A model generated the notes under the pieces. The model made no database searches, was not told the DNA's origin, and worked only from the letters and a program-made list of their open reading frames with translations. A stretch of DNA of 64,000 bases from Candidatus Altimarinota bacterium (GTDB taxonomy: Bacteria; Patescibacteriota; Gracilibacteria; UBA1369; GCA-2718715). Shown here piece by piece: positions 1 through 64,000 of the stretch (within the stretch, counting starts at the first letter, position 1; every line of letters starts with the position of its first letter). The stretch spans positions 384,001 to 448,000 of the forward strand of contig JBESAV010000001.1 of NCBI GenBank assembly GCA_041242255.1. Direction: 5' to 3'. The position numbers and the translations under genes are program-made.

Positions 1-209
1 TTTTTGCCTCTCCAAATATGCATAAGGTCCATCACTCAATTGTCCGCGACGAAGCAGACTCCAACTACTCCAGCCTTTTTTCTTTTTGGGATAGAATTTT
101 CCGAACCTACAAAATAGTCGAAAACCCAAAGTCAATTAAGTACGGAGTTAAAGGACTTGAGGATAAACAATCAATTCCAGACATGATGAAAACTCCAACC
201 TACGACTGA
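1..209 (+). CDS. Sterol desaturase / fatty-acid hydroxylase family protein, 3' partial
   Basis: Frame is open from the window edge (FASPNMHKVHHS); HxxHH motif followed by NYSSLFSFWDRIFRTY, the typical family C-terminus. Confidence 0.8.
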   Translation, partial: FASPNMHKVHHSIVRDEADSNYSSLFSFWDRIFRTYKIVENPKSIKYGVKGLEDKQSIPDMMKTPTYD

Positions 210-1129
210 TTTCTTTTGCTCATAAATTCCTCACTCTTAAAGAACTCAACTGCTTTTTCAACATAATCCTTATTTCCTAAAACAATACTAACTGCCTCAT
301 CAATAGCCTCAACTTTCATATCTAAAATTCTACGACCACAAATGTCCGTAGCTGTTCCTCCAGCTTGCTCAATCAAATATCCAAATGGATTACACTCATA
401 AAGCTTTCGTAACTTCTTGTATGGATAGGCAAATATACCCCCACTTCTCATCAAAATAGCGTTAACATCAGTAGCCATACTTCCTGTGTATCTAAGTTTA
501 AACTCCTTATCTTGCCAAAACTCAATCAGTTCCGGAAATCCTCCAATGTCATAAGACTTCTGCATTCCTCCAAAGGAAGCATATCTCATATCTTCACCAA
601 TCTTCATATCCTCCTTCTCAATCACAAACTCACCATCTTCGTATCGAAAAAGTACAACCCCTTTACCAACTGACATACCTACCATTAGTCGAGGCCCATA
701 AACTCCATAAATTGCCGTAACAATATCATTTCCAGTTAATTCCAAAAAACTGCGTTTCTCTAAGTCTTTATATATAGCAATACTGGTTCCTACTGTGACA
801 TTATGAGCAGCTACTGAAGAACCATCCAAAGGGTCAAAGGCAAGCTTGTAGGGAGCATCTTCTGAGTGCACAAAACATATTTCACTCTCTTGTTCCTCAG
901 ATACAAAACAACTTACATGGTCATTTTTATCGTATACATCTTTTAAAACACCATCGGCTAAAATGTCATGACTTAGTTGAGTTTCTCCACTCGAATTTTT
1001 CTCGTTTGTGTAGTTAAAAGGTACTATCTGTATTATTTCATAGATCTTACATAGTCCATCCATCGAGTCCAAAATAATAGACTGTAATTCCTTATTAACT
1101 CCAGCTTTCTCTAAATAATTTTTAATCAT
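200..1129 (-). CDS. fbp: Fructose-1,6-bisphosphatase class 1
   Basis: SEEQ, FDPLDGSS, RYTGSMATD and KLRKLYECNP motifs. Confidence 0.92.
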   Translation of the reverse strand: MIKNYLEKAGVNKELQSIILDSMDGLCKIYEIIQIVPFNYTNEKNSSGETQLSHDILADGVLKDVYDKNDHVSCFVSEEQESEICFVHSEDAPYKLAFDPLDGSSVAAHNVTVGTSIAIYKDLEKRSFLELTGNDIVTAIYGVYGPRLMVGMSVGKGVVLFRYEDGEFVIEKEDMKIGEDMRYASFGGMQKSYDIGGFPELIEFWQDKEFKLRYTGSMATDVNAILMRSGGIFAYPYKKLRKLYECNPFGYLIEQAGGTATDICGRRILDMKVEAIDEAVSIVLGNKDYVEKAVEFFKSEEFMSKRNQS

Positions 1130-2354
1130 TTCTTTTAGCTAAAAATTCCTTAGTTAAAACCTTACTTCTCTCAACTCCAGGTTGATTAAAAGCATCTACT
1201 TCAAGAAGTTCACCCAAAAGAGCAGTAGATCCTTCATATAGCATAAACAAACCACCAAGATTTTCAGCATCAATTTTATTTATATCCAAGCTTAATGAAG
1301 GCCGATTTTTCTCACATAAGCTTTCACGTGTACCTTCTAGCTCAGTATTTAAAAGTTCTCCAAATTTAACTCCATTTAAAAATTCAAACTTTTCCATAAT
1401 CAAATCATCTTCAGTATCTAAGGCAATTTTCATATCATTTTGGAACTCATTAACTCTCAAAAATTGATACATCTTATCATCAGGCCCATCACTATAAAGC
1501 TGAAGTTGACTATGTTGGTCTGTTGCTCCAAGGGCTGTTACAGGAGTTATACCCACATCCTGAGACTTACCAATCGATTCAGCCAAAAGTTGGGCATACC
1601 ATTCCCCAAATCTTAGTAGATGGTTGGAGTAGGGGAATAATACATTGATATTAATCCCATCTTTATAGTTATCAGCCTGAAACTTTGCCATCCTAAAACA
1701 TATATTTTCATCTTCATCATCTCTCAACAGAAGGTCTCTTATAACTTTCCCTCCATTTATTAATTCATCAATATTAACCCCAGCCAAAGCTGCTGGAAGT
1801 AGTCCTACAGCAGACAAAACACTATATCTTCCTCCAACATTCTGAGGAACTTCAAAAGTTTTCACATCATCTCTATCTGCAATTTTACGCAGCAATCCAT
1901 TTTCAGGATCAGTAACAAATACAAATTTATCTTTGTATTCAAGTCCAGCTCTCTCAACTTTAGCTTTCATATTCATAAACAAGCTCATAGTTTCAGAGGT
2001 TCCGCCTGATTTAGTTATCACCACAAATAATGTCCTTTCAAGGTCTAAATCATAAGTGTTTTCATAAACAAAATCCGGATCAACATTATCAATAATCCTT
2101 AAATCATCTCTATCTTTTTTAGGCAAAATCGTATCTCGTATAGTCTTGATACCTAGAGCAGAACCGCCAATTCCTAGAACCACAACTCTATCGTATTCTC
2201 CAGAAACCTCACTAGCAAAATTCTTTATCTCAATGTGTTCATCTTCCCTCATTACCAAATCATAAAAACCCAAATCTTTTTCTAACAATCCTGCAATACT
2301 TTCAGAAATACCTTCTCCAGAGTATTCATAATTATCAAATTCCAATCTAAACAT
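1122..2354 (-). CDS. pgi: Glucose-6-phosphate isomerase
   Basis: GIGGSALG, TKSGGTSET, VGGRYSVLS, QLLAESIGK, DQHSQLQL, FNQPGVERSK. Confidence 0.95.
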   Translation of the reverse strand: MFRLEFDNYEYSGEGISESIAGLLEKDLGFYDLVMREDEHIEIKNFASEVSGEYDRVVVLGIGGSALGIKTIRDTILPKKDRDDLRIIDNVDPDFVYENTYDLDLERTLFVVITKSGGTSETMSLFMNMKAKVERAGLEYKDKFVFVTDPENGLLRKIADRDDVKTFEVPQNVGGRYSVLSAVGLLPAALAGVNIDELINGGKVIRDLLLRDDEDENICFRMAKFQADNYKDGININVLFPYSNHLLRFGEWYAQLLAESIGKSQDVGITPVTALGATDQHSQLQLYSDGPDDKMYQFLRVNEFQNDMKIALDTEDDLIMEKFEFLNGVKFGELLNTELEGTRESLCEKNRPSLSLDINKIDAENLGGLFMLYEGSTALLGELLEVDAFNQPGVERSKVLTKEFLAKRND

Positions 2355-2363
2355 AAAAAATAG

Positions 2364-3626
2364 TTAAACGCTTTTTACTTTTAATTCTTCAGCAGTATAC
2401 CTCTTCGACAATCTCAATAAGAACACAAACCCAATCAAAGGAATCAAACCCAAAAACCCAAATGTATAGCTAGCATTTCCAAAGAACTCCTTACAGAAGA
2501 AATAAATCGTCGTTGCAATCATCGGAGTGAAAGCAGTAGCTAAAGCATATACTGATATATCTACTCCCAGAGCCTCTCCTTGTTCATCATCTTCTACATT
2601 ATTAGAAATCATAGTTTTCGTTGTTGGAAGACTCAACGAGAAACCTAGATTGGCAAAGAAATAAGCAATGAAATACCACACAACCGTTGGACTAAAAGCC
2701 ATACCTATTAGGCCCAACCCAATCAACACTTGGGCGTAAACAACAGTCCAAAAATTCCCAAACTTATCTACAAATAGTTTCAATAGAACAGTTTGGTTTA
2801 AGATCATAACCATCCCAACAGCTAGTAGTATGTAACCAATTTCCACTTTCGAAAACCCAAACAATTGAATCAAATGCAAAATGATAATTGATATAAAAAA
2901 TGACATAGAGAAAGAAATCATAGCTCTATTCCAAAACATTTCATATACAAACCTATCTTTCTTGTACTTTCTAAGTTTTTTCAAAGCGTTAATCTCATTC
3001 CAAAAATTCCCAATTTTCTTAGTCCTAGATTCCTCCGGTAATGATTCCTCAAGGTGCCAGAACATGAGTATCCAAGTTACAAAAGCAATTGCTACCGCAA
3101 TCAAAGCAGTAGGCAAGTAACTATAGTCCTCACTTCCAGAAAAACTACCAATAGCTAGCCCAAAAAACAAACCAACTCCCATCGCAACTTCCAGTAATCC
3201 AAAGTTTTTAAGTTTATCTTCTTGAGTTGTTACATCAGCCACATACGCAGCTCCCACTGACGAGTTACCTCCAGTTAAACCATCAATCACCCTAGCAATT
3301 CCTAAAACCCAAACTGTCAAAAGAGGAATATGAGCAAATTCTCTAAAGAAATAGAATGAAACCGCAAAAAGTATCCAGCTCAATAGCGTTCCACCTTGAG
3401 TAATCAAAAGAATCGGCCTCCTTCCAAACTTATCACTAAGAGCCCCCAGAAAAGGAGCCCCAATAAACTGAAACAGACTGTAAGCCGTAAGCAATGCTCC
3501 AAACACAAGCTCATTCTGCCCAAGTTGTTCAACAACATAAGGAAGAGTCGGAGTTAGAATCGACAAGTTCATCGAATTCACAAAAGTAAGCAGTATAATC
3601 GGTATGACTCTTCTATCTATATTCAT
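2364..3626 (-). CDS. MFS transporter, TetA/DHA1-like
   Basis: About 12 TM segments; motif A GALSDKFGRRP; RVIDGLTGGN. Confidence 0.88.
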   Translation of the reverse strand: MNIDRRVIPIILLTFVNSMNLSILTPTLPYVVEQLGQNELVFGALLTAYSLFQFIGAPFLGALSDKFGRRPILLITQGGTLLSWILFAVSFYFFREFAHIPLLTVWVLGIARVIDGLTGGNSSVGAAYVADVTTQEDKLKNFGLLEVAMGVGLFFGLAIGSFSGSEDYSYLPTALIAVAIAFVTWILMFWHLEESLPEESRTKKIGNFWNEINALKKLRKYKKDRFVYEMFWNRAMISFSMSFFISIIILHLIQLFGFSKVEIGYILLAVGMVMILNQTVLLKLFVDKFGNFWTVVYAQVLIGLGLIGMAFSPTVVWYFIAYFFANLGFSLSLPTTKTMISNNVEDDEQGEALGVDISVYALATAFTPMIATTIYFFCKEFFGNASYTFGFLGLIPLIGFVFLLRLSKRYTAEELKVKSV

Positions 3627-3627
3627 A

Positions 3628-3942
3628 TTACTCAGCCAATAATTCTACTGACTCAACTACATCCGAGTTCACGTCTGAAGAATCTATAAAATCATAGTCA
3701 TCAACCCCCATATTCATATATGTATAATCTCCTCCCATCATTCCTTTCATTTTATGTTTAACAACCATTCCGGGTAAAGCCATCATAGCTATCCAAACTG
3801 CAAGTAGCACACCAGTTGTTACCAAAAGAATAGTCTTTTTATCCTTTCTTTTACACTCAGAGTACAAAGCCCAAATCGATACTGTAAACAAAGCTGATAC
3901 AAGAAGTGTAACCAGCATATACACCAAAGCTAAACCAAACAT
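3628..3942 (-). CDS. Small two-TM membrane protein
   Basis: Two hydrophobic helices and a Met/Gly then acidic tail; tightly packed in the operon; TTTAA-N9-ATG upstream. Confidence 0.65.
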   Translation of the reverse strand: MFGLALVYMLVTLLVSALFTVSIWALYSECKRKDKKTILLVTTGVLLAVWIAMMALPGMVVKHKMKGMMGGDYTYMNMGVDDYDFIDSSDVNSDVVESVELLAE

Positions 3943-3951
3943 ATTTATTTA

Positions 3952-4425
3952 TTAAATTTTACATTTTCCATTCCAACAACCATATCTTATCTGCCTATCC
4001 ACAAGAAGTACACCCACAAGAGCCAAAGCAATACCTAAAAACTGAGCCCAACCAGCAAAAACATTCAGGAAGTTCAAAGTAAAGTTAAACCCAAGAATAG
4101 ACACGATAGGTAAGTAGCAAGCAAAACAAACCGTTGATAAAATCCACATCAAGAATCCTACTCCACCAAGACTGGTTAAGCTCACATCATTCTGGATTTT
4201 CTCATTTTTAAATATCTCGTAAACCCCAATCACATTAATAGCCAAAAGCAGACTTATAACTAAAGCAAAGAAGACATTTCCCATGCTTAAGTTATAACCA
4301 ACTACACAAGAGTTACCAGTGCTAGCCGGTGTTCTCCAAAGTATCAAAACTGTGATATTGAAGATCACCAAGCTAACAAAAGCAAGACCCAGTCTGTATT
4401 CTTTATTACTTAGCCAATTCAGCAT
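3952..4425 (-). CDS. Four-TM Cys-rich membrane protein (CFAC motif)
   Basis: About 4 TM helices, a loop Cys, CxxC (CFAC) and C-terminal CWNGKC; overlaps the end of the DsbA gene. Confidence 0.7.
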   Translation of the reverse strand: MLNWLSNKEYRLGLAFVSLVIFNITVLILWRTPASTGNSCVVGYNLSMGNVFFALVISLLLAINVIGVYEIFKNEKIQNDVSLTSLGGVGFLMWILSTVCFACYLPIVSILGFNFTLNFLNVFAGWAQFLGIALALVGVLLVDRQIRYGCWNGKCKI

Positions 4426-5101
4426 CTATAGCAGCTTTAATTTCTGAGTATGGATACGCTCCATTGAAAAATACTCCATTCACAAAAATAGCAGGAGTTC
4501 CGTTGATTCCAAGTTCAGTAGCCTGCATCAAATCTTTCTCAACTCTAGCAATTGTATCATTGTTATCCGAACAGCTTCTAAGTTCTTCCATATCCAAGCT
4601 TTCAACATCAGCTATCCAATCAAATATATTCGTTTTACTCAAAGGTCCAGTTTTAGCCACCATATTGTCAAAGATTCTGTTGTGAACTTCAAAGTAGGCT
4701 TCATCTCCACCTTGATCGTAAGCACATTCAGCTATCACAGCAGCACCAACAGCATTTGGATGAATAGCTTCAAGAGGTAAGTCTTTGAATACTACTTTTA
4801 CTAAACCTTGATCAACATATTCGTTTTTAATATTGTCATAAGACTGACTGTAGTGCCTTGCACAGTAAGGACACTCATAGTCAGAAAACTCTACAATTGT
4901 AACCGGTGCATCTTCATCTCCAAGTACTGGGTCCTCATCATCAATCTGAATCTCAGTAACCTGCCCATTTGATAAAGGCACCTCAACATCAGGAAGATTT
5001 GATTGACCAACAAAGTAACCAGCTCCAAAAGAGGTCCCCAGTGCCATCAATCCAACCAACACGGCTGCAACAGTAAAAACTATATCATTATCTTTTTTCA
5101 T
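4406..5101 (-). CDS. Membrane-anchored DsbA/BdbD-like thiol-disulfide oxidoreductase
   Basis: N-terminal TM; APVTIVEFSDYECPYC; cis-Pro motif GINGTPA. Confidence 0.9.
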   Translation of the reverse strand: MKKDNDIVFTVAAVLVGLMALGTSFGAGYFVGQSNLPDVEVPLSNGQVTEIQIDDEDPVLGDEDAPVTIVEFSDYECPYCARHYSQSYDNIKNEYVDQGLVKVVFKDLPLEAIHPNAVGAAVIAECAYDQGGDEAYFEVHNRIFDNMVAKTGPLSKTNIFDWIADVESLDMEELRSCSDNNDTIARVEKDLMQATELGINGTPAIFVNGVFFNGAYPYSEIKAAIDAELAK

Positions 5102-5189
5102 AATATTTTTTAATAATCACTATTAAAATTATAACATCATAAAAAAAATACATCTATTTACGAAAACAAAGTTTGATGGATCCAATACT

Positions 5190-6314
5190 TTATTGGATAA
5201 CTCCAGCTCCAAGACACAAATCATCTTTATAAAAAACCACAAACTGCCCAGATGCAATTCCTTGATCATCTTCATCAATCTGTAGCTTTAAACCATTTGC
5301 AACCCTCTCTACACTTTCAAGCCCATATCTTTTTTCACCATGTCTAAGTTTAACTGTACATTCCTTCAATTCATCCAGACTTGGCTCCTTGGTTAGCCAA
5401 TTAAATTCATCAACTACCAATGTGTTTCTAACTTTATCATCTTCAAAATACTCACGTGACACAAAAACAATATTCTTTTCTACATCTTTTTTTACCACAT
5501 ACCAAGGCCCACCACCCAAGCCAATGCCTTTCCTTTGTCCTCTTGTATAAAAGTAAAATCCATCGTGCTCTCCAATCTCTTCTCCTGTATCAAAGTCCAC
5601 AATTTTACCTTTCTTAACTCCTAGGTAATGCTCAATGAAATCTCTAAATTTCAATTTACCCAAAAAGCAAATACCTTGGCTATCTTTTCTGTTTTTATTG
5701 ATCAGATCAAAGCTTTCAGCTAGTTCTCTAACTTCATTTTTTTCAAAACAACCAATCGGAAAAATCAGATTCTCAATCTGCTCATCTTTAAGATAACTCA
5801 AAAAGTAGGTTTGATCCTTTATATTATCCGGAGCTAACTTCATTTCTTGCCCCTTATCACTTTTCCAAGCATAGTGCCCCGAAGCTATTAAGTCATATTC
5901 TTTATCCTCCATATAGTCTACAAAAGCCCCAAACTTAATCCTAGAGTTACACATAACATCCGGATTAGGAGTTCTACCTCTCTTTACCTCATTGATAGTA
6001 TAAGACACAACTTTATCAAAGTATTCCTTTTGCAAAGGCACGATCTCAAACTCGCACCCTATGTCGTCACAAACACCTTCCACAAATTTCATATCATCTT
6101 CCCAAGGACAATCACCACCCAAAAATCTCACTTCATCTTCAAGCCAGATCTTTAGATAGTATGCTTTCACATCAGCTCCAAAGTGCTTAAGCAAGGCTAA
6201 AGCTACAGAGCTATCAACTCCACCAGATACAAGCACAGCGATCTTTTTACCTTGTATATCACCGAGGTAATTAGATGCTTTCTTAAGCAATATGTCTTGG
6301 ACTGACTTCAACAT
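5190..6314 (-). CDS. mnmA: tRNA 2-thiouridine synthase MnmA
   Basis: SGGVDS, TPNPDVMCNSRIKFG, SGHYA, KDQTYFL, DSQGICF, GQRKGIG. Confidence 0.95.
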   Translation of the reverse strand: MLKSVQDILLKKASNYLGDIQGKKIAVLVSGGVDSSVALALLKHFGADVKAYYLKIWLEDEVRFLGGDCPWEDDMKFVEGVCDDIGCEFEIVPLQKEYFDKVVSYTINEVKRGRTPNPDVMCNSRIKFGAFVDYMEDKEYDLIASGHYAWKSDKGQEMKLAPDNIKDQTYFLSYLKDEQIENLIFPIGCFEKNEVRELAESFDLINKNRKDSQGICFLGKLKFRDFIEHYLGVKKGKIVDFDTGEEIGEHDGFYFYTRGQRKGIGLGGGPWYVVKKDVEKNIVFVSREYFEDDKVRNTLVVDEFNWLTKEPSLDELKECTVKLRHGEKRYGLESVERVANGLKLQIDEDDQGIASGQFVVFYKDDLCLGAGVIQ

Positions 6315-9300
6315 CTTTAACTAAATTATCTTTTTCAACTTCCTCAACCTGTTCAGATTTATCACGTAGGAAAATTGTAAACAAAATAGGAATAATCATC
6401 AAAGTCAAAAAAGTAGCAGTGGTCAAACCAAAGATCACACTAAATCCTAGCCCTCTCCAAAACTCATCAGATATAGTAATTGGCAACAGACCAAATACAG
6501 TAGTAATAGTCGTCAGCATGATTGGCACAAACCTTAGTTTACAAGCTGCAATAATTGCTTCTTTAAGTTTCATATTTGACTCATATCTATTTCGATTGAT
6601 TTGGTCAACCATCACAATTGCATCATTCACAACAATTCCAGTCAACATTACTACCCCAAGGAAAGCAGGGAAGCTCAATGGTAAACCAAGCAAAGACAAA
6701 CCAGGAAAAATACCAATTATAGCCAAAGGTAAAGTACAGAGAATAATAAATGTTTGCCTAAACGAATTAAACTGAGTAACCAGAATTATCAATATCAAAA
6801 TAACTGCAACAATCATCGAGCTAAACAACTCAGTAAATGACTCTTGCACATCTTCATCTTCACCACCAATCTCTACAAAATAACCAGATGGCAGCTCAAG
6901 ATTTTCTAATACAGTCTCAACTTCTGGCAAAATCTCAGCTAAAACAACATCTTCTCTTATATCAGATCTAATTCTTACAGTTCTTTCCTGATCAATTCTA
7001 GGAATCGACTGTAAAGCATCACTTTCACTAATTCTAGCAAGTGAGCTAAAAGGTATAAATCCAGCTTGAGTAGGCACTAACGTATTGTACAGTTCACTGT
7101 AGGTTTTAGTTTCATTATTATCCAACCATACCCGTATTTCAGTCGCTTCACCATCAATCTGAATCTCTCCAGCCTCAGAACCATTCACAAGGCTTTGTAG
7201 AGTTTGAGCCACACTTTGTTTATTCAGCCCATAATAAGAAAGTCTTTCTTCATCTAACTCAATCTCTAACTCATTTTTATTATTATCAAAGTCAGAGCGT
7301 ATATTCACCAGCTCTTCCACTCCAGAAAGATCAGCCTTAATAGTTTCAGTTATCTCTTGCAGTGACTCCAATCCAGGTCCACTCAATCTAATCTCAATCG
7401 GTGCAGCAGCCGGAGGCCCAGCACTAATTGATTCAACACTTATGTCTAGCGCTGATTCAACCTCTTCATATTCAGCTCTAAGCTCTTCCGAGATTACATA
7501 TGATTTCTTCCTATCAGTATCTTCATCTGTAAGATTCACTACAACATATCCTAGATAGTCACCAGTTTCGCCACCATTCCCAGAAGGATCAGTACTAATC
7601 GAGCTCCCGTAGTTGATCGTATAGTTTTTAATGTATTCTTTATCTCTCAAAATATCTTCCACAATTCCTGATAACTCCTGCGTTTCTTCAAGGCGGGTTC
7701 CAATAGGTGCTTCAAAGTTTATATATACAAATGGAGTATCTGCTTCAGGGAAAAGTTGAGCCTTCAGTATTCCGGTTACAGGCAAAGCCATACTCCCAAC
7801 AAAGCAAACCAACGTCACAAACAAAATCAAACCTCTTGCAATTCGGTTATTCAAAATATTTTCTAAAATAGATGCATATCTGTCTTTTATTCCTTCAATA
7901 AATTTTTCTTTCAAAGATAGTTTTCTTTCCTTATCACGAGAAAATCTTTCAAATACATCAATCAGTTTCACAGACAAAAGGGGAGTCACAGCAAAACTCA
8001 CCAGTAGTGAAGCCCCAAGCGTTATCGACAAAACAATTGGTATTGTTCGTATGTATTCACCCACGATTCCAGATACCAAAAGCATAGGAGCAAAAGCAGA
8101 GAGTGTCGTTAAAGTTCCAGCAACCAAAGGCCATTTATATTGATCTAAAGTTTCTTTTGCAGCATCTATTGTATTTCTTCCTTCTTTTTTAAACTCATAA
8201 ATACCTTCTACAATTACCACCGAAGTATCTACTATTAGACCCAAAGATAAAATAAGTGAAAAGATAGTTAAACCATTCAAAGTCTCATCAGCCCAGTACA
8301 ACACTCCAAAAGTAATCAAGAAAATCATTGGTATAGCAATAGATGCAACTAAAGCTTCCTTTACAGAAAGAACCAGCAATATAGCTACAAATATAACCAA
8401 AATAGTCTGAACCCCAGATGAAGAGAGAGTACTTAAATCATTTTTAATGAAATACGCATTATCATTGGTTTTCACAATTCGTACTCCTTCCTCTAAACTC
8501 TCAGAAATCTCTGCAGCCTTCTCATCTACTTGGTTTACAATATCTACGATATTTCCTCCTGAAGACTTAAAGACATTTAGAGTTATGGCTCTTTCAGCAC
8601 TTCCTTCACCTTCATAAACATAAGAAAGAGTACTTTGTTCTACAGGTTCAATATTCACATACGCAACATCCCCAATCGTTAGAAGTTCAAGTCCACCATC
8701 CTGAGAAACGTTACTCAAAGGTAAATTTCTTATCATCTCTACCGAATTTTTCTCACCTCTTATTCTTACGTTAATTTTAGATAAATCCCTTTCAACTTCA
8801 CCAATCGGTAAATTAAGGTTCCCAACCTGAATAGCTTGTATGATTTGACCAGGAGTAACGCCGTAGAACTCTGCCACCAAGCTATCCAATATAATAGTTA
8901 TTTCTTCTTCATAGTCACCAATAATTTCAACATTTGAAACACCACTTATACTTTCTATCTCAGTAGCAACTTCATCCGCTACCTCTGACAACTCTTTAAA
9001 CTCTTTATCCCCAACTACACTTAAAGAAACAATCGACATACTATTAAAGTCTAGCTCCATCACTTCAGGATCTTCAGCTAACTCAGGTAGTCTTCCAGCA
9101 ACTTGATTAGCAGCTTCTGTCAGGTCTGAAATCACCTCAGACGTATCAGCAGAAGTATCAAACTGAACTGTAATAATAGAAATATTACTTCTTGAAGTAG
9201 AAGTAATACTATCCACATCATCTAAGCTTTGAAACTCTTTCTCTAACTCAACAGTAACATTTTGCTCCACATCTAGAGCGGACGCGTTTGGGTAAACTGT

Positions 9301-9450
9301 TTGAACTATCCCAATCGGCTGATTTATCTCAGGGTTAGACTCGATATCGACATTCAGGACTCCAAAAACACCAACCAACAAGATGGCCATTACCAGCAAA
9401 AAAGTAACCCTCGATTTTTCTATAAAGTTAAACCAAATACTTCTTTTCAT
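6283..9450 (-). CDS. RND efflux permease (AcrB/AcrD/AcrF family)
   Basis: 1055 aa; LGLIVDTSVVIVE, GIVVNDAIVMVD, RFVPIMLTTITTVFGLLP. Confidence 0.93.
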   Translation of the reverse strand: MKRSIWFNFIEKSRVTFLLVMAILLVGVFGVLNVDIESNPEINQPIGIVQTVYPNASALDVEQNVTVELEKEFQSLDDVDSITSTSRSNISIITVQFDTSADTSEVISDLTEAANQVAGRLPELAEDPEVMELDFNSMSIVSLSVVGDKEFKELSEVADEVATEIESISGVSNVEIIGDYEEEITIILDSLVAEFYGVTPGQIIQAIQVGNLNLPIGEVERDLSKINVRIRGEKNSVEMIRNLPLSNVSQDGGLELLTIGDVAYVNIEPVEQSTLSYVYEGEGSAERAITLNVFKSSGGNIVDIVNQVDEKAAEISESLEEGVRIVKTNDNAYFIKNDLSTLSSSGVQTILVIFVAILLVLSVKEALVASIAIPMIFLITFGVLYWADETLNGLTIFSLILSLGLIVDTSVVIVEGIYEFKKEGRNTIDAAKETLDQYKWPLVAGTLTTLSAFAPMLLVSGIVGEYIRTIPIVLSITLGASLLVSFAVTPLLSVKLIDVFERFSRDKERKLSLKEKFIEGIKDRYASILENILNNRIARGLILFVTLVCFVGSMALPVTGILKAQLFPEADTPFVYINFEAPIGTRLEETQELSGIVEDILRDKEYIKNYTINYGSSISTDPSGNGGETGDYLGYVVVNLTDEDTDRKKSYVISEELRAEYEEVESALDISVESISAGPPAAAPIEIRLSGPGLESLQEITETIKADLSGVEELVNIRSDFDNNKNELEIELDEERLSYYGLNKQSVAQTLQSLVNGSEAGEIQIDGEATEIRVWLDNNETKTYSELYNTLVPTQAGFIPFSSLARISESDALQSIPRIDQERTVRIRSDIREDVVLAEILPEVETVLENLELPSGYFVEIGGEDEDVQESFTELFSSMIVAVILILIILVTQFNSFRQTFIILCTLPLAIIGIFPGLSLLGLPLSFPAFLGVVMLTGIVVNDAIVMVDQINRNRYESNMKLKEAIIAACKLRFVPIMLTTITTVFGLLPITISDEFWRGLGFSVIFGLTTATFLTLMIIPILFTIFLRDKSEQVEEVEKDNLVKDVEVSPRHIA

Positions 9451-10991
9451 TATTTAAAGCTAATCAATTTTGAAGCCTCTTCCAAAACTATCTCATCACC
9501 TTCTTGAAGACCTCCCACAACCTGTATCTTCCCAGCTTGTATCGGACCTTTTACATCCACTTGTTTATATAGAATCTCATTTCCAGATTTAACTGCAGCA
9601 AAGTATTCATTATTATCAATTTTCAAAGATCTAAATGGAACAACCGTTGCAGCAATAATATCCGAACCACCTTTCTCAATTTTAAAATTAACTTTTGCAA
9701 AAGCATTTGCGATCAAGTTTCCATTATCACTCAAATTTCCAATTTTAACTTTAATCAATCTGCTTCTTTCATCTGCAATCAAAGCAACATTCTTTACCTC
9801 TCCATCATATTTTTCTCCGGCGTATACAACCTCAATCTCATCACCTTTCTGAAGTAAGGAAGCCTGCTCAAGTGAAACAAAAACCTCAATTTGCTTATTC
9901 ATTTCAGAGCTTATCAAAATATAATTCATCCCAGGGGTAGTCTTTTGTCCAACATTTAAATCAATATCAAGTACAGTCCCATCTACAGGTGCAGTAACCA
10001 CTGTCTGATCAAGTTGAACTTTAGCTAAAGCAACTTGAGCCTCTGCTTGATTAATCTGACTCATAAGCTGATTAATATTTAAATCCGTTGCAACTCTTTG
10101 AGAGGCAATCTGATTTCTTAAAGATTCTATTTGCAATCGTGCGTTTTCAATCTGCTGAATATTTCTTACATCAGTATAATAATTCTGAGCAGCTTGTAGC
10201 TGTCTTTGACCATATTCAAGGTTGCCTTGTGCTTCCTCTAAATCTTCTTGTGCACTTTCAAAGTCATATTGATTCTCAAGGTCACCACCCAAAAACTCAC
10301 CTAGGTTTTCGTTTACAATATTTCCTATAGTTTTCTCTAGCGATGGAGTATTCGCTGAAATCTCGTTACCTATCTCTTCAACTTCTTTACCCATATCTTC
10401 CACACCCAACTGTCTCGCAGCCAAATCTCTAGAAGAATTCAAGCTCAAAACTGCTTGCTCCAAAGCTATGTCAGCAGTTGCAAGTTGGATTCTATAACTA
10501 TTTTCAGAAATTCCAGCATTCTGTCTAGTCAGATCTAAAGATCTGTATGCATTTGCCAATTGTTTTTCAGCACTATCTAAGTTTATGGCTAACTGTTTAG
10601 TTGCAGTATTTTCAGCTAATTTGAAAAGTACATCACCTTTCTTAACTTCACTTCCTGCCTCTACTAAGATCTCTTCTACAGTCGAACTCAAATCACTTCC
10701 TACTTCTACCTGATCACTCAAAGTGACAATCCCAGTTCTACTAAAGCTATTATCTCTCAAGTCAGACCTTACCGGATCTTTATAGGTAATTGTCTCATAT
10801 TCTAAAGGAGGTTCATTCTCATTTGGTTCTTCAGAATCTTCATTCTCAATTGGATCATTATCAACGATTACAACCTCTTCCTTTCTGCTTTCGTTGATAA
10901 GGTATATCCCTCCATAAATAATTACACCAACTACCAAAAGACTCAAAAAAGTTCTCACAACATTTTTCAAAGCATCTACAACAATTGACAT
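9450..10991 (-). CDS. RND membrane-fusion (adaptor) protein with long coiled coil
   Basis: N-terminal TM; lipoyl half-motifs VEAGSEVKKGDVL and VTAPVDGTV; C-terminal GLQEGDEIV; TAATG coupling to the permease. Confidence 0.85.
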   Translation of the reverse strand: MSIVVDALKNVVRTFLSLLVVGVIIYGGIYLINESRKEEVVIVDNDPIENEDSEEPNENEPPLEYETITYKDPVRSDLRDNSFSRTGIVTLSDQVEVGSDLSSTVEEILVEAGSEVKKGDVLFKLAENTATKQLAINLDSAEKQLANAYRSLDLTRQNAGISENSYRIQLATADIALEQAVLSLNSSRDLAARQLGVEDMGKEVEEIGNEISANTPSLEKTIGNIVNENLGEFLGGDLENQYDFESAQEDLEEAQGNLEYGQRQLQAAQNYYTDVRNIQQIENARLQIESLRNQIASQRVATDLNINQLMSQINQAEAQVALAKVQLDQTVVTAPVDGTVLDIDLNVGQKTTPGMNYILISSEMNKQIEVFVSLEQASLLQKGDEIEVVYAGEKYDGEVKNVALIADERSRLIKVKIGNLSDNGNLIANAFAKVNFKIEKGGSDIIAATVVPFRSLKIDNNEYFAAVKSGNEILYKQVDVKGPIQAGKIQVVGGLQEGDEIVLEEASKLISFK

Positions 10992-11019
10992 AACTATTAC
11001 CCCTTAAAATTTAGATGAA

Positions 11020-11048
11020 ATAGTAGTATTTTTATGAAGTTATGTCAA
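11020..11048 (-). promoter_or_regulatory. Sigma70-like promoter of the RND-mnmA operon
   Basis: TTGACA-N17-TACTAT about 30 nt upstream of ATG 10991. Confidence 0.6.
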
Positions 11049-11056
11049 ATAGATCT

Positions 11057-11455
11057 TTAGCTAGATATTTCTTTCCAAAGTTCTTCTAAGTCCTGATCTA
11101 ATACAGGATTATCATGGATGTTTGTTTTCAGTCCATCACCCTCAAACCTTGGCAAAAGATGGAAGTGTAAGTGCATCACAGTCTGCCCAGCAGCCTCTCC
11201 AGAAGAACTAAAGATGTTTATCCCATCTGCACCAAGCTTTTCTTTCAAGATCACAGCCGTCTCATGTATTCCTTTCATCAAGCTTTCATACTCAGAACTC
11301 TCAAGTTCAAAAATATTCTCAACCTCATTCTTGGGAATAACCAAAGTATGCCCTTTACAAACAGGACTTATATCCAAAAAAGCCAATACATCATCAGACT
11401 CATAGACTTTATATGAAGGCAATTCACCACTAATAATTTTATTAAAAATACTCAA
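11057..11455 (-). CDS. HIT family nucleotide hydrolase
   Basis: HLHFHLLPR triad; AFLDISPVCKGHTLVIPK; likely TTG start at 11455 (MSIFNKII). Confidence 0.9.
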   Translation of the reverse strand: MSIFNKIISGELPSYKVYESDDVLAFLDISPVCKGHTLVIPKNEVENIFELESSEYESLMKGIHETAVILKEKLGADGINIFSSSGEAAGQTVMHLHFHLLPRFEGDGLKTNIHDNPVLDQDLEELWKEISS

Positions 11456-11510
11456 AACTATAAAAATTAAATCAAAAGCATTATATACTCTTTCCAAATA
11501 ACATAAAACA

Positions 11511-12026
11511 ATGACCATTCACCACCAAAACCCAGACCCAAAAATCATCCAATCTCTAAAAGACCAATCCATAAGCTACACTTTGCTGGAGCACTCTCCA
11601 TTCTTCAGCTGCCAAGACTCAGAAAGCTTCTGGTCTAACCGCATCCAAAGCTCTAGTCAAACCATCGCCAACTGCAAAACTCTCATGCTTAGAGATAAGA
11701 AAAAGAAAAACTACTACATGTACATCACTTTCTGCGATCAAAAAGTAGACCTTAGTCAGTTCCAAAACGACATAGACTCCAAACGACTAAGCTTCGCTTC
11801 TGAATCCGATTTAGAATCTCTCCTTCAAGTTTACCCAGGTTGCGTAAACCCATTTAGCCTCATTCACGATCAAGAAAATATGATCCATGTCTACATCCAC
11901 AAAGAAACACTCAAATTTGACCTTCAAGCTTTTCACCCAGGCAACAACAAATATTCCATAGAGCTTACAACACAAGACTTCCAAAATTTTCTATCCAACA
12001 CAGGTAATAAAGTCACTATTCTTTAG
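11511..12026 (+). CDS. YbaK/ProXp-type aminoacyl-tRNA deacylase
   Basis: CKTLMLRDKK, RLSFAS, PGCVNPF, FHPGNN. Confidence 0.82.
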   Translation: MTIHHQNPDPKIIQSLKDQSISYTLLEHSPFFSCQDSESFWSNRIQSSSQTIANCKTLMLRDKKKKNYYMYITFCDQKVDLSQFQNDIDSKRLSFASESDLESLLQVYPGCVNPFSLIHDQENMIHVYIHKETLKFDLQAFHPGNNKYSIELTTQDFQNFLSNTGNKVTIL

Positions 12027-12591
12027 ATCTCTTCCAACAACTTTCAAGGTGGTCATCTACCATCCCAACCGCTTGCATATAGGCATACATTATTGTCGGT
12101 CCCACAAAACTCATCCCACGCTTTTTTAGATCTTTCGATAATGCACGACTAATTTCAGTCTCAACCGGCACATCCTTAAACTTCCCCCAAGTATTCACTA
12201 TCTGCTCTTCATCTACAAATCTCCACAAATACTCATCGAAACTCCCAAATTCATCCACAATATCCAAAAATACTAGAGCATTTTTCCTCACTGAATAAAT
12301 CTTCAGTTTATTCCGAATTATACCTTCAAACTCCCTAAGACTCTCCAGTTCCTCATCACTCATTTCTACTATAGCACCAATATCCCAATCCTTAAAAGCT
12401 TCTCTATATCCTTCTCGTTTCTTCAGAACTGTTTCCCAGCTTAACCCAGCCTGCGCCCCTTCAAGTATCAGCATCTCAAAAAGCTTCTTATCATCATGCA
12501 CAGGCACACCCCATTCTTCATCATGATAACGAGCGTAAAGCTCATCCTTCCCAAAACATCTTTTACGATTATCCATAAAACGAATTAACAT
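12016..12591 (-). CDS. tag: DNA-3-methyladenine glycosylase I
   Basis: YHDEEWGVP, LEGAQAGLSW, FVGPTIMYAYMQAVGMVDDHLESC; alternative start at 12576. Confidence 0.95.
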   Translation of the reverse strand: MLIRFMDNRKRCFGKDELYARYHDEEWGVPVHDDKKLFEMLILEGAQAGLSWETVLKKREGYREAFKDWDIGAIVEMSDEELESLREFEGIIRNKLKIYSVRKNALVFLDIVDEFGSFDEYLWRFVDEEQIVNTWGKFKDVPVETEISRALSKDLKKRGMSFVGPTIMYAYMQAVGMVDDHLESCWKRSKE

Positions 12592-12646
12592 TTACATCTT
12601 ACAACACTCTTCGCTAAGATAAAGTAATCTAAAGCAACCCAAACAA

Positions 12647-14029
12647 ATGCCTAAAAACAAAAAAAATGAAATCCTCCAAGCCATCTGGCAGTTAGCCGAT
12701 GGCCAAAAGTCAGGCCTCAACATTGGTTCAAGAGCAGTACCGCATCATCTCAGACCCCACGAAAAACCAATCCTCGAAAAAGCTATCGAAAGGGGATACA
12801 TGATCCTCAAAAAAGACGATCGTCCTAACCTCGAAAACCTTTTTTATCTATATAACGAACAATTAGACCAACCAGCCTTCATCTACCGAGAATCTGAAGA
12901 ATTCCCAGTTCAACTTTCCGCTATCCAAGAAAAACTACAAAATTACGATCCAAAAAACTACGCCAAAACTCGCAACCACCTCGAAGGAAATGTCTCTAAA
13001 CTTTCTCCATACATAACTACTGGAATTCTGCCACTTCCATATGTATACCAGTTCATCCAAGAAAAATTCACCCATCTCAAAAAAGACGACAAAATCTTCC
13101 AAGAGTTAGCCTGGCGCGAATATTTCCAAAACGTCTACCAAGAGTACGGAGAAGAAATCTTCCAAAAAGGAATCAAAAACACACAACCAAGAGGCGACCA
13201 TCAAGAGATTCCAACCCTCATCCTCAAAGCCAGAACAGGTATCAAAACTATAGATCGCACCATCCGAGAGCTTTACCGCACAGGTTACATGCACAATCAC
13301 GCTCGTATGTGGCTTGCTTCATTGACTTGCAACCTTTCCAGAACCCACTGGAAACCATCAGCTGACTGGCTCTACTATCATCTTTTAGATGGTGACCTAG
13401 CTTCAAATTATCTCAGCTGGCAATGGGTTTCCGGAGCCTTCAGCAGCAAACTCTACTGGCTAACCCAATCCAACCTCAACAAGTACAGCCCCGAAGATCT
13501 TAAACAATCAGGCACCATCATCGACAAATCCTACCAAGAAGTTTCTAAGTTAGAAATCCCCGAAGAGTTCCAAGAACGATCGAAGCCAGAACTAACAACC
13601 GACCTCAGCCCAATCAATTCTGAAAAATACGAAGATAAACCAACTCTTATTTATAGCATCTGGAACCTCGACCCAGAATTCGGCAATCAAACCACTCAAA
13701 ACGTAAACCCAAAAGATTATCAAAAAGTTCTACTACTCGAGCAAAGTTACTTTGATAGATTTCCAGTATCACCACAAAGGCTCGCCTTTATCTTAGGAAT
13801 AGCCGACAATATTTCAGGACTGAAAGTTGTAGTGGAGGAAAAGTCAGACTTAAAAATATCCCCTGAAAATATAACTTTCATAGATCATCCTAGCCTCCAG
13901 CACTGGCACCATCCTGATTCTACTACACTTAAACCCCCAAGAATCTTCCCACATATTGAAGGCTACTTTTCAAGTTTCTTTAAGTTCTGGAATAAAGCCT
14001 CAAGAAAACCTAAACCCAAAACTTCATGA
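12647..14029 (+). CDS. Photolyase with inverted domain order (NewPHL-like) plus N-terminal extension
   Basis: YAKTRNHLEGNVSKLSPYI, QELAWREY, GYMHNHARMW, LLDGDLASNYLSWQWV in the N-terminal half; short alpha/beta region at the C-terminus. Confidence 0.85.
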   Translation: MPKNKKNEILQAIWQLADGQKSGLNIGSRAVPHHLRPHEKPILEKAIERGYMILKKDDRPNLENLFYLYNEQLDQPAFIYRESEEFPVQLSAIQEKLQNYDPKNYAKTRNHLEGNVSKLSPYITTGILPLPYVYQFIQEKFTHLKKDDKIFQELAWREYFQNVYQEYGEEIFQKGIKNTQPRGDHQEIPTLILKARTGIKTIDRTIRELYRTGYMHNHARMWLASLTCNLSRTHWKPSADWLYYHLLDGDLASNYLSWQWVSGAFSSKLYWLTQSNLNKYSPEDLKQSGTIIDKSYQEVSKLEIPEEFQERSKPELTTDLSPINSEKYEDKPTLIYSIWNLDPEFGNQTTQNVNPKDYQKVLLLEQSYFDRFPVSPQRLAFILGIADNISGLKVVVEEKSDLKISPENITFIDHPSLQHWHHPDSTTLKPPRIFPHIEGYFSSFFKFWNKASRKPKPKTS

Positions 14030-14526
14030 CCAAAGTCCCAGTCTCCAAAAAAACTCGCCCCTGGAACCAACCAAATCTCCCAGTTTATAGCCTATCTACT
14101 TTAGATCCAGATACAGGCACACCCAATATGAACATCTGCACCTATGTTTCAGCCATCACTATGGATACTAAAAGGTTTATGATTGGAGTTTATAAAGGCA
14201 CCAAAACCTACGAAAACCTCCAGAAAACAGATCAAGCCATCCTTCAGATCTTATCAAAAGACAATATCAACTTAGTTAGAAAATTCGGAAAAACCTCTGG
14301 TAAGGATTCTGATAAACTCAAAAACCTAAAAGATCGCATATCCACTCACCAAAACCTCACATACCTCAAAGATTGCACAGCTTTCATGTACCTTAAAACA
14401 ACCGATATCTTCAAAGTGGGCGACCATGATATTTGGGTAATGGAAGTCATCAAGTCTAAATCTCTCAATGACCCAAAAGACATTCTCTATACCTACGATC
14501 TCAAAGAAGCCAAAATCATAGGATAG
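14026..14526 (+). CDS. Flavin reductase-like FMN-binding split-barrel protein
   Basis: PNMNICTY, GTKTYENL, FGKTSG..DK, GDH; ATGA overlap with the photolyase. Confidence 0.85.
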   Translation: MTKVPVSKKTRPWNQPNLPVYSLSTLDPDTGTPNMNICTYVSAITMDTKRFMIGVYKGTKTYENLQKTDQAILQILSKDNINLVRKFGKTSGKDSDKLKNLKDRISTHQNLTYLKDCTAFMYLKTTDIFKVGDHDIWVMEVIKSKSLNDPKDILYTYDLKEAKIIG

Positions 14527-14544
14527 CCACAAAACCCTAAAAGC

Positions 14545-15867
14545 CTATGAAAAACCAAACTCCTCATAATATATCTGATCTTCCGGCACACCTCTTTTCA
14601 TAAGATCAGCTTTAAGAGAAACCATCATCTTATTTGGCCCACACATCATCACAGCATATTCACTCAAATCTTTTCCAACTTCCTTCTCAAGTAGATCTCC
14701 AGTTAGATAACCTTCATTCACAGAGAAGTGTTTGCGATAGGTGAAATTATCATCAGCATTCTGAGCCAATTCATTGATCTCTCCATCGTAGATCAACTCA
14801 TCCTCAGACTTCACACAATGATAAAATTTTATATTTTTACGGTCATCATTTTGTGACTCATGATGAAGCATACTCAGAAAAGGAGTCACACCAACCCCAG
14901 CACCAATCCAAATCTGTTTCTTGTGGAAGTCATACATATGAGATGTAAATTCTCCATAAGGTCCAAATATATTGATGACTTTACCTTCTTCAAGTCGAGT
15001 TAGCTTCTCAGTATAATCCCCAAAAACCTTGTAAATAAATCTCAACTCATTACTCCCAGGCGAAGATGAAATGCTAAATGGATGATGCTCTTTCGGAATC
15101 TCCGTGTGTCCCGGCACAGATATAAAGGCAAATTCTCCAGGCTCAAAATTAATCTTAGTTTTTACAGGCCTCAAAACCAACTCATAAACTCCATCCATCA
15201 CTAGTTTATTCCTGATAACTTCATACTCAAACTTAGGACCAATGTATTCATACAAAAGAGTTTTATACACATACGAACTAACCCCGACCACAAAGCAAAG
15301 TCCCATCCAAAACTGCAAAGGCACAAACCGAGCCACATCACTCGAAGCATTAAAAACGTGATAAGCCGCAATGATAAAAGGGACTCCCATTAAGCTATGG
15401 ATGTTTTTCCAGATGTGATAAGGAATCTTCTTACTCATCGCCAAAGCGATTAAAATAATATACCCATACAAAGCTGTAATTCCAGCTGTCTTAGCCCAAG
15501 TATCAATCCCTGGCACAAACAAAGACCAAACATTTTCTCCAGTCATTAAAAATTGCGGAATCAAAAGCAGGGGGTGTGCAAGTATAAAAACAAAAGCAAC
15601 CTTACTGATCAAGGAATGATTCTTATAAACTTTATCCAATCCACCAAAAACCTTCTCCATAAATCTAACCCTCGACACCATCAAATAACTAACCGCCAAA
15701 AGCACCACCCCAAATAAAGATAGAATCTGACTCAAGTACCTAGGAGTCTCAACCCAAGTCAAAGTATCCACAATCTCAACCTTAGACCACATCCAAATCA
15801 GCGTAGTCACAATCAACGGCAAAGTTATATACAGATGTATATGGCTACTTTTCTCTTTCAAAAACAT
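14545..15867 (-). CDS. Ferric-reductase-like transmembrane oxidoreductase (bacterial NOX-like)
   Basis: TM region with two His pairs (KNHS...LAHP; NIHS...AYHV), HPFSISS, GPYG, GAGVGVTPF, MCGP, C-terminal EEFGF. Confidence 0.88.
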   Translation of the reverse strand: MFLKEKSSHIHLYITLPLIVTTLIWMWSKVEIVDTLTWVETPRYLSQILSLFGVVLLAVSYLMVSRVRFMEKVFGGLDKVYKNHSLISKVAFVFILAHPLLLIPQFLMTGENVWSLFVPGIDTWAKTAGITALYGYIILIALAMSKKIPYHIWKNIHSLMGVPFIIAAYHVFNASSDVARFVPLQFWMGLCFVVGVSSYVYKTLLYEYIGPKFEYEVIRNKLVMDGVYELVLRPVKTKINFEPGEFAFISVPGHTEIPKEHHPFSISSSPGSNELRFIYKVFGDYTEKLTRLEEGKVINIFGPYGEFTSHMYDFHKKQIWIGAGVGVTPFLSMLHHESQNDDRKNIKFYHCVKSEDELIYDGEINELAQNADDNFTYRKHFSVNEGYLTGDLLEKEVGKDLSEYAVMMCGPNKMMVSLKADLMKRGVPEDQIYYEEFGFS

Positions 15868-15948
15868 AGTGGTGTAGGATTACATTCAAACAAGACATTT
15901 TACTATCAACATGTTAATCTAATGTAACCAAACAAAAAAGCCCAAAAC

Positions 15949-17403
15949 ATGTCCCCGAAAAACACCTTAACAATCTGGTGGATCAAAAGAGACATCCGTT
16001 TACTCGACAACTTGTGTCTCCATAAAGCACTCCAAGACTCCAAATACGTCTTGCCAGTTTTCATATGGGAAGAAAACATTTTCTCTCACCAGCAATACTC
16101 AAGATTCCATTTTGAAGCCATAAATACTGCATTAAAAGACCTCCAAAAAAATCTAAAAACCCTAAACTCAAATCTCCTTATACTGAGAGGGGAGACACTC
16201 CAAGTCTTCAATCAACTAAAATCCCAATACAACTTCCAGGCTATCTATTCCCATGAAGAAATTGGGTCGGACATAACTTACCAAAGAGACATCCAAGTCC
16301 AAAAATGGTGCCAACAAAACCAAATCAAATACAAAGAATTCCCACAGCTTTCAGTCATCAGAGGTCTTAAAGATAGAGATAAGCTTGATCAGTCATGGAA
16401 AAAACGCATCCAAAACTCACAAGTCATCCAGTCTCCAAACTCAGTTCCACTCCCAAAAAATTTCAAACCTATCTTCGACAACTCTTTCAAAACCACAAAA
16501 CCAACCTTCGAAGATCCAAGCCAGACCATCATCCAATCCACCTCAGAAACCTCCGCTCACAATATCTTAAACTCATTCCTTAAAGACCGCTCCAAAAGAT
16601 ATCGTGGCTCGATCAGCTCACCAAACACCGCTCTCAAATACGGGTCTAGACTCTCCACTCAGCTAGCCTACGGAACTATGTCCATGAGATACATCTACCA
16701 GCAAACCGAACAAAAGCGAAAAACCACCAAAGACCCTTGGCAAAAAAAAGGCCTTCAAGCCTTCAAATCCAGGCTTCACTGGCATGATCATTTCATCCAA
16801 AGACTCGAAATGGAACCCCAAATGGAATTCTACGCCCTAAACCCATTGTTTGAAGATTTACCTTACACCAATAAACCAGAAAATCTCCAAGCTTGGCTAA
16901 AGGGTCAAACTGGAGTTCCTCTAGTCGATGCTTCTATGCGATGCTTACGACACACAGGGTTTATAAATTTCCGGATGCGCTCAATGGTAACTTCTTATGC
17001 ATGTCATGCTCTCCACCTCGATTGGAGGTACATCATGTACCCACTAGCTCAACTCTTCACAGACTACGAACCAGGTATCCATATCTCTCAACTTCAAATG
17101 CAAGCCGGAGTAGTCGGTATCAACACTATTCGAGTCTACAACCCATACAAACAAGCCATCGATCAGGATCCAAGATGCATATTTATCAAAAAATGGGTCC
17201 CTGAACTCCAAGGTAAGTCTCCAGCTGAGATACTATCCGTAGAGACAATTCCTCTTTTAAACAGCGATTATCCTAAACCAATAGTAGATTTCAAAGCTCA
17301 AACCAAAATCATGAAAGATGCCCTCTACAAAAGAAAAAAGTCTACCGAAAATGCCATCCTCAAATATCAAGTTCTCCACAAACATGGCTCTAGAAAGTTC
17401 TAA
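15949..17403 (+). CDS. Cryptochrome/DNA photolyase family protein (canonical domain order)
   Basis: WWIKRDIRLLDN, SRLSTQLAYG, GQTGVPLVDASMR, NFRMR, DYEPGIH, RVYNPYKQ..DQDP. Confidence 0.92.
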   Translation: MSPKNTLTIWWIKRDIRLLDNLCLHKALQDSKYVLPVFIWEENIFSHQQYSRFHFEAINTALKDLQKNLKTLNSNLLILRGETLQVFNQLKSQYNFQAIYSHEEIGSDITYQRDIQVQKWCQQNQIKYKEFPQLSVIRGLKDRDKLDQSWKKRIQNSQVIQSPNSVPLPKNFKPIFDNSFKTTKPTFEDPSQTIIQSTSETSAHNILNSFLKDRSKRYRGSISSPNTALKYGSRLSTQLAYGTMSMRYIYQQTEQKRKTTKDPWQKKGLQAFKSRLHWHDHFIQRLEMEPQMEFYALNPLFEDLPYTNKPENLQAWLKGQTGVPLVDASMRCLRHTGFINFRMRSMVTSYACHALHLDWRYIMYPLAQLFTDYEPGIHISQLQMQAGVVGINTIRVYNPYKQAIDQDPRCIFIKKWVPELQGKSPAEILSVETIPLLNSDYPKPIVDFKAQTKIMKDALYKRKKSTENAILKYQVLHKHGSRKF

Positions 17404-17411
17404 AAGAAAGA

Positions 17412-18728
17412 TTAATTATTTTGGTAATTTACAACAATATGGCATTTACCAAATACTTTTGAATCTAGCTTATTTACTCTTTCTTGAGGTATAAAGTTTC
17501 CGTGCAAAGTTAACCATTCAACTCTAGCTCTTGATATTATTTGTAGGGTTTCATCTGATATATCTTCTATTTCACTATCAGTGATATCAAAAAGTATTAA
17601 GTCTGCAATCTCAATAGCAGCTTGTAATCCCTCTTCACTTACATATCCTCCACAAATCATCAAACTATCTAATCTACAAAATTTTCTGACAATTTGGACA
17701 ATCTTTTTATCATCAATTTCATAACCATCACTAAATTCTTTTAAGCAAATTAAAGCTTTCAACTTATCTTTGTACTCATCTTGAAATTGTTCAAAGCCTT
17801 CCATGTTGCAACCTATTACCATGACTTCTAAATCTTTTAAATGTAAATCACCTAAATATAAAGGTTTATTAGAAATAAAATCACATACTAAAACTCTCAA
17901 TTCTTTAAATTTATTTAATTGATTAATATCACTAATTCTTACTGTTTTACCAATATTACCTCCTAGGGATCCTTTATATCTAACGTAATTATTAACTTCA
18001 GTCTCTTCACTAAAATCAATTACTTCAAGCTTACATCCATTCAAACTAAATATATCTTCTATATCTACACTACCATTGACTGAATCAATCTTTAGAAACT
18101 TTAACTTAGGGTAATCATGGGCATTTAAACTATTAATCCATGAAATTTTATATTCACCTGTTAAATGAAATCCAGTGACATATTTGCTTACAATACCATA
18201 ATCGAGATTAAACCCTGATTCTATGTATAAACCCCTAAGTTCATCCAAATTTATTTTTCCAATTAGATCTCTAATCTTATCCTCTGTGAAATCCTTAATT
18301 ATTAAATTTATATGTTTTTCACCAATAGTTTTAATTAGATTGATTGTTGTATCGTTCAACATGTCAATTTTTAACTGAAAGTCAAAAAATAAACAACTAA
18401 AGTCAATATCGCCTTTTAGTTTATTGAGTAAGGTAGTCATTCTAACTATCGTTTCGGAATCATAACTTTGCACATCTAATATTTCACTCCCAAGGAAGGA
18501 TTCAAAGTTTTTTCTATTAAATAAATAAGGTATTACGAGGTCTCTAAAACTTTTTAAATCACTTTCGTAGCAAGCAAAAATTACACCTATTAGTATAGGG
18601 TAATCTAATCGTGTCATTGATGTCTTATTATTAACAAGTGATCTAAGTTCAGAAAAGTTAGAGCTAAACTTATCTTTATTATCTTCTACATGTTCTTTAT
18701 ATTTTCTCATATATAATAGACTACACAT
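17412..18728 (-). CDS. Orphan protein with degenerate leucine-rich repeats
   Basis: Very AT-rich; recurring LxxLxL/I units (LKFLKID, LEVIDFS, LRVLVCD, LEVMVIG, LDSLMIC, VEWLTLH); alternative start at 18710. Confidence 0.6.
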   Translation of the reverse strand: MCSLLYMRKYKEHVEDNKDKFSSNFSELRSLVNNKTSMTRLDYPILIGVIFACYESDLKSFRDLVIPYLFNRKNFESFLGSEILDVQSYDSETIVRMTTLLNKLKGDIDFSCLFFDFQLKIDMLNDTTINLIKTIGEKHINLIIKDFTEDKIRDLIGKINLDELRGLYIESGFNLDYGIVSKYVTGFHLTGEYKISWINSLNAHDYPKLKFLKIDSVNGSVDIEDIFSLNGCKLEVIDFSEETEVNNYVRYKGSLGGNIGKTVRISDINQLNKFKELRVLVCDFISNKPLYLGDLHLKDLEVMVIGCNMEGFEQFQDEYKDKLKALICLKEFSDGYEIDDKKIVQIVRKFCRLDSLMICGGYVSEEGLQAAIEIADLILFDITDSEIEDISDETLQIISRARVEWLTLHGNFIPQERVNKLDSKVFGKCHIVVNYQNN

Positions 18729-18735
18729 TTAGCGT

Positions 18736-18763
18736 ATTATATGTGTAAATCCAATTATGTCAA
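18736..18763 (-). promoter_or_regulatory. Consensus sigma70 promoter of the LRR-like gene
   Basis: TTGACA-N16-TATAAT. Confidence 0.65.
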
Positions 18764-18792
18764 CCAAGCCGATTTAAATTAATATATAAAAA

Positions 18793-19110
18793 TCAATTAT
18801 TAAGCTCAACCTCAAAAGCCCCACTTCCACCTCTATCTCTCCTTGCTTCTGTAAACCTAAAAACCCTCCCATCTCTATTCAAAAACTTAACTATAACAGG
18901 CTTTACGACAGGTCCTCCTTCAGATGAATGCAGACCTTTTCCAGTTATCACCAAAACTCTCTTCATCTTTTTCTTAATACACTTATCCAAAAACTCAGAA
19001 CAAATTCTTTCAATATCCTCGGGATACAAAACACCTCTTCCATGAAAATCTAGCTCAGCTTCAGGTGCATTCATATCAGCATATTTATTCACTTTTCTTC
19101 TTCTTCCCAT
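18793..19110 (-). CDS. Stand-alone Smr domain protein
   Basis: ELDFHG, VLVITGKGLHS, GGSGAFEV. Confidence 0.88.
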   Translation of the reverse strand: MGRRRKVNKYADMNAPEAELDFHGRGVLYPEDIERICSEFLDKCIKKKMKRVLVITGKGLHSSEGGPVVKPVIVKFLNRDGRVFRFTEARRDRGGSGAFEVELNN

Positions 19111-19244
19111 TTAGAAACTTATTTACTATCTCTACCATATGAAAATAGTAAGTCTAAATCAACAAAAACCAATTCCACCCAAAGCAAAATAACGATTCTT
19201 AATTAACACAAAAAAGACTATAATACCCACATCTAAATCCAAAA

Positions 19245-20111
19245 ATGCAAAAATTCCTCTTCATCCAGTACGCCACATACGCCCTTGTTCCAATAGGTAT
19301 TTTGGCAGTCTATTACTTATTCAAGCACAAGCTCCATTGGTCCTTTAAAATCCTATTATCCACAGTTTTCCTAGTCTTTCTTTGGTCAACTTTCATAGAG
19401 CCACAAATTATCCTAGTCCGACAACACCAAGTATCCTCAATCCATCAAAAGAAAATAGCCTTAATCGCTGATCTACATTTAGGAGTATACAAAAACCAAA
19501 ACTTCCTCCAAAGAGTAGTCAACAAACTCAACCAACAGGAAGATCTAGACGCCATACTCATAGCCGGAGATTTCACTTTCTACCCAACCAAATCCCAAAA
19601 CTTAACAGACCTATTTCAACCTCTTTCCCAGCTTAATGTCCCAACTGTTGCAGTAGTTGGAAATCACGATATAGAAAGACCAGGTCCAAATCTTAGAAAC
19701 GAACTTATCACAGCCCTCAAGTCCCACAACATCCAAATCATCAACAACCAACAAATCCAGATCAACGAACTTAACATCCTCGGTCTAGGGGATCATTGGG
19801 GTGAGGAAGATGATGTTTCTCTTGTAGAAAACCTACCAGAGAATGGAACTTCTATCATCCTCACACACAATCCCGACACAGTCTACGACTATCCAAAACC
19901 ATCCAAACACCTCACACTCACAGGCCACACCCATGGCGGGCAAATCCGCATCCCATACCTTTACAAGAAAGTAATCCCGACTAAGTATGACTTTGACCGT
20001 GATCTCCACAAAACCCCAAAAGGCCCAGTGTTCGTAACATCCGGGCTAGGGGAGGTGGACCTTCCAATGAGATTCTTAATTCCACCGACTATTGATATCA
20101 TCAATCTATAA
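19245..20111 (+). CDS. Membrane-anchored metallophosphoesterase (YkuE-like)
   Basis: DLHLG, AGDF, GNHD, HNPD, GHTHGGQ; two N-terminal TMs. Confidence 0.9.
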   Translation: MQKFLFIQYATYALVPIGILAVYYLFKHKLHWSFKILLSTVFLVFLWSTFIEPQIILVRQHQVSSIHQKKIALIADLHLGVYKNQNFLQRVVNKLNQQEDLDAILIAGDFTFYPTKSQNLTDLFQPLSQLNVPTVAVVGNHDIERPGPNLRNELITALKSHNIQIINNQQIQINELNILGLGDHWGEEDDVSLVENLPENGTSIILTHNPDTVYDYPKPSKHLTLTGHTHGGQIRIPYLYKKVIPTKYDFDRDLHKTPKGPVFVTSGLGEVDLPMRFLIPPTIDIINL

Positions 20112-20768
20112 AACCTCCATCTCCGAAGCTAACTCCATCATCTCTTTCACATCTTCATCTTCAAGAGCACTTTGAATATTTTCCCATAAGTCCAAGTTAA
20201 CCCTAGCCCACTTTAGATATTTCTGACGGGCAACTTCAGTGTAAAAATACTTACCAGACTCCATGAGTGGCTTTTGATCATCCACAATTTTCCCAGCTAG
20301 TTTTCCAAGGTCATAACCAGTTTCACTCAAAAACTTCGAGCTAAAAAGTACAGGAGTAATAGGCAAAGCCTTAAACAAAGTATCACCATCCGACAGAGCT
20401 TTTCCCTCAAGACTCAATTCTTTTCCAAGGCGAGTGCTAGTATGAGCTTCTGCTACAACCTTCAAAATCAATTCTACACTTGAAGGATCATAGCCGCATT
20501 CTTCCAATAAGTCTCGAGTCTCATTCACTACAGCCTCCGGATCTAAACTTTCACTAAAAACATAATTTAAGTCATGCACCAATCCTGCCGACGCCACAAT
20601 CTCGATATCAGCTCCAATCTCTTCAGCAAAATAAACCGCTTTATCATGCACAAATTTCACATGATGCCATCCATGAAAAAGCAACTTACCTTTATTAGAA
20701 GGCTCCATATACAGAGCCTTCACTTCCTCAAATAATTTATTATATCTTTTAGTTTGAAGTTTATTCAT
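20106..20768 (-). CDS. HD-domain phosphohydrolase
   Basis: HGWHHV...VHD...H...LSDGD. Confidence 0.82.
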   Translation of the reverse strand: MNKLQTKRYNKLFEEVKALYMEPSNKGKLLFHGWHHVKFVHDKAVYFAEEIGADIEIVASAGLVHDLNYVFSESLDPEAVVNETRDLLEECGYDPSSVELILKVVAEAHTSTRLGKELSLEGKALSDGDTLFKALPITPVLFSSKFLSETGYDLGKLAGKIVDDQKPLMESGKYFYTEVARQKYLKWARVNLDLWENIQSALEDEDVKEMMELASEMEVL

Positions 20769-21609
20769 TCTCCTGAGCTTCTAAAACTACACTAATCATG
20801 TACATCATCTCTGCTCTCGTAACTTTGTGTGATCCAGAGTTATAAGGTAAAGCTCCCAAAGAACCAACAGCCTCAAAGTATGGTGCATACCATTCTTCCC
20901 AACTTTCTTTCTCACGTACATCCATATCAAATGCAACTGCAATCATCTTAGCAACCTCAGCACCATTTGCTCCATCAGCTGGTCTAACAGTATTTTTACC
21001 AGAGTCACCAGTTACAATTCCTTTATCTCTAGCAATTTTCAAATAAGGCGAGTACCAAGCCCCAAATTCCACATCACTATATACATCAGTTCCAAGTTTA
21101 GCTTGAGCAATTGCCATGTCACTACTCACAGCCTCCACCAAGATTTTAGCCAAAGCAGCTCTATTAATTTGAGTATCAGGCTCCACACTCCCATCAGGAT
21201 TACCTCCCACAATCCCACGCTCTTTCACATCAGCAATCTCACTATAGTATCGATGCTCAGGATTCAGATCCCAAAAAATACTTCCTTCAAACCTCTCTGG
21301 TTCAGAACCAGGCAGGGGAGACTTAACTATATCTTTCAAAAAACTAGTATAAACAAATCCAGTCCCAACCGAAGTTTCAATTAAGTAAAATTCTTCATAG
21401 TTATCAACCTCCAAAATCCTAACAGTCTCTCCAGCTCGAACAGTTCCAACTACACCCCCAGAAGGACAATTATCCCTTACATTCACCGCACTACTAATTG
21501 TCGCATACCAATCGACATCAGTCCTTTTCGTACAGTCACCAGCCGACGCCATAGGCATCAAACCTCCAAGCATCATTACTGAAACCAAACCAACAATAAA
21601 CTTCTTCAT
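20761..21609 (-). CDS. Secreted SH3b + S-layer homology (SLH) domain protein
   Basis: Signal peptide; VNVRD...GFVYTSFL (SH3b-like); SLH motifs INRAALAK and VTRAEM. Confidence 0.8.
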   Translation of the reverse strand: MKKFIVGLVSVMMLGGLMPMASAGDCTKRTDVDWYATISSAVNVRDNCPSGGVVGTVRAGETVRILEVDNYEEFYLIETSVGTGFVYTSFLKDIVKSPLPGSEPERFEGSIFWDLNPEHRYYSEIADVKERGIVGGNPDGSVEPDTQINRAALAKILVEAVSSDMAIAQAKLGTDVYSDVEFGAWYSPYLKIARDKGIVTGDSGKNTVRPADGANGAEVAKMIAVAFDMDVREKESWEEWYAPYFEAVGSLGALPYNSGSHKVTRAEMMYMISVVLEAQENE

Positions 21610-21657
21610 AATTTTAAGTTAAACTAAAACCAATATACCACAAAAATAAAGTCTTCC

Positions 21658-21948
21658 ATGCCATATTACACCTACATCGCCCTCTGCTCAGACAACACTC
21701 TCTATACCGGCTACACCAACGACATCCAGAGCAGGGAAGACACCCACAATCAAGGAAAAGGAGCCAAGTACACTAAAGCCCGCTTACCCATTGAAATAGT
21801 CCATGTAGAAGAATTTCAAACCCGCTCCCAAGCCATGAAGCGCGAATACGCCATCAAGCAACTCTCCAAAGATCAAAAGCTCTCTCTCATCAATAAACCA
21901 AACCAGTCAAAAAAATCAACAAGTAAACCAAATACAAGACAGTCATGA
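21658..21948 (+). CDS. GIY-YIG nuclease (UPF0213/YazA-like)
   Basis: YYTYIALCSDNTLYTGYT...HNQGKGAKYT...REYAIKQL. Confidence 0.9.
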   Translation: MPYYTYIALCSDNTLYTGYTNDIQSREDTHNQGKGAKYTKARLPIEIVHVEEFQTRSQAMKREYAIKQLSKDQKLSLINKPNQSKKSTSKPNTRQS

Positions 21949-22849
21949 TCAAATATTGCTCTTGATCCACTTTATTATCAGTTTTTTCTCTAACCCTAAA
22001 GTAACTAACTGCAGCTATAATTATCAATGGTACAAACAAAATTCCATACATATTTAAAACTGATTTAGAACCTATATACCCAATCGGAAGAATGAACATA
22101 TCAGATATAGGTCGAAGAACACTTGTAAATCCCAGCAGTAAAGTAGACAGAAAAAACAATGGTAAAGTAGCAGGTACAACTAATGTAAGTATATATTCGT
22201 GCTTTTCCTTGCTTTTGTATACCCTCCATATCAAAAAGAATAACAACACTAAAGCCACCAACAAAAGACCACCTGTAAATAAATTGTTATCCCATATATG
22301 CGCAGATACTAGTTCTTCAAGAACCAAAACAAAAAGGGTACTAGCAAAAAATGACAGTGCTACCATAAAGCATCTTAACAAAATTCTTGAGTAAGTTTTC
22401 AAAAACTTCTTTAAATCTGCTTTCACATAAACAAATCCAATACTAAAAGCCACCAGAGCAATAAAGAGGTTATAAATAACCAAGTGAACATTGTACTTCG
22501 ATAAACTATAATCACTCAATATCTGAGTAGGGGGTAGTCTATATTCAGAATTTGATTGAGTAATAGATACCATCCCATTCTTAACCTTTAGTAAGTCCCC
22601 ATCCTCACTTCGTTTATTGGTGTTAGCCTGGATATAGTCTGGATCAAAGCTATCCGGAAAAGTATCTTTCATATGCCGCATTGCCCAGTAAGCTTTGTTA
22701 TAGTTTCCATCAAAAACTTCCTCACCCAAAAATCCCCAAAAAGTATCTCCTTCTAATGGTCTGTAATCAAATACAAAATAGTTAAAATTAAACTTCATCA
22801 TAAAAACCGATAAAACCAGAAGAACTAATGCCAATATCTTATTTTTCAT
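21890..22849 (-). CDS. Hypothetical polytopic membrane protein
   Basis: N-terminal signal/TM, soluble loop and about 6-7 TM helices; no family recognised. Confidence 0.65.
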   Translation of the reverse strand: MKNKILALVLLVLSVFMMKFNFNYFVFDYRPLEGDTFWGFLGEEVFDGNYNKAYWAMRHMKDTFPDSFDPDYIQANTNKRSEDGDLLKVKNGMVSITQSNSEYRLPPTQILSDYSLSKYNVHLVIYNLFIALVAFSIGFVYVKADLKKFLKTYSRILLRCFMVALSFFASTLFVLVLEELVSAHIWDNNLFTGGLLLVALVLLFFLIWRVYKSKEKHEYILTLVVPATLPLFFLSTLLLGFTSVLRPISDMFILPIGYIGSKSVLNMYGILFVPLIIIAAVSYFRVREKTDNKVDQEQYLIMTVLYLVYLLIFLTGLVY

Positions 22850-22894
22850 TATGAAAATTATTATTTACCAGATTATACACTAATTACCCACAAC

Positions 22895-22920
22895 AAAAAA
22901 AACTCCACAATCAGTAGAGT
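22895..22920 (-). terminator. Intrinsic terminator after tRNA-Gly
   Basis: ACTCTAC-tgatt-GTGGAGT hairpin followed by a T run. Confidence 0.55.
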
Positions 22921-22925
22921 AATTC

Positions 22926-23000
22926 TGGAGCGGGTAGCGGGGATCGAACCCGCCTCTTCGGCTTGGAAGGCCGACATAATAGCCACTATACTATACCCGC
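22926..23000 (-). tRNA. tRNA-Gly (TCC)
   Basis: Reverse complement GCGGGTATAGTATAGTGG...TCGGC-CTTCCAA-GCCGA...GGTTCGATCCC...TACCCGCTCCA; cloverleaf with encoded CCA; TTGCTT-N16-TAGAAT promoter at 23026-23053. Confidence 0.97.
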
Positions 23001-23060
23001 GACTATGCTTTCTTTTAGCTTCCACATTCTATAAACCTCTCATAAAAAAGCAACCCTTTT

Positions 23061-23282
23061 TTATTGAAAATAAGGACTTACAAATCCAATAACCCTCTCA
23101 AGTTGGCTAGGTTCCACTTTTCTTTCGATTCCATCACCCATTTCAACCCTCACTAATCTATCCTCATCTACTTCAATCACACGACATAGTCGCCCTTTAA
23201 AGTCCATAATCTCACCATCCACACAACCATTATCAGCAATATCGTATTCCCTCATTTTAACTGTATATTCTCTCTGTTCCAT
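23061..23282 (-). CDS. Small hypothetical protein (possibly an SH3/KOW-like beta barrel)
   Basis: 73 aa with typical minus-strand codon bias; TTTAA-N10-ATG upstream. Confidence 0.5.
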   Translation of the reverse strand: MEQREYTVKMREYDIADNGCVDGEIMDFKGRLCRVIEVDEDRLVRVEMGDGIERKVEPSQLERVIGFVSPYFQ

Positions 23283-23294
23283 ATTTATAAAATT

Positions 23295-23321
23295 AAAAAA
23301 TCCCGATCTCTCGACCGGGAT
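23295..23321 (-). terminator. Intrinsic terminator
   Basis: ATCCCGGTC-GAGA-GATCGGGAT followed by T run (GNRA loop). Confidence 0.75.
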
Positions 23322-23329
23322 AAAATTTA

Positions 23330-24160
23330 TTAGAAGCCCATATTCATTCCACCTGGCATTCCTGGTATAGTTATCTCTTGGGCCGCAGGTGCAGCCACAT
23401 CATATTCACCATGTATGAAAGTTACTAGCTGACCATCAAGTACAGCTTCAACTAGTCTTAATGTATCATCAAATCTCAGTACTCCTCCTTCATCAGTTAC
23501 AACTTCCTCACAAGCTTCACCACTTGCACAAGTTACACTTGTCGGTTCATATTTCTGAATAATATTCGGGTATAAAGCTTTATACGGCATATCAGCAATC
23601 GGAATCCCACTCGGAGCATCTACGGCTTGATAGTCTGCATCTGCTAGTTCAGGATAACTTTGAGTCGCCAATCCACCTTCTCCCACCATTTTTATCTTTT
23701 TCCATCCCTCAACATTACTATACATATATCCATCGGTATCTTGATAGACAGTCTCTCCTTCAGCTTCAATTAATGCCACTCCAGTATCACTATCAAACGT
23801 GACTGTAATACCATCAGTAACTGCTTTTACATCTCCAATATTATCAACTGAAGTTACCATTCCATTTTCATCTTCACTGTTATTCATAGCGTCTTCAGAG
23901 TCTCCATCTTCATCATTTTCATCACCACTATCAGATGAGTCACCTCCTAAGCTTCCAGATCCACCAGCCCCAATTCGCATACTCATTGCCCATTCACAAT
24001 CTTCAAATTCTTCTTCAGTCACAACTCCATCATCATTTTCATCACAATTTTCAACAATTTCAGGATCAGTCAGATCAACCTCTAAGTTAGTTTCATTGCT
24101 ACATCCTGATATAGCAAAAATCATAATGATCATCAGTCCAAGCCCTAAAAATTTTCTCAT
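23330..24160 (-). CDS. Acidic lipoprotein with a single EF-hand-like loop
   Basis: Lipobox ISGC; DENDDGVVTEEE loop flanked by Cys; S/D/E/G-rich linker. Confidence 0.72.
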   Translation of the reverse strand: MRKFLGLGLMIIMIFAISGCSNETNLEVDLTDPEIVENCDENDDGVVTEEEFEDCEWAMSMRIGAGGSGSLGGDSSDSGDENDEDGDSEDAMNNSEDENGMVTSVDNIGDVKAVTDGITVTFDSDTGVALIEAEGETVYQDTDGYMYSNVEGWKKIKMVGEGGLATQSYPELADADYQAVDAPSGIPIADMPYKALYPNIIQKYEPTSVTCASGEACEEVVTDEGGVLRFDDTLRLVEAVLDGQLVTFIHGEYDVAAPAAQEITIPGMPGGMNMGF

Positions 24161-24209
24161 ATCACCGAGTTATTTATAAACAAATGCAGTATACCAAAAC
24201 ACCATAAAT

Positions 24210-24243
24210 AAAAAAGTCCACACATCAAGTGCAGAACTTTTTT
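24210..24243 (-). terminator. Terminator of the atp operon
   Basis: AGTTCTGCAC-ttgat-GTGTGGACT hairpin (with GU pairs) followed by T run. Confidence 0.55.
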
Positions 24244-24264
24244 AAACATTACTCATTCAAACCC

Positions 24265-24672
24265 TTATCCCAATTGCTTACTTACAGCAATCTTCTCATT
24301 TTCTAAGTATTCGATTTGGAAGTCAGAAAGGTCAGATCCCTTAGCAAGTTCAGCTTCAATGAAGTCTAAATACTCCTTAGCATCTTCCACTGATACCTCA
24401 GACTCAAGCTCACAGTAGTAAGCCATAAGTCTGCATGTATTAGTTGCATTATCAAAGTTTAGAACTCCTTGTCTAACCATGTATCTTTCAGTTTCCTCTT
24501 CAGCTCCAGTCTCAACCATTGCTGAAGTGAACTTAACAGTCCCAATCATCGAGGCATGCTTAGCCATGATTACAACACGTCCACCTTCCAAAGTAATAGC
24601 AATAGACTTTGCTTCACCATTGAAAACTTCTTTGTCGGGAGTCTGGATGATTAACTTAAATTTATTTTCCAT
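24265..24672 (-). CDS. atpC: ATP synthase epsilon subunit
   Basis: FKLIIQTPDKEVFNG...IMAKHASMI; last gene of the atp operon. Confidence 0.85.
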   Translation of the reverse strand: MENKFKLIIQTPDKEVFNGEAKSIAITLEGGRVVIMAKHASMIGTVKFTSAMVETGAEEETERYMVRQGVLNFDNATNTCRLMAYYCELESEVSVEDAKEYLDFIEAELAKGSDLSDFQIEYLENEKIAVSKQLG

Positions 24673-24744
24673 AATTTTGAAATTTTATATTTCCCCATAA
24701 CATTTCATATTCATAGAAGCAGGGGAGAGACTCAAGTCAAAAAC

Positions 24745-26160
<1,416 letters not shown>

Positions 26161-26170
26161 TTAATTATTA

Positions 26171-27061
26171 TTATTCACTAACCGCAGCAGATCCTCCCAT
26201 CAACTCAGCAATTTCCTGAGTAATAGCTTGCTGACGAGCTTTGTTGAATTGTAGTGTCAATTCATCTCTCTTCTTATCAGCAGCATCTGTTGCGTTCTTC
26301 ATCGCCATCATACGACTTGAGTACTCAGAAGCTTTCAAATCCATAAATGATTGTACAAACAGACCTTGAACAATAAGTTCATGAAGTCTAGTTGTAAGAT
26401 CTTCCGGATCTGAATTAAAGATCATGTAGTTATTCTCATTTCTTTTAACGTCTTCACTTTCTGATCTCAAATTATTCTCAACCATATCTTTTGAGAATGG
26501 TAAGAAAGTTTTCACTTGAGGATAAAAAGTAAACGAATTTACGTAGTAAGGCGCAATGAATTTAACTTCCTTAACCTCACCACTTCTCCAGATCTCAAGA
26601 ATCTGATCAACTACAGCCAGAGCATCAATATTTGTCATACTCTCAGGCAAACCAACAAATGATTTTTCCACTGAGATACCATTATTTTTAGCATATTCAG
26701 TAGCCTTTTTACCTATAGTTACAAGCATTCTTTGATCTTCTGGAAGTTCACCCCATTCCTTCGAGTTTACTAGAGCTTTGATTTGTTTAGTGTTCAACGC
26801 CCCACATAAACCTTTATCCGAAGTATAAAGTACAAACAAAATCTTACCTTTTTCAGGAGCAACCGAATAAACAGTCTTTTCTCCTGAGTCAACAGTCGAG
26901 CTAAGTGCTTCAAGCAAGTTACTTACAAAATCTCTGGCACCAAGTGCTTTGTTTTGAAAGGTACGCATTTTACTTGCAGCAACAAGTTGCATGGCTTTTG
27001 TAATCTTTTTTGTGTTTTTAACACCCTGTATTTGCTTTTTTATCTCTAATAAAGAAGCCAT
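26171..27061 (-). CDS. atpG: ATP synthase gamma subunit
   Basis: KITKAMQLVAASK, SDKGLCG, SRMMAMKNATD, RQQAITQEI. Confidence 0.97.
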   Translation of the reverse strand: MASLLEIKKQIQGVKNTKKITKAMQLVAASKMRTFQNKALGARDFVSNLLEALSSTVDSGEKTVYSVAPEKGKILFVLYTSDKGLCGALNTKQIKALVNSKEWGELPEDQRMLVTIGKKATEYAKNNGISVEKSFVGLPESMTNIDALAVVDQILEIWRSGEVKEVKFIAPYYVNSFTFYPQVKTFLPFSKDMVENNLRSESEDVKRNENNYMIFNSDPEDLTTRLHELIVQGLFVQSFMDLKASEYSSRMMAMKNATDAADKKRDELTLQFNKARQQAITQEIAELMGGSAAVSE

Positions 27062-27066
27062 TGCAT

Positions 27067-28578
27067 TTAGTTATTAAAATAAGTTTCACTTATAGACTTC
27101 AGAGATTCTTTCACCTCATCAGTCATTTTTTTGTTTGTTTGAATTTCTTTAATCATATCAGCATTATTAGCTTCAATATGAGCTAAGAAAGATCTAATTT
27201 TCTCACCAGTCATATCTGCATCAGTAGAATCCAAGTAACCATTAGAAGCAGCATAAAGTACAAACACCATTTGCCATAGTTTGTATGGTTCATTTTGTTT
27301 TTGCTTTAGAGCTTCTACAACTCTTCTACCACGAGTAAGTTTAGATTTAGTAGCTTCATCAAGTTCAGAAGCAAACTGACTAAACGCTTCAAGTTCGTAG
27401 TACTGAGCAAGGTCAAGTTTCACAGATCCAGAAACTTTCTTCATCACATTTGTCTGTGCAGACCCACCAACCCTAGATACCGAAATACCTACATTGATCG
27501 CTGGTCTAATACCTTTGTTGAAAAGATCAGACTGCAAGAAGATTTGCCCATCAGTAATCGAGATCACATTCGTTGGAATGTAAGCCGATACATCATTAGC
27601 TTGAGTTTCAATGATTGGAAGTGCCGTGATAGAACCTCCTCCATTATCTTCGTTAAGCTTTGCAGCTCTCTCAAGAAGTCTTGAATGAAGATAGAAAACA
27701 TCCCCAGGATAAGCTTCACGCCCTGGTGGTCTTCTCAAAAGAAGTGACATCTCTCTGTATGCCACGGCATGTTTAGAAAGATCATCATAAATAACAAGTA
27801 CATCTTTACCTTTGTTCATGAAGTACTCAGCAATTGCAACCCCAGCATATGGAGCCAAGAACTGTAGTACCGCAGATGAAGCCGCTGGAGCAGAAACAAT
27901 AGTTGTATAGTCCATTGCTCCATGTTCTTCTAAAGTTTTGATAACTTGAGCAGTTTTCCCCTCACGTTGAGCGATAGATACGTATACACAGATCATATCT
28001 TCATCTTTTTGGTTGATAATTGTATCAAGCGCCACAGTAGTTTTACCAGTCTGACGATCACCAATAATCAACTCTCTTTGACCACGTCCAATCGGTACAA
28101 GCGAATCAATCGCCGCAATCCCAGTTTGAACTGGTTGATGTACAGATTTACGAGCCATTACATCTGGAGCAGGGGACTCAAGACGCATATTTTTATCAGA
28201 TTTGTATTCTCCTTTCCCATCAAGAACTTTACCAGTTGGGTCAACAACCCTCCCAGTAACAGCATCTCCAACAGGGATAGTTAAAAATTCAGAAGTAGAC
28301 TTTACGAAAAGCCCTTCTTTTACCTTCGGACTTGCTTGTAGCACAAGTGCATAAGCAGTTCCTCTCTCAATATTCATCACTAGAGCCAATGCATCAGCAC
28401 CCTCAATCTCAACAATTTCACTCATCATCAAGTTTGAAAGTCCTTTAATAGCAATAACCCCATCCTTGTATGATTCAATCACACCTTTTTCAGATGAAGA
28501 AGAGTCAGATTCTTTTGGCAAATCCGCTAGCAATTTTTCCAAATTTTCTACAAATCCATTTAGGTTTTGTGTTGCCAT
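27067..28578 (-). CDS. atpA: ATP synthase alpha subunit
   Basis: GDRQTGKT, RRPPGREAYPGDVFYLHSRLLER. Confidence 0.98.
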   Translation of the reverse strand: MATQNLNGFVENLEKLLADLPKESDSSSSEKGVIESYKDGVIAIKGLSNLMMSEIVEIEGADALALVMNIERGTAYALVLQASPKVKEGLFVKSTSEFLTIPVGDAVTGRVVDPTGKVLDGKGEYKSDKNMRLESPAPDVMARKSVHQPVQTGIAAIDSLVPIGRGQRELIIGDRQTGKTTVALDTIINQKDEDMICVYVSIAQREGKTAQVIKTLEEHGAMDYTTIVSAPAASSAVLQFLAPYAGVAIAEYFMNKGKDVLVIYDDLSKHAVAYREMSLLLRRPPGREAYPGDVFYLHSRLLERAAKLNEDNGGGSITALPIIETQANDVSAYIPTNVISITDGQIFLQSDLFNKGIRPAINVGISVSRVGGSAQTNVMKKVSGSVKLDLAQYYELEAFSQFASELDEATKSKLTRGRRVVEALKQKQNEPYKLWQMVFVLYAASNGYLDSTDADMTGEKIRSFLAHIEANNADMIKEIQTNKKMTDEVKESLKSISETYFNN

Positions 28579-28589
28579 AAAGTTATTTA

Positions 28590-29180
28590 CTAAATATTTA
28601 AGTTTGCAATTTTTTCAATTCGTCCCATCCAGGACATATCTTGAACCTGTCCATCTACGAATACTCGCATTCCACCCAAGATTGCTTTATTAACTTGGAA
28701 CTGGACAATTACAGGCTCATCGATCTCTTTCGAAATCTTATTCATCATTTCATTCTTTTGATCAGAACCAATTCCAATTGGAGTTTGGACCAAAACAAAA
28801 GGTGAACCAAAAGCTACTTCGAGTAACTCTTGAATATTTCTAACTATTTCTTGATATGAGAAGTTCACAAGAATTTTTTTCAAAGCCTTATCAACTTCTT
28901 TCTCAACTTTCCAAATTCCTTCCACTTTTTTAACTCTCTCGTCATACGACAGAGCGTAAAATTCTCTATCTAGAGAATTCAAAGCTTCAGCAAAATCAGC
29001 AGTTAGGTATTCAATTCCTCCACGAAGTAGTTTTGATTGTTTGATAAATTTTGTATCATTACTAGAAACAAACTTAGCAACCAAAGAGATTTCCTCCAAG
29101 GTAGCATCATCCACCTTACCAGAGTCTGAAACAGACTGGCAGTGTTCTAGCAACAATCTTGTAAAATAATCATTAAACAT
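28590..29180 (-). CDS. atpH: ATP synthase delta subunit (divergent)
   Basis: Lies between atpF and atpA; C-terminal VNKAILGGMRVFVDGQVQDMS. Confidence 0.8.
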   Translation of the reverse strand: MFNDYFTRLLLEHCQSVSDSGKVDDATLEEISLVAKFVSSNDTKFIKQSKLLRGGIEYLTADFAEALNSLDREFYALSYDERVKKVEGIWKVEKEVDKALKKILVNFSYQEIVRNIQELLEVAFGSPFVLVQTPIGIGSDQKNEMMNKISKEIDEPVIVQFQVNKAILGGMRVFVDGQVQDMSWMGRIEKIANLNI

Positions 29181-29184
29181 ATTT

Positions 29185-29685
29185 CTACTTCATAGAGTAA
29201 TTTTTCCAAGCGTCATTCACGCTGGCAGAGATTGCATCTTCAGGAACGCGATTTTCCACGACCTCAAGTACAATTTTTTGAACCACTTTAAGTAGTTCTT
29301 TTTCGACATCAGACACTAGTTTTTCTTTTCTTTCTTCAATCTCTTTTGAAGCTTTATCAAGCATTGCTGCTCTTTCTTGCTCCATTTCAGCTACTAGCTC
29401 TTTTTTCTTATCAGCAATGAAAGATTTCATTTTATCTAACTCTGCTGTAAGTTCAGCTTCTTTAGCTTTTTTTGAAGCTTCCATTTCTGAAAGCTTCTCT
29501 TGAAATTCAAGTTTAATTCTTTCAGCCTGCTCAAGTCTAGAAGTGATATTCTCACGTCTTTCATCCATAGCTGCCACAATTTTCTTGTAGAACAAGAAGT
29601 AAGTGATAGCTACAAGCAAACCAAAGTTTACTGCATAGATCAATAAACTAGCTAAGTCGATTCCGAGTGATTGGAGTCCTTGCAT
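29185..29685 (-). CDS. atpF: ATP synthase b subunit
   Basis: N-terminal TM (AVNFGLL), MDERRENI, coiled coil. Confidence 0.9.
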   Translation of the reverse strand: MQGLQSLGIDLASLLIYAVNFGLLVAITYFLFYKKIVAAMDERRENITSRLEQAERIKLEFQEKLSEMEASKKAKEAELTAELDKMKSFIADKKKELVAEMEQERAAMLDKASKEIEERKEKLVSDVEKELLKVVQKIVLEVVENRVPEDAISASVNDAWKNYSMK

Positions 29686-29697
29686 AGTATTTTAAAA

Positions 29698-29934
29698 TTA
29701 AGATAGATCTACAAATAGAATAATTAGTGAAACTACAAGAGAGTAAATCGCAGTAGATTCACAAATCGCCATAGAAACGATCATGTTCGAGAACAATTTA
29801 TCTTGCATCTCAGGGTTTCTACCCATAGCTTCAAGAGCTTTACCAGCGATGATACCTTCACCGATACCAGAACCTACAGCTCCGATACCCATACAAATTG
29901 CAGCTGCTAAGAGCTTCATTGCACCGATTTCCAT
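29698..29934 (-). CDS. atpE: ATP synthase c subunit (Na+-type signature)
   Basis: GIGAVGSGIGEG, GRNPE loop, ICESTAIY. Confidence 0.96.
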   Translation of the reverse strand: MEIGAMKLLAAAICMGIGAVGSGIGEGIIAGKALEAMGRNPEMQDKLFSNMIVSMAICESTAIYSLVVSLIILFVDLS

Positions 29935-29976
29935 AATATATAATGTTAAAAAATAATGAAAATTTTAAAAGAATTC

Positions 29977-30762
29977 CTAGGATTCTTGCACCGCAGTTAC
30001 CGTCCCACCTACGTATTGCACGCAGAGAAGAGGGAATACAAATGCTTGAATCAAACCAGAAAAAATACTTAAGAAGATAAACGGGATAGGTACTAACCAG
30101 AAAGTAATAGGTGCTGCAATAAACGAAATAATAACAACCATCAGCTCTCCGGCTAAAACATTACCAAACAAACGAGCTGAAAGTGATACAACTTTCGCAA
30201 TTTCACCTACTATATCAAGTAGTCCCAAGAAAAATTCTAAAAAGGCATTCGGTACATCCTTCACTGACCTTATCTTCAAAAACTCACCAACTTTAATAAA
30301 CTGACCAATATGTTTTAAAGGAGCAGTTTTTAGAGCTAAAAGATGAGACATTCCAACAATCACAAAAGCAATTGCAATTGGTAAACTAAAGTGAGCAGTT
30401 GGAGTTTTTAAAAGTTTAACTCCATCTCCTGTCACTATGTCACCAATCAATGGTAGTACATAAAATTGATTAGCCACAAAGAACATCAAGAACATTGCCA
30501 ACATTAGGGGAGTGAACTGCTTAGCTCTCTCTCGAGAACCAAATGCTGTTTCAAGATTATCAGCAAAGAAAGTAATCAAACCTTCAAGCACAACTTGCAG
30601 TCTAGAAGGAACAACTCCTACCTTTCTATTTAGTAAAACACCAACTAGCAATACAATCCCAGTCAATATCCACATAGCCAGCATTGCGTTCGTTACACCA
30701 AAAGAACCAATGTTAAATACAACATCAGGAGCAAGGCTTAAAGTTGGCATTTCAAAATTCAT
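29977..30762 (-). CDS. atpB: ATP synthase a subunit
   Basis: SLSARLFGNVLAGE, IQAFVF. Confidence 0.95.
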   Translation of the reverse strand: MNFEMPTLSLAPDVVFNIGSFGVTNAMLAMWILTGIVLLVGVLLNRKVGVVPSRLQVVLEGLITFFADNLETAFGSRERAKQFTPLMLAMFLMFFVANQFYVLPLIGDIVTGDGVKLLKTPTAHFSLPIAIAFVIVGMSHLLALKTAPLKHIGQFIKVGEFLKIRSVKDVPNAFLEFFLGLLDIVGEIAKVVSLSARLFGNVLAGELMVVIISFIAAPITFWLVPIPFIFLSIFSGLIQAFVFPLLCVQYVGGTVTAVQES

Positions 30763-31010
30763 GATTTCTTATTTAAATTCTCAGGGAAGTTTCTAAACTT
30801 TTTATAAATTACAAATTGGGTAGTCGGAAATCCTATCAGCAAACCAGCAATCATACCCAACGGCTTAGTTCCAAAATTTACATCTACTAGATACCCCAGT
30901 CCTGCAAAAAGTGCAACTATTAAAACAGTAATAAACAAAACCCTCAAAGTTATCTGCAGATGATTTCTGCCGATCAAAACCTCTTTCATCTCTTCATTTT
31001 TCTTGTCCAT
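30759..31010 (-). CDS. AtpZ/AtpI-like small membrane protein
   Basis: GLGYLVDVNFGTKP motif; first gene of the operon; ATGA overlap with atpB. Confidence 0.75.
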   Translation of the reverse strand: MDKKNEEMKEVLIGRNHLQITLRVLFITVLIVALFAGLGYLVDVNFGTKPLGMIAGLLIGFPTTQFVIYKKFRNFPENLNKKS

Positions 31011-31157
31011 AAGGTTGCTATTACTGAAAGCGGCCATAGGATAAGCCCTTCCCCCCAAAAATCAAGCCCAATTATCACTCTAAAAATACATTTAACATTT
31101 TCCAACTTCCCCCAAAACAAAAATTCAACTATTCTACCCTCAAATTAAACCTATACC

Positions 31158-33047
31158 ATGAAGCTAAAACAATCTCTCAAAAACTTTCTGAAAGTATTTG
31201 TAGTATTCGCAATCATTTTTAATCTCCTTTATCTAGCCAAAATCAACTTCTCGGTTAATCACATAAAATCAAATCTAAAGGAAACAGAACAAATCACAAA
31301 CGAACTAAAAGTTTTAAAGGGTGATCTTTTTATCGACCAAAAAAACGAAGAGTCTCAAGAAAATCTTCTCTCAAGTCTGATTAGTAAGATAGAACAATAC
31401 GACTTATCCCAAACCACTGAAAACTCTAAACAAGAAATCATAGCCTTTATTCAAAACCATTCTGATTTATCCTTACCGGAGGAGTACTACACATCAAAAA
31501 ACTCAATCAATTCGTTCTCAGTTTTAAATCCTACAGATCAGAGCCTCATAACAGTTTCTTACGACAACCTATCGGAGATCCTAACACTCGAGTCATACTT
31601 GAAAACAGATACATACACCCCTTATCAGTTTCAAGCCTTTCAAGATGACCTCCAACCACTTCTCAAACAAGAATCCCTGACTCAACAAACAAAACTACAC
31701 AACAATTATCAAAGTTTTCTTCAATTAAACCAATCCATTCTAGAAGATCCAAGATTCTTAACCTTACAAGAAAAGTCGCTAGAGCAAATCCCAGCCTTCC
31801 ATTCTTCACAGACTGCTTATCTAAACTTTCTAAAACAAGGTGAAAGGATGCTTTCTATCCAGTCAGATCTAGTTACAGACACCTACAAGCTTTTCGATCA
31901 ATCAAATCAGCTCATCACCACTTCTCAGGATCAAGACTCAATAATAGACAGTCTATATAGCTCAATAGAATCAAAACAATTCCCAACAATCCTCGAAAAA
32001 AATATACAAGCCAAAATCACTTTCATAGAAAACATACTCAACAACACTGACTTCTTAAAAACTCTCCAAGACAAGAATTTCTCTATCTCAGAGACAACAA
32101 ATTCAAACAATGAGTACTCAGTATCAGTTTTAGATCAATCAGATCAAATCATTCTGACTCTTAATATAGACAAGCAAACAGCTCAGACTTTCTTAACTTT
32201 CCAAAACGAAACCGAACAACTTAACTTCAAAGATCTAGGTTTCGAACTTCCAGAAATCCAAAAAGAAACAGAGAACCACCTTATACTCGGAAAACATGGA
32301 AGCCTCACTGACACCATTATCATCGCCAATTTCAACAACCAAACTAAACAAGTAAAACTTATCTCATTACCAAGAGACCTTTATTTGGAAAACAAAAAAA
32401 TAAACTCAATCTATGCCTACCGTGGACTAGAGGCATTAGTAGATGAAGTCGAATCCATTTCAGGACTAAACATAGACAAGTATGCACTAATCGACATGTA
32501 CACCTTCATTGATGTAGTAGATAAGCTTGGCGGTATTGAAGTAGAACTAACTAAACCCCTAATCGATCCAAGTTACACAACTTTTGATGACAACCAGTGG
32601 GGGACACTAAACCTATCTGCAGGAAAGCATCAAGTTAACGGTCGCCAAGCACTAAGAATAGCTCGTTCTAGACACTCTACCTCAGATTTCGACCGAGCTT
32701 ACCGCCAACATCTCATTTTGTCTGGATTCCAAAACCGCATTCATGAACTCGGAATCAAAGACACCAAAACCATAACAGAAATAGGTCTACTAGGCTTAGA
32801 GTCAACCGAAACCAATCTCAACTTCCAAGACACACTAAAGTACTACTCACGCTACAAAGATTATGAAGTACAAGACTCAGTCGTTCTATCAACTGCTAAC
32901 ATCCTAGAATCCACATACACTGGAGCCTTAAACAGCACTCCAAACGCCACTGAAGAAGCTAAAAACAGGGGAGCCTACATTCTTCTACCCAAAAACAATG
33001 ACTGGTCACTCATTAAAACATTTATCTATAGTTTTCTTAGTCGTTAA
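31158..33047 (+). CDS. LytR-CpsA-Psr (LCP) family protein with long N-terminal extension
   Basis: LTDTIII, LISLPRDL, KINSIY, VDKLGGIEV, ALRIARSRH, SDFDRAYRQ in the C-terminal ~260 aa; one N-terminal TM. Confidence 0.88.
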   Translation: MKLKQSLKNFLKVFVVFAIIFNLLYLAKINFSVNHIKSNLKETEQITNELKVLKGDLFIDQKNEESQENLLSSLISKIEQYDLSQTTENSKQEIIAFIQNHSDLSLPEEYYTSKNSINSFSVLNPTDQSLITVSYDNLSEILTLESYLKTDTYTPYQFQAFQDDLQPLLKQESLTQQTKLHNNYQSFLQLNQSILEDPRFLTLQEKSLEQIPAFHSSQTAYLNFLKQGERMLSIQSDLVTDTYKLFDQSNQLITTSQDQDSIIDSLYSSIESKQFPTILEKNIQAKITFIENILNNTDFLKTLQDKNFSISETTNSNNEYSVSVLDQSDQIILTLNIDKQTAQTFLTFQNETEQLNFKDLGFELPEIQKETENHLILGKHGSLTDTIIIANFNNQTKQVKLISLPRDLYLENKKINSIYAYRGLEALVDEVESISGLNIDKYALIDMYTFIDVVDKLGGIEVELTKPLIDPSYTTFDDNQWGTLNLSAGKHQVNGRQALRIARSRHSTSDFDRAYRQHLILSGFQNRIHELGIKDTKTITEIGLLGLESTETNLNFQDTLKYYSRYKDYEVQDSVVLSTANILESTYTGALNSTPNATEEAKNRGAYILLPKNNDWSLIKTFIYSFLSR

Positions 33048-34435
33048 CCAAGTTTAACCACCTGCCCACGATTTGGCACAGTGATATCAACCTCAGGTCT
33101 TATCTCACCCAAAATATCCTTAAAGGTAAGACCTTGAGACTCTTCACCATGTACTAAGAATGCCTCTTTTAGACCTTTCATGTGTGACACAAAGTCTATC
33201 AGATCACTTCGATCTGCATGTCCTGAGAATGCATCCACCACAGCTACTTCAGCTCGTACCCTGTAAGAGTCTCCAAATATTTTCACATTTTTCTCTCCAT
33301 CTAGAATCTTTCTCCCCAAAGTATTCGCAGCTTGATATCCAACTACTAAGATTAAGTTAGCTGGATCTTCAATATTATTCTTCAAATGATGCAAAACTCT
33401 ACCATGCTCCATCATCCCAGAAGCAGATATAATAATCATTGGTCCTTTTTTAGAGTTCAAAGCTTTAGAATCATTCACATCTTGAATATACCTCAAAAGC
33501 CCAAACCCAAAAGGATTTACACCATTATGCAGAAACTCTTCATAAACCTGTTTACTAAAACTCTCGGGGTGAGATCTAAACACCTGAGTTACGTTTACAG
33601 CTAGGGGACTATCCACATAAACCGGTATTCTTGGAATTCTTCCAGTCTGCGTCAAAAGGTTTAGGTAATAAACAACCTCTTGCGTTCTCTCCAGTGCAAA
33701 CGCTGGAATAATTATCTTCCCACCTCGCTTTACAGTTTTATTTACTAGCTCTTCAAAATATTCATCTACGTCATCAATGAACTTATGAAATCGATTTCCA
33801 TAAGTTGTTTCAGTTATCAAGTAATCAGAATGCTCAATGTATTCAGGATCTCTAAGTATAGGTAAGCCTTTTCGTCCCAGATCTCCTGTGAAAGTAAGTG
33901 TTTTTCTCTTACCATCTTCTTTGTCATCAATCTCCAAGAAAGTAATAGCCGAACCCAAAATATGCCCAGCATCAAAGAAAGTCATATGAACTCCAGGCAC
34001 TACTTCTGTTCTACGATGGTATGCCACTGTCATCATAAGCTTCATAGTTTCCATAACTTCCTCTTCAGTATATAGAGGCTCTACAACTTTACCTTTTCTT
34101 TTCAAAATATATTCAACTTCTCTTTGCTGAATGTAAGCACTATCCATAAGCATGTGTGTACAAAGATCTCTTGTAGCTGAAGTTGTGTAAATAGGTCCTT
34201 TAAAACCAAGTTTTACAAGATAAGGCAAATCCCCAGAATGATCCATGTGAGCGTGCGACAAAATCACAGCATCAATAACCGAAGCATCAAACATCAGGTC
34301 TTTATTCTTTTCCATCGATTCTTTCCGTCTTCCTTGGAAGATACCACAATCAAGAAGTATATTCTTTCCATTCACCTGCAATAAATGCTTAGAACCAGTC
34401 ACTTCTCGGGCTGCCCCATAAAAACCTAATTTCAC
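33044..34435 (-). CDS. MBL-fold beta-CASP ribonuclease
   Basis: GAAREVTGS, SHAHMDH, AGHILGS, ETTYG, FSGHAD, LVHGE. Confidence 0.93.
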   Translation of the reverse strand: MKLGFYGAAREVTGSKHLLQVNGKNILLDCGIFQGRRKESMEKNKDLMFDASVIDAVILSHAHMDHSGDLPYLVKLGFKGPIYTTSATRDLCTHMLMDSAYIQQREVEYILKRKGKVVEPLYTEEEVMETMKLMMTVAYHRRTEVVPGVHMTFFDAGHILGSAITFLEIDDKEDGKRKTLTFTGDLGRKGLPILRDPEYIEHSDYLITETTYGNRFHKFIDDVDEYFEELVNKTVKRGGKIIIPAFALERTQEVVYYLNLLTQTGRIPRIPVYVDSPLAVNVTQVFRSHPESFSKQVYEEFLHNGVNPFGFGLLRYIQDVNDSKALNSKKGPMIIISASGMMEHGRVLHHLKNNIEDPANLILVVGYQAANTLGRKILDGEKNVKIFGDSYRVRAEVAVVDAFSGHADRSDLIDFVSHMKGLKEAFLVHGEESQGLTFKDILGEIRPEVDITVPNRGQVVKLG

Positions 34436-34482
34436 AATACAATATTAAATCTTATAATATTATACCAGAAATTAATAACTCA

Positions 34483-34905
34483 CTAAAGCTCATCATCCCT
34501 TATAAAATCAACCGAACAGTTAAATTTACCTCTGTGAGCTCTTGGAGTAAAACTATTGTAGTGTTCTGTATATTCATTATATATATTCGCAACATGATCC
34601 TGAATCTCACTTATTTCAGAAATGTCAGTAATGATCCGATTAAAAAATGCAATTTTAAAAGACCTATTAAGAGCATGCCATCTATCATATCTATCAAATC
34701 TTCCAACTATCAATCTATACAGAGTATCTAGTTCCTCAGCAGTAAAGTCTTCAAATCCCAAAACTACCGAATCATCAAACGCTTCCTTTATCAAGGATTC
34801 CTCCATTTTCAAAAGCTTATTTATGTTTGCAAAATCTTCAGCCTCGGTATAAGGTTCCCGATTCAAAAGATTCTCTAAATATAAAATCGGTGTACTTCTC
34901 TGCAT
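34483..34905 (-). CDS. Hypothetical protein
   Basis: 140 aa ORF with TTTAA-N9-ATG upstream; no family recognised. Confidence 0.55.
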   Translation of the reverse strand: MQRSTPILYLENLLNREPYTEAEDFANINKLLKMEESLIKEAFDDSVVLGFEDFTAEELDTLYRLIVGRFDRYDRWHALNRSFKIAFFNRIITDISEISEIQDHVANIYNEYTEHYNSFTPRAHRGKFNCSVDFIRDDEL

Positions 34906-34923
34906 ATCTAAACTTTAAATTGC

Positions 34924-35976
34924 TCAAAATTTTCTTACCCATTCCCTCAAATCTTCCCATTTCAACCATCCATCAATCAAGAAATACTTTGATTCAGAAA
35001 CATTTATGAAACCTAACCTAGCCGACTCTTCAATATAGTTCCCATAAGGCGACCATTTACTGTCTTTAAAAGCATAAACCCTCAAATCTTCCGGATGCCT
35101 ATTCCTATACATTGTACGATACACAGCAGTCAGAGCAACATCTCTCCTTACAAAAGCCGAATCACTTTCTATATCAACTTCTCGACCAGTCACTATCTTC
35201 ATATATCTTTCAAAGTCTTCTTCTAATACATATCCTTTCGCATCATCAAAACTCCATTTTTTATCAATAGAGTAAACAGTGCCACCATAATTATACTCAT
35301 CTATAGAGTATGGAGACTCCACTGGCCTAGCTCCATCCCATTCTATAAAGTCCACATCATCACTGTGCTTGTAGTTTAACCTATCATAATAGGGCTCCGT
35401 ACAAGTTCCAGGCATACCTGGAAGAACTCCATCAAAATTACAAACCAATCCCATTTCACATCTATTTCTAGAAGAGAACCCACAGCTTCCTCCCAAACTT
35501 GATACCCTAGACACTTCCTCTAATACTTTAAAATCAACAACCATGTCTTCCACAGGATTTACCTCAAAAACAGCTCGATACGTACCAGCTTCTAGTCCAC
35601 CAATGTAAAAATCAACATTGACCTCCTCATCAGGCATAAGCCTTAAATCACCATAGTCAAAGTTGATACAAGTTCCATCACCCAAAGACTTATCCCTAAT
35701 AATTCTCTTATCATTATTCAAAAGCCTGTATCCAACATGACAATTAGAGTCTAAGGGCACACTGACCGGATTTCTGCTTATATTTTTTATAGTCACATAA
35801 GCATGATATTCCGCCCCATATGAGATCACTGGGTGATCTGCATTCAAAGTTACTTTTACGTTTCTCCAGGCATCTATATAAGATGTCTTATAAAAATTTG
35901 AGGCGTACCCAATTGCGGGTAGTAACATCATCACTAATGCAACTTTCAACCATAAAAGGCTACCTCTTATTTTCAT
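34924..35976 (-). CDS. Secreted mosaic protein (Ig/BsuPI-like + Cys-rich + degenerate SLH)
   Basis: Signal peptide; VTIKNIS..PV...C...C; GGSCG..RCEMGLVC...GTC; FKDSKWSPYGNYIEESARLGFI. Confidence 0.6.
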   Translation of the reverse strand: MKIRGSLLWLKVALVMMLLPAIGYASNFYKTSYIDAWRNVKVTLNADHPVISYGAEYHAYVTIKNISRNPVSVPLDSNCHVGYRLLNNDKRIIRDKSLGDGTCINFDYGDLRLMPDEEVNVDFYIGGLEAGTYRAVFEVNPVEDMVVDFKVLEEVSRVSSLGGSCGFSSRNRCEMGLVCNFDGVLPGMPGTCTEPYYDRLNYKHSDDVDFIEWDGARPVESPYSIDEYNYGGTVYSIDKKWSFDDAKGYVLEEDFERYMKIVTGREVDIESDSAFVRRDVALTAVYRTMYRNRHPEDLRVYAFKDSKWSPYGNYIEESARLGFINVSESKYFLIDGWLKWEDLREWVRKF

Positions 35977-35985
35977 AAGATAAGC

Positions 35986-36072
35986 TTAATATAAATTCAC
36001 TGTCGAAAGTACAAAGGTAACAACTGATAGAAGTAGTAGAGTGTATAAATAGCTACTCTGGCTAACCTTCAT
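35986..36072 (-). CDS. Putative 28-aa hydrophobic small protein (below the ORF-track cut-off)
   Basis: ATG..TAA encoding MKVSQSSYLYTLLLLSVVTFVLSTVNLY; TTTAA-N8-ATG upstream; ends 9 nt before the next start. Confidence 0.45.
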   Translation of the reverse strand: MKVSQSSYLYTLLLLSVVTFVLSTVNLY

Positions 36073-36180
36073 ATATTGGATTAAATTGTCCCGTGTGCAT
36101 CCATTACTAATCAACGAGATGTGATTATACATACTCTATTTCTGAATGCAAGCATAAATATTGACAAAATAGCAATTTTG

Positions 36181-37110
36181 TTAGTTCATATGCTTCTTGT
36201 GCACTTCTTTAAGCTGTTTATTGGTCACGTGTGTGTATATTTGAGTAGTTTGAATTGATGAGTGTCCAAGCATCTCTTGTACTGCACGCAAGTCTGCCCC
36301 TTCATTCAAAAGGGTAGTCGCAAAACTATGCCTCAAGGTATGAGGAGTCACTTTTTTTCTAATCCCAGCTTCTAAAGCCTTATTGCGAATCATTTCCTGG
36401 ATACTATACGCAGATAACCTCATAACATCATTTTTTTGTTGTTTAGTCTCACATTTTTCTAGCTTTTTATGAGGCGTCCTATCCCTAATAAATAGGGGAG
36501 CATAGTCATCTTTTCTTTCTTTCAGATACTGCTTTATACATAGCTTAGCTGAAGAATTCAAAAAAACAGGTCTAGGTTTATCACCTTTACCTCTAACCAT
36601 AAATTCTCCTTCTTCTAGGTCGACATCTTCCTTATTTAATCCTACTAGCTCAGAAATCCTTAAACCAGTCGAATAAAGTGTGTAAGCAATAGCTCTATCT
36701 CTAAGATCTCTTAATGTTTTTCCCTGAAAGCTACCTAAAAATCTCTCCACTTCCTCCGGTCTCAAGAAATCAACCGATCTTCTAGAGGTTTTACCCAGAT
36801 CAATTTTCTCAGGAGCCACCACCTTATAGTCCATCTTCACCAAATATTTAAGCAAAGCTCTTAGTGCAATAATATGATAATTCTGTGTTTTCTTAGACAT
36901 TTCCTTTTTGGCAGGCCCAACTTTCATACGATTCAAATGAAGCCTATATTCTTGAACATCATCAAGACCAATTTTTTCAATATCAACATCACCCCAAAAT
37001 TCTTCAGCTCGCCTTAAATAAAGCTGATAGTTCTCAATCGTTTTCGGCGACTGTTGTTTTTCGACCTCACAATGTATCAAAAATTTATGAATTGCCTCAC
37101 TCAATTTCAT
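36181..37110 (-). CDS. XerC/XerD-like tyrosine recombinase
   Basis: SAM-like N-domain; RDRAI..LYSTGLRISEL, GKGDK, HTLRHSFAT, LGH, TTQIYTH. Confidence 0.92.
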   Translation of the reverse strand: MKLSEAIHKFLIHCEVEKQQSPKTIENYQLYLRRAEEFWGDVDIEKIGLDDVQEYRLHLNRMKVGPAKKEMSKKTQNYHIIALRALLKYLVKMDYKVVAPEKIDLGKTSRRSVDFLRPEEVERFLGSFQGKTLRDLRDRAIAYTLYSTGLRISELVGLNKEDVDLEEGEFMVRGKGDKPRPVFLNSSAKLCIKQYLKERKDDYAPLFIRDRTPHKKLEKCETKQQKNDVMRLSAYSIQEMIRNKALEAGIRKKVTPHTLRHSFATTLLNEGADLRAVQEMLGHSSIQTTQIYTHVTNKQLKEVHKKHMN

Positions 37111-37202
37111 ATAAACAATTTAAACAACTAAATACTACCACACACCATAAGTTTTGCTATGATAGAATTATATTGTACAATAGTAGACACTTAATACATC
37201 AA

Positions 37203-37655
37203 ATGCGCTGTCCAAACTGCAACCACAATTCAACCAAAGTCGTAGACTCCCGTGAGGCCAACGACAATACAGAGATCAGAAGACGTCGCTCATGTCCAAA
37301 ATGTGAAAATCGTTTCACAACTTTCGAGCGACTAGCAGAAGTAAACATCTTAGTCCTCAAAAATAATCAAACCAGAGAACCTTACAACCGAGAAAAACTC
37401 GAACGTGGAATCTGGCGAGCCCTTGAGAAAAGAAATGTCACTCCTGACGAAATCAGCCAAATGATAGATAAACTTGAACTTAGTTGGATGAAAGATGGTC
37501 CAGAAGTAACCTCAGGGGAAATAGGCGAGTCAACCATGAAAGCTCTCAAAGAAATAGATGAGGTTGCCTATATCCGTTTCGCTTCAGTTTATAAGGACTT
37601 CAAAGACATTGAAACTTTCGAGAAAGAACTCAAGAAGCTTTCTACATCTCACTGA
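37203..37655 (+). CDS. nrdR: Transcriptional repressor NrdR
   Basis: MRCPNC...VVDSR...IRRRRSCPKC..RFTTFE, ATP cone, DEVAYIRFASVY; ATG at 37203. Confidence 0.96.
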   Translation: MRCPNCNHNSTKVVDSREANDNTEIRRRRSCPKCENRFTTFERLAEVNILVLKNNQTREPYNREKLERGIWRALEKRNVTPDEISQMIDKLELSWMKDGPEVTSGEIGESTMKALKEIDEVAYIRFASVYKDFKDIETFEKELKKLSTSH

Positions 37656-38790
37656 TACCTCTAGCAACAGCTTCAGCTACTCCCTCTTCAAAGGCAGTTG
37701 GTATAACTCTGTCTTCAGATGGGTTTTCAATCACTGCAGCAAGATTTTCAGCTGCTGCAATAAATACTTTAGAGCTAAAAGCCTTTTGCCCTGAATCTAA
37801 AATCCCTTTAAACAAGCCTGGAAATGCCAGAACGTTATTAACCTGATTTGGGTAATCAGCCCTTCCTGTAGCCACTATTTTTGCCCCAGCTTTTTTAGCT
37901 AAATCATAATCAATTTCAGGTACAGGATTCGCCAAAGCAAACACTATTGGATCCTTAGCCATACTTCTTATATCGTCTTCTCCCAAAAGATTTGCTACAG
38001 AAACACCAATAAAAATATCAGCACTCTCCAGGTTCTCCTTCAAACTCCCACGATACTCATGAGGGTTAGTTATCTCAACCAATGCATCTTTGTATTTATT
38101 CATACCTTCACGTCCCTTGTACATAACACCTCTACTATCTAAAACAGTTACATTTTTTGCTCCATACTCCAAAAGTAGCTTACTAATAGCGGTCCCGGCA
38201 GCTCCTGCTCCATTTACAATTATCTTACAATCCTCAATTTTTCGATCCGTAACCTTCAAAGCATTAATAATTCCGGCAAGTACCACAACAGCAGTCCCAT
38301 GTTGATCATCATGAAGCACTGGAATACCTAGACTCTCTACTAACCTTTGCTCAACCTCAAAGCACTCAGGAGCTTTAATATCTTCAAGATGAATTGCTCC
38401 AAATGTGGGCTCAATCATCTCACAAAATCGTACAATCTCGTCAACTGATTTAGATGATATACATAAAGGGAAAGCATCCAGATCAGCAAATTTCTTGAAG
38501 ACTAAAGATTTACCTTCCATCACAGGCAGTCCCGCTTCAGGTCCAATATTTCCAAATCCCAAAACTGCACTTCCATCCGAAACAACTGCTATACTTCTAG
38601 ATTTCATTGTATACTCAGAAACCTTAGATTTATCATCTCTGATCTCTTCAGTGGCATAAGCCATCCCAGGTGTATAAACCATTCCAAGGTCATCTAAACT
38701 ATCAAATTTTACTTTAGATGAAATCTCCACTTTACCCTTTGATTCTCTGTGAAATTGTAAAGCTTTTTCTCTTATATCTTTTGAACTCAT
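37642..38790 (-). CDS. NAD(P)-dependent malic enzyme
   Basis: YTPG, DGSAVLG, PVMEGK, LEDIKAP, HDDQHGTA, NGAGAAG, NQVNNVLAFPG. Confidence 0.94.
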   Translation of the reverse strand: MSSKDIREKALQFHRESKGKVEISSKVKFDSLDDLGMVYTPGMAYATEEIRDDKSKVSEYTMKSRSIAVVSDGSAVLGFGNIGPEAGLPVMEGKSLVFKKFADLDAFPLCISSKSVDEIVRFCEMIEPTFGAIHLEDIKAPECFEVEQRLVESLGIPVLHDDQHGTAVVVLAGIINALKVTDRKIEDCKIIVNGAGAAGTAISKLLLEYGAKNVTVLDSRGVMYKGREGMNKYKDALVEITNPHEYRGSLKENLESADIFIGVSVANLLGEDDIRSMAKDPIVFALANPVPEIDYDLAKKAGAKIVATGRADYPNQVNNVLAFPGLFKGILDSGQKAFSSKVFIAAAENLAAVIENPSEDRVIPTAFEEGVAEAVARGISEM

Positions 38791-38795
38791 TTTTT

Positions 38796-39023
38796 TTAGT
38801 TAGATGGAGGCGGACTAGTAGGACCTTTAATCACAGGAGGGGAGCTAGGCCCTTTCACGCTTGGAATCATACTACCAGATGCAGCATTATTTTCACTCTC
38901 AATATCAGTATTTTGGACTTCATCACCTACTTCAACTTCAAGGGGTTCAATATCTTCCAGCTCATTACCTCCACATGCTACTAGCAAAGCAACTATTCCA
39001 ATCAACAAAAATACTCTGTACAT
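38796..39023 (-). CDS. Small lipoprotein with duplicated Pro-rich tail
   Basis: MYRVFLLIGIVALLVAC lipobox; KGPSSPP and KGPTSPPP. Confidence 0.65.
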   Translation of the reverse strand: MYRVFLLIGIVALLVACGGNELEDIEPLEVEVGDEVQNTDIESENNAASGSMIPSVKGPSSPPVIKGPTSPPPSN

Positions 39024-39036
39024 CTTTTCAAAAAGT

Positions 39037-40350
39037 TTAAAAATCAATAGTTTCACCTTCCATAATATCCAAAATCACATCGTCAGCTCTCTCATACTTC
39101 AAAGTATAATCAATCAATGGTACATAGTAATAATCAACAGGCCCAGTCCCAACCCCAACAACATCGGTTTCAATAATAGTTTTATCAATAAACAACTCAA
39201 TCGTATCCATTCCAGCACCTTCAACTAAAATAGACTTTCGAACCTCATTCAGTCTTTCCTGAATAGTTGCAATTCCAGGTGAGTCAGAAGCTACAACCTG
39301 CCTAAACAAGGCTTCATAAACTTTCTCAAAGTCATATCTCTTTAAACTATCTCCATTAAATTCAACTTCACCAATAATAACTTTCCCATTCTCAACCCAG
39401 TAATGATATCTAATCATTCCTTCTCCAATATTCGACGCAATCAAAAACTTCCCATCTAACTTCGCTTCTTCATAAAATTCCCAACCAGACCCAAGTCCAG
39501 TTTTTACTTCACTAAGGTAATCATCTGCTCCAAGGTCTTCATTAATTCCGGACATATACATCAATGCCCTAGACTCATTTAACTCTCGATCTAGAAAATC
39601 AATTTTTAAACCTTCTTCCAGATCATTTCCAACCAAAACTCCATTTCCTCCAAAATCAAATGACTTCCATTCAACCGGCAAACTCAAACTAACTGCTGTT
39701 CTCCCAGAATGCTTTTTCCAATTATAAGTTATATCAAATTCACCGTTAGAAGGTAACGCTCTAACTCTATACATAAGCTCAGTAAATTCTGCCCTGCTCA
39801 TCAGTTTTCCTGGATTTAGACTTCCATCTACCTCTGAATCAAACAAGTTAACATCATACCCGTAACTAAACATATTCGAATACCATTGGCCTGCCCCAAT
39901 ATCCTCTCTGACATTTCTAAATTCTAAGCTAGTAGTATCAACACCCTTTGCTTCAAGCCCCATTTTCAAAGCTTCCACAAAGTTAACCTGATTCCCAGGT
40001 CTAAAGCTTCCATCACCATATCCTTGTACAATCCCTTTCTCAACTCCTACTGAAACATACTGCCCAAACCAATCGTCATCAGAAACATCATTGAAGATAA
40101 TTTCAGCTTGTTTAGAATTTTCCAATTGAAAGGCTATCAAAACAATCTTCAGTGCCTCAGCTCTATTAATCGGCTGATTTGGTTTGAAAGTTCCATCATC
40201 ATAACCCTGAATGATTCCTTCAGATGTAAACACATCAACAGCTTTAAAGTACTCAGACTCACGTTCTACATCCAGCAAATTTGCAGCCATACTAGCTTGA
40301 GTAGGAACTAAAATTATTCCAGCTAGTAAACTTAAAAGAACTTTTTTCAT
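39037..40350 (-). CDS. SLH domain surface protein
   Basis: Signal peptide; three SLH repeats (GIIQGYDDGTFKPNQPINRAEALK, GIVQGYGDGSFRP, MSRAEF). Confidence 0.88.
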   Translation of the reverse strand: MKKVLLSLLAGIILVPTQASMAANLLDVERESEYFKAVDVFTSEGIIQGYDDGTFKPNQPINRAEALKIVLIAFQLENSKQAEIIFNDVSDDDWFGQYVSVGVEKGIVQGYGDGSFRPGNQVNFVEALKMGLEAKGVDTTSLEFRNVREDIGAGQWYSNMFSYGYDVNLFDSEVDGSLNPGKLMSRAEFTELMYRVRALPSNGEFDITYNWKKHSGRTAVSLSLPVEWKSFDFGGNGVLVGNDLEEGLKIDFLDRELNESRALMYMSGINEDLGADDYLSEVKTGLGSGWEFYEEAKLDGKFLIASNIGEGMIRYHYWVENGKVIIGEVEFNGDSLKRYDFEKVYEALFRQVVASDSPGIATIQERLNEVRKSILVEGAGMDTIELFIDKTIIETDVVGVGTGPVDYYYVPLIDYTLKYERADDVILDIMEGETIDF

Positions 40351-40351
40351 T

Positions 40352-41611
40352 CTATTCTTGGTTAGATTGAATTTCTTGATTTAGTATATCATCAACAAGC
40401 TTCATAAACTCATTTTCCGGATAATATCCCAATATCACACCATATGAAGTATTTGGAGCTTGGTTTATAAAGAAAGCCGGAGCACCAATTACTCCTAAAG
40501 TATTTATATCATTTCTATGAGACTGAACTAGATCAGCAAATTCTTGATTATCAGCATCATAACAGTCGAAGAAATCAGTATAACCAACTCCAGCTCTAGG
40601 TACATAGCTATTCAGCAGACCTCTAAATCTATCAACAGACGAGTCAGATATATTACTATAATTATCTTTAAGCACTTCAAACATCGAATCAAATCTGTCT
40701 AAATCAGCTGCACATTCAAGTGCTTTTGCCACACTTACATCGGTTTCATTTCTAAAGAAATATTTATAATAGACAGCTGCATCTTCGTAAGCTTCGCTAA
40801 CTTTTATAAGCTCGTCTACAGAGTTAACAGACTGTTCTGAAGAAAGACTCAAGAAAGCTACAATCTCAATTTCACTTTCTGGGTTACCATATAGAAGTTT
40901 AGCATTATCAGTATTGATTTCATTTAAAGTTCTATATGGAAGTACTTGTAGTAAATATTCTTCATCAGATCTAGAAATAAACTTATCTTTTATCTCTTCA
41001 AAGTTTCCAAGCTTTTCAATCGTATCATTAAAAGCAAAAGTAGGTAGTAAGTTAACTCCAAGCTGCTCAGTTCGAGAAGCAAATTTCGGATCAGATATAT
41101 CGACCATTTCAATGTCAACTAGGGGAGTTACGGTCTTTTTAATCTGATTTAGATAAGGATCAATCTCACATTCAGGACGTTTACAACTTTGATCATAAAA
41201 AACCTGCACATCAACCAGCGGATGATTGTAAACTACGTAGGTCTTACCATTTTTTTCTAATATAGTTGGATCATTTGGGTTCTCTAAGCTTCTATTTTCT
41301 ACCTCCATCAAGCTTACCAAGAAATTAATATTTCTATTGAAAGTAGGATTCAACCTATATAAAAAGTAAAAACTAACTAAAATCAAAACAGTTAGCCCAA
41401 CCAAAACAACTGGTTGGATACCCTTTGCTCTAAATAGGCGCTTATTGTTAGCTCTACTTGGTTCATTAGCTTTTTTGGCTAATCCCAAAAGTTTAATCAG
41501 CTCTTCCTTTGATTGTTTTTCATTTGGCTCAATTCCTTCTTTTCTAAGCATTCGTATAATCTCTTTCTTCTTCATTCTCAATAGTCCTTTGTTCAAATTT
41601 TGACTATTCAT
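40352..41611 (-). CDS. Membrane-anchored double thioredoxin/DsbA-fold protein with degenerate active site
   Basis: TM at about aa 68-85; CKRPEC; DsbA-like C-domain GNPESEIEIVAFLSLSSEQS...GVIGAPAFFIN. Confidence 0.7.
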   Translation of the reverse strand: MNSQNLNKGLLRMKKKEIIRMLRKEGIEPNEKQSKEELIKLLGLAKKANEPSRANNKRLFRAKGIQPVVLVGLTVLILVSFYFLYRLNPTFNRNINFLVSLMEVENRSLENPNDPTILEKNGKTYVVYNHPLVDVQVFYDQSCKRPECEIDPYLNQIKKTVTPLVDIEMVDISDPKFASRTEQLGVNLLPTFAFNDTIEKLGNFEEIKDKFISRSDEEYLLQVLPYRTLNEINTDNAKLLYGNPESEIEIVAFLSLSSEQSVNSVDELIKVSEAYEDAAVYYKYFFRNETDVSVAKALECAADLDRFDSMFEVLKDNYSNISDSSVDRFRGLLNSYVPRAGVGYTDFFDCYDADNQEFADLVQSHRNDINTLGVIGAPAFFINQAPNTSYGVILGYYPENEFMKLVDDILNQEIQSNQE

Positions 41612-41683
41612 AAATAACGTTATTCTTAAACACCAAAGACTATACCACTAATTTTTCATCATTGAAAGACCAGCAAGCTCTAT

Positions 41684-43000
41684 CTAAAGTAGTTCTCCTG
41701 GAGAATACTTGTCAAGATTCTCTTCTCCAATTCTTTTTACCATTTCAGGAATAACCATGTCTAAAGGAACCTTCTTCTGAGTACCCTTTTTCATCTCCCT
41801 AATAATAGCTACACCCTCTCTAACTTCAGTAATTCCAATCAAAATCATATAAGGAGCTTTGAAGGAAGTAGCCATAGCAATCTGGTCTTTCATACTTGAT
41901 TCACCGATTGCACCAATTGCTTTAATACCTTCATCATGCATTTCAGTTAAAAGTTTAAGACACTTCACTTTAGCTTTTTTACCAAGCTGAGCTACAAATA
42001 CGTGCAAATCATCTTTAGAAGGGGCTTTAACTTTTTTGATCTTCATTTGCGCAACGGTTCTTTCTACCCCTCCAACATAATGCACAGCCGGAACAGGCTT
42101 TTCTCCAAGTCTTTCGATCAAGTTATCATAGCGTCCACCTCCACCAACTGCTCTCTTTCTACCTCTATTCTTTTCCCAAAACTCAAAAATAACTCCAGAA
42201 TAATAAGGTAATCTTCTGAACATTTTATGATCAACAGTGTACTCGATTCCAAGCTCATCTAAATACTCCTTCAAATCTTCAAAATACTTCTTCGACTCAT
42301 CAGACCAATAGTCTTCGATACTAGGAGCCATTTCACATAAAATTTTCAGATCTTCGTCTTCTATCAAAAATAGTTGTAATGGATCCCTATCAATAAGATC
42401 AACATAATCAAATGGAACTGCTCTCTCTTTACCTTTAAAGAAATCTTTCAAAGCCATGATGTATTCTTCCTTAGATTCCATATCACCATAACTATTAATC
42501 ACTAGATCCAATCTATCTTCAATTTTTAGATCTTTATTGATGCGGTCTGCCAAATATATAACTTGAGCATCCAAAGCTGCATCACTTTGTCCAATTACCT
42601 CCATCCCAAACTGATGAAAGTGTCTGTAATAACCAGATTTAACATCTGTGTACCTAGCTTGTTGCTCGATATGATAGAGAGATATTGGTTGAGGCATTTC
42701 ATCAAATTCATGCTCAACATATGCTCTTGCAATACCAATTGTATTTCCAGCTCTTAGCGTCAGATCTTCACCTTCAGGATCACGTAATGAGTACATTCTT
42801 CTTTCAACCTGGTCAGCCTCCTCAGCCAAAGCTTTCTTAACAACCTCTGTTTTCTCAAACATTGGGGTAGAAATACGCTTAAAACCAGCTTGTCTACATC
42901 TATGCCTCACAACCTTCTTAAGAAAAGTCAAATAATCATGATCTTTTGGCAGAACATCATTCATTCCTTTAGGAGATAGCGATTTGGCATTATTTGACAT
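41684..43000 (-). CDS. hisS: Histidyl-tRNA synthetase family protein with divergent motifs
   Basis: PKGMND, STPMFE, FHQFGME, GGGGRYDNL, GVER and C-terminal anticodon-binding domain; several catalytic motifs are altered. Confidence 0.75.
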   Translation of the reverse strand: MSNNAKSLSPKGMNDVLPKDHDYLTFLKKVVRHRCRQAGFKRISTPMFEKTEVVKKALAEEADQVERRMYSLRDPEGEDLTLRAGNTIGIARAYVEHEFDEMPQPISLYHIEQQARYTDVKSGYYRHFHQFGMEVIGQSDAALDAQVIYLADRINKDLKIEDRLDLVINSYGDMESKEEYIMALKDFFKGKERAVPFDYVDLIDRDPLQLFLIEDEDLKILCEMAPSIEDYWSDESKKYFEDLKEYLDELGIEYTVDHKMFRRLPYYSGVIFEFWEKNRGRKRAVGGGGRYDNLIERLGEKPVPAVHYVGGVERTVAQMKIKKVKAPSKDDLHVFVAQLGKKAKVKCLKLLTEMHDEGIKAIGAIGESSMKDQIAMATSFKAPYMILIGITEVREGVAIIREMKKGTQKKVPLDMVIPEMVKRIGEENLDKYSPGELL

Positions 43001-43157
43001 AGAAGAATTTATATAATTTACACCTAGTATATGGCTTATTGTAAAGAAAATCAAATCAACTTTACTTCAATACTAAAATCAGGCTAGATGAGTCAAAGTA
43101 GAAACCTACAAAATAAAATCAAATATGTAAAGCTAGGTATTTTTACTTATTCTAAAG

Positions 43158-44186
43158 CTAAAAGTCCCATTCCAACAATGCCTCCACTGGGTCTCCAGGA
43201 TTTATCCATTTAGATTCATCCACAAATCTAGCAGCGCCTCCAATCATAGCTGCATTGTCAGTACAGTATCCAAAACTCAAAGGGAATCTAAATTTAAACC
43301 TTCCACTAATAGCTTCCTCAAATTGCCTTCGCAACTCTTTATTAGCCGACACTCCACCAACCAAGTGGATCTCTTTAACCCCAAACTCTTCAGCTGCTTT
43401 TACTGTTTTATCCACTAAGTTGTTATTAATAGTCCATTGGAAACTTGCAGCTACATCTGCCACATCACTTTCAGACATTTCTTCTAACCCACCTAATTCT
43501 TCAACCAAATACTTAACGTTAGTCTTCAAACCAGAAAAACTAAAGTTAAAAGGCTGATCTCGAAGAGGGTAGGGAAGGTCAAATCTCCTAGAGTCACCTT
43601 CTAAAGCAACTCTAGAAATCTCCGGTCCACCTGGATACTCAAGACCTAGAGTTTTAGCAACTTTATCGTAGGCTTCACCCGCTGCATCATCCAGTGTTTG
43701 ACCTAGTTTTTCAATATCATCCCAATCACGAACTAAATACAAATCATTATGTCCCCCAGAAACTGAAAGCACCACAATCGGAAATTCAAATTCATCCAGG
43801 CTTCGATCCAATGTACAGCTCAATATATGACCTTTGATATGATTGGTCGGAATCAGCTTTTTCTCATGAAGAAAACTCTGAACCCCCATAAAGGTGGTCC
43901 CACAAACTAAAGCAGTCAAAAGCCCAGGTCCTTGCGTCACGGCAAAATAATCAATCTCATCAAGCTTCACCCCAGCCTCAGCCAGAGCTTTATCAAACAC
44001 CAATTGTAGTTTTCCCACATGCTTTCGGGCCGCTACCTCCGGCACAACCCCTGCCGTCTTCTTATGAGTTTCAATCTGAGAAGCAATCACGTTACTCAAA
44101 ACCTTACCATCTCCTCGCACAACTGCTGCGGCAGTCTCATCACATGAACTCTCGAGTGCTAATACTAATGCTTTTGAATCAATCAC
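43158..44186 (-). CDS. tsaD: tRNA N6-threonylcarbamoyltransferase TsaD
   Basis: ESSCDET, VVPEVAARKH, GPGL, SGGH, DDAAGEAYDK, FSFSGLKT, CTDNAAMI. Confidence 0.96.
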   Translation of the reverse strand: MIDSKALVLALESSCDETAAAVVRGDGKVLSNVIASQIETHKKTAGVVPEVAARKHVGKLQLVFDKALAEAGVKLDEIDYFAVTQGPGLLTALVCGTTFMGVQSFLHEKKLIPTNHIKGHILSCTLDRSLDEFEFPIVVLSVSGGHNDLYLVRDWDDIEKLGQTLDDAAGEAYDKVAKTLGLEYPGGPEISRVALEGDSRRFDLPYPLRDQPFNFSFSGLKTNVKYLVEELGGLEEMSESDVADVAASFQWTINNNLVDKTVKAAEEFGVKEIHLVGGVSANKELRRQFEEAISGRFKFRFPLSFGYCTDNAAMIGGAARFVDESKWINPGDPVEALLEWDF

Positions 44187-44271
44187 AATTACTCCTAAAT
44201 TTTATACCAATTATATTGTATAATTATAAGAGAACAAATATTTCTTTTCTAAAAGCCCAATAAACCCTCAA

Positions 44272-45579
44272 ATGTCCAAAGTAACCTCCTACAAAGTAAT
44301 CGAAACTCTCCAATCCAAAGGATATCAAGCTCTATATGCCGGAGGTTGTGTTCGCGACATGCTTTTAGGTATTAAGCCAAAAGACTTCGACATTGTTACA
44401 AATGCACTCCCAGATGATGTTGAAGATATCTTCCCTAAGACAATCCCAATAGGAAAAGAATTCGGTATAATCATGGCTATAGTTGATGACCACGAGTTCG
44501 AAATCGCCACATTCCGTAAAGATTCTGATTCCTCTGATGGAAGAAGGCCCGATGAGGTTATGTTCACCGAGGCCAAAGAAGATGCCCAGAGAAGAGACTT
44601 CACCATAAACGGAATTTTCATGGATCCAGTCACAACTGAGATCCTAGATTTCGTCGGTGGAAAAGAAGATCTTGATATGAAAGTTGTTAGATTTATTGGA
44701 GATCCATCTACTCGGATCCAAGAAGACCATCTTCGTATGCTTAGAGCAGTAAGATTCAAAAATAACCTAGATTTCCAATATCATCCAGAAACATTCCAGG
44801 CTATCAAGCAACATTCCCATCTTATCCTCGACATATCCCAAGAACGAATCCAACAGGAGTTAGTCAAAATGCTCCGCGACAAAAACCGCCATCAATCCAT
44901 CAAAGACCTAGAAGACCTCGGTTTACTAGAACACATATTACCAGAAATCCAAGCAATGAAAGGAATCGGCCAACCACCAGAGTTTCATAAAGAAGGGGAT
45001 ACGTTCGATCATACAATGCTCTGTCTCCAAAAAATGCCTGAAGGTTTAAACGATTCTCTCTACTGGGCAGTTATGTTCCACGATTGTGGAAAAGCTGACA
45101 CATTTGACTATAACGATGGACGAATAACTTTCTACGACCACGCCTCAGTTTCTGGAGACCATGCTCGCAACCGACTCCGCATACTAAAATTCTCGAAGAG
45201 ATTCATCGATCATGTAGCCTGGCTTTGCGATCATCACATGACTTTATTCCAGATCTTTGATCTCAAAAAAGAAACCCGCATCAAGTGGTACCGCAAAGAA
45301 TGGTTCTTAGATCTTCTCGAAGTCCACAAGTACGACGTTCTCGGAACAATCCCTTCTGATCTTTCCAACTACCACAAAATCGAAAAAATGTACGACGAAG
45401 AAACCTCCCACCTCCCACCAGAACTCCCAAAACTAATATCCGGAAAAGACATCATGCAAATCCTCCAAATCGAACCAGGCCCAAAAGTCCAAGAAGTCCT
45501 AGATAAAATCCATGAGCAACAGCTCCTCGGAAAACTCAAAACAAAGCAAGAAGCTATAAGTTTTTTAAGTAAATTGTAA
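44272..45579 (+). CDS. cca: CCA tRNA nucleotidyltransferase with HD domain
   Basis: GGCVRD, DFDIVT, EIATFR, DAQRRDFTIN, EDHLRMLRAVRF, FHDCGK. Confidence 0.88.
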   Translation: MSKVTSYKVIETLQSKGYQALYAGGCVRDMLLGIKPKDFDIVTNALPDDVEDIFPKTIPIGKEFGIIMAIVDDHEFEIATFRKDSDSSDGRRPDEVMFTEAKEDAQRRDFTINGIFMDPVTTEILDFVGGKEDLDMKVVRFIGDPSTRIQEDHLRMLRAVRFKNNLDFQYHPETFQAIKQHSHLILDISQERIQQELVKMLRDKNRHQSIKDLEDLGLLEHILPEIQAMKGIGQPPEFHKEGDTFDHTMLCLQKMPEGLNDSLYWAVMFHDCGKADTFDYNDGRITFYDHASVSGDHARNRLRILKFSKRFIDHVAWLCDHHMTLFQIFDLKKETRIKWYRKEWFLDLLEVHKYDVLGTIPSDLSNYHKIEKMYDEETSHLPPELPKLISGKDIMQILQIEPGPKVQEVLDKIHEQQLLGKLKTKQEAISFLSKL

Positions 45580-45582
45580 GAC

Positions 45583-46041
45583 TCAATAGTCATAACTTTT
45601 CCCACTCAAAATAGCGAAAGCCCTATACACCTGCTCCAAAAGCAAAACCCTCACAAACTCATGCGTAAAAGTCATCTTTCCAAATGACACTCTTTTATCG
45701 TACCTTTCTTTGAATTCTTCACTAAAACCATAAGGCCCTCCAATCACAAAACAAATCTTCCCACCATCATAGTTCCTCACACGCCCCAAATATTGAGCAA
45801 ACTTTTTACTAGAAAATTCATCTCCCACCGCATCCATCACAACTCGTATATATCCTTCAGGTAAAGCCTTAAGTACGCTCTCTTCATCCTCAGCAATACG
45901 ACGATCTATATCTTTAACTTTAGACTCTTTCACCTCTACGATAGACACATTCCATTTATTAAGTTGAATCATATATTTTTCAACCAACTCTTTGAATGGT
46001 TTATGTTTTAATTTTCCAACGCAAATCACCTTTATATACAC
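45583..46041 (-). CDS. rlmH: 23S rRNA pseudouridine-1915 methyltransferase RlmH
   Basis: IKVICVGKLK, FVIGGPYGF, MTFTHEFVRVLLLEQVYRA; likely GTG start at 46041. Confidence 0.93.
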   Translation of the reverse strand: MYIKVICVGKLKHKPFKELVEKYMIQLNKWNVSIVEVKESKVKDIDRRIAEDEESVLKALPEGYIRVVMDAVGDEFSSKKFAQYLGRVRNYDGGKICFVIGGPYGFSEEFKERYDKRVSFGKMTFTHEFVRVLLLEQVYRAFAILSGKSYDY

Positions 46042-46081
46042 CTGAAAACGCTTTAATATCGCCCCAACATTAACAGAACCT

Positions 46082-47530
46082 ATGAAATTAAAAAAGGGAA
46101 CCCAACTCCAACTCCAAGTAACCAGTCTCAACATGAAAGGAAAGGGGATTGCCAAGCACACCATTTCAAACCCACACTTCAAAGAAAACTCATCTGATTA
46201 TTACAATTCCCAAAAAGAATTAACCTACAACATAGCCATCGATGGACTATACCCAGGCGATGAAGCTTTAGTCGAGATCTACAAATCCAAAAAACTTTAT
46301 TCAGAAGCAAAAGTCATTGAACTCATCAAAGAATCCCCAGACCGAGTAAAACCCAAAAACAATTACGCCAACATCTCTGGTGCCACTCCACTCGAATGCC
46401 TGGATTACTCAAAACAACTTGAATATAAAGAAAATGAAGTTCACCGCATCCTTCAAAACATCTTAAACAAACCAGCCAAAACCCAGATCAACCCAATCCT
46501 AGGAATGCAAGATCCATGGTTTTACCGAAACAAAATGCAATACTCCTTCGGACACACCGAAGATATGCAGCCAACTCTTGGTCTACACGTAAAAAGAAGA
46601 AGGTACGACATAGTTCCTGTTACGGATTGCTATCTCCACGAAGAAAATATCAATCAGATCCTAAACTTCTTCCAAGAAAAAGCTTTCCAGTCACCATATG
46701 ACTTCACTCCTTATCAACACTCCAAAAATGAAGGCGACCTCAGAAACCTAACCACAAAGTCCAATAAACTCCATCCAGAAAAGCAAAACATGATCATCCT
46801 AGAGATATCTCAAAACGCTGATCTACAAAAAGCCAAACAACTCATGCAAGAGTTCATTGAACAATTCCCAGAAATAACTTCGACTTATATCGATCAAATC
46901 CACGTCCAAAAAGGCCAAAGGACAACTTCCACCCTGCACCACCTCCATGGAGAAGCTCACATAAAAGAAACTCTTAAAGTAGAAGACCAAACCCTCACTT
47001 TCAACATTGGTCCCCACACTTTCTTCCAACCAAATCCATCCCAAGCCCAAAAGATTTACAGTCTAGCTGCCCAAGAAGTCCCAGATCAGAAAGACCAAGT
47101 TATTTACGATCTTTTCTCAGGAACTGGAACACTAGGTCTCTCTGTAGCACATAGAGCTAACCACATTTACGGAATCGACATCGAAGAAACTTCTATCCAG
47201 TCAGCTCACCAAAACCAAGAGCAAAACAATATCCAAAACGCCACTTACATCACTGGTGACGTCTTCAAAGATCTTCCCACTCAAAATTGGCCAAAACCTG
47301 ACATCATAATCGTAGACCCACCACGAAGCGGAATGCATGAGAAAACCGTTGAATTCATAGACCAGCTCAATCCACAAAAAGTTGTCTATGTTTCCTGCAA
47401 CATCAAGACCTTCGCTCAAAACCTTCAGCAATTCCAGGCCCTAGGTTGGAATTTGCAAAAAATAACTCCAGTCGATCAATTCCCACACACTCGACATTTA
47501 GAGATCGTATCTGTAATATCAAAACAATAA
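46082..47530 (+). CDS. rlmD: 23S rRNA (uracil-5)-methyltransferase RlmD/TrmA family
   Basis: TRAM domain, YRNKMQY, FFQPN, DLFSGTG, VDPPRSG, YVSCN, DQFPHTRHLE. Confidence 0.9.
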   Translation: MKLKKGTQLQLQVTSLNMKGKGIAKHTISNPHFKENSSDYYNSQKELTYNIAIDGLYPGDEALVEIYKSKKLYSEAKVIELIKESPDRVKPKNNYANISGATPLECLDYSKQLEYKENEVHRILQNILNKPAKTQINPILGMQDPWFYRNKMQYSFGHTEDMQPTLGLHVKRRRYDIVPVTDCYLHEENINQILNFFQEKAFQSPYDFTPYQHSKNEGDLRNLTTKSNKLHPEKQNMIILEISQNADLQKAKQLMQEFIEQFPEITSTYIDQIHVQKGQRTTSTLHHLHGEAHIKETLKVEDQTLTFNIGPHTFFQPNPSQAQKIYSLAAQEVPDQKDQVIYDLFSGTGTLGLSVAHRANHIYGIDIEETSIQSAHQNQEQNNIQNATYITGDVFKDLPTQNWPKPDIIIVDPPRSGMHEKTVEFIDQLNPQKVVYVSCNIKTFAQNLQQFQALGWNLQKITPVDQFPHTRHLEIVSVISKQ

Positions 47531-47549
47531 TTTTTAACCACTCCAAAAA

Positions 47550-48950
47550 GTGAAAAAAATAATTTTATTATCTTTAGCTATTGGTCTGCTTGCCGCTCCA
47601 ATTGCTAATGCAAATTCAACCGAGGTCTACTTTACAGATCTTGATACAGACCACCCTCAATACAATGAGATTCAATGGTTAGCCAGAAGTGGAATCATCC
47701 AAGGTTACCCAGATGGATCTTTTCGTGCTGAGGAATGCGTAAACAGAGCTGAATTCCTTAAGCTTCTGTACTTAACAACAGAAATGGACGCAGTACAAAG
47801 AGTTGAAAATCCATTCCCAGATGTAAATGAAAATGCATGGTACGGAAATTATGTCTTAGCAGCCTACCAAGACGGAGTTGTTTCAGGATATGGAGACGGA
47901 ACTTTTCAGCCAGAAAGTTGTGTTACTAAACCAGAAGTACTAAAAATGGCTTCTGAAGCATATTACACAGACGAAGACATCAACGTACCTTTAAACACTG
48001 ATGATCCAATGCCTAACGGAGTAACTCAAGACGCTTGGTTCTTCAAATATTATAATTTTGCTATGCCAAAAAACTTAGCAGTATATGATGAAGAGTTTAC
48101 AGAGCTTTACCCAATTACTTTCCAAGGTGCTACTAGAGGCGATGTAGCCGAAACTTTATGGAGGTTCCAAGCTTTGCAGGATAATAATCAAGCAGTGTTT
48201 AGTTCTCAGACATCTGCCCCACAGGAAATCTTCCAGCAGTATCAAGGAGTAGATGAAATGTTAAGCTTCTATTTTCCAGCAGACTGGGAGATAACTGCAG
48301 ATTACTTCTACGAAACAGCAGGTGGAGCAGTATCAGAAAAAGCAACTATAGAGCTTATGACTCCAATTGGAGATGAAGTTATCATAAACGGTAGAATGAT
48401 TCAGTGTGGAGCACTAGAAGATTTCGAGGCTAGATGTTACGAGACTAAATTAGGTTATCTAATTGCAACATTCTCTCCATCTGGAGATATATTTGATGGA
48501 ATACATAAAATCAAAGAAACACTTACCTATGAGTCTCCTGAGTTTCAAGATGAACCTCTTGTTAGATATGAATGGGAAGAACAAGGTTTAAGTTTAAACA
48601 TTCCAAAGTCGTACTACATACAAGGTTTCAGTTCCAATAGCTTCCGCCTATCAGAGGAAGTTAAACCAGTAGAATCTGATTCAATAGTATTTTTGACAAG
48701 AGTAAGTGTTATTAATCAGTCAATTGAAGAGCATTTAGCAGAAGTTCAAGAAAATACAGAAATCGAAATCTCACAAGATATGTACGGAGATAATTTTTAC
48801 ACTACATATTCTTATTACAGCGAGTTCGGAGGATTTACTCAGTATGTTCATTTGATGGAACTAGAAGAGGGAAGAACAGTACAAGTTTTCTCAGGTCCAA
48901 ACCAAGGAAAAATGTCAGCAGAAATTCTTCGCAGCCTTCAATCTAATTAG
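47550..48950 (+). CDS. SLH domain surface protein with two C-terminal PsbP-like modules
   Basis: Signal peptide; GIIQGYPDGSFR..VNRAEFLK, GVVSGYGDGTFQP, TRGD; LSFYFPADW and LSLNIPKSY. Confidence 0.85.
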   Translation: MKKIILLSLAIGLLAAPIANANSTEVYFTDLDTDHPQYNEIQWLARSGIIQGYPDGSFRAEECVNRAEFLKLLYLTTEMDAVQRVENPFPDVNENAWYGNYVLAAYQDGVVSGYGDGTFQPESCVTKPEVLKMASEAYYTDEDINVPLNTDDPMPNGVTQDAWFFKYYNFAMPKNLAVYDEEFTELYPITFQGATRGDVAETLWRFQALQDNNQAVFSSQTSAPQEIFQQYQGVDEMLSFYFPADWEITADYFYETAGGAVSEKATIELMTPIGDEVIINGRMIQCGALEDFEARCYETKLGYLIATFSPSGDIFDGIHKIKETLTYESPEFQDEPLVRYEWEEQGLSLNIPKSYYIQGFSSNSFRLSEEVKPVESDSIVFLTRVSVINQSIEEHLAEVQENTEIEISQDMYGDNFYTTYSYYSEFGGFTQYVHLMELEEGRTVQVFSGPNQGKMSAEILRSLQSN

Positions 48951-48960
48951 TCTTAGACTT

Positions 48961-48993
48961 AAAAGCCCACTCAAATCATAAGTGGGCTTTTTT
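48961..48993. terminator. Bidirectional intrinsic terminator
   Basis: AAAAGCCCACT-caaatcata-AGTGGGCTTTTTT between convergent genes. Confidence 0.8.
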
Positions 48994-49021
48994 AGTATTC
49001 ACATTAAGTTCATAGATTTAA

Positions 49022-50233
49022 TCAATCTAAAAAAGTAAACATTCCATTTTTATAAATTACCTCACTCGATCCATCTCTAAGCTGAGCAGTCACCACACGA
49101 TCAACAGTCGAAACTATATCCGTATGTACAGCACTTTCATTGAATCCAAGCTTATTCCAATCATCCTTACTCAAGTCTTTCATATCATCTCCAGTGTAAC
49201 TGTCCTTATAAGCCGAACCTAAGGCAATATGAGTATTTCCATATTCACCTCCATAATTCTCATCAAAAAGTGTATCAGCCATAAACCGATCAATTCTACT
49301 CAAGCGTTTATCAGTTAAACTAAATTCACCAACCTGATCAGCACCCTCAACCGCTATCATATCTTTCAACACTTGTTCATTCTTATGTGCTTTTGCACAA
49401 GTTACTTTACCATCTTCAAACTCCAAGCAAATACCTTCAATCAAATTTCCATATCTGTACAAAGGCTGATCAAACTTGATCCAACCCTCAGTTCCTCTAA
49501 AGTCAGGAGATATAAACACCTCAAACGAAGGTACATTATGTCCACTTCCTCCAAGCCATTTTCTCTTTTCACCTATCTTGACTTTTAGATCACAATTCTC
49601 ACTCTCAATATGTACACTTTCGATATCAAGCTTATTTAAGTACTGAATAACGTAATCAATCTTCGCAAAAGTATCTTTCCAAGCCGCAATAGGATCATCC
49701 AGATCCAAGTAACAAGCCTTAATTATTTGTTTCCAGTACTCTTCCAAAGTTAAACCAGCTTCAGCCGCCATCCCTTCAGTTCCATATCTGCACAGTGTCC
49801 AGAAAGCATCGCCTCTATCACATTTCTCAAATAAGGCTTCCTTGTAGAAACTCCCAGCCTTCAACCTTTTCATAATCTTACCAGAATCCATTCCTTGCAT
49901 CTCAAGCGGATCATACTCCGATAAAACCCTAATCCAATGAGTCACATCTTCAATTCTTCCAAGCATCGCACTTTTACTGTAGTACTCAAGTTGCTCATCC
50001 GAAGCAAGTTCATAAAAAGTTCGCCCAAGTCCTTCAGGATGAAGCCTTACAATAGGATTTGCTCCCGCTTTTAGAATGGCTTCATACATAAAAGGCAACA
50101 TTCGTCGACCACTTTCAGATATATCAAGCATTACAACTTCTCCTTTTTGAACACCTTTTCCACCCCAAGGAGCAAAATTAACCATTACATCCGCATACTT
50201 TTTTAGGATTTCATCCGTCAAAACTTGTTTCAT
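49022..50233 (-). CDS. Aminopeptidase, M29 family (AmpS/PepS)
   Basis: KYADVMV, NVPSFEVF, VGEFSL, LFDEN, HIALG, NESAVHTD. Confidence 0.92.
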   Translation of the reverse strand: MKQVLTDEILKKYADVMVNFAPWGGKGVQKGEVVMLDISESGRRMLPFMYEAILKAGANPIVRLHPEGLGRTFYELASDEQLEYYSKSAMLGRIEDVTHWIRVLSEYDPLEMQGMDSGKIMKRLKAGSFYKEALFEKCDRGDAFWTLCRYGTEGMAAEAGLTLEEYWKQIIKACYLDLDDPIAAWKDTFAKIDYVIQYLNKLDIESVHIESENCDLKVKIGEKRKWLGGSGHNVPSFEVFISPDFRGTEGWIKFDQPLYRYGNLIEGICLEFEDGKVTCAKAHKNEQVLKDMIAVEGADQVGEFSLTDKRLSRIDRFMADTLFDENYGGEYGNTHIALGSAYKDSYTGDDMKDLSKDDWNKLGFNESAVHTDIVSTVDRVVTAQLRDGSSEVIYKNGMFTFLD

Positions 50234-50325
50234 AATAAACTACATATTTAAATTCCCAGTCAATATAACTTATTTTCACCCAACTTAAAAAGAGCTAATA
50301 TATAACAAACTTAATTCAAAAAATA

Positions 50326-51006
50326 TTGATAATTTTTGACAAGGTTTCAAAGAACTACGACAGCAGCCTAAACGTAATCGACAACCTTAACTTAAAGATT
50401 AAATCAGGAGAATTCGTTTCTATAATCGGCCAATCCGGAGCAGGGAAGTCAACTATATTTCATATGTTGATAGGTGCAGACAAACCAACCAACGGCCGCA
50501 TCACTGTAGATGAAATTGATATCTCCAGACTCAACTCAAAAAAACTACAACTCTACCGCCGCAAAGTCGGAATGGTTTGGCAAAACTTCAAGCTACTCCC
50601 AAAGAAAACAGTTTTTGAAAACATATTCTTTGCCTTAGAGGCAGTCGGAGATACAAATCCTTCTTCAGTTCAAAAAGTTCTAGAAATCATTGATCAAGTT
50701 GGACTACAAGGTAAACAAGATTATTTCCCAGCCCAACTTTCAGGAGGAGAAAAGCAAAGATGCGCAATAGCCAGAGCTCTAGTCCATGACCCAAAGCTTA
50801 TCATTGCCGATGAACCTACCGGAAATCTAGACCCCAAAACCTCTCAAGAGATCCTCAACCTTTTAAAGCAGATCAACGATAAAGGTGTAACAATCATTCT
50901 TTCTAGCCACGACACTCATCTAGTTGACCAGCTTCAAAAGAGAGTTCTTCATCTAGAAGGAGGAAAGATAGTCCGAGACGAACAAAATGCATCGTATCAT
51001 CAATAG
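50326..51006 (+). CDS. ftsE: FtsE-like ABC ATPase
   Basis: [44 protein letters not shown]; TTG start. Confidence 0.8.
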
Positions 51007-51057
51007 TTTTATTTTTATTAAACTTAACTGTTCATACTAATCCATATAACTTATCAT

Positions 51058-51801
51058 ATGGATTTTTTACAAATACCTAAAGATTCCTTTCCAAGAGTTT
51101 TCCCAACTCTTTCACATGAAGAGTATCCTCAGGTTCTAGAATACGAAGGTAATTCAGAACCATTATTTTCTAAGAATCCCCGTATAGCAATCGTAGGCAC
51201 AAGAAACATCACGCCATACGGCCTCAAAATTCTCCAGACAATTATTCCTGATCTAGCGACCAAGGGTTTTACTATAGTAAGTGGAGGAGCTTTTGGTGTA
51301 GATATCGAGTCACAAAAAATAGCTTCTCACTTCACTTCAAAACTTATAACAGTCCTTGGCTCTGGCCTTCACCATAAAGCTCCCAAAACTAACAAAAAAC
51401 ACTTTCTCAATTTTATCAATAATGGAGGCTGTCTTCTTAGTCCATTCGGATCTGATATTCATCCTACTCGATTTACGTTTGTTCAAAGAAATCAGATCAT
51501 AGCCTCCCTTTCAGATTTAGTTATCGTCATAGAAGCAGGTCCCAAAAGTGGAAGCATCCATACAGCCAATTACGCCTCAGAGCAGGGGATACCAGTAGCC
51601 TGTTTCCCTGGTTCAATTCATTCTGAGCTATCTCAAGGCACCAACCACCTTATCCAGAACGGTGCTCATCTCGTCACTTCTACTGAAGAGATACTTACTC
51701 TAATCCCAAATCATAAGCTTCAAAACCTCAAATCAACTATCAACAAAAAAACTATCCCTAGATCCAACCTATACGATGATCTTTATCAAATGATTAGTTA
51801 A
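51058..51801 (+). CDS. dprA: DNA-processing protein DprA (Rossmann core only)
   Basis: IAIVGTR, IVSGGAFGVD, FVQRNQIIA, VIEAGPKSGS, GTNHLIQNGA. Confidence 0.88.
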   Translation: MDFLQIPKDSFPRVFPTLSHEEYPQVLEYEGNSEPLFSKNPRIAIVGTRNITPYGLKILQTIIPDLATKGFTIVSGGAFGVDIESQKIASHFTSKLITVLGSGLHHKAPKTNKKHFLNFINNGGCLLSPFGSDIHPTRFTFVQRNQIIASLSDLVIVIEAGPKSGSIHTANYASEQGIPVACFPGSIHSELSQGTNHLIQNGAHLVTSTEEILTLIPNHKLQNLKSTINKKTIPRSNLYDDLYQMIS

Positions 51802-53464
51802 TAACCCTTTGAACTTCCATTATTGTGGTCTCCTTATCAATAACTTTCAAAATCCCATCCTGTTTGAGGTTCAGGTAACCTTTCTTTTCAACCTCTTCTT
51901 GTAGTTTTACAATTGATTCTCCATCCAAAATCATAGTCTTCAGGTCCTCATCAACTTTGATCACTTCAGCAATAACCATTCTACTTTTATAACCTGTATG
52001 ATTACAAATTGCACAACCTATCGGAAAAGGTAAAGTTTCTGGGACAGATTTTTCAATTCCTGAAATTCGTTTAATTTCAGCAAGTTCTTTTTCTAAGTAA
52101 GCTCGTGTTTTTTCACTTACTGGCTCTTCTTTTCTACAACTCGGACAAACAGTTCTTACTAGCCTCTGAGCAACCAATATATCCAATGCCGGTCCAATCA
52201 TAAAGTTATCCACTTCCATATTTTGAAGTCTTGGAATCGCCTCTATTGCACTATTCGTATGTAAGGTTGTAAGGACTACGTGCCCGGTCAATGCAGCTTG
52301 CAAAGCAGTTTTACCAACTTCTTTATTTCTAATCTCACCAACCATCACTACATCCGGATCCTGTCTTAGTACTGATTCCAAAGCATTATCAAAACCATAA
52401 CCTTTTTCATCCTCAATCTGACTCTGCACAATCCTCTGCAAATGATACTCAATCGGATCTTCCAGAGTGATGATTTTTTTATCCGGCGTATTAAACTCAG
52501 TTAGCATAGAGTAAAGCGTTGTCGTTTTACCAGATCCAGTCGGCCCTGTGATTAGTATCATTCCATGCTTCATTTTGGTTGTCTCATTCAGAATATCCAT
52601 ATGCCGCTCAGCAAATCCCAATTCACTAAAAGAGGCAAATTTCTTCCCAGAATCTAAAATCCTTATCACAATATTCGCCCCAAACTCGGACGGAATAACT
52701 GAAACCCTCAAATCAATCTTCCTATCATTCAACATAAAACTATATCTCCCATCTTGAGGAATATCATCAACATTTATCTTCATTCCACTGTCGTATTTGA
52801 TCTGCTGGGAAATCTGATCATAAATCTCTCGGGTAACCACAGAAACCCTCTGTAAGATACCGTCCACTCTAAATCTTATTAAAGCATCCTTCTCTTGAGG
52901 CTGAAAATGAATATCCGAAGCCCCAACCCTTACAGCTCCAACTAAAATCTTTTGTAAACCTTCCTTCACTGAGGAAAGCTCAATATCCTTTGCAATCTCG
53001 GAAATAGTAACCAATTCTTCAGCCACCTCTCTAACTTCTTCACTTACCTTAGCTTGCTCTTCTACTTTCATATCATCTTGATACTCTTGTATCTTCCCAA
53101 GCATATAGTCCAAACTATCCTTCGAAGTAATACTTAAAACTACTTCAAACTTTTTCTCAATCATCTCATCAATAATCTTCCTCGTTTCGTCAGAATATGG
53201 ATCAATCACAGCAAGATTAATCTTCCTTCCAACTCTAAAGTAGGGAGCAACCTGATATCTCTTTAGTTTTTCTATTTCCATCAAACCAAAAATATCTGAA
53301 TTCAAAGGAAACTTTCTCAAGTCTACATAGTCAAATTGACCACCTGAACTCTCAGCCTTCTTCTTCAAAGATTCTTCAAACATCTCAGCTTGAATCTCTG
53401 AGTTTATCTCAGTGGGGGACAAGTCAGCCTTCTTTTTACTCAATTCAACTTTAATATCCTTCAT
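51794..53464 (-). CDS. pilB: Type IV pilus / T2SS assembly ATPase (PilB/GspE)
   Basis: ASDIHFQP, RFRVDG, PQDGR, GPTGSGKTT, LEDPIEY, LRQDPD, TGH, CxxC...CxxC. Confidence 0.92.
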   Translation of the reverse strand: MKDIKVELSKKKADLSPTEINSEIQAEMFEESLKKKAESSGGQFDYVDLRKFPLNSDIFGLMEIEKLKRYQVAPYFRVGRKINLAVIDPYSDETRKIIDEMIEKKFEVVLSITSKDSLDYMLGKIQEYQDDMKVEEQAKVSEEVREVAEELVTISEIAKDIELSSVKEGLQKILVGAVRVGASDIHFQPQEKDALIRFRVDGILQRVSVVTREIYDQISQQIKYDSGMKINVDDIPQDGRYSFMLNDRKIDLRVSVIPSEFGANIVIRILDSGKKFASFSELGFAERHMDILNETTKMKHGMILITGPTGSGKTTTLYSMLTEFNTPDKKIITLEDPIEYHLQRIVQSQIEDEKGYGFDNALESVLRQDPDVVMVGEIRNKEVGKTALQAALTGHVVLTTLHTNSAIEAIPRLQNMEVDNFMIGPALDILVAQRLVRTVCPSCRKEEPVSEKTRAYLEKELAEIKRISGIEKSVPETLPFPIGCAICNHTGYKSRMVIAEVIKVDEDLKTMILDGESIVKLQEEVEKKGYLNLKQDGILKVIDKETTIMEVQRVIN

Positions 53465-54018
53465 TAATTTGGTTTATCATCCATAAATTCCATAATCTTT
53501 TTCATTCCTTCCCAGTTCATATCAGTTCCTTTCAAAAGTTTTACAAATTCAATTGCTTCAATTGCTTTCTCAAGCTGTTTGATAAGTTTCCCCAAAATAA
53601 CTCTCATTTCTTCTGCAATCTCTTTCCCTTCTTTCGACTCAATTCCAACAGTTTTTAATTTATCTGCTGCCGCTTCAAATTCAGCAATCAAAGCCACCAC
53701 TTCTGCAGCTGCTCTAGTGATATATTCTCCAGCAGTTGAGTCTTTCAACCAAATAGCAGCATCTTTCAAAACATGAAGCACTTCCAATACATGGTCAAGT
53801 TCCTCCATTACATCTAGATCTACGTCCAAAAACTCAGTCAGCTCTCTCAAAACTCCCTCCACAAACATCGCCTTTTCAGCCAAATCAATACTTTCATTCA
53901 AAGAATTTTCTATGTTATCAGGAATATAATCACCATACTCTTGAACATTAGCTTTCAACTTCGCTAGTTTATCCTTCAAACTCACCTCACCATTTCTTTT
54001 TTCAATAGAACCTTCCAT
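53464..54018 (-). CDS. Hypothetical alpha-helical protein
   Basis: 184 aa of amphipathic helices; TAATG overlap with pilB. Confidence 0.65.
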   Translation of the reverse strand: MEGSIEKRNGEVSLKDKLAKLKANVQEYGDYIPDNIENSLNESIDLAEKAMFVEGVLRELTEFLDVDLDVMEELDHVLEVLHVLKDAAIWLKDSTAGEYITRAAAEVVALIAEFEAAADKLKTVGIESKEGKEIAEEMRVILGKLIKQLEKAIEAIEFVKLLKGTDMNWEGMKKIMEFMDDKPN

Positions 54019-54027
54019 ATGTTTTTG

Positions 54028-55653
54028 TTATCTAATAATTATATCACAATCATCAAAAATTGCCAGGTACTTCCCATCCTTATTCAAATACTTCCGCCCT
54101 TTTCTCTCAGTAGCAACTAATGCATCTTTCCCATGATAACCTCTTGGGTATGTCACACTAAAAGGCACTTCAAGCTCATCATCTCCAAATATATCTCCCA
54201 AACCAACATGTGTTTGAAGTTTAGTGACAATCCCTGTCATCAAATTCCTAAAACTAACTCTCCACCCAAAAGGCGTTTCTTCTAGTATTAATTTCCTTAC
54301 CAATTCTCTATTTTCATAGCTAAATTTTCTTATTTCTTCCTTCTCACCTTGTAGAACTTTCAAAAATTCTCCTTTAAATTCATCCAAGTTATTCTGTGCT
54401 TTCTCTTCTTTAAATTCAGGAATTCCATACAACCCCCAAAAATATTCTTGCATTATCTCATCCATCTTCTGATCATCCACTGAAGGAGCTACCTCTTCCA
54501 CTTCATTTTCATATCTATCATCCCACAATTTAGTCCCAACTCCTATTTGCTCATTATCCTCTTCTCTTTGAATCCACATTGAAATCCATTTTTTAAAATG
54601 CTCACTTTTTTGCAAAATACTCAAGTCATTCTGAGCCACAAAGTCCAGTAGTACACTCACAGCTTCTGATTGGTCTCCAGGTGGTAGAACAATTATATAC
54701 CTTATCATTGCCTCTAACCCTCCTCTAAGGTTCACAATCCCCAACTCAGGTAATTTTTTATGCAACATTCTCAATAATTTTTCATGAATCTCAGGATTAG
54801 TTAAAAAATCATACCCATCACTCAAAGAAGCAATGTATTTCATCTCAAGTCGTTTCCCAGCAATCCCAGCCATTCCAGCAAATTTCACAAATTTACCCAT
54901 TTTATTTAATCCACTTAGGCTCCCAGTCAAAACAGAAATCATTATAAAAGCTGTAACTTTCCCAGCCAAAAAAGAAGCATAAGCTCCATCTGACTCATAG
55001 ATCTTCTTCCACATATCTTCAGACACAACACCTGCAACCTCTTGAAGCATTGGCCATAACTCACTCCAATCTTGTTGAAACAGTATTTCAAAACTATCTT
55101 CCAGCATCTGTGATGCTCTTTCAGGATCCTCTTTAAAAATCTCAAAATAAGTATGTACCTGCTTTCCTTCATTCATCATAGTCAGAGCAAACCCTCTCAC
55201 AAAGTCCGAATGCAACTCATCTGCACTTTGCTCCAAATCAACCACAAATCTCAATGGTGAATCTTCAAACAGTTTTCTGAGCTTTTCCCCAAGCAGTCCA
55301 TCTGAACTTTTTAATTCATCCAAGAACTCAATTACAATTTGTTCATTTCTAAGTTTTTCCAATTCCAAGTCAATCAACGGCATCTCATACATCAACTCTT
55401 GAGGCGGCTCCAACATAAGATCACTATATAGCTCTCTCATATTTTCAAGCATCTCAATTCTTTTCTCTATATGACTCCGAGAAGGATCACTCTCTATAAA
55501 TAGCTTATAGCTTTCTACTCTAGTTTCTAAGTTAGCAATAATCTTTCTTTGTTTCTCTAAAAATTCTTGCTTATTTTCAATCCAGTCTAAATTTTTTATT
55601 TGTTCACTCTTCAAAACAGTTTTTCCAAGCCCAGTAGGGAAGCCAGTATTCAT
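54028..55653 (-). CDS. Hypothetical protein with central hydrophobic Gly/Ala-rich segment
   Basis: 541 aa; own extended -10 (TGGTATAAT, 55676-55684); no family recognised. Confidence 0.7.
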   Translation of the reverse strand: MNTGFPTGLGKTVLKSEQIKNLDWIENKQEFLEKQRKIIANLETRVESYKLFIESDPSRSHIEKRIEMLENMRELYSDLMLEPPQELMYEMPLIDLELEKLRNEQIVIEFLDELKSSDGLLGEKLRKLFEDSPLRFVVDLEQSADELHSDFVRGFALTMMNEGKQVHTYFEIFKEDPERASQMLEDSFEILFQQDWSELWPMLQEVAGVVSEDMWKKIYESDGAYASFLAGKVTAFIMISVLTGSLSGLNKMGKFVKFAGMAGIAGKRLEMKYIASLSDGYDFLTNPEIHEKLLRMLHKKLPELGIVNLRGGLEAMIRYIIVLPPGDQSEAVSVLLDFVAQNDLSILQKSEHFKKWISMWIQREEDNEQIGVGTKLWDDRYENEVEEVAPSVDDQKMDEIMQEYFWGLYGIPEFKEEKAQNNLDEFKGEFLKVLQGEKEEIRKFSYENRELVRKLILEETPFGWRVSFRNLMTGIVTKLQTHVGLGDIFGDDELEVPFSVTYPRGYHGKDALVATERKGRKYLNKDGKYLAIFDDCDIIIR

Positions 55654-55683
55654 ACAAATTATTAAATCTAGTTTAATTATACC

Positions 55684-55717
55684 AAAAAAGTCTACAATCC
55701 TTCGATCATAGACTTTT
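55684..55717 (-). terminator. Terminator after nusA
   Basis: AGTCTATGATC-GAAG-GATTGTAGACT followed by T run. Confidence 0.7.
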
Positions 55718-55734
55718 CAAAATATGTGTAAGTA

Positions 55735-57030
55735 TTAAGCTTCTTTAACTGCTTCAAATACTTCCTTAGCACCTTCTTCACCAAGACCTTCAATATATTG
55801 TAGGTCATCTACAGATAGACCTTTAAGTTGTGAAACCATAGTAAGTCCAGCATTTTCAAGTGCTTCTACGTACTCTTTCTTCACATCCATTGAAGACATC
55901 ATAATCTCCTCAACATTTGCTTTCTCTTCAGTTTCACTACTACCTTCAGATTTTTCAACTTTCATAGTCGGAGCAAGTCTTTTCTTGTCTTCATCAGAAA
56001 GCTCTGAGATATCCATAATATCAATTTCCAATTCGGTAAGCTTAGAAGCAAGTCTAACATTTTGCCCTTTTCTACCAATAGCCATAGCTCTTTCAGATTC
56101 TTCCACGTATACCTTCACACTGTTATTCTCTTCATCAAGATCAATATAACTAATCTTAGCTGGCTCCAAAGATCTTCTTAAGAAGTCCAACCTATTTTCA
56201 GTATAAGGGATTACATCAATACGCTCTCCGTTTAGTTCATCCATGATCGCTTGAACTCTCACACCTTTTTGCCCAACACATGCTCCAACCGGATCTACTT
56301 TTTCATCGTTTGAAGTAACAGCAATCTTACATCTCATACCTGGATCACGAGCAATTTTCTTAACTTCTACAACACCTTGAGAGATCTCTGGAATCTCAAG
56401 TTCAAGAAGCTTTCTAACCAACTCAGGATGAGTCCTAGAGATTACCAATCTAGGTCCCTTAGTAGTTTTCATAACCTTATCTAGGTACAGTTTCAACCTT
56501 TGACCAGCATAGTATCTTTCACCTGGAATTTTATGCTCCCTCGGGAGTTCAAGAATGATTTTACCCATATCAATGTAAACTCTATCACCTTGAACTCTAT
56601 GAACTTGAGTATTTAAAAGTTCATTTTCTCTATCTTTGAAAGTTTCATACATAAGATTTCTTTCAGCCTCTTGAAGTTTCTGCATGATTACCTGCTTAGC
56701 AGACTGAGCCGCAATTCTTCCATATTCCATTGGAGTCACATCAATCTTAACTTTATCTCCAACTTTAGCTTTTTTATTGTATTTCTTAGCATCTTTTTCA
56801 GATATTTCTAAGTCTTCATCTTCAACTTTCTCCACAACTTCTTTCTCTAAGAAAATATTTGCAGATTCTCCAGTTTCAGATAGCTCTACAATAATCTCTT
56901 GATCTTTAGTCCCATAGTCTTTTCTATAGGCAGTTTTGAAAGCAGCTTCAATAACTTCCATTACTGTTTCTTTCGGCAGATTTTTCTCTGCTACTAGCTG
57001 GTTAACTGCAGCTATAAATTGAGTTTGCAT
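55735..57030 (-). CDS. nusA: Transcription factor NusA
   Basis: YGRIAAQSAKQ, SRTHP, ARDPG.RCKIAV, GACVG..GVR, AIGRKGQNVRLA. Confidence 0.97.
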   Translation of the reverse strand: MQTQFIAAVNQLVAEKNLPKETVMEVIEAAFKTAYRKDYGTKDQEIIVELSETGESANIFLEKEVVEKVEDEDLEISEKDAKKYNKKAKVGDKVKIDVTPMEYGRIAAQSAKQVIMQKLQEAERNLMYETFKDRENELLNTQVHRVQGDRVYIDMGKIILELPREHKIPGERYYAGQRLKLYLDKVMKTTKGPRLVISRTHPELVRKLLELEIPEISQGVVEVKKIARDPGMRCKIAVTSNDEKVDPVGACVGQKGVRVQAIMDELNGERIDVIPYTENRLDFLRRSLEPAKISYIDLDEENNSVKVYVEESERAMAIGRKGQNVRLASKLTELEIDIMDISELSDEDKKRLAPTMKVEKSEGSSETEEKANVEEIMMSSMDVKKEYVEALENAGLTMVSQLKGLSVDDLQYIEGLGEEGAKEVFEAVKEA

Positions 57031-57055
57031 TTTTAATCATTAAATTTTTCCAAAT

Positions 57056-57083
57056 AAAAAAGTTATTTCTGGCGAAATAACTC
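57056..57083 (-). terminator. Terminator after recA-recX
   Basis: AGTTATTTC-gcca-GAAATAACT followed by T run. Confidence 0.65.
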
Positions 57084-57113
57084 TCAACAAGAAATAATAT
57101 TTCTATATATATA

Positions 57114-57635
57114 CTAACCAATCTCCTCGGCTTTGGCAACCACTCTTTCCATTTCTATAAAGGGTAAACCCCGGTATGCAAGAAACCTATTTATCTTAGC
57201 TCTAAGTTTTTGTTTGTCATCATATTCCATTTCTTCCCACTTCCTTAAATCTCTACTATATTTTTTAGAAACTTCTTCTTCTGCAATTTCTTGAAAATCA
57301 GTTTCTTCCATTTTTTCATCATATGTCTCAGAAATACCTTTCATCTTTAGTTCACGACGTATTCGTCTTGGCCCAATCCCTTTTCTAATCTTTGATCTAA
57401 CAAAGACCTCTTTAAATCTCTCATCAGATTGCCAACCCTTCTCTTCTAAATAATCCAGCACAGTTCCAATAAGCTCACTAAATTCACTTCCATATTTTCT
57501 AAGTAGTTTCCTTTCAAGCTCTTTCTTTGCGTAATCTCTCCTCCCCAAATAAAAGCAGGCCTTTTTAAATATGACCTGCTTTTTTTCTTTCTCATCAAGA
57601 CCATTAAACCAATTCTGAAATCTTTGTTTCTTCAT
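57114..57635 (-). CDS. recX: RecX regulator
   Basis: YLGRRDYAKKELERKL, GWQSDERF, GPRRIRRELKMKGI, FLAYRG; directly downstream of recA. Confidence 0.9.
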   Translation of the reverse strand: MKKQRFQNWFNGLDEKEKKQVIFKKACFYLGRRDYAKKELERKLLRKYGSEFSELIGTVLDYLEEKGWQSDERFKEVFVRSKIRKGIGPRRIRRELKMKGISETYDEKMEETDFQEIAEEEVSKKYSRDLRKWEEMEYDDKQKLRAKINRFLAYRGLPFIEMERVVAKAEEIG

Positions 57636-57638
57636 TGA

Positions 57639-58712
57639 TTATGCTTCTTGAGAGTCCTTAATAATCTGCACCACTTCTTTTTCAATCTTAGACATTACAT
57701 CCGGATTCTCTTTCAGGTAAATCTTACTATTTTCACGTCCTTGTCCAATAGTTTCATCATTGTATGAGTAGTAAGCCCCTTTCTTACGAGTTACTGCATA
57801 TTTTTCAGATAGATCGAGTAGTTCACCTTCTCGAGATATACCTTTGTTAAACATGATGTCAAACTCAGCAATTCTAAACGGTGGAGCAACTTTATTCTTC
57901 ACAACTTTTACTTTAGTTTGATTACCAATCAGAACCTTACCTTCTGGACTATTTCCTTCAATTTTAGACTTTCTTCTAATCTCCATTCTTACAGAAGAGT
58001 AAAACTTCAAGGCATTACCACCAGTTGTAGTTTCAGGATTACCAAACATAACTCCAATTTTCATTCTAATCTGATTAATGAAGATAATAGTACATTTTGA
58101 TTTATTAACAGCTCCAGTCAGCTTTCTTAAGGCCTGACTCATAAGCCTTGCTTGTAGTCCCATATGACTATCTCCCATCTCTCCTTCAATCTCAGCTTTT
58201 GGAGTAAGTGCCGCAACAGAATCCACTACAATCAGATCCACCGCATTTGAACGAACAAGTGTTTCTACAATCTCAAGTGCCTGTTCACCACTATCAGGTT
58301 GAGCTACAAGTAGATTGTCAGTATCAACTCCGATTTTCTTGGCATATTGTGGGTCTAAAGCATGCTCTGCATCTACAAAGGCAGCCATACCACCTTGCTT
58401 TTGTGTTTCAGCAATCGCATGTAAAGTTACAGTAGTCTTACCTGAACTTTCAGGACCATATATTTCTATGATTCTACCTTTTGGTATACCTCCACCAAGG
58501 GCAATATCTAGTGAGATAGAACCAGTTGGAATAGTCTCTACATTAATATTCTTAGATTCACCAAGTTTCATAATGGCTCCTTTTCCATAATTTTTCTCAA
58601 TTTGAGCCATAGCCATATCCACAGCTTTTTTCTTATTAGGATCCATTTCTGGAGCTTTTGGCTTGGTAGCCTCTTCTTTCTTTTTAGTGTTTTTTGCTTT
58701 ATCTTCAGCCAT
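57639..58712 (-). CDS. recA: Recombinase RecA
   Basis: [40 protein letters not shown]. Confidence 0.99.
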
Positions 58713-58742
58713 TTGTGTAGATTAAAATTATTTTACGAAACA

Positions 58743-58771
58743 ATTGTAGGTGAGAAGGTTCTCACCGTCAA
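58743..58771 (-). promoter_or_regulatory. recA promoter with palindromic operator in the spacer
   Basis: TTGACG-N17-TACAAT; GGTGAGAA-cc-TTCTCACC at 58749-58766. Confidence 0.75.
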
Positions 58772-58991
58772 CATTTCTAAAATAATCATATAAAAACACA
58801 CTTTCAGAATCTTTAAATATTCATAGATCAATCAATAAGCCAAAAAACTCAAGCTACGAATTCGATATATACAAAAATTTAAAATAAAAACACAAACTTA
58901 CGTCAAATCAAAAAGTCTCCACAGAAGACATACATTTTGTACTAGGTGATCTCAAAGTTATAATCCACATAGTTTATAAACACTGTCAAAT

Positions 58992-60101
58992 TTGCCAAAG
59001 CAACTAATTAAAATTGCTACAGATATTCGTGAAGCCATAGCTCCAAACAAAGCTGGAAAAGGGGAGTACAACTTTCACATAGTCCAAAATCTTATCCAAC
59101 TTAGTAAAAAGAACCCAAAAACCGAACTAATTCTGTTCAACGATAACCGATTCACTCCACCAAAAGAATGGCAAAAATATACTATAAATATCCCACACCA
59201 AGGATTGAAATGGCACAAGGAAGTTGCTAAGTCATGTCATAAGCAAGGTATAAGTAATTACTTTTCTCCAACAAGTTACATCACCCCTCATTACATACAT
59301 AGGTTTAGCTCAGATACCAAAACTCTAACCACAGTCCACGACCTTATCGTTTTTTTACATCCTCAAAGCCACCCTTTAAAACCTAGGTTAATAGAAAACT
59401 ATTATCTCAAAAAACTAACAAAGCTCACTAACAACACTTTCACTACTGTCTCAGACAGTACCAAAAAAGATCTCCAAAAAATATTTCCTAGGCTAGCAAG
59501 TGACCAAATAAAAGTAATCAAAAATGGACTAAAAGATTTTCCAAAACCATCAACAAAAACAAGTAAGAAAGCTAAGCCCTTTATCCTTTCCGTTTCTACT
59601 ATTTTACCAAGAAAGAACTATATAACTCTTCTTAAAGCTTTTAATATAATCAAATCCCTAATACCTCACGAAATACATATCATAGGTAAATACGACAAAA
59701 AAAATCTTGCTCCACTGTTAAAATACATAAAAGACCATCAGCTAGAAAAAAGAGTGAAAATTCTGGGTTACGTCTCTTCCAAAAAATTATCTTCTGAGTA
59801 CGCTAATGCAGACATGTTAGTGATTCCATCCACCTACGAAGGTTTTGGACTACCAGTTATAGAAGGACTAAAGAGGGGATTGCCAGTAATTTGTTCAGAT
59901 ATACCAGTTTTCCATGAAGTAGCTGACCCTGCTGCTCTTTTCTTTAAACCTTTAAATCCAGTCGACCTAGCTAACCAAATCATTTTCCTCCATAAAAATC
60001 AGGAGCAAAAGCAAATCCTTTCCAAAGAAGGTCCAAAATTAGTAAAAAAGTACAACTGGAAAAAATCATCTCAAAAAATTTGGAAGATACTTCTCAAGTA
60101 A
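58992..60101 (+). CDS. Glycosyltransferase family 4
   Basis: TVHDL, PRKN, PSTYEGFGLPVIEG, SDIPVFHEV. Confidence 0.9.
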   Translation: MPKQLIKIATDIREAIAPNKAGKGEYNFHIVQNLIQLSKKNPKTELILFNDNRFTPPKEWQKYTINIPHQGLKWHKEVAKSCHKQGISNYFSPTSYITPHYIHRFSSDTKTLTTVHDLIVFLHPQSHPLKPRLIENYYLKKLTKLTNNTFTTVSDSTKKDLQKIFPRLASDQIKVIKNGLKDFPKPSTKTSKKAKPFILSVSTILPRKNYITLLKAFNIIKSLIPHEIHIIGKYDKKNLAPLLKYIKDHQLEKRVKILGYVSSKKLSSEYANADMLVIPSTYEGFGLPVIEGLKRGLPVICSDIPVFHEVADPAALFFKPLNPVDLANQIIFLHKNQEQKQILSKEGPKLVKKYNWKKSSQKIWKILLK

Positions 60102-61286
60102 TCAAATCACTACTTTCCAGTAACTCTCCAACATCTCATCATAAGAAAATCTACTCACGGCAACATCTAAATTCTTAGAAACATTTTTTATCATATCTCG
60201 GTTTTCAACTATTTCCAGGCATCGATCTACAAAGTCTTCAGGCTTGCATATGAACGCCTCTTTTCTGTCTTCTAAGTGGTAAGCTACCCCACATTTGTCA
60301 GTTAGAAGCACTGGTGTACCAGCATGCATTGCTTCCAAAACTACAAGCCCAAAAGGATCAGTTTTTGTTGCTGGTAAAACAAGTAGGTCAATATTTTGCA
60401 TAAAACAAGGAACAAGCTTTTTATCTAACCACATATTATCTATTTCAGCTTTATCCAGTTTTTTCTTGTAATCACCATCACCACAACATATAAACCCAGC
60501 CTCAGGAATCTTTTCTGCAATTTCCAGAATCAGTTTCATACCTTTATCTTCGCTAAATCTTCCCACAAAACCAATGTCAAAATTCTTCTTAGCAAAAGCC
60601 CTTCTCATCTCTAAAGGTAGGGTAGAAGCATCTTTAATCTTCTTAAATCTTCTACCATCTATCGCATTTGTTATTACTTTAACCCAAGCCATCTTCATCT
60701 CTTTTTTCATAAGTTCAGACACCGTTACCACCGTCACATTTGATCTTTTAGACCAAAACTTATATCCCAATTTCCATAGGTTCTTATGAAACCAGTTACC
60801 CATTCGAGCATGTTCCACCCATATACTTTTAACTCCAAACAACCATAACCATGGCCCATAAATCAATTTTTCAGTAAACGAAAGCATATACATTCTTAGT
60901 TGCTGGCCGTGTTTCAGTTTCAATCTACCTACATCCCAACCACCCTTCAAAAAAAGCATAGGTGAAATCAAACTAAACCAAACCAACCGCAATAAAGTTA
61001 CTGGTGGTTTAGAAAGCCATCTATTGCTGAACTTGTAATTATTCTCTTTAAATAACTTTCTTAAAACTTTACAAGATCCCCAAAATTCTACGTGTGCTCC
61101 TTGAGATCTATAAAAACTAGCAATTTCCATTGTATGTCCCTCCTCACCACCATAGCTTGAGCTAAATGGGAATCGAGTAACTACTATCTTTAATGGTTCA
61201 GCATACTCATCTGTCGCAACCTTTGTATTTTCAAGCAATGCATCAGTTGACTCCAAAAGGGCTGTTGAATGTTCAATTTTCGACAC
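60102..61286 (-). CDS. Glycosyltransferase family 4
   Basis: YGGEE, FVGRFSEDKG, DPFGLVVLEAM; start uncertain (GTG 61286 or TTG 61307). Confidence 0.85.
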   Translation of the reverse strand: MSKIEHSTALLESTDALLENTKVATDEYAEPLKIVVTRFPFSSSYGGEEGHTMEIASFYRSQGAHVEFWGSCKVLRKLFKENNYKFSNRWLSKPPVTLLRLVWFSLISPMLFLKGGWDVGRLKLKHGQQLRMYMLSFTEKLIYGPWLWLFGVKSIWVEHARMGNWFHKNLWKLGYKFWSKRSNVTVVTVSELMKKEMKMAWVKVITNAIDGRRFKKIKDASTLPLEMRRAFAKKNFDIGFVGRFSEDKGMKLILEIAEKIPEAGFICCGDGDYKKKLDKAEIDNMWLDKKLVPCFMQNIDLLVLPATKTDPFGLVVLEAMHAGTPVLLTDKCGVAYHLEDRKEAFICKPEDFVDRCLEIVENRDMIKNVSKNLDVAVSRFSYDEMLESYWKVVI

Positions 61287-61334
61287 AGTAAAATTCTTAA
61301 TGTACAATCAAAATATATACTAAGACCTTCACCT

Positions 61335-62192
61335 TTGCCAAAATTCCAGTCAGTTTCTTTTATCGGAAAACCAAACCTCAGCTCTCATACAAAAGAGCTA
61401 CAATCAATCATAAGTTTTTTTGAAGGATCAGATCTTCATTTTGATATTCATTTTTCAAAGGAGTTCTCCAAACCAACCTCCACCAAACAAGAGCTAACCA
61501 GTACTGATCTTATTTTAGTTTTTGGAGGTGACGGAACACTCATCAAGACAATTCGTCAAATCAAAAACTCCAATTCAAAAATACTATCCATCAACCTTGG
61601 AAATCTAGGTTTCCTCACTGAGATAGACATCGAAGAGTTCTCCCAAACCATGATTAAAATCCAAAAAGGGGAGTATGAGTTAGATAAGCGTAAACTCCTT
61701 ACCGTGCACATCATGCGTGAAGGTAAGCGTATCTTAGAAAATCAAATTGTTAACGAGGCAGTTATCCACCAAGGAGGTAAGGCTCGCCTAATAAACCTAC
61801 ATATAGAAGTCAGCGGACAATCCATGTGTAGCCTCAAAGCTGATGGCCTAATAATATCAACTGCAACCGGAAGTACTGGTCACTCTCTTTCAGCTGGAGG
61901 ACCAATCATCCATCCTCACATAAACGCTATACTCATCAATCCTATCGCCCCAATATCTCTCTCCAATAGGCCCATAGCAGTTCCTTCAGACAGATGCGTA
62001 GAAGTGGATATAGATAAAAACCGCCAATTCGCCGAGCGAGTAGGCTTAACTATCGATGGACAAGAAAGCTACCAACTAGAATACAAAGATAAAATCTATA
62101 TAAAAGAGTCGAGCCACGAAGCCCAACTCATCCGTCTCTTAAATTCTAACTACTACCAGTCTCTACGAGATAAACTCAATTGGACAAAGTAA
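61335..62192 (+). CDS. nadK: NAD kinase
   Basis: GGDGT, NLGNLGFL, NE, ADGLIISTATGSTGHSLSAGG, IDG; likely TTG start at 61335 (ORF open from 61269). Confidence 0.93.
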   Translation: MPKFQSVSFIGKPNLSSHTKELQSIISFFEGSDLHFDIHFSKEFSKPTSTKQELTSTDLILVFGGDGTLIKTIRQIKNSNSKILSINLGNLGFLTEIDIEEFSQTMIKIQKGEYELDKRKLLTVHIMREGKRILENQIVNEAVIHQGGKARLINLHIEVSGQSMCSLKADGLIISTATGSTGHSLSAGGPIIHPHINAILINPIAPISLSNRPIAVPSDRCVEVDIDKNRQFAERVGLTIDGQESYQLEYKDKIYIKESSHEAQLIRLLNSNYYQSLRDKLNWTK

Positions 62193-62193
62193 A

Positions 62194-62697
62194 CTACATC
62201 AAGTCTTTCTCTATCTCATCCAAAGTCTTACCATAGGCTTCTATCGAGTTTAGACCTTCTTTTCTGTAGTTTTCATACATGTCTATGTATTTACCAGTAA
62301 AAGTATAAATAGAGTAATATTTGGAATGCTCACCAGCAAAACCTTTGTCTTGAGCTATTTTTGCTAACCTCTGAGCTATTTCAAAAACATTTTTAGCATC
62401 ATGATATTCTTCAATTTCCTCCTTTCTTAGAAGTGTTCTTTTTTCATCATATTCAGTCTCATTATCTAACTCAAGAATCCTTACAGCAGCATCCAATTTA
62501 TCCTTAATACTACTTTTTCTCTTATTTTCAACTTTATCTCCAGTTCCTAGTATAGACATCCTTCTCTGAAGCTCTTCCTGCACTTCAGCAATACTATGAA
62601 TTCCTGCATATCCCTTTTCTAAATCTTCTTGTTTTTTAACTTCTGCTGCAAAACTTTCATCTAGAATTACTTTTGGTTTATTATTTTCTGACATCAT
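62194..62697 (-). CDS. Hypothetical protein
   Basis: 167 aa charged helical ORF; TATAAT and TTTAA upstream. Confidence 0.6.
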   Translation of the reverse strand: MMSENNKPKVILDESFAAEVKKQEDLEKGYAGIHSIAEVQEELQRRMSILGTGDKVENKRKSSIKDKLDAAVRILELDNETEYDEKRTLLRKEEIEEYHDAKNVFEIAQRLAKIAQDKGFAGEHSKYYSIYTFTGKYIDMYENYRKEGLNSIEAYGKTLDEIEKDLM

Positions 62698-62772
62698 AAA
62701 TATTAAATAATCATATAATTATACTACAACTCCTCAAAAAACCCAACCACATGCCGAAATACAAAGCTAAGA

Positions 62773-63426
62773 CTAATTAGAAACTCTAACCAAAACTTCA
62801 CTTCGTTTCAAAAACCAAGGAGTCAAAGGTGGATCATAATAAGCAAAAGATGTTTCCCCAATCATATAATCACTTTCTTGTAGCTCAGTTATAAGCTCTT
62901 GCTTGGCTTCTTTCATTTTTTGATCAGTAGAACGACCCCTTACCGTTTTCACAGCAAAAAGGGGAGTATCAACTCTTTCTAATTCAACTCTATCATCGTT
63001 AGGTACTGGTAATGTCTCCAATGTATATTTGCTAGGCATTACAAAACTCACATATTTTTTCCCATCAACTACTTCACTCGAAACTGGGCTAGTCATTTTT
63101 ATTTCTTCAGAGTTTTCAGTACTACTCAAGACTGGGGAAGTCATCTTTATCTCTTCACTCAGATTTTCATTAGCAGAAGTATTATTACCAAAAATATAAT
63201 CAGCCAAAATAACAAACCCTTCATTCAAACCATCCTGCCCATCTCTCTCTACTTCAACTTTAGCCACAATGTAACTCTCATACTGCCTTATCTCATATCC
63301 ATTTTTTTCCTCAACCACTTCATATACAGGTTTCTCCAAGAAATAACCTTGATAGATGCTATATCCAACTGACCAAACCAATAATACAATGGCTACAAAC
63401 CCCAAAAAATATAAAAAATATTTCAT
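62773..63426 (-). CDS. SOUL family heme-binding protein
   Basis: N-terminal TM; EKPVYEV...YEIRQY, LADYIFGNN, IKMTSPV, FVMPSKY, YDPPLTP...RSEV. Confidence 0.9.
   Translation of the reverse strand: MKYFLYFLGFVAIVLLVWSVGYSIYQGYFLEKPVYEVVEEKNGYEIRQYESYIVAKVEVERDGQDGLNEGFVILADYIFGNNTSANENLSEEIKMTSPVLSSTENSEEIKMTSPVSSEVVDGKKYVSFVMPSKYTLETLPVPNDDRVELERVDTPLFAVKTVRGRSTDQKMKEAKQELITELQESDYMIGETSFAYYDPPLTPWFLKRSEVLVRVSN
63082..63159 (-). repeat. In-frame duplication of SEEIKMTSPV in the SOUL gene
   Basis: 30-nt copies at 63130-63159 and 63082-63111 encode the same peptide with synonymous differences. Confidence 0.85.
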
Positions 63427-63440
63427 CTAAACCTGTTAAA

Positions 63441-64000
63441 TTATTCTAGAACAGCCTTAATTCTTCGGATTCCTTTACCAGAACTTTTCTCTTTTTTAAT
63501 CTTAAAAGTACCCATCCCCTTGGTATTTTCTACATGCGGTCCTCCACATATCTCAAAGGAATAATCACCAATCCAATAAACACTTACCTCATCATCGTAT
63601 TTATCAGTAAATAAACCAATAGCTCCTTTCTCTTTAGCTTCTTCAACTGACATTTTTGCAGTTTTCACCTCTAGTCCACGCTCTATCTGATGATTTACAA
63701 TTTCTTCTACTTTAGCTTTCTGCTCATCAGTCATTGCTTCATCATAATTAAAGTCAAACCTCAGTCTCTCCGGAGTAATATTTGAACCCTTTTGATTTAC
63801 CTCGTCACCAAGCACGTCTTTCAAAGCCTGGTGCATCAAATGAGTAGCTGTATGTAAGCGTGTAGTAGCCTCAGAGTTATCTGCCAATCCACCTTTAAAT
63901 TTCTGCTCAGCCCCAGCTCTAGATTTTTCCTGATGCTTTTCAAAGGCTTTATCATATCCTCTCTCGTCTACTTCAAAACCATTTTCACGAGCTAGTTCTT
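63441..64000 (-). CDS. alaS: Alanyl-tRNA synthetase, 3' part (short form ending after the editing domain)
   Basis: Frame is open to the window edge: KHQEKSRAGAEQKFKGGLAD, HTATHL, RLRFDF, EICGGPHV, GIRRIKA. Confidence 0.92.
   Translation of the reverse strand, partial: ELARENGFEVDERGYDKAFEKHQEKSRAGAEQKFKGGLADNSEATTRLHTATHLMHQALKDVLGDEVNQKGSNITPERLRFDFNYDEAMTDEQKAKVEEIVNHQIERGLEVKTAKMSVEEAKEKGAIGLFTDKYDDEVSVYWIGDYSFEICGGPHVENTKGMGTFKIKKEKSSGKGIRRIKAVLE

Follow-up and report, generated by a model that had tools for sequence, protein, structure and literature searches.

A single open reading frame in the 64,000-nucleotide stretch of Candidatus Altimarinota DNA analysed here (the window) encodes a predicted short photolyase of the NewPHL class that carries an extra 85-residue domain, domain X, in front of its catalytic core. 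The fusion has a single origin and X is strongly conserved within it; X also exists independently, and it occurs in the neighbourhood of NewPHL genes across phyla. On balance, and with modest confidence, we read the gene as a Rosetta-stone fusion in which a NewPHL is joined to a dedicated accessory module that probably engages nucleic acid.

The predicted protein has the inverted topology of NewPHL photolyases

The gene is a single 460-aa ORF with an ATG start (12647..14029, + strand) in the ORF list of the window, and its homologs and an AlphaFold2 (AF2) model support its reading as a fusion protein. An alternative genetic code was considered, as the relatives are Gracilibacteria, and rejected: translation table 11 gives a coding density of 95% and TAA, TAG and TGA are all used as stops, which indicates that the window uses the standard code. 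The seven sequencing runs listed for window positions 12400–14600 are all DNA, from marine or seawater metagenomes, and four of them are possible sources. From the N-terminus, the protein contains three parts, all on the + strand: domain X (aa 1–85; 12647..12901), an unnamed small-protein module recognized by its homologs and fold; the FAD-binding all-helical catalytic domain (aa ~86–310; 12902..13576), delimited by Pfam, NCBIfam and PDB matches and by structure superposition; and a small alpha/beta Z-domain (aa ~331–460; 13637..14026), delimited by modelled strands, invariant residues and comparison with the main text of PMC7736829.

The original prediction that the FAD-binding domain comes first and a reduced alpha/beta domain last is confirmed. 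PF03441 (FAD_binding_7) matches aa 152–267, and neither the antenna domain PF00875 nor PF04244 is found in the 460-aa protein by the same Pfam search that detects PF00875 in the neighbouring 484-aa gene. The AF2 model of the full protein (pLDDT 95.6, pTM 0.94) superposes through aa 77–305 on residues 191–462 of E. coli photolyase (PDB code: 1dnp) with a VIA Z of 18.0 and an rmsd of 2.8 Å over 226 aligned residues. Five strands follow in the Z-domain (333–336, 359–364, 392–396, 409–412 and 426–428), with helices between them. The NCBIfam models for DASH, PhrB and 8-HDF photolyases align their C-terminal halves with aa 81–92 to 263, at scores far under their cut-offs. The Cry-DASH model TIGR02765 reaches 98.4 bits against a cut-off of 317.05 and is matched at profile positions 216–397 of 431 only, so the protein is not a Cry-DASH; PhrB reaches 68 bits against 506.

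PDB sequence matches for aa 99–266 are 6kii and 1np7 (76 bits). Across the 15 sequences of alignment A1, residues E153, W156, N217, R220, M221, W235, D248, G249, N254, W258 and W260 of the core are invariant and align with the matching motifs of these two structures; their correspondence to E. coli numbering is in part our assumption. The main text of PMC7736829 names E274 and N341 of EcCPDI as active-site or FAD-contact residues; these positions are conserved here, and so are the proximal and medial Trp. In the Z-domain, for which Pfam has no matching model at aa ~331–460, the invariant residues of A1 are E365, F369, P373, S375, F381, H414, F444 and W448. The domain ends with G-Y-F-S-S-F-F-K-F-W (aa ~439–448), whose equivalents F353, F354 and W357 each reach 90% conservation or more across the 67 rows of alignment A6; as read from the alignment, this is the 'GFF'-type motif and Trp described in the main text of PMC7736829. 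The protein has a single Cys (in LTCNL), which places it outside the SPL subgroups with an iron-sulfur cluster, for which the text of PMC8476157 describes four conserved Cys. The search returned 6826 homologs at E ≤ 1e-3, and all those listed carry PF03441. Judged by architecture, length class and motifs, the gene product is thus a NewPHL/SPL-class photolyase that lacks both the antenna domain and the four-Cys cluster.

Two members of the class, DsNewPHL (A8LJA9) and MmNewPHL (M7YZC8), have been characterized, and the main text of PMC7736829 describes both as functional alone in vitro. NewPHL contains FAD only, has no antenna and repairs cyclobutane pyrimidine dimers (CPDs) in ssDNA, not in dsDNA; the text of PMC8476157 likewise describes SPL as lacking a bound antenna. 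The 405 residues of DsNewPHL are divided into a catalytic domain (M1–S255) and a Z-domain (W256–S405) (PMC7736829, main text).

Domain X is conserved within a single photolyase clade

Only 8 of the best 120 homologs (of 6826) align over 95% or more of the query, with lengths of 436–476 aa. The other 112 lack X, are ~360–390 aa long and begin at the invariant F86-P87. Among photolyases, the extension is present only in P0001–P0008, P0198 and the fragment P0010. These ten rows group together as a single clade (SH-aLRT 99), and the nearest rows in the tree are a Peribacteria MAG with an adjacent X gene and a relative whose X gene is located elsewhere. In six of the eight fused homologs, aa 13–85 are more similar to the window protein than the core is (e.g. 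96% vs 89% and 79% vs 61%); the identity of this segment is 96–97% in the two closest homologs and 63–79% in four more. The extension had been taken for an additional ~85-aa domain foreign to photolyases, and its absence from the 112 homologs, together with the lack of any photolyase match for aa 1–85, agrees with that view.

The X block has a pLDDT of 89–98 within the full AF2 model and X folded alone reaches a pLDDT of 88.4 (pTM 0.78), so that the segment is predicted to be folded and not disordered. It consists of a helix (3–17), a long conserved loop (18–39), a second helix (40–49), a strand (52–54), a third helix (60–72) and a final strand (79–81), and is thus helix-rich with two short strands only. 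The family signature, G..GSRxxPHxL...E, lies in the loop (aa 19–39; 12701..12763, + strand), which is modelled as neither helix nor strand at a block pLDDT of 92–97. Across the 100 rows of alignment A4, L35 and E39 never vary, and conservation is 90% or higher at G19, G27, S28, R29 and H33. The strictly conserved polar residues of X are S28, R29, H33 and E39 of the loop, plus R59 and N64.

About eight residues connect the last strand of X to the first helix of the core (90–98) in the model. Of the 50 alignments listed between the model and solved photolyase structures, half begin at model residues 50–57, which suggests that part of X occupies the site at which the linker between the domains of canonical photolyases runs into the helical domain; this placement of X on the core is based on model-wide scores and aligned ranges. 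A remnant of the canonical linker was considered as an origin of X and rejected because X is an independent gene family.

X forms a family of small basic proteins

Searched alone, the N-terminal segment finds stand-alone homologs, which makes the gene a genuine fusion to a module that exists in its own right. None of the observations that could have overturned the original prediction was made: X has homologs and a predicted fold, no plausible start lies downstream, and the extension is not standard in the family. At E ≤ 1e-3 the X profile recovers 447 cluster representatives, of which 128 remain at E ≤ 1e-10. Stand-alone X proteins are small and basic (~75–160 aa; ORFs of 77–134 aa in relatives and elsewhere), and all 85 of those between 60 and 160 aa have a pI above 8.5 (median 9.8). 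Eukaryotic homologs, uncharacterized and from plastid-bearing organisms, occur in liverworts, a fern, a zygnematophyte, a glaucophyte, a diatom and a chlorarachniophyte; the diatom protein carries an RRM_1 domain beside X. The basic character and the diatom architecture hint toward nucleic acid. In contrast to the stand-alone proteins, the X encoded in the window lacks a basic character (pI 6.84; 13 K+R vs 13 D+E).

No clear match to a named family was found for X in the databases searched. Pfam gave no meaningful match for any of 15 members at E ≤ 1, and 28 of 30 longer homologs had no match, the other two showing PF03441 and RRM_1, both outside X. NCBIfam had no match, PHROGs nothing below E 0.04, and the best PDB profile hit had an E of 0.37. 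Structure searches with X gave a best E of 0.4 in Foldseek and a best Z of 4.3 in VIA, with no clear fold match and no known nucleic-acid-binding fold in either, and no usable match in the ESM Atlas. Foldseek rows for lumazine synthase, ribosomal L7Ae/L30e and the like had probabilities of at most 0.15 and were treated as noise. The R3H signature is R-x3-H; an R3H-like reading of the G-S-R-x-x-P-H motif was dropped, as no Pfam or fold match accompanied it.

Stand-alone X adjoins NewPHL genes

Of the 80 genome loci centred on NewPHL, seven (L006, L007, L009, L021, L023, L025 and L061), from Crocinitomicaceae, Gracilibacteria, Peribacteria and Luteolibacter, have a stand-alone X gene close to a short NewPHL gene. 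The two genes are ~20–160 bp apart or separated by one small gene, and the typical order is NewPHL, DUF2256, X and a second photolyase. In L023, L025, L094 and L096, NewPHL and X flank DUF2256 directly; DUF2256 adjoins NewPHL in 43 of 90 loci. An X-centred metagenome scan, which used the narrower alignment A5 and is biased to the operon-type X subfamily, showed a separate NewPHL in 7 of 10 loci and the fusion in one, or ~4 distinct loci after reduction. The background is very low, as X was found in none of 400 further genomes sampled across the phylum to which the window belongs. The repair genes in NewPHL/X clusters are of the FeS-BCP type, DUF2256 and a second CPF, with Tag in the window.

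Neither partner requires the other. Forty NewPHL loci lack X although their context extends for 2 kb or more on either side, and two NewPHLs act alone in vitro (PMC7736829, main text), which indicates that X is not obligatory for NewPHL. Conversely, NewPHL is not obligatory for X, since genome G007 (99% complete, 10% contamination) contains X with no PF03441 match, genome G004 (95% complete) contains an X broken by stops, again with no PF03441 match, no photolyase is encoded within 5 kb of X in locus L100, and X occurs in eukaryotes, whereas NewPHL is reported from bacteria only in the main text of PMC7736829.

Other redox and repair genes surround the fusion. A flavin reductase-like gene (14026..14526, + strand; PF01613, E 3.2e-18) has a start that overlaps the photolyase stop (ATGA), and the two are likely co-translated; its homologs adjoin NewPHL in 7 of 90 loci, of which L006 and L099 also carry X. 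Upstream lies the divergent gene for Tag, 3-methyladenine DNA glycosylase I (12016..12591, − strand; PF03352, E 1.7e-77), a layout that recurs in the metagenome locus L101. Downstream is a second, canonical two-domain photolyase/cryptochrome-family gene of 484 aa (15949..17403, + strand; PF00875 and PF03441), homologs of which adjoin NewPHL in 23 of 90 loci. A ferric-reductase-like membrane flavoprotein is encoded between the two photolyase genes (14545..15867, − strand; PF01794, PF08022 and PF00175), and no homolog of it was found in the other 90 loci. DUF2256 is present in the same genome at a further photolyase locus, outside the window. A bacterium with a 1.0-Mb genome thus retains three photolyase-family genes.

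A candidate accessory module for NewPHL

In the reading we favour, one lineage of ultra-small (~1 Mb) Peribacteria-like bacteria has fused a NewPHL at its N-terminus to X, otherwise an autonomous family of ~80–110 aa that is a separate gene in the photolyase clusters of many other bacteria. X would be a physical accessory subunit docked at the start of the catalytic domain. It probably handles nucleic acid, and may hold or present UV-damaged DNA that is single-stranded or locally opened, or possibly RNA, to a photolyase whose repair of cyclobutane dimers would alone be confined to ssDNA; the FADH- photochemistry would be as in other CPD photolyases. That X is elsewhere encoded right beside NewPHLs suggests that it is a so far undescribed helper in light-driven DNA repair. 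Against the reading stand the near-neutral pI of the fused X, the lack of a recognizable nucleic-acid-binding fold and the occurrence of X and NewPHL each without the other.

If X is a partner conserved as a fusion in one lineage and as an adjacent gene in several phyla, some NewPHLs would be two-component enzymes, and the fusion offers an experimental way into the question of how these enzymes locate their substrate. The X family, which reaches algae and early-diverging land plants, gains its first functional context. A bolder version, which we consider improbable, holds that X is a new nucleic-acid-binding fold and the missing substrate-handling subunit of NewPHL, fused or in trans, that enables the repair of duplex, fork/bubble or RNA lesions, and that the homologs in plastid-bearing eukaryotes are a related light- or UV-linked nucleic-acid factor.

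X may instead be an independent small repair or processing protein, nuclease-like or lesion-binding, that only shares regulation with photolyases in a UV-response cluster and was fused for co-expression with no joint mechanism. We regard this as unlikely. The presence of X in genomes without photolyase, in a non-photolyase context and in eukaryotes is consistent with such a role, as is the variety of repair genes in the clusters, and the invariant S/R/H/E/R/N set could be catalytic; the weak structural rows for aa 36–90, Smr (Z 3.4) and tRNA-splicing endonuclease (Z 3.0–3.3), point the same way but fall in the stated noise range of the tool. However, the very short linker, the high model confidence for one compact body and the conservation of X above the enzyme core within the fusion clade argue for joint action. 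X adjoins NewPHL specifically, in same-strand, convergent and divergent orientations, which suggests more than operon co-regulation.

Less probable again is a cofactor module that binds a second (antenna) chromophore or helps to load, shield or reduce FAD, possibly in concert with the co-translated flavin reductase. NewPHLs have neither an antenna domain nor a bound antenna (main texts of PMC7736829 and PMC8476157), the flavin reductase gene overlaps the fusion stop and recurs beside NewPHL, twice with X, and the conserved polar residues resemble a ligand site. X also lies near the N-terminus of the core, and P9 at the N-terminus of DsNewPHL covaries with the FAD-sealing Z-domain (PMC7736829, main text). 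Yet X matches no known flavin-, pterin- or deazaflavin-binding fold (lumazine synthase, Foldseek probability at most 0.09), it is found without any photolyase and, in eukaryotes, fused to RRM, and the uniformly high pI of stand-alone X suits nucleic acid better.

That the extension is an untranslated or non-functional leader of an ordinary short NewPHL with a downstream start can practically be dismissed: although no obvious Shine-Dalgarno motif is present in the 55 nt upstream of 12647, codons 1 and 52 are the only in-frame ATG, GTG or TTG within codons 1–110, a start at codon 52 would halve the conserved domain, none lies near aa 86, the segment is conserved above the core in six fused homologs, and X is clearly homologous to stand-alone proteins.

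Comparison with known systems

The Smr domain (2vkc) and the C-terminal domain of tRNA-splicing endonuclease (3ajv, 2zyz and 1a79) superpose weakly on aa ~36–90 of X, a helix-strand-helix-strand unit, with 48–55 aligned residues and an rmsd of 2.6–2.9 Å. They share no sequence similarity with X, and the loop 18–39 and helix 1 of X have no counterpart, so we treat the resemblance as a lead only. The DUF2256 (PF10013) zinc ribbon is, like X, a small uncharacterized protein inside NewPHL clusters, but it has no sequence relationship to X and is far commoner beside NewPHL; no literature on DUF2256 together with photolyase was found.

Cry-DASH and class I CPD photolyases (1np7, 6kii, 1dnp and 1tez) have a homologous catalytic domain, and specificity for ssDNA is common to NewPHL and DASH according to the main text of PMC7736829. 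Unlike them, the window protein has no PF00875 domain before the catalytic domain and its domain order is inverted.

The closest system is NewPHL (Emmerich et al. 2020, PMC7736829), which is the same as SPL (Xu et al. 2021, PMC8476157). The main text of the former mentions no operon, gene cluster, neighbour, fusion or Patescibacteria, and the phrase 'N-terminal extension' is absent from the text of the latter; the supplements of both could list longer members. The titles and abstracts listed for NewPHL, for short photolyase-like proteins and for photolyase with Patescibacteria describe no X-NewPHL-like fusion or partner. Like the proteins in these papers, the window protein lacks an N-terminal antenna domain and has a FAD-binding helical domain followed by a Z-domain of ~120–150 aa that ends in a conserved FF..W. 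The active-site Glu, Trp and Asn positions are kept, and the best homologs are 358–395-aa proteins of like architecture. Compared with the class as described in the two texts, which spans 250–405 aa, the window protein adds the 85-aa domain X and reaches 460 aa.

An additional N-terminal domain in the photolyase

The fusion gene (12647..14029, + strand) is a single ORF of 460 aa with an ATG start, in which an N-terminal domain (X, aa 1–85) precedes the core and the Z-domain of a short inverted-topology photolyase (NewPHL). The search retrieved 6826 photolyase homologs at E≤1e-3, and the best 120 were compared for coverage. Coverage reaches 95% of the query or more in eight of them (P0001–P0008; 436–476 aa; 90–40% identity); in the remaining 112, mostly of 358–395 aa, it is 71–87%. 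In the alignment, the short homologs start one to a few residues ahead of the invariant F86-P87, and X lacks a counterpart in 112 of these 120. It is not a standard part of this family, in line with the extra domain of the original prediction. Two additional fusions were found (P0010, 338 aa; P0198, 445 aa).

Compared with the eight fused homologs, aa 13–85 show identities of 96, 97, 79, 75, 70, 63, 34 and 34%, and the catalytic core, in the same order, 89, 84, 61, 58, 49, 48, 41 and 43%; in six of the eight, the extension is thus better conserved than the core. The AlphaFold2 model of the whole protein (89-row alignment) has a pLDDT of 95.6 and a pTM of 0.94. X comprises helices 3–17, 40–49 and 60–72, strands 52–54 and 79–81 and a conserved loop (18–39), with block pLDDT values of 89–98; modelled alone, it reaches pLDDT 88.4 and pTM 0.78. 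Neither a downstream start nor predicted disorder accounts for the extension: codons 1 and 52 are the only in-frame start codons among the first 110, aa 13–85 are conserved, and X is ordered even by itself. X is thus translated and under constraint.

X is an autonomous protein family

The genomes of relatives were searched with the whole 460-aa protein, and small ORFs matched aa 9–72 alone. Two genomes (G006 and G007) contain stand-alone X genes of 77–78 aa. The copy in a third genome, G004 (L087, G004:C3:10539-10724), is broken by two stops, a TAG and a TAA, and appears to be decaying, in a genome without a photolyase match. A database search with aa 1–85 returned five proteins of 108–112 aa (42–47% identity), which share with X the motif GKKSG.IGSRAVPHHL..E....ERA..RGY......R.NLENLW. 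The X family profile (15 members), run against 1.84 billion cluster representatives, matches 447 at E≤1e-3 and 128 at E≤1e-10; among the best 150 of the 447, 91 are 60–175 aa and 59 are longer. Stand-alone homologs of the extension, the check proposed with the original prediction, thus exist in relatives and elsewhere, and X is autonomous as a family. No named family was found in Pfam, NCBIfam or PHROGs, and X has no match in the PDB by sequence or profile. The best fold hits are at E 0.4 (Foldseek against PDB) and Z 4.3 (VIA against 48,161 chains), and the ESM Atlas yielded no named fold.

Twenty of the 150 listed proteins, 16 of them from the 59 longer ones, were looked up by name. Half have eukaryotic names, all 'hypothetical' (the diatom Entomoneis, Bigelowiella, Marchantia, Riccia, Calypogeia, Ceratopteris, Spirogloea and Cyanophora), and no angiosperm is among these ten. 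In the Entomoneis protein (P0249), RRM_1 precedes X. Four longer eukaryotic homologs (P0231, P0234, P0238 and P0249) have in common another conserved stretch, at the C-terminal end (W..PIW/Y-K/Q-L/I-P ... AK..A..L..LW), and their long N-terminal leaders resemble targeting sequences.

X recurs beside NewPHL

Eighty loci were fetched with the photolyase as query and scanned by a local X profile. A separate X gene adjoins a short NewPHL in seven: convergent in L006 (Crocinitomicaceae, 19 bp apart) and L009 (Peribacteria), divergent in L007 (21 bp), and on the same strand in L021, L061, L023 and L025. A genome from the window's own family carries a locus (L082) identical to that of the Peribacteria record (L009). 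The fullest cluster reads NewPHL, DUF2256 zinc ribbon, X and a second two-domain photolyase-family gene, sometimes accompanied by an FeS-BCP-type gene. The background is low, as none of 400 further genomes sampled within the window's phylum has X at E≤1e-3. An X-centred metagenome scan, biased because its search pattern was drawn from the operon-type X subfamily, gave ten loci (L094–L103) with a separate NewPHL adjoining X in seven (L094/L095 near-identical; L096/L097/L098/L102 identical; L099 on its own). L101, at the end of a contig, has X fused to NewPHL and, like the window, a divergent 3-methyladenine DNA glycosylase I gene; L100 has no photolyase within 5 kb of X, and L103 is a weak, partial match. 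The X-NewPHL adjacency is recurrent.

The DUF2256 gene (PF10013, ~48 aa) occurs in the fetched NewPHL flanks of 43 of 90 loci (L001–L080, L094–L103). Gracilibacteria read TGA as Gly. In-frame TGAs at and beyond the NewPHL 3´ ends of L021, L025 and L061 (Gracilibacteria or 'bacterium') fit this code, and the gene ends there consequently vary with the code chosen.

A quick maximum-likelihood tree was built from 79 NewPHL core sequences, excluding matches that span <300 profile positions (17 of the 80 genome loci and L099, L100, L101 and L103). All ten fused rows fall on one side of one branch (SH-aLRT 99), next to the Peribacteria row (X adjacent) and the two G006 rows (X elsewhere in that genome), which indicates a single fusion event. 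The 'X adjacent' label requires five changes on this tree.

The partnership is not strict. Forty NewPHL loci flanked by 2 kb or more on each side contain no X, and two characterised NewPHLs are active alone according to PMC7736829, which also describes NewPHL from bacteria only; X occurs in eukaryotes as well. G007 and G004 contain X and no PF03441 match, and in L100 a phosphatase-like gene is the neighbour of X. X therefore has a putative activity of its own, exploited by NewPHL in some lineages.

Genomic setting of the fusion gene

The divergent 3-methyladenine glycosylase gene lies 55 nt from the fusion ORF. On the other side, the start of a flavin-reductase-like gene (14026–14526, + strand; PF01613) overlaps the fusion stop (ATGA). 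Its homologs adjoin NewPHL in 7 of 90 loci scanned (L003, L006, L033, L036, L041, L045 and L099), directly upstream of NewPHL in L006, where X is downstream; the product may provide the photolyase's flavin or re-reduce it. A ferric-reductase-like membrane flavoprotein gene (14545–15867, − strand; PF01794, PF08022 and PF00175) lies between both window photolyase genes and has no homolog in the other 90 loci.

The window uses the standard code, since coding density under table 11 is 95% and all three stop codons are in use. Its genome is a single contig of 1,000,477 bases (estimated 98.5% complete) with three photolyase/cryptochrome-family genes, two of them inside the window. The third (~C1:219841, 498-aa ORF, PF03441 score under the Pfam cut-off) is ~175 kb away, near a DUF2256 gene (C1:222219-222335). 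GC skew is markedly negative throughout window positions 1–64000 (−0.15 to −0.43 per 2-kb window; GC 34–41%), and long ORFs lie mostly on the minus strand, an unusually strong asymmetry. The sequencing runs listed for this DNA are marine or seawater metagenomes.

Possible role of X

X is predicted to pack on the NewPHL catalytic domain, given the short linker, the pTM of the full model and the early start of superposed ranges: in 25 of 50 listed superpositions the aligned range runs from model residues 50–57 onward, which match residues ~167–232 of solved photolyases, the end of their inter-domain linker. X may also handle nucleic acid, as stand-alone members are basic (60–160 aa; pI >8.5 in 85 of 85, median 9.8) and an RRM accompanies X in one homolog. 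Against this part of the original prediction, the fused X of the window protein has a pI of 6.84, and the fold searches for X returned no known nucleic-acid-binding fold. Alternatively, X could be a cofactor or redox module, in line with its conserved polar loop and the likely co-translated flavin reductase, or else an independent repair activity merely co-expressed with the photolyase. There is a real chance that X is a photolyase accessory factor of a new type; the main texts of the papers searched on NewPHL and 'short photolyase-like' (SPL) enzymes contain no description of an N-terminal X, the X family or its association with NewPHL clusters.

Comparison with known short photolyases

Pfam detects FAD_binding_7 alone (aa 152–267) and no antenna domain in the 460-aa protein; the neighbouring 484-aa gene has both PF00875 and PF03441. 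The C-terminal halves of NCBIfam photolyase/cryptochrome models align to aa 81–92..263 with scores far under cut-off, and PDB sequence matches, including 6kii, 1np7, 1tez and 1dnp, span aa 85–283. Model residues 77–305 superimpose on residues 191–462 of E. coli photolyase (1dnp) with Z 18.0 and an rmsd of 2.8 Å over 226 aligned residues. A five-stranded α/β domain (aa ~331–460) follows, ending in G-Y-F-S-S-F-F-K-F-W, which upholds the predicted inverted topology. In PMC7736829, DsNewPHL has 405 aa, with a catalytic domain (M1-S255) and a Z-domain (W256-S405) bearing a conserved Trp and a GFF motif, and NewPHL uses FAD as its only cofactor and repairs CPDs in ssDNA only. The SPL class (250–400 aa) is the same family, according to PMC8476157. 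The photolyase part of the window protein matches this NewPHL architecture; with a single cysteine it falls outside the 4-Cys SPL subgroups, and by architecture and motifs it is a member of the NewPHL/SPL class.
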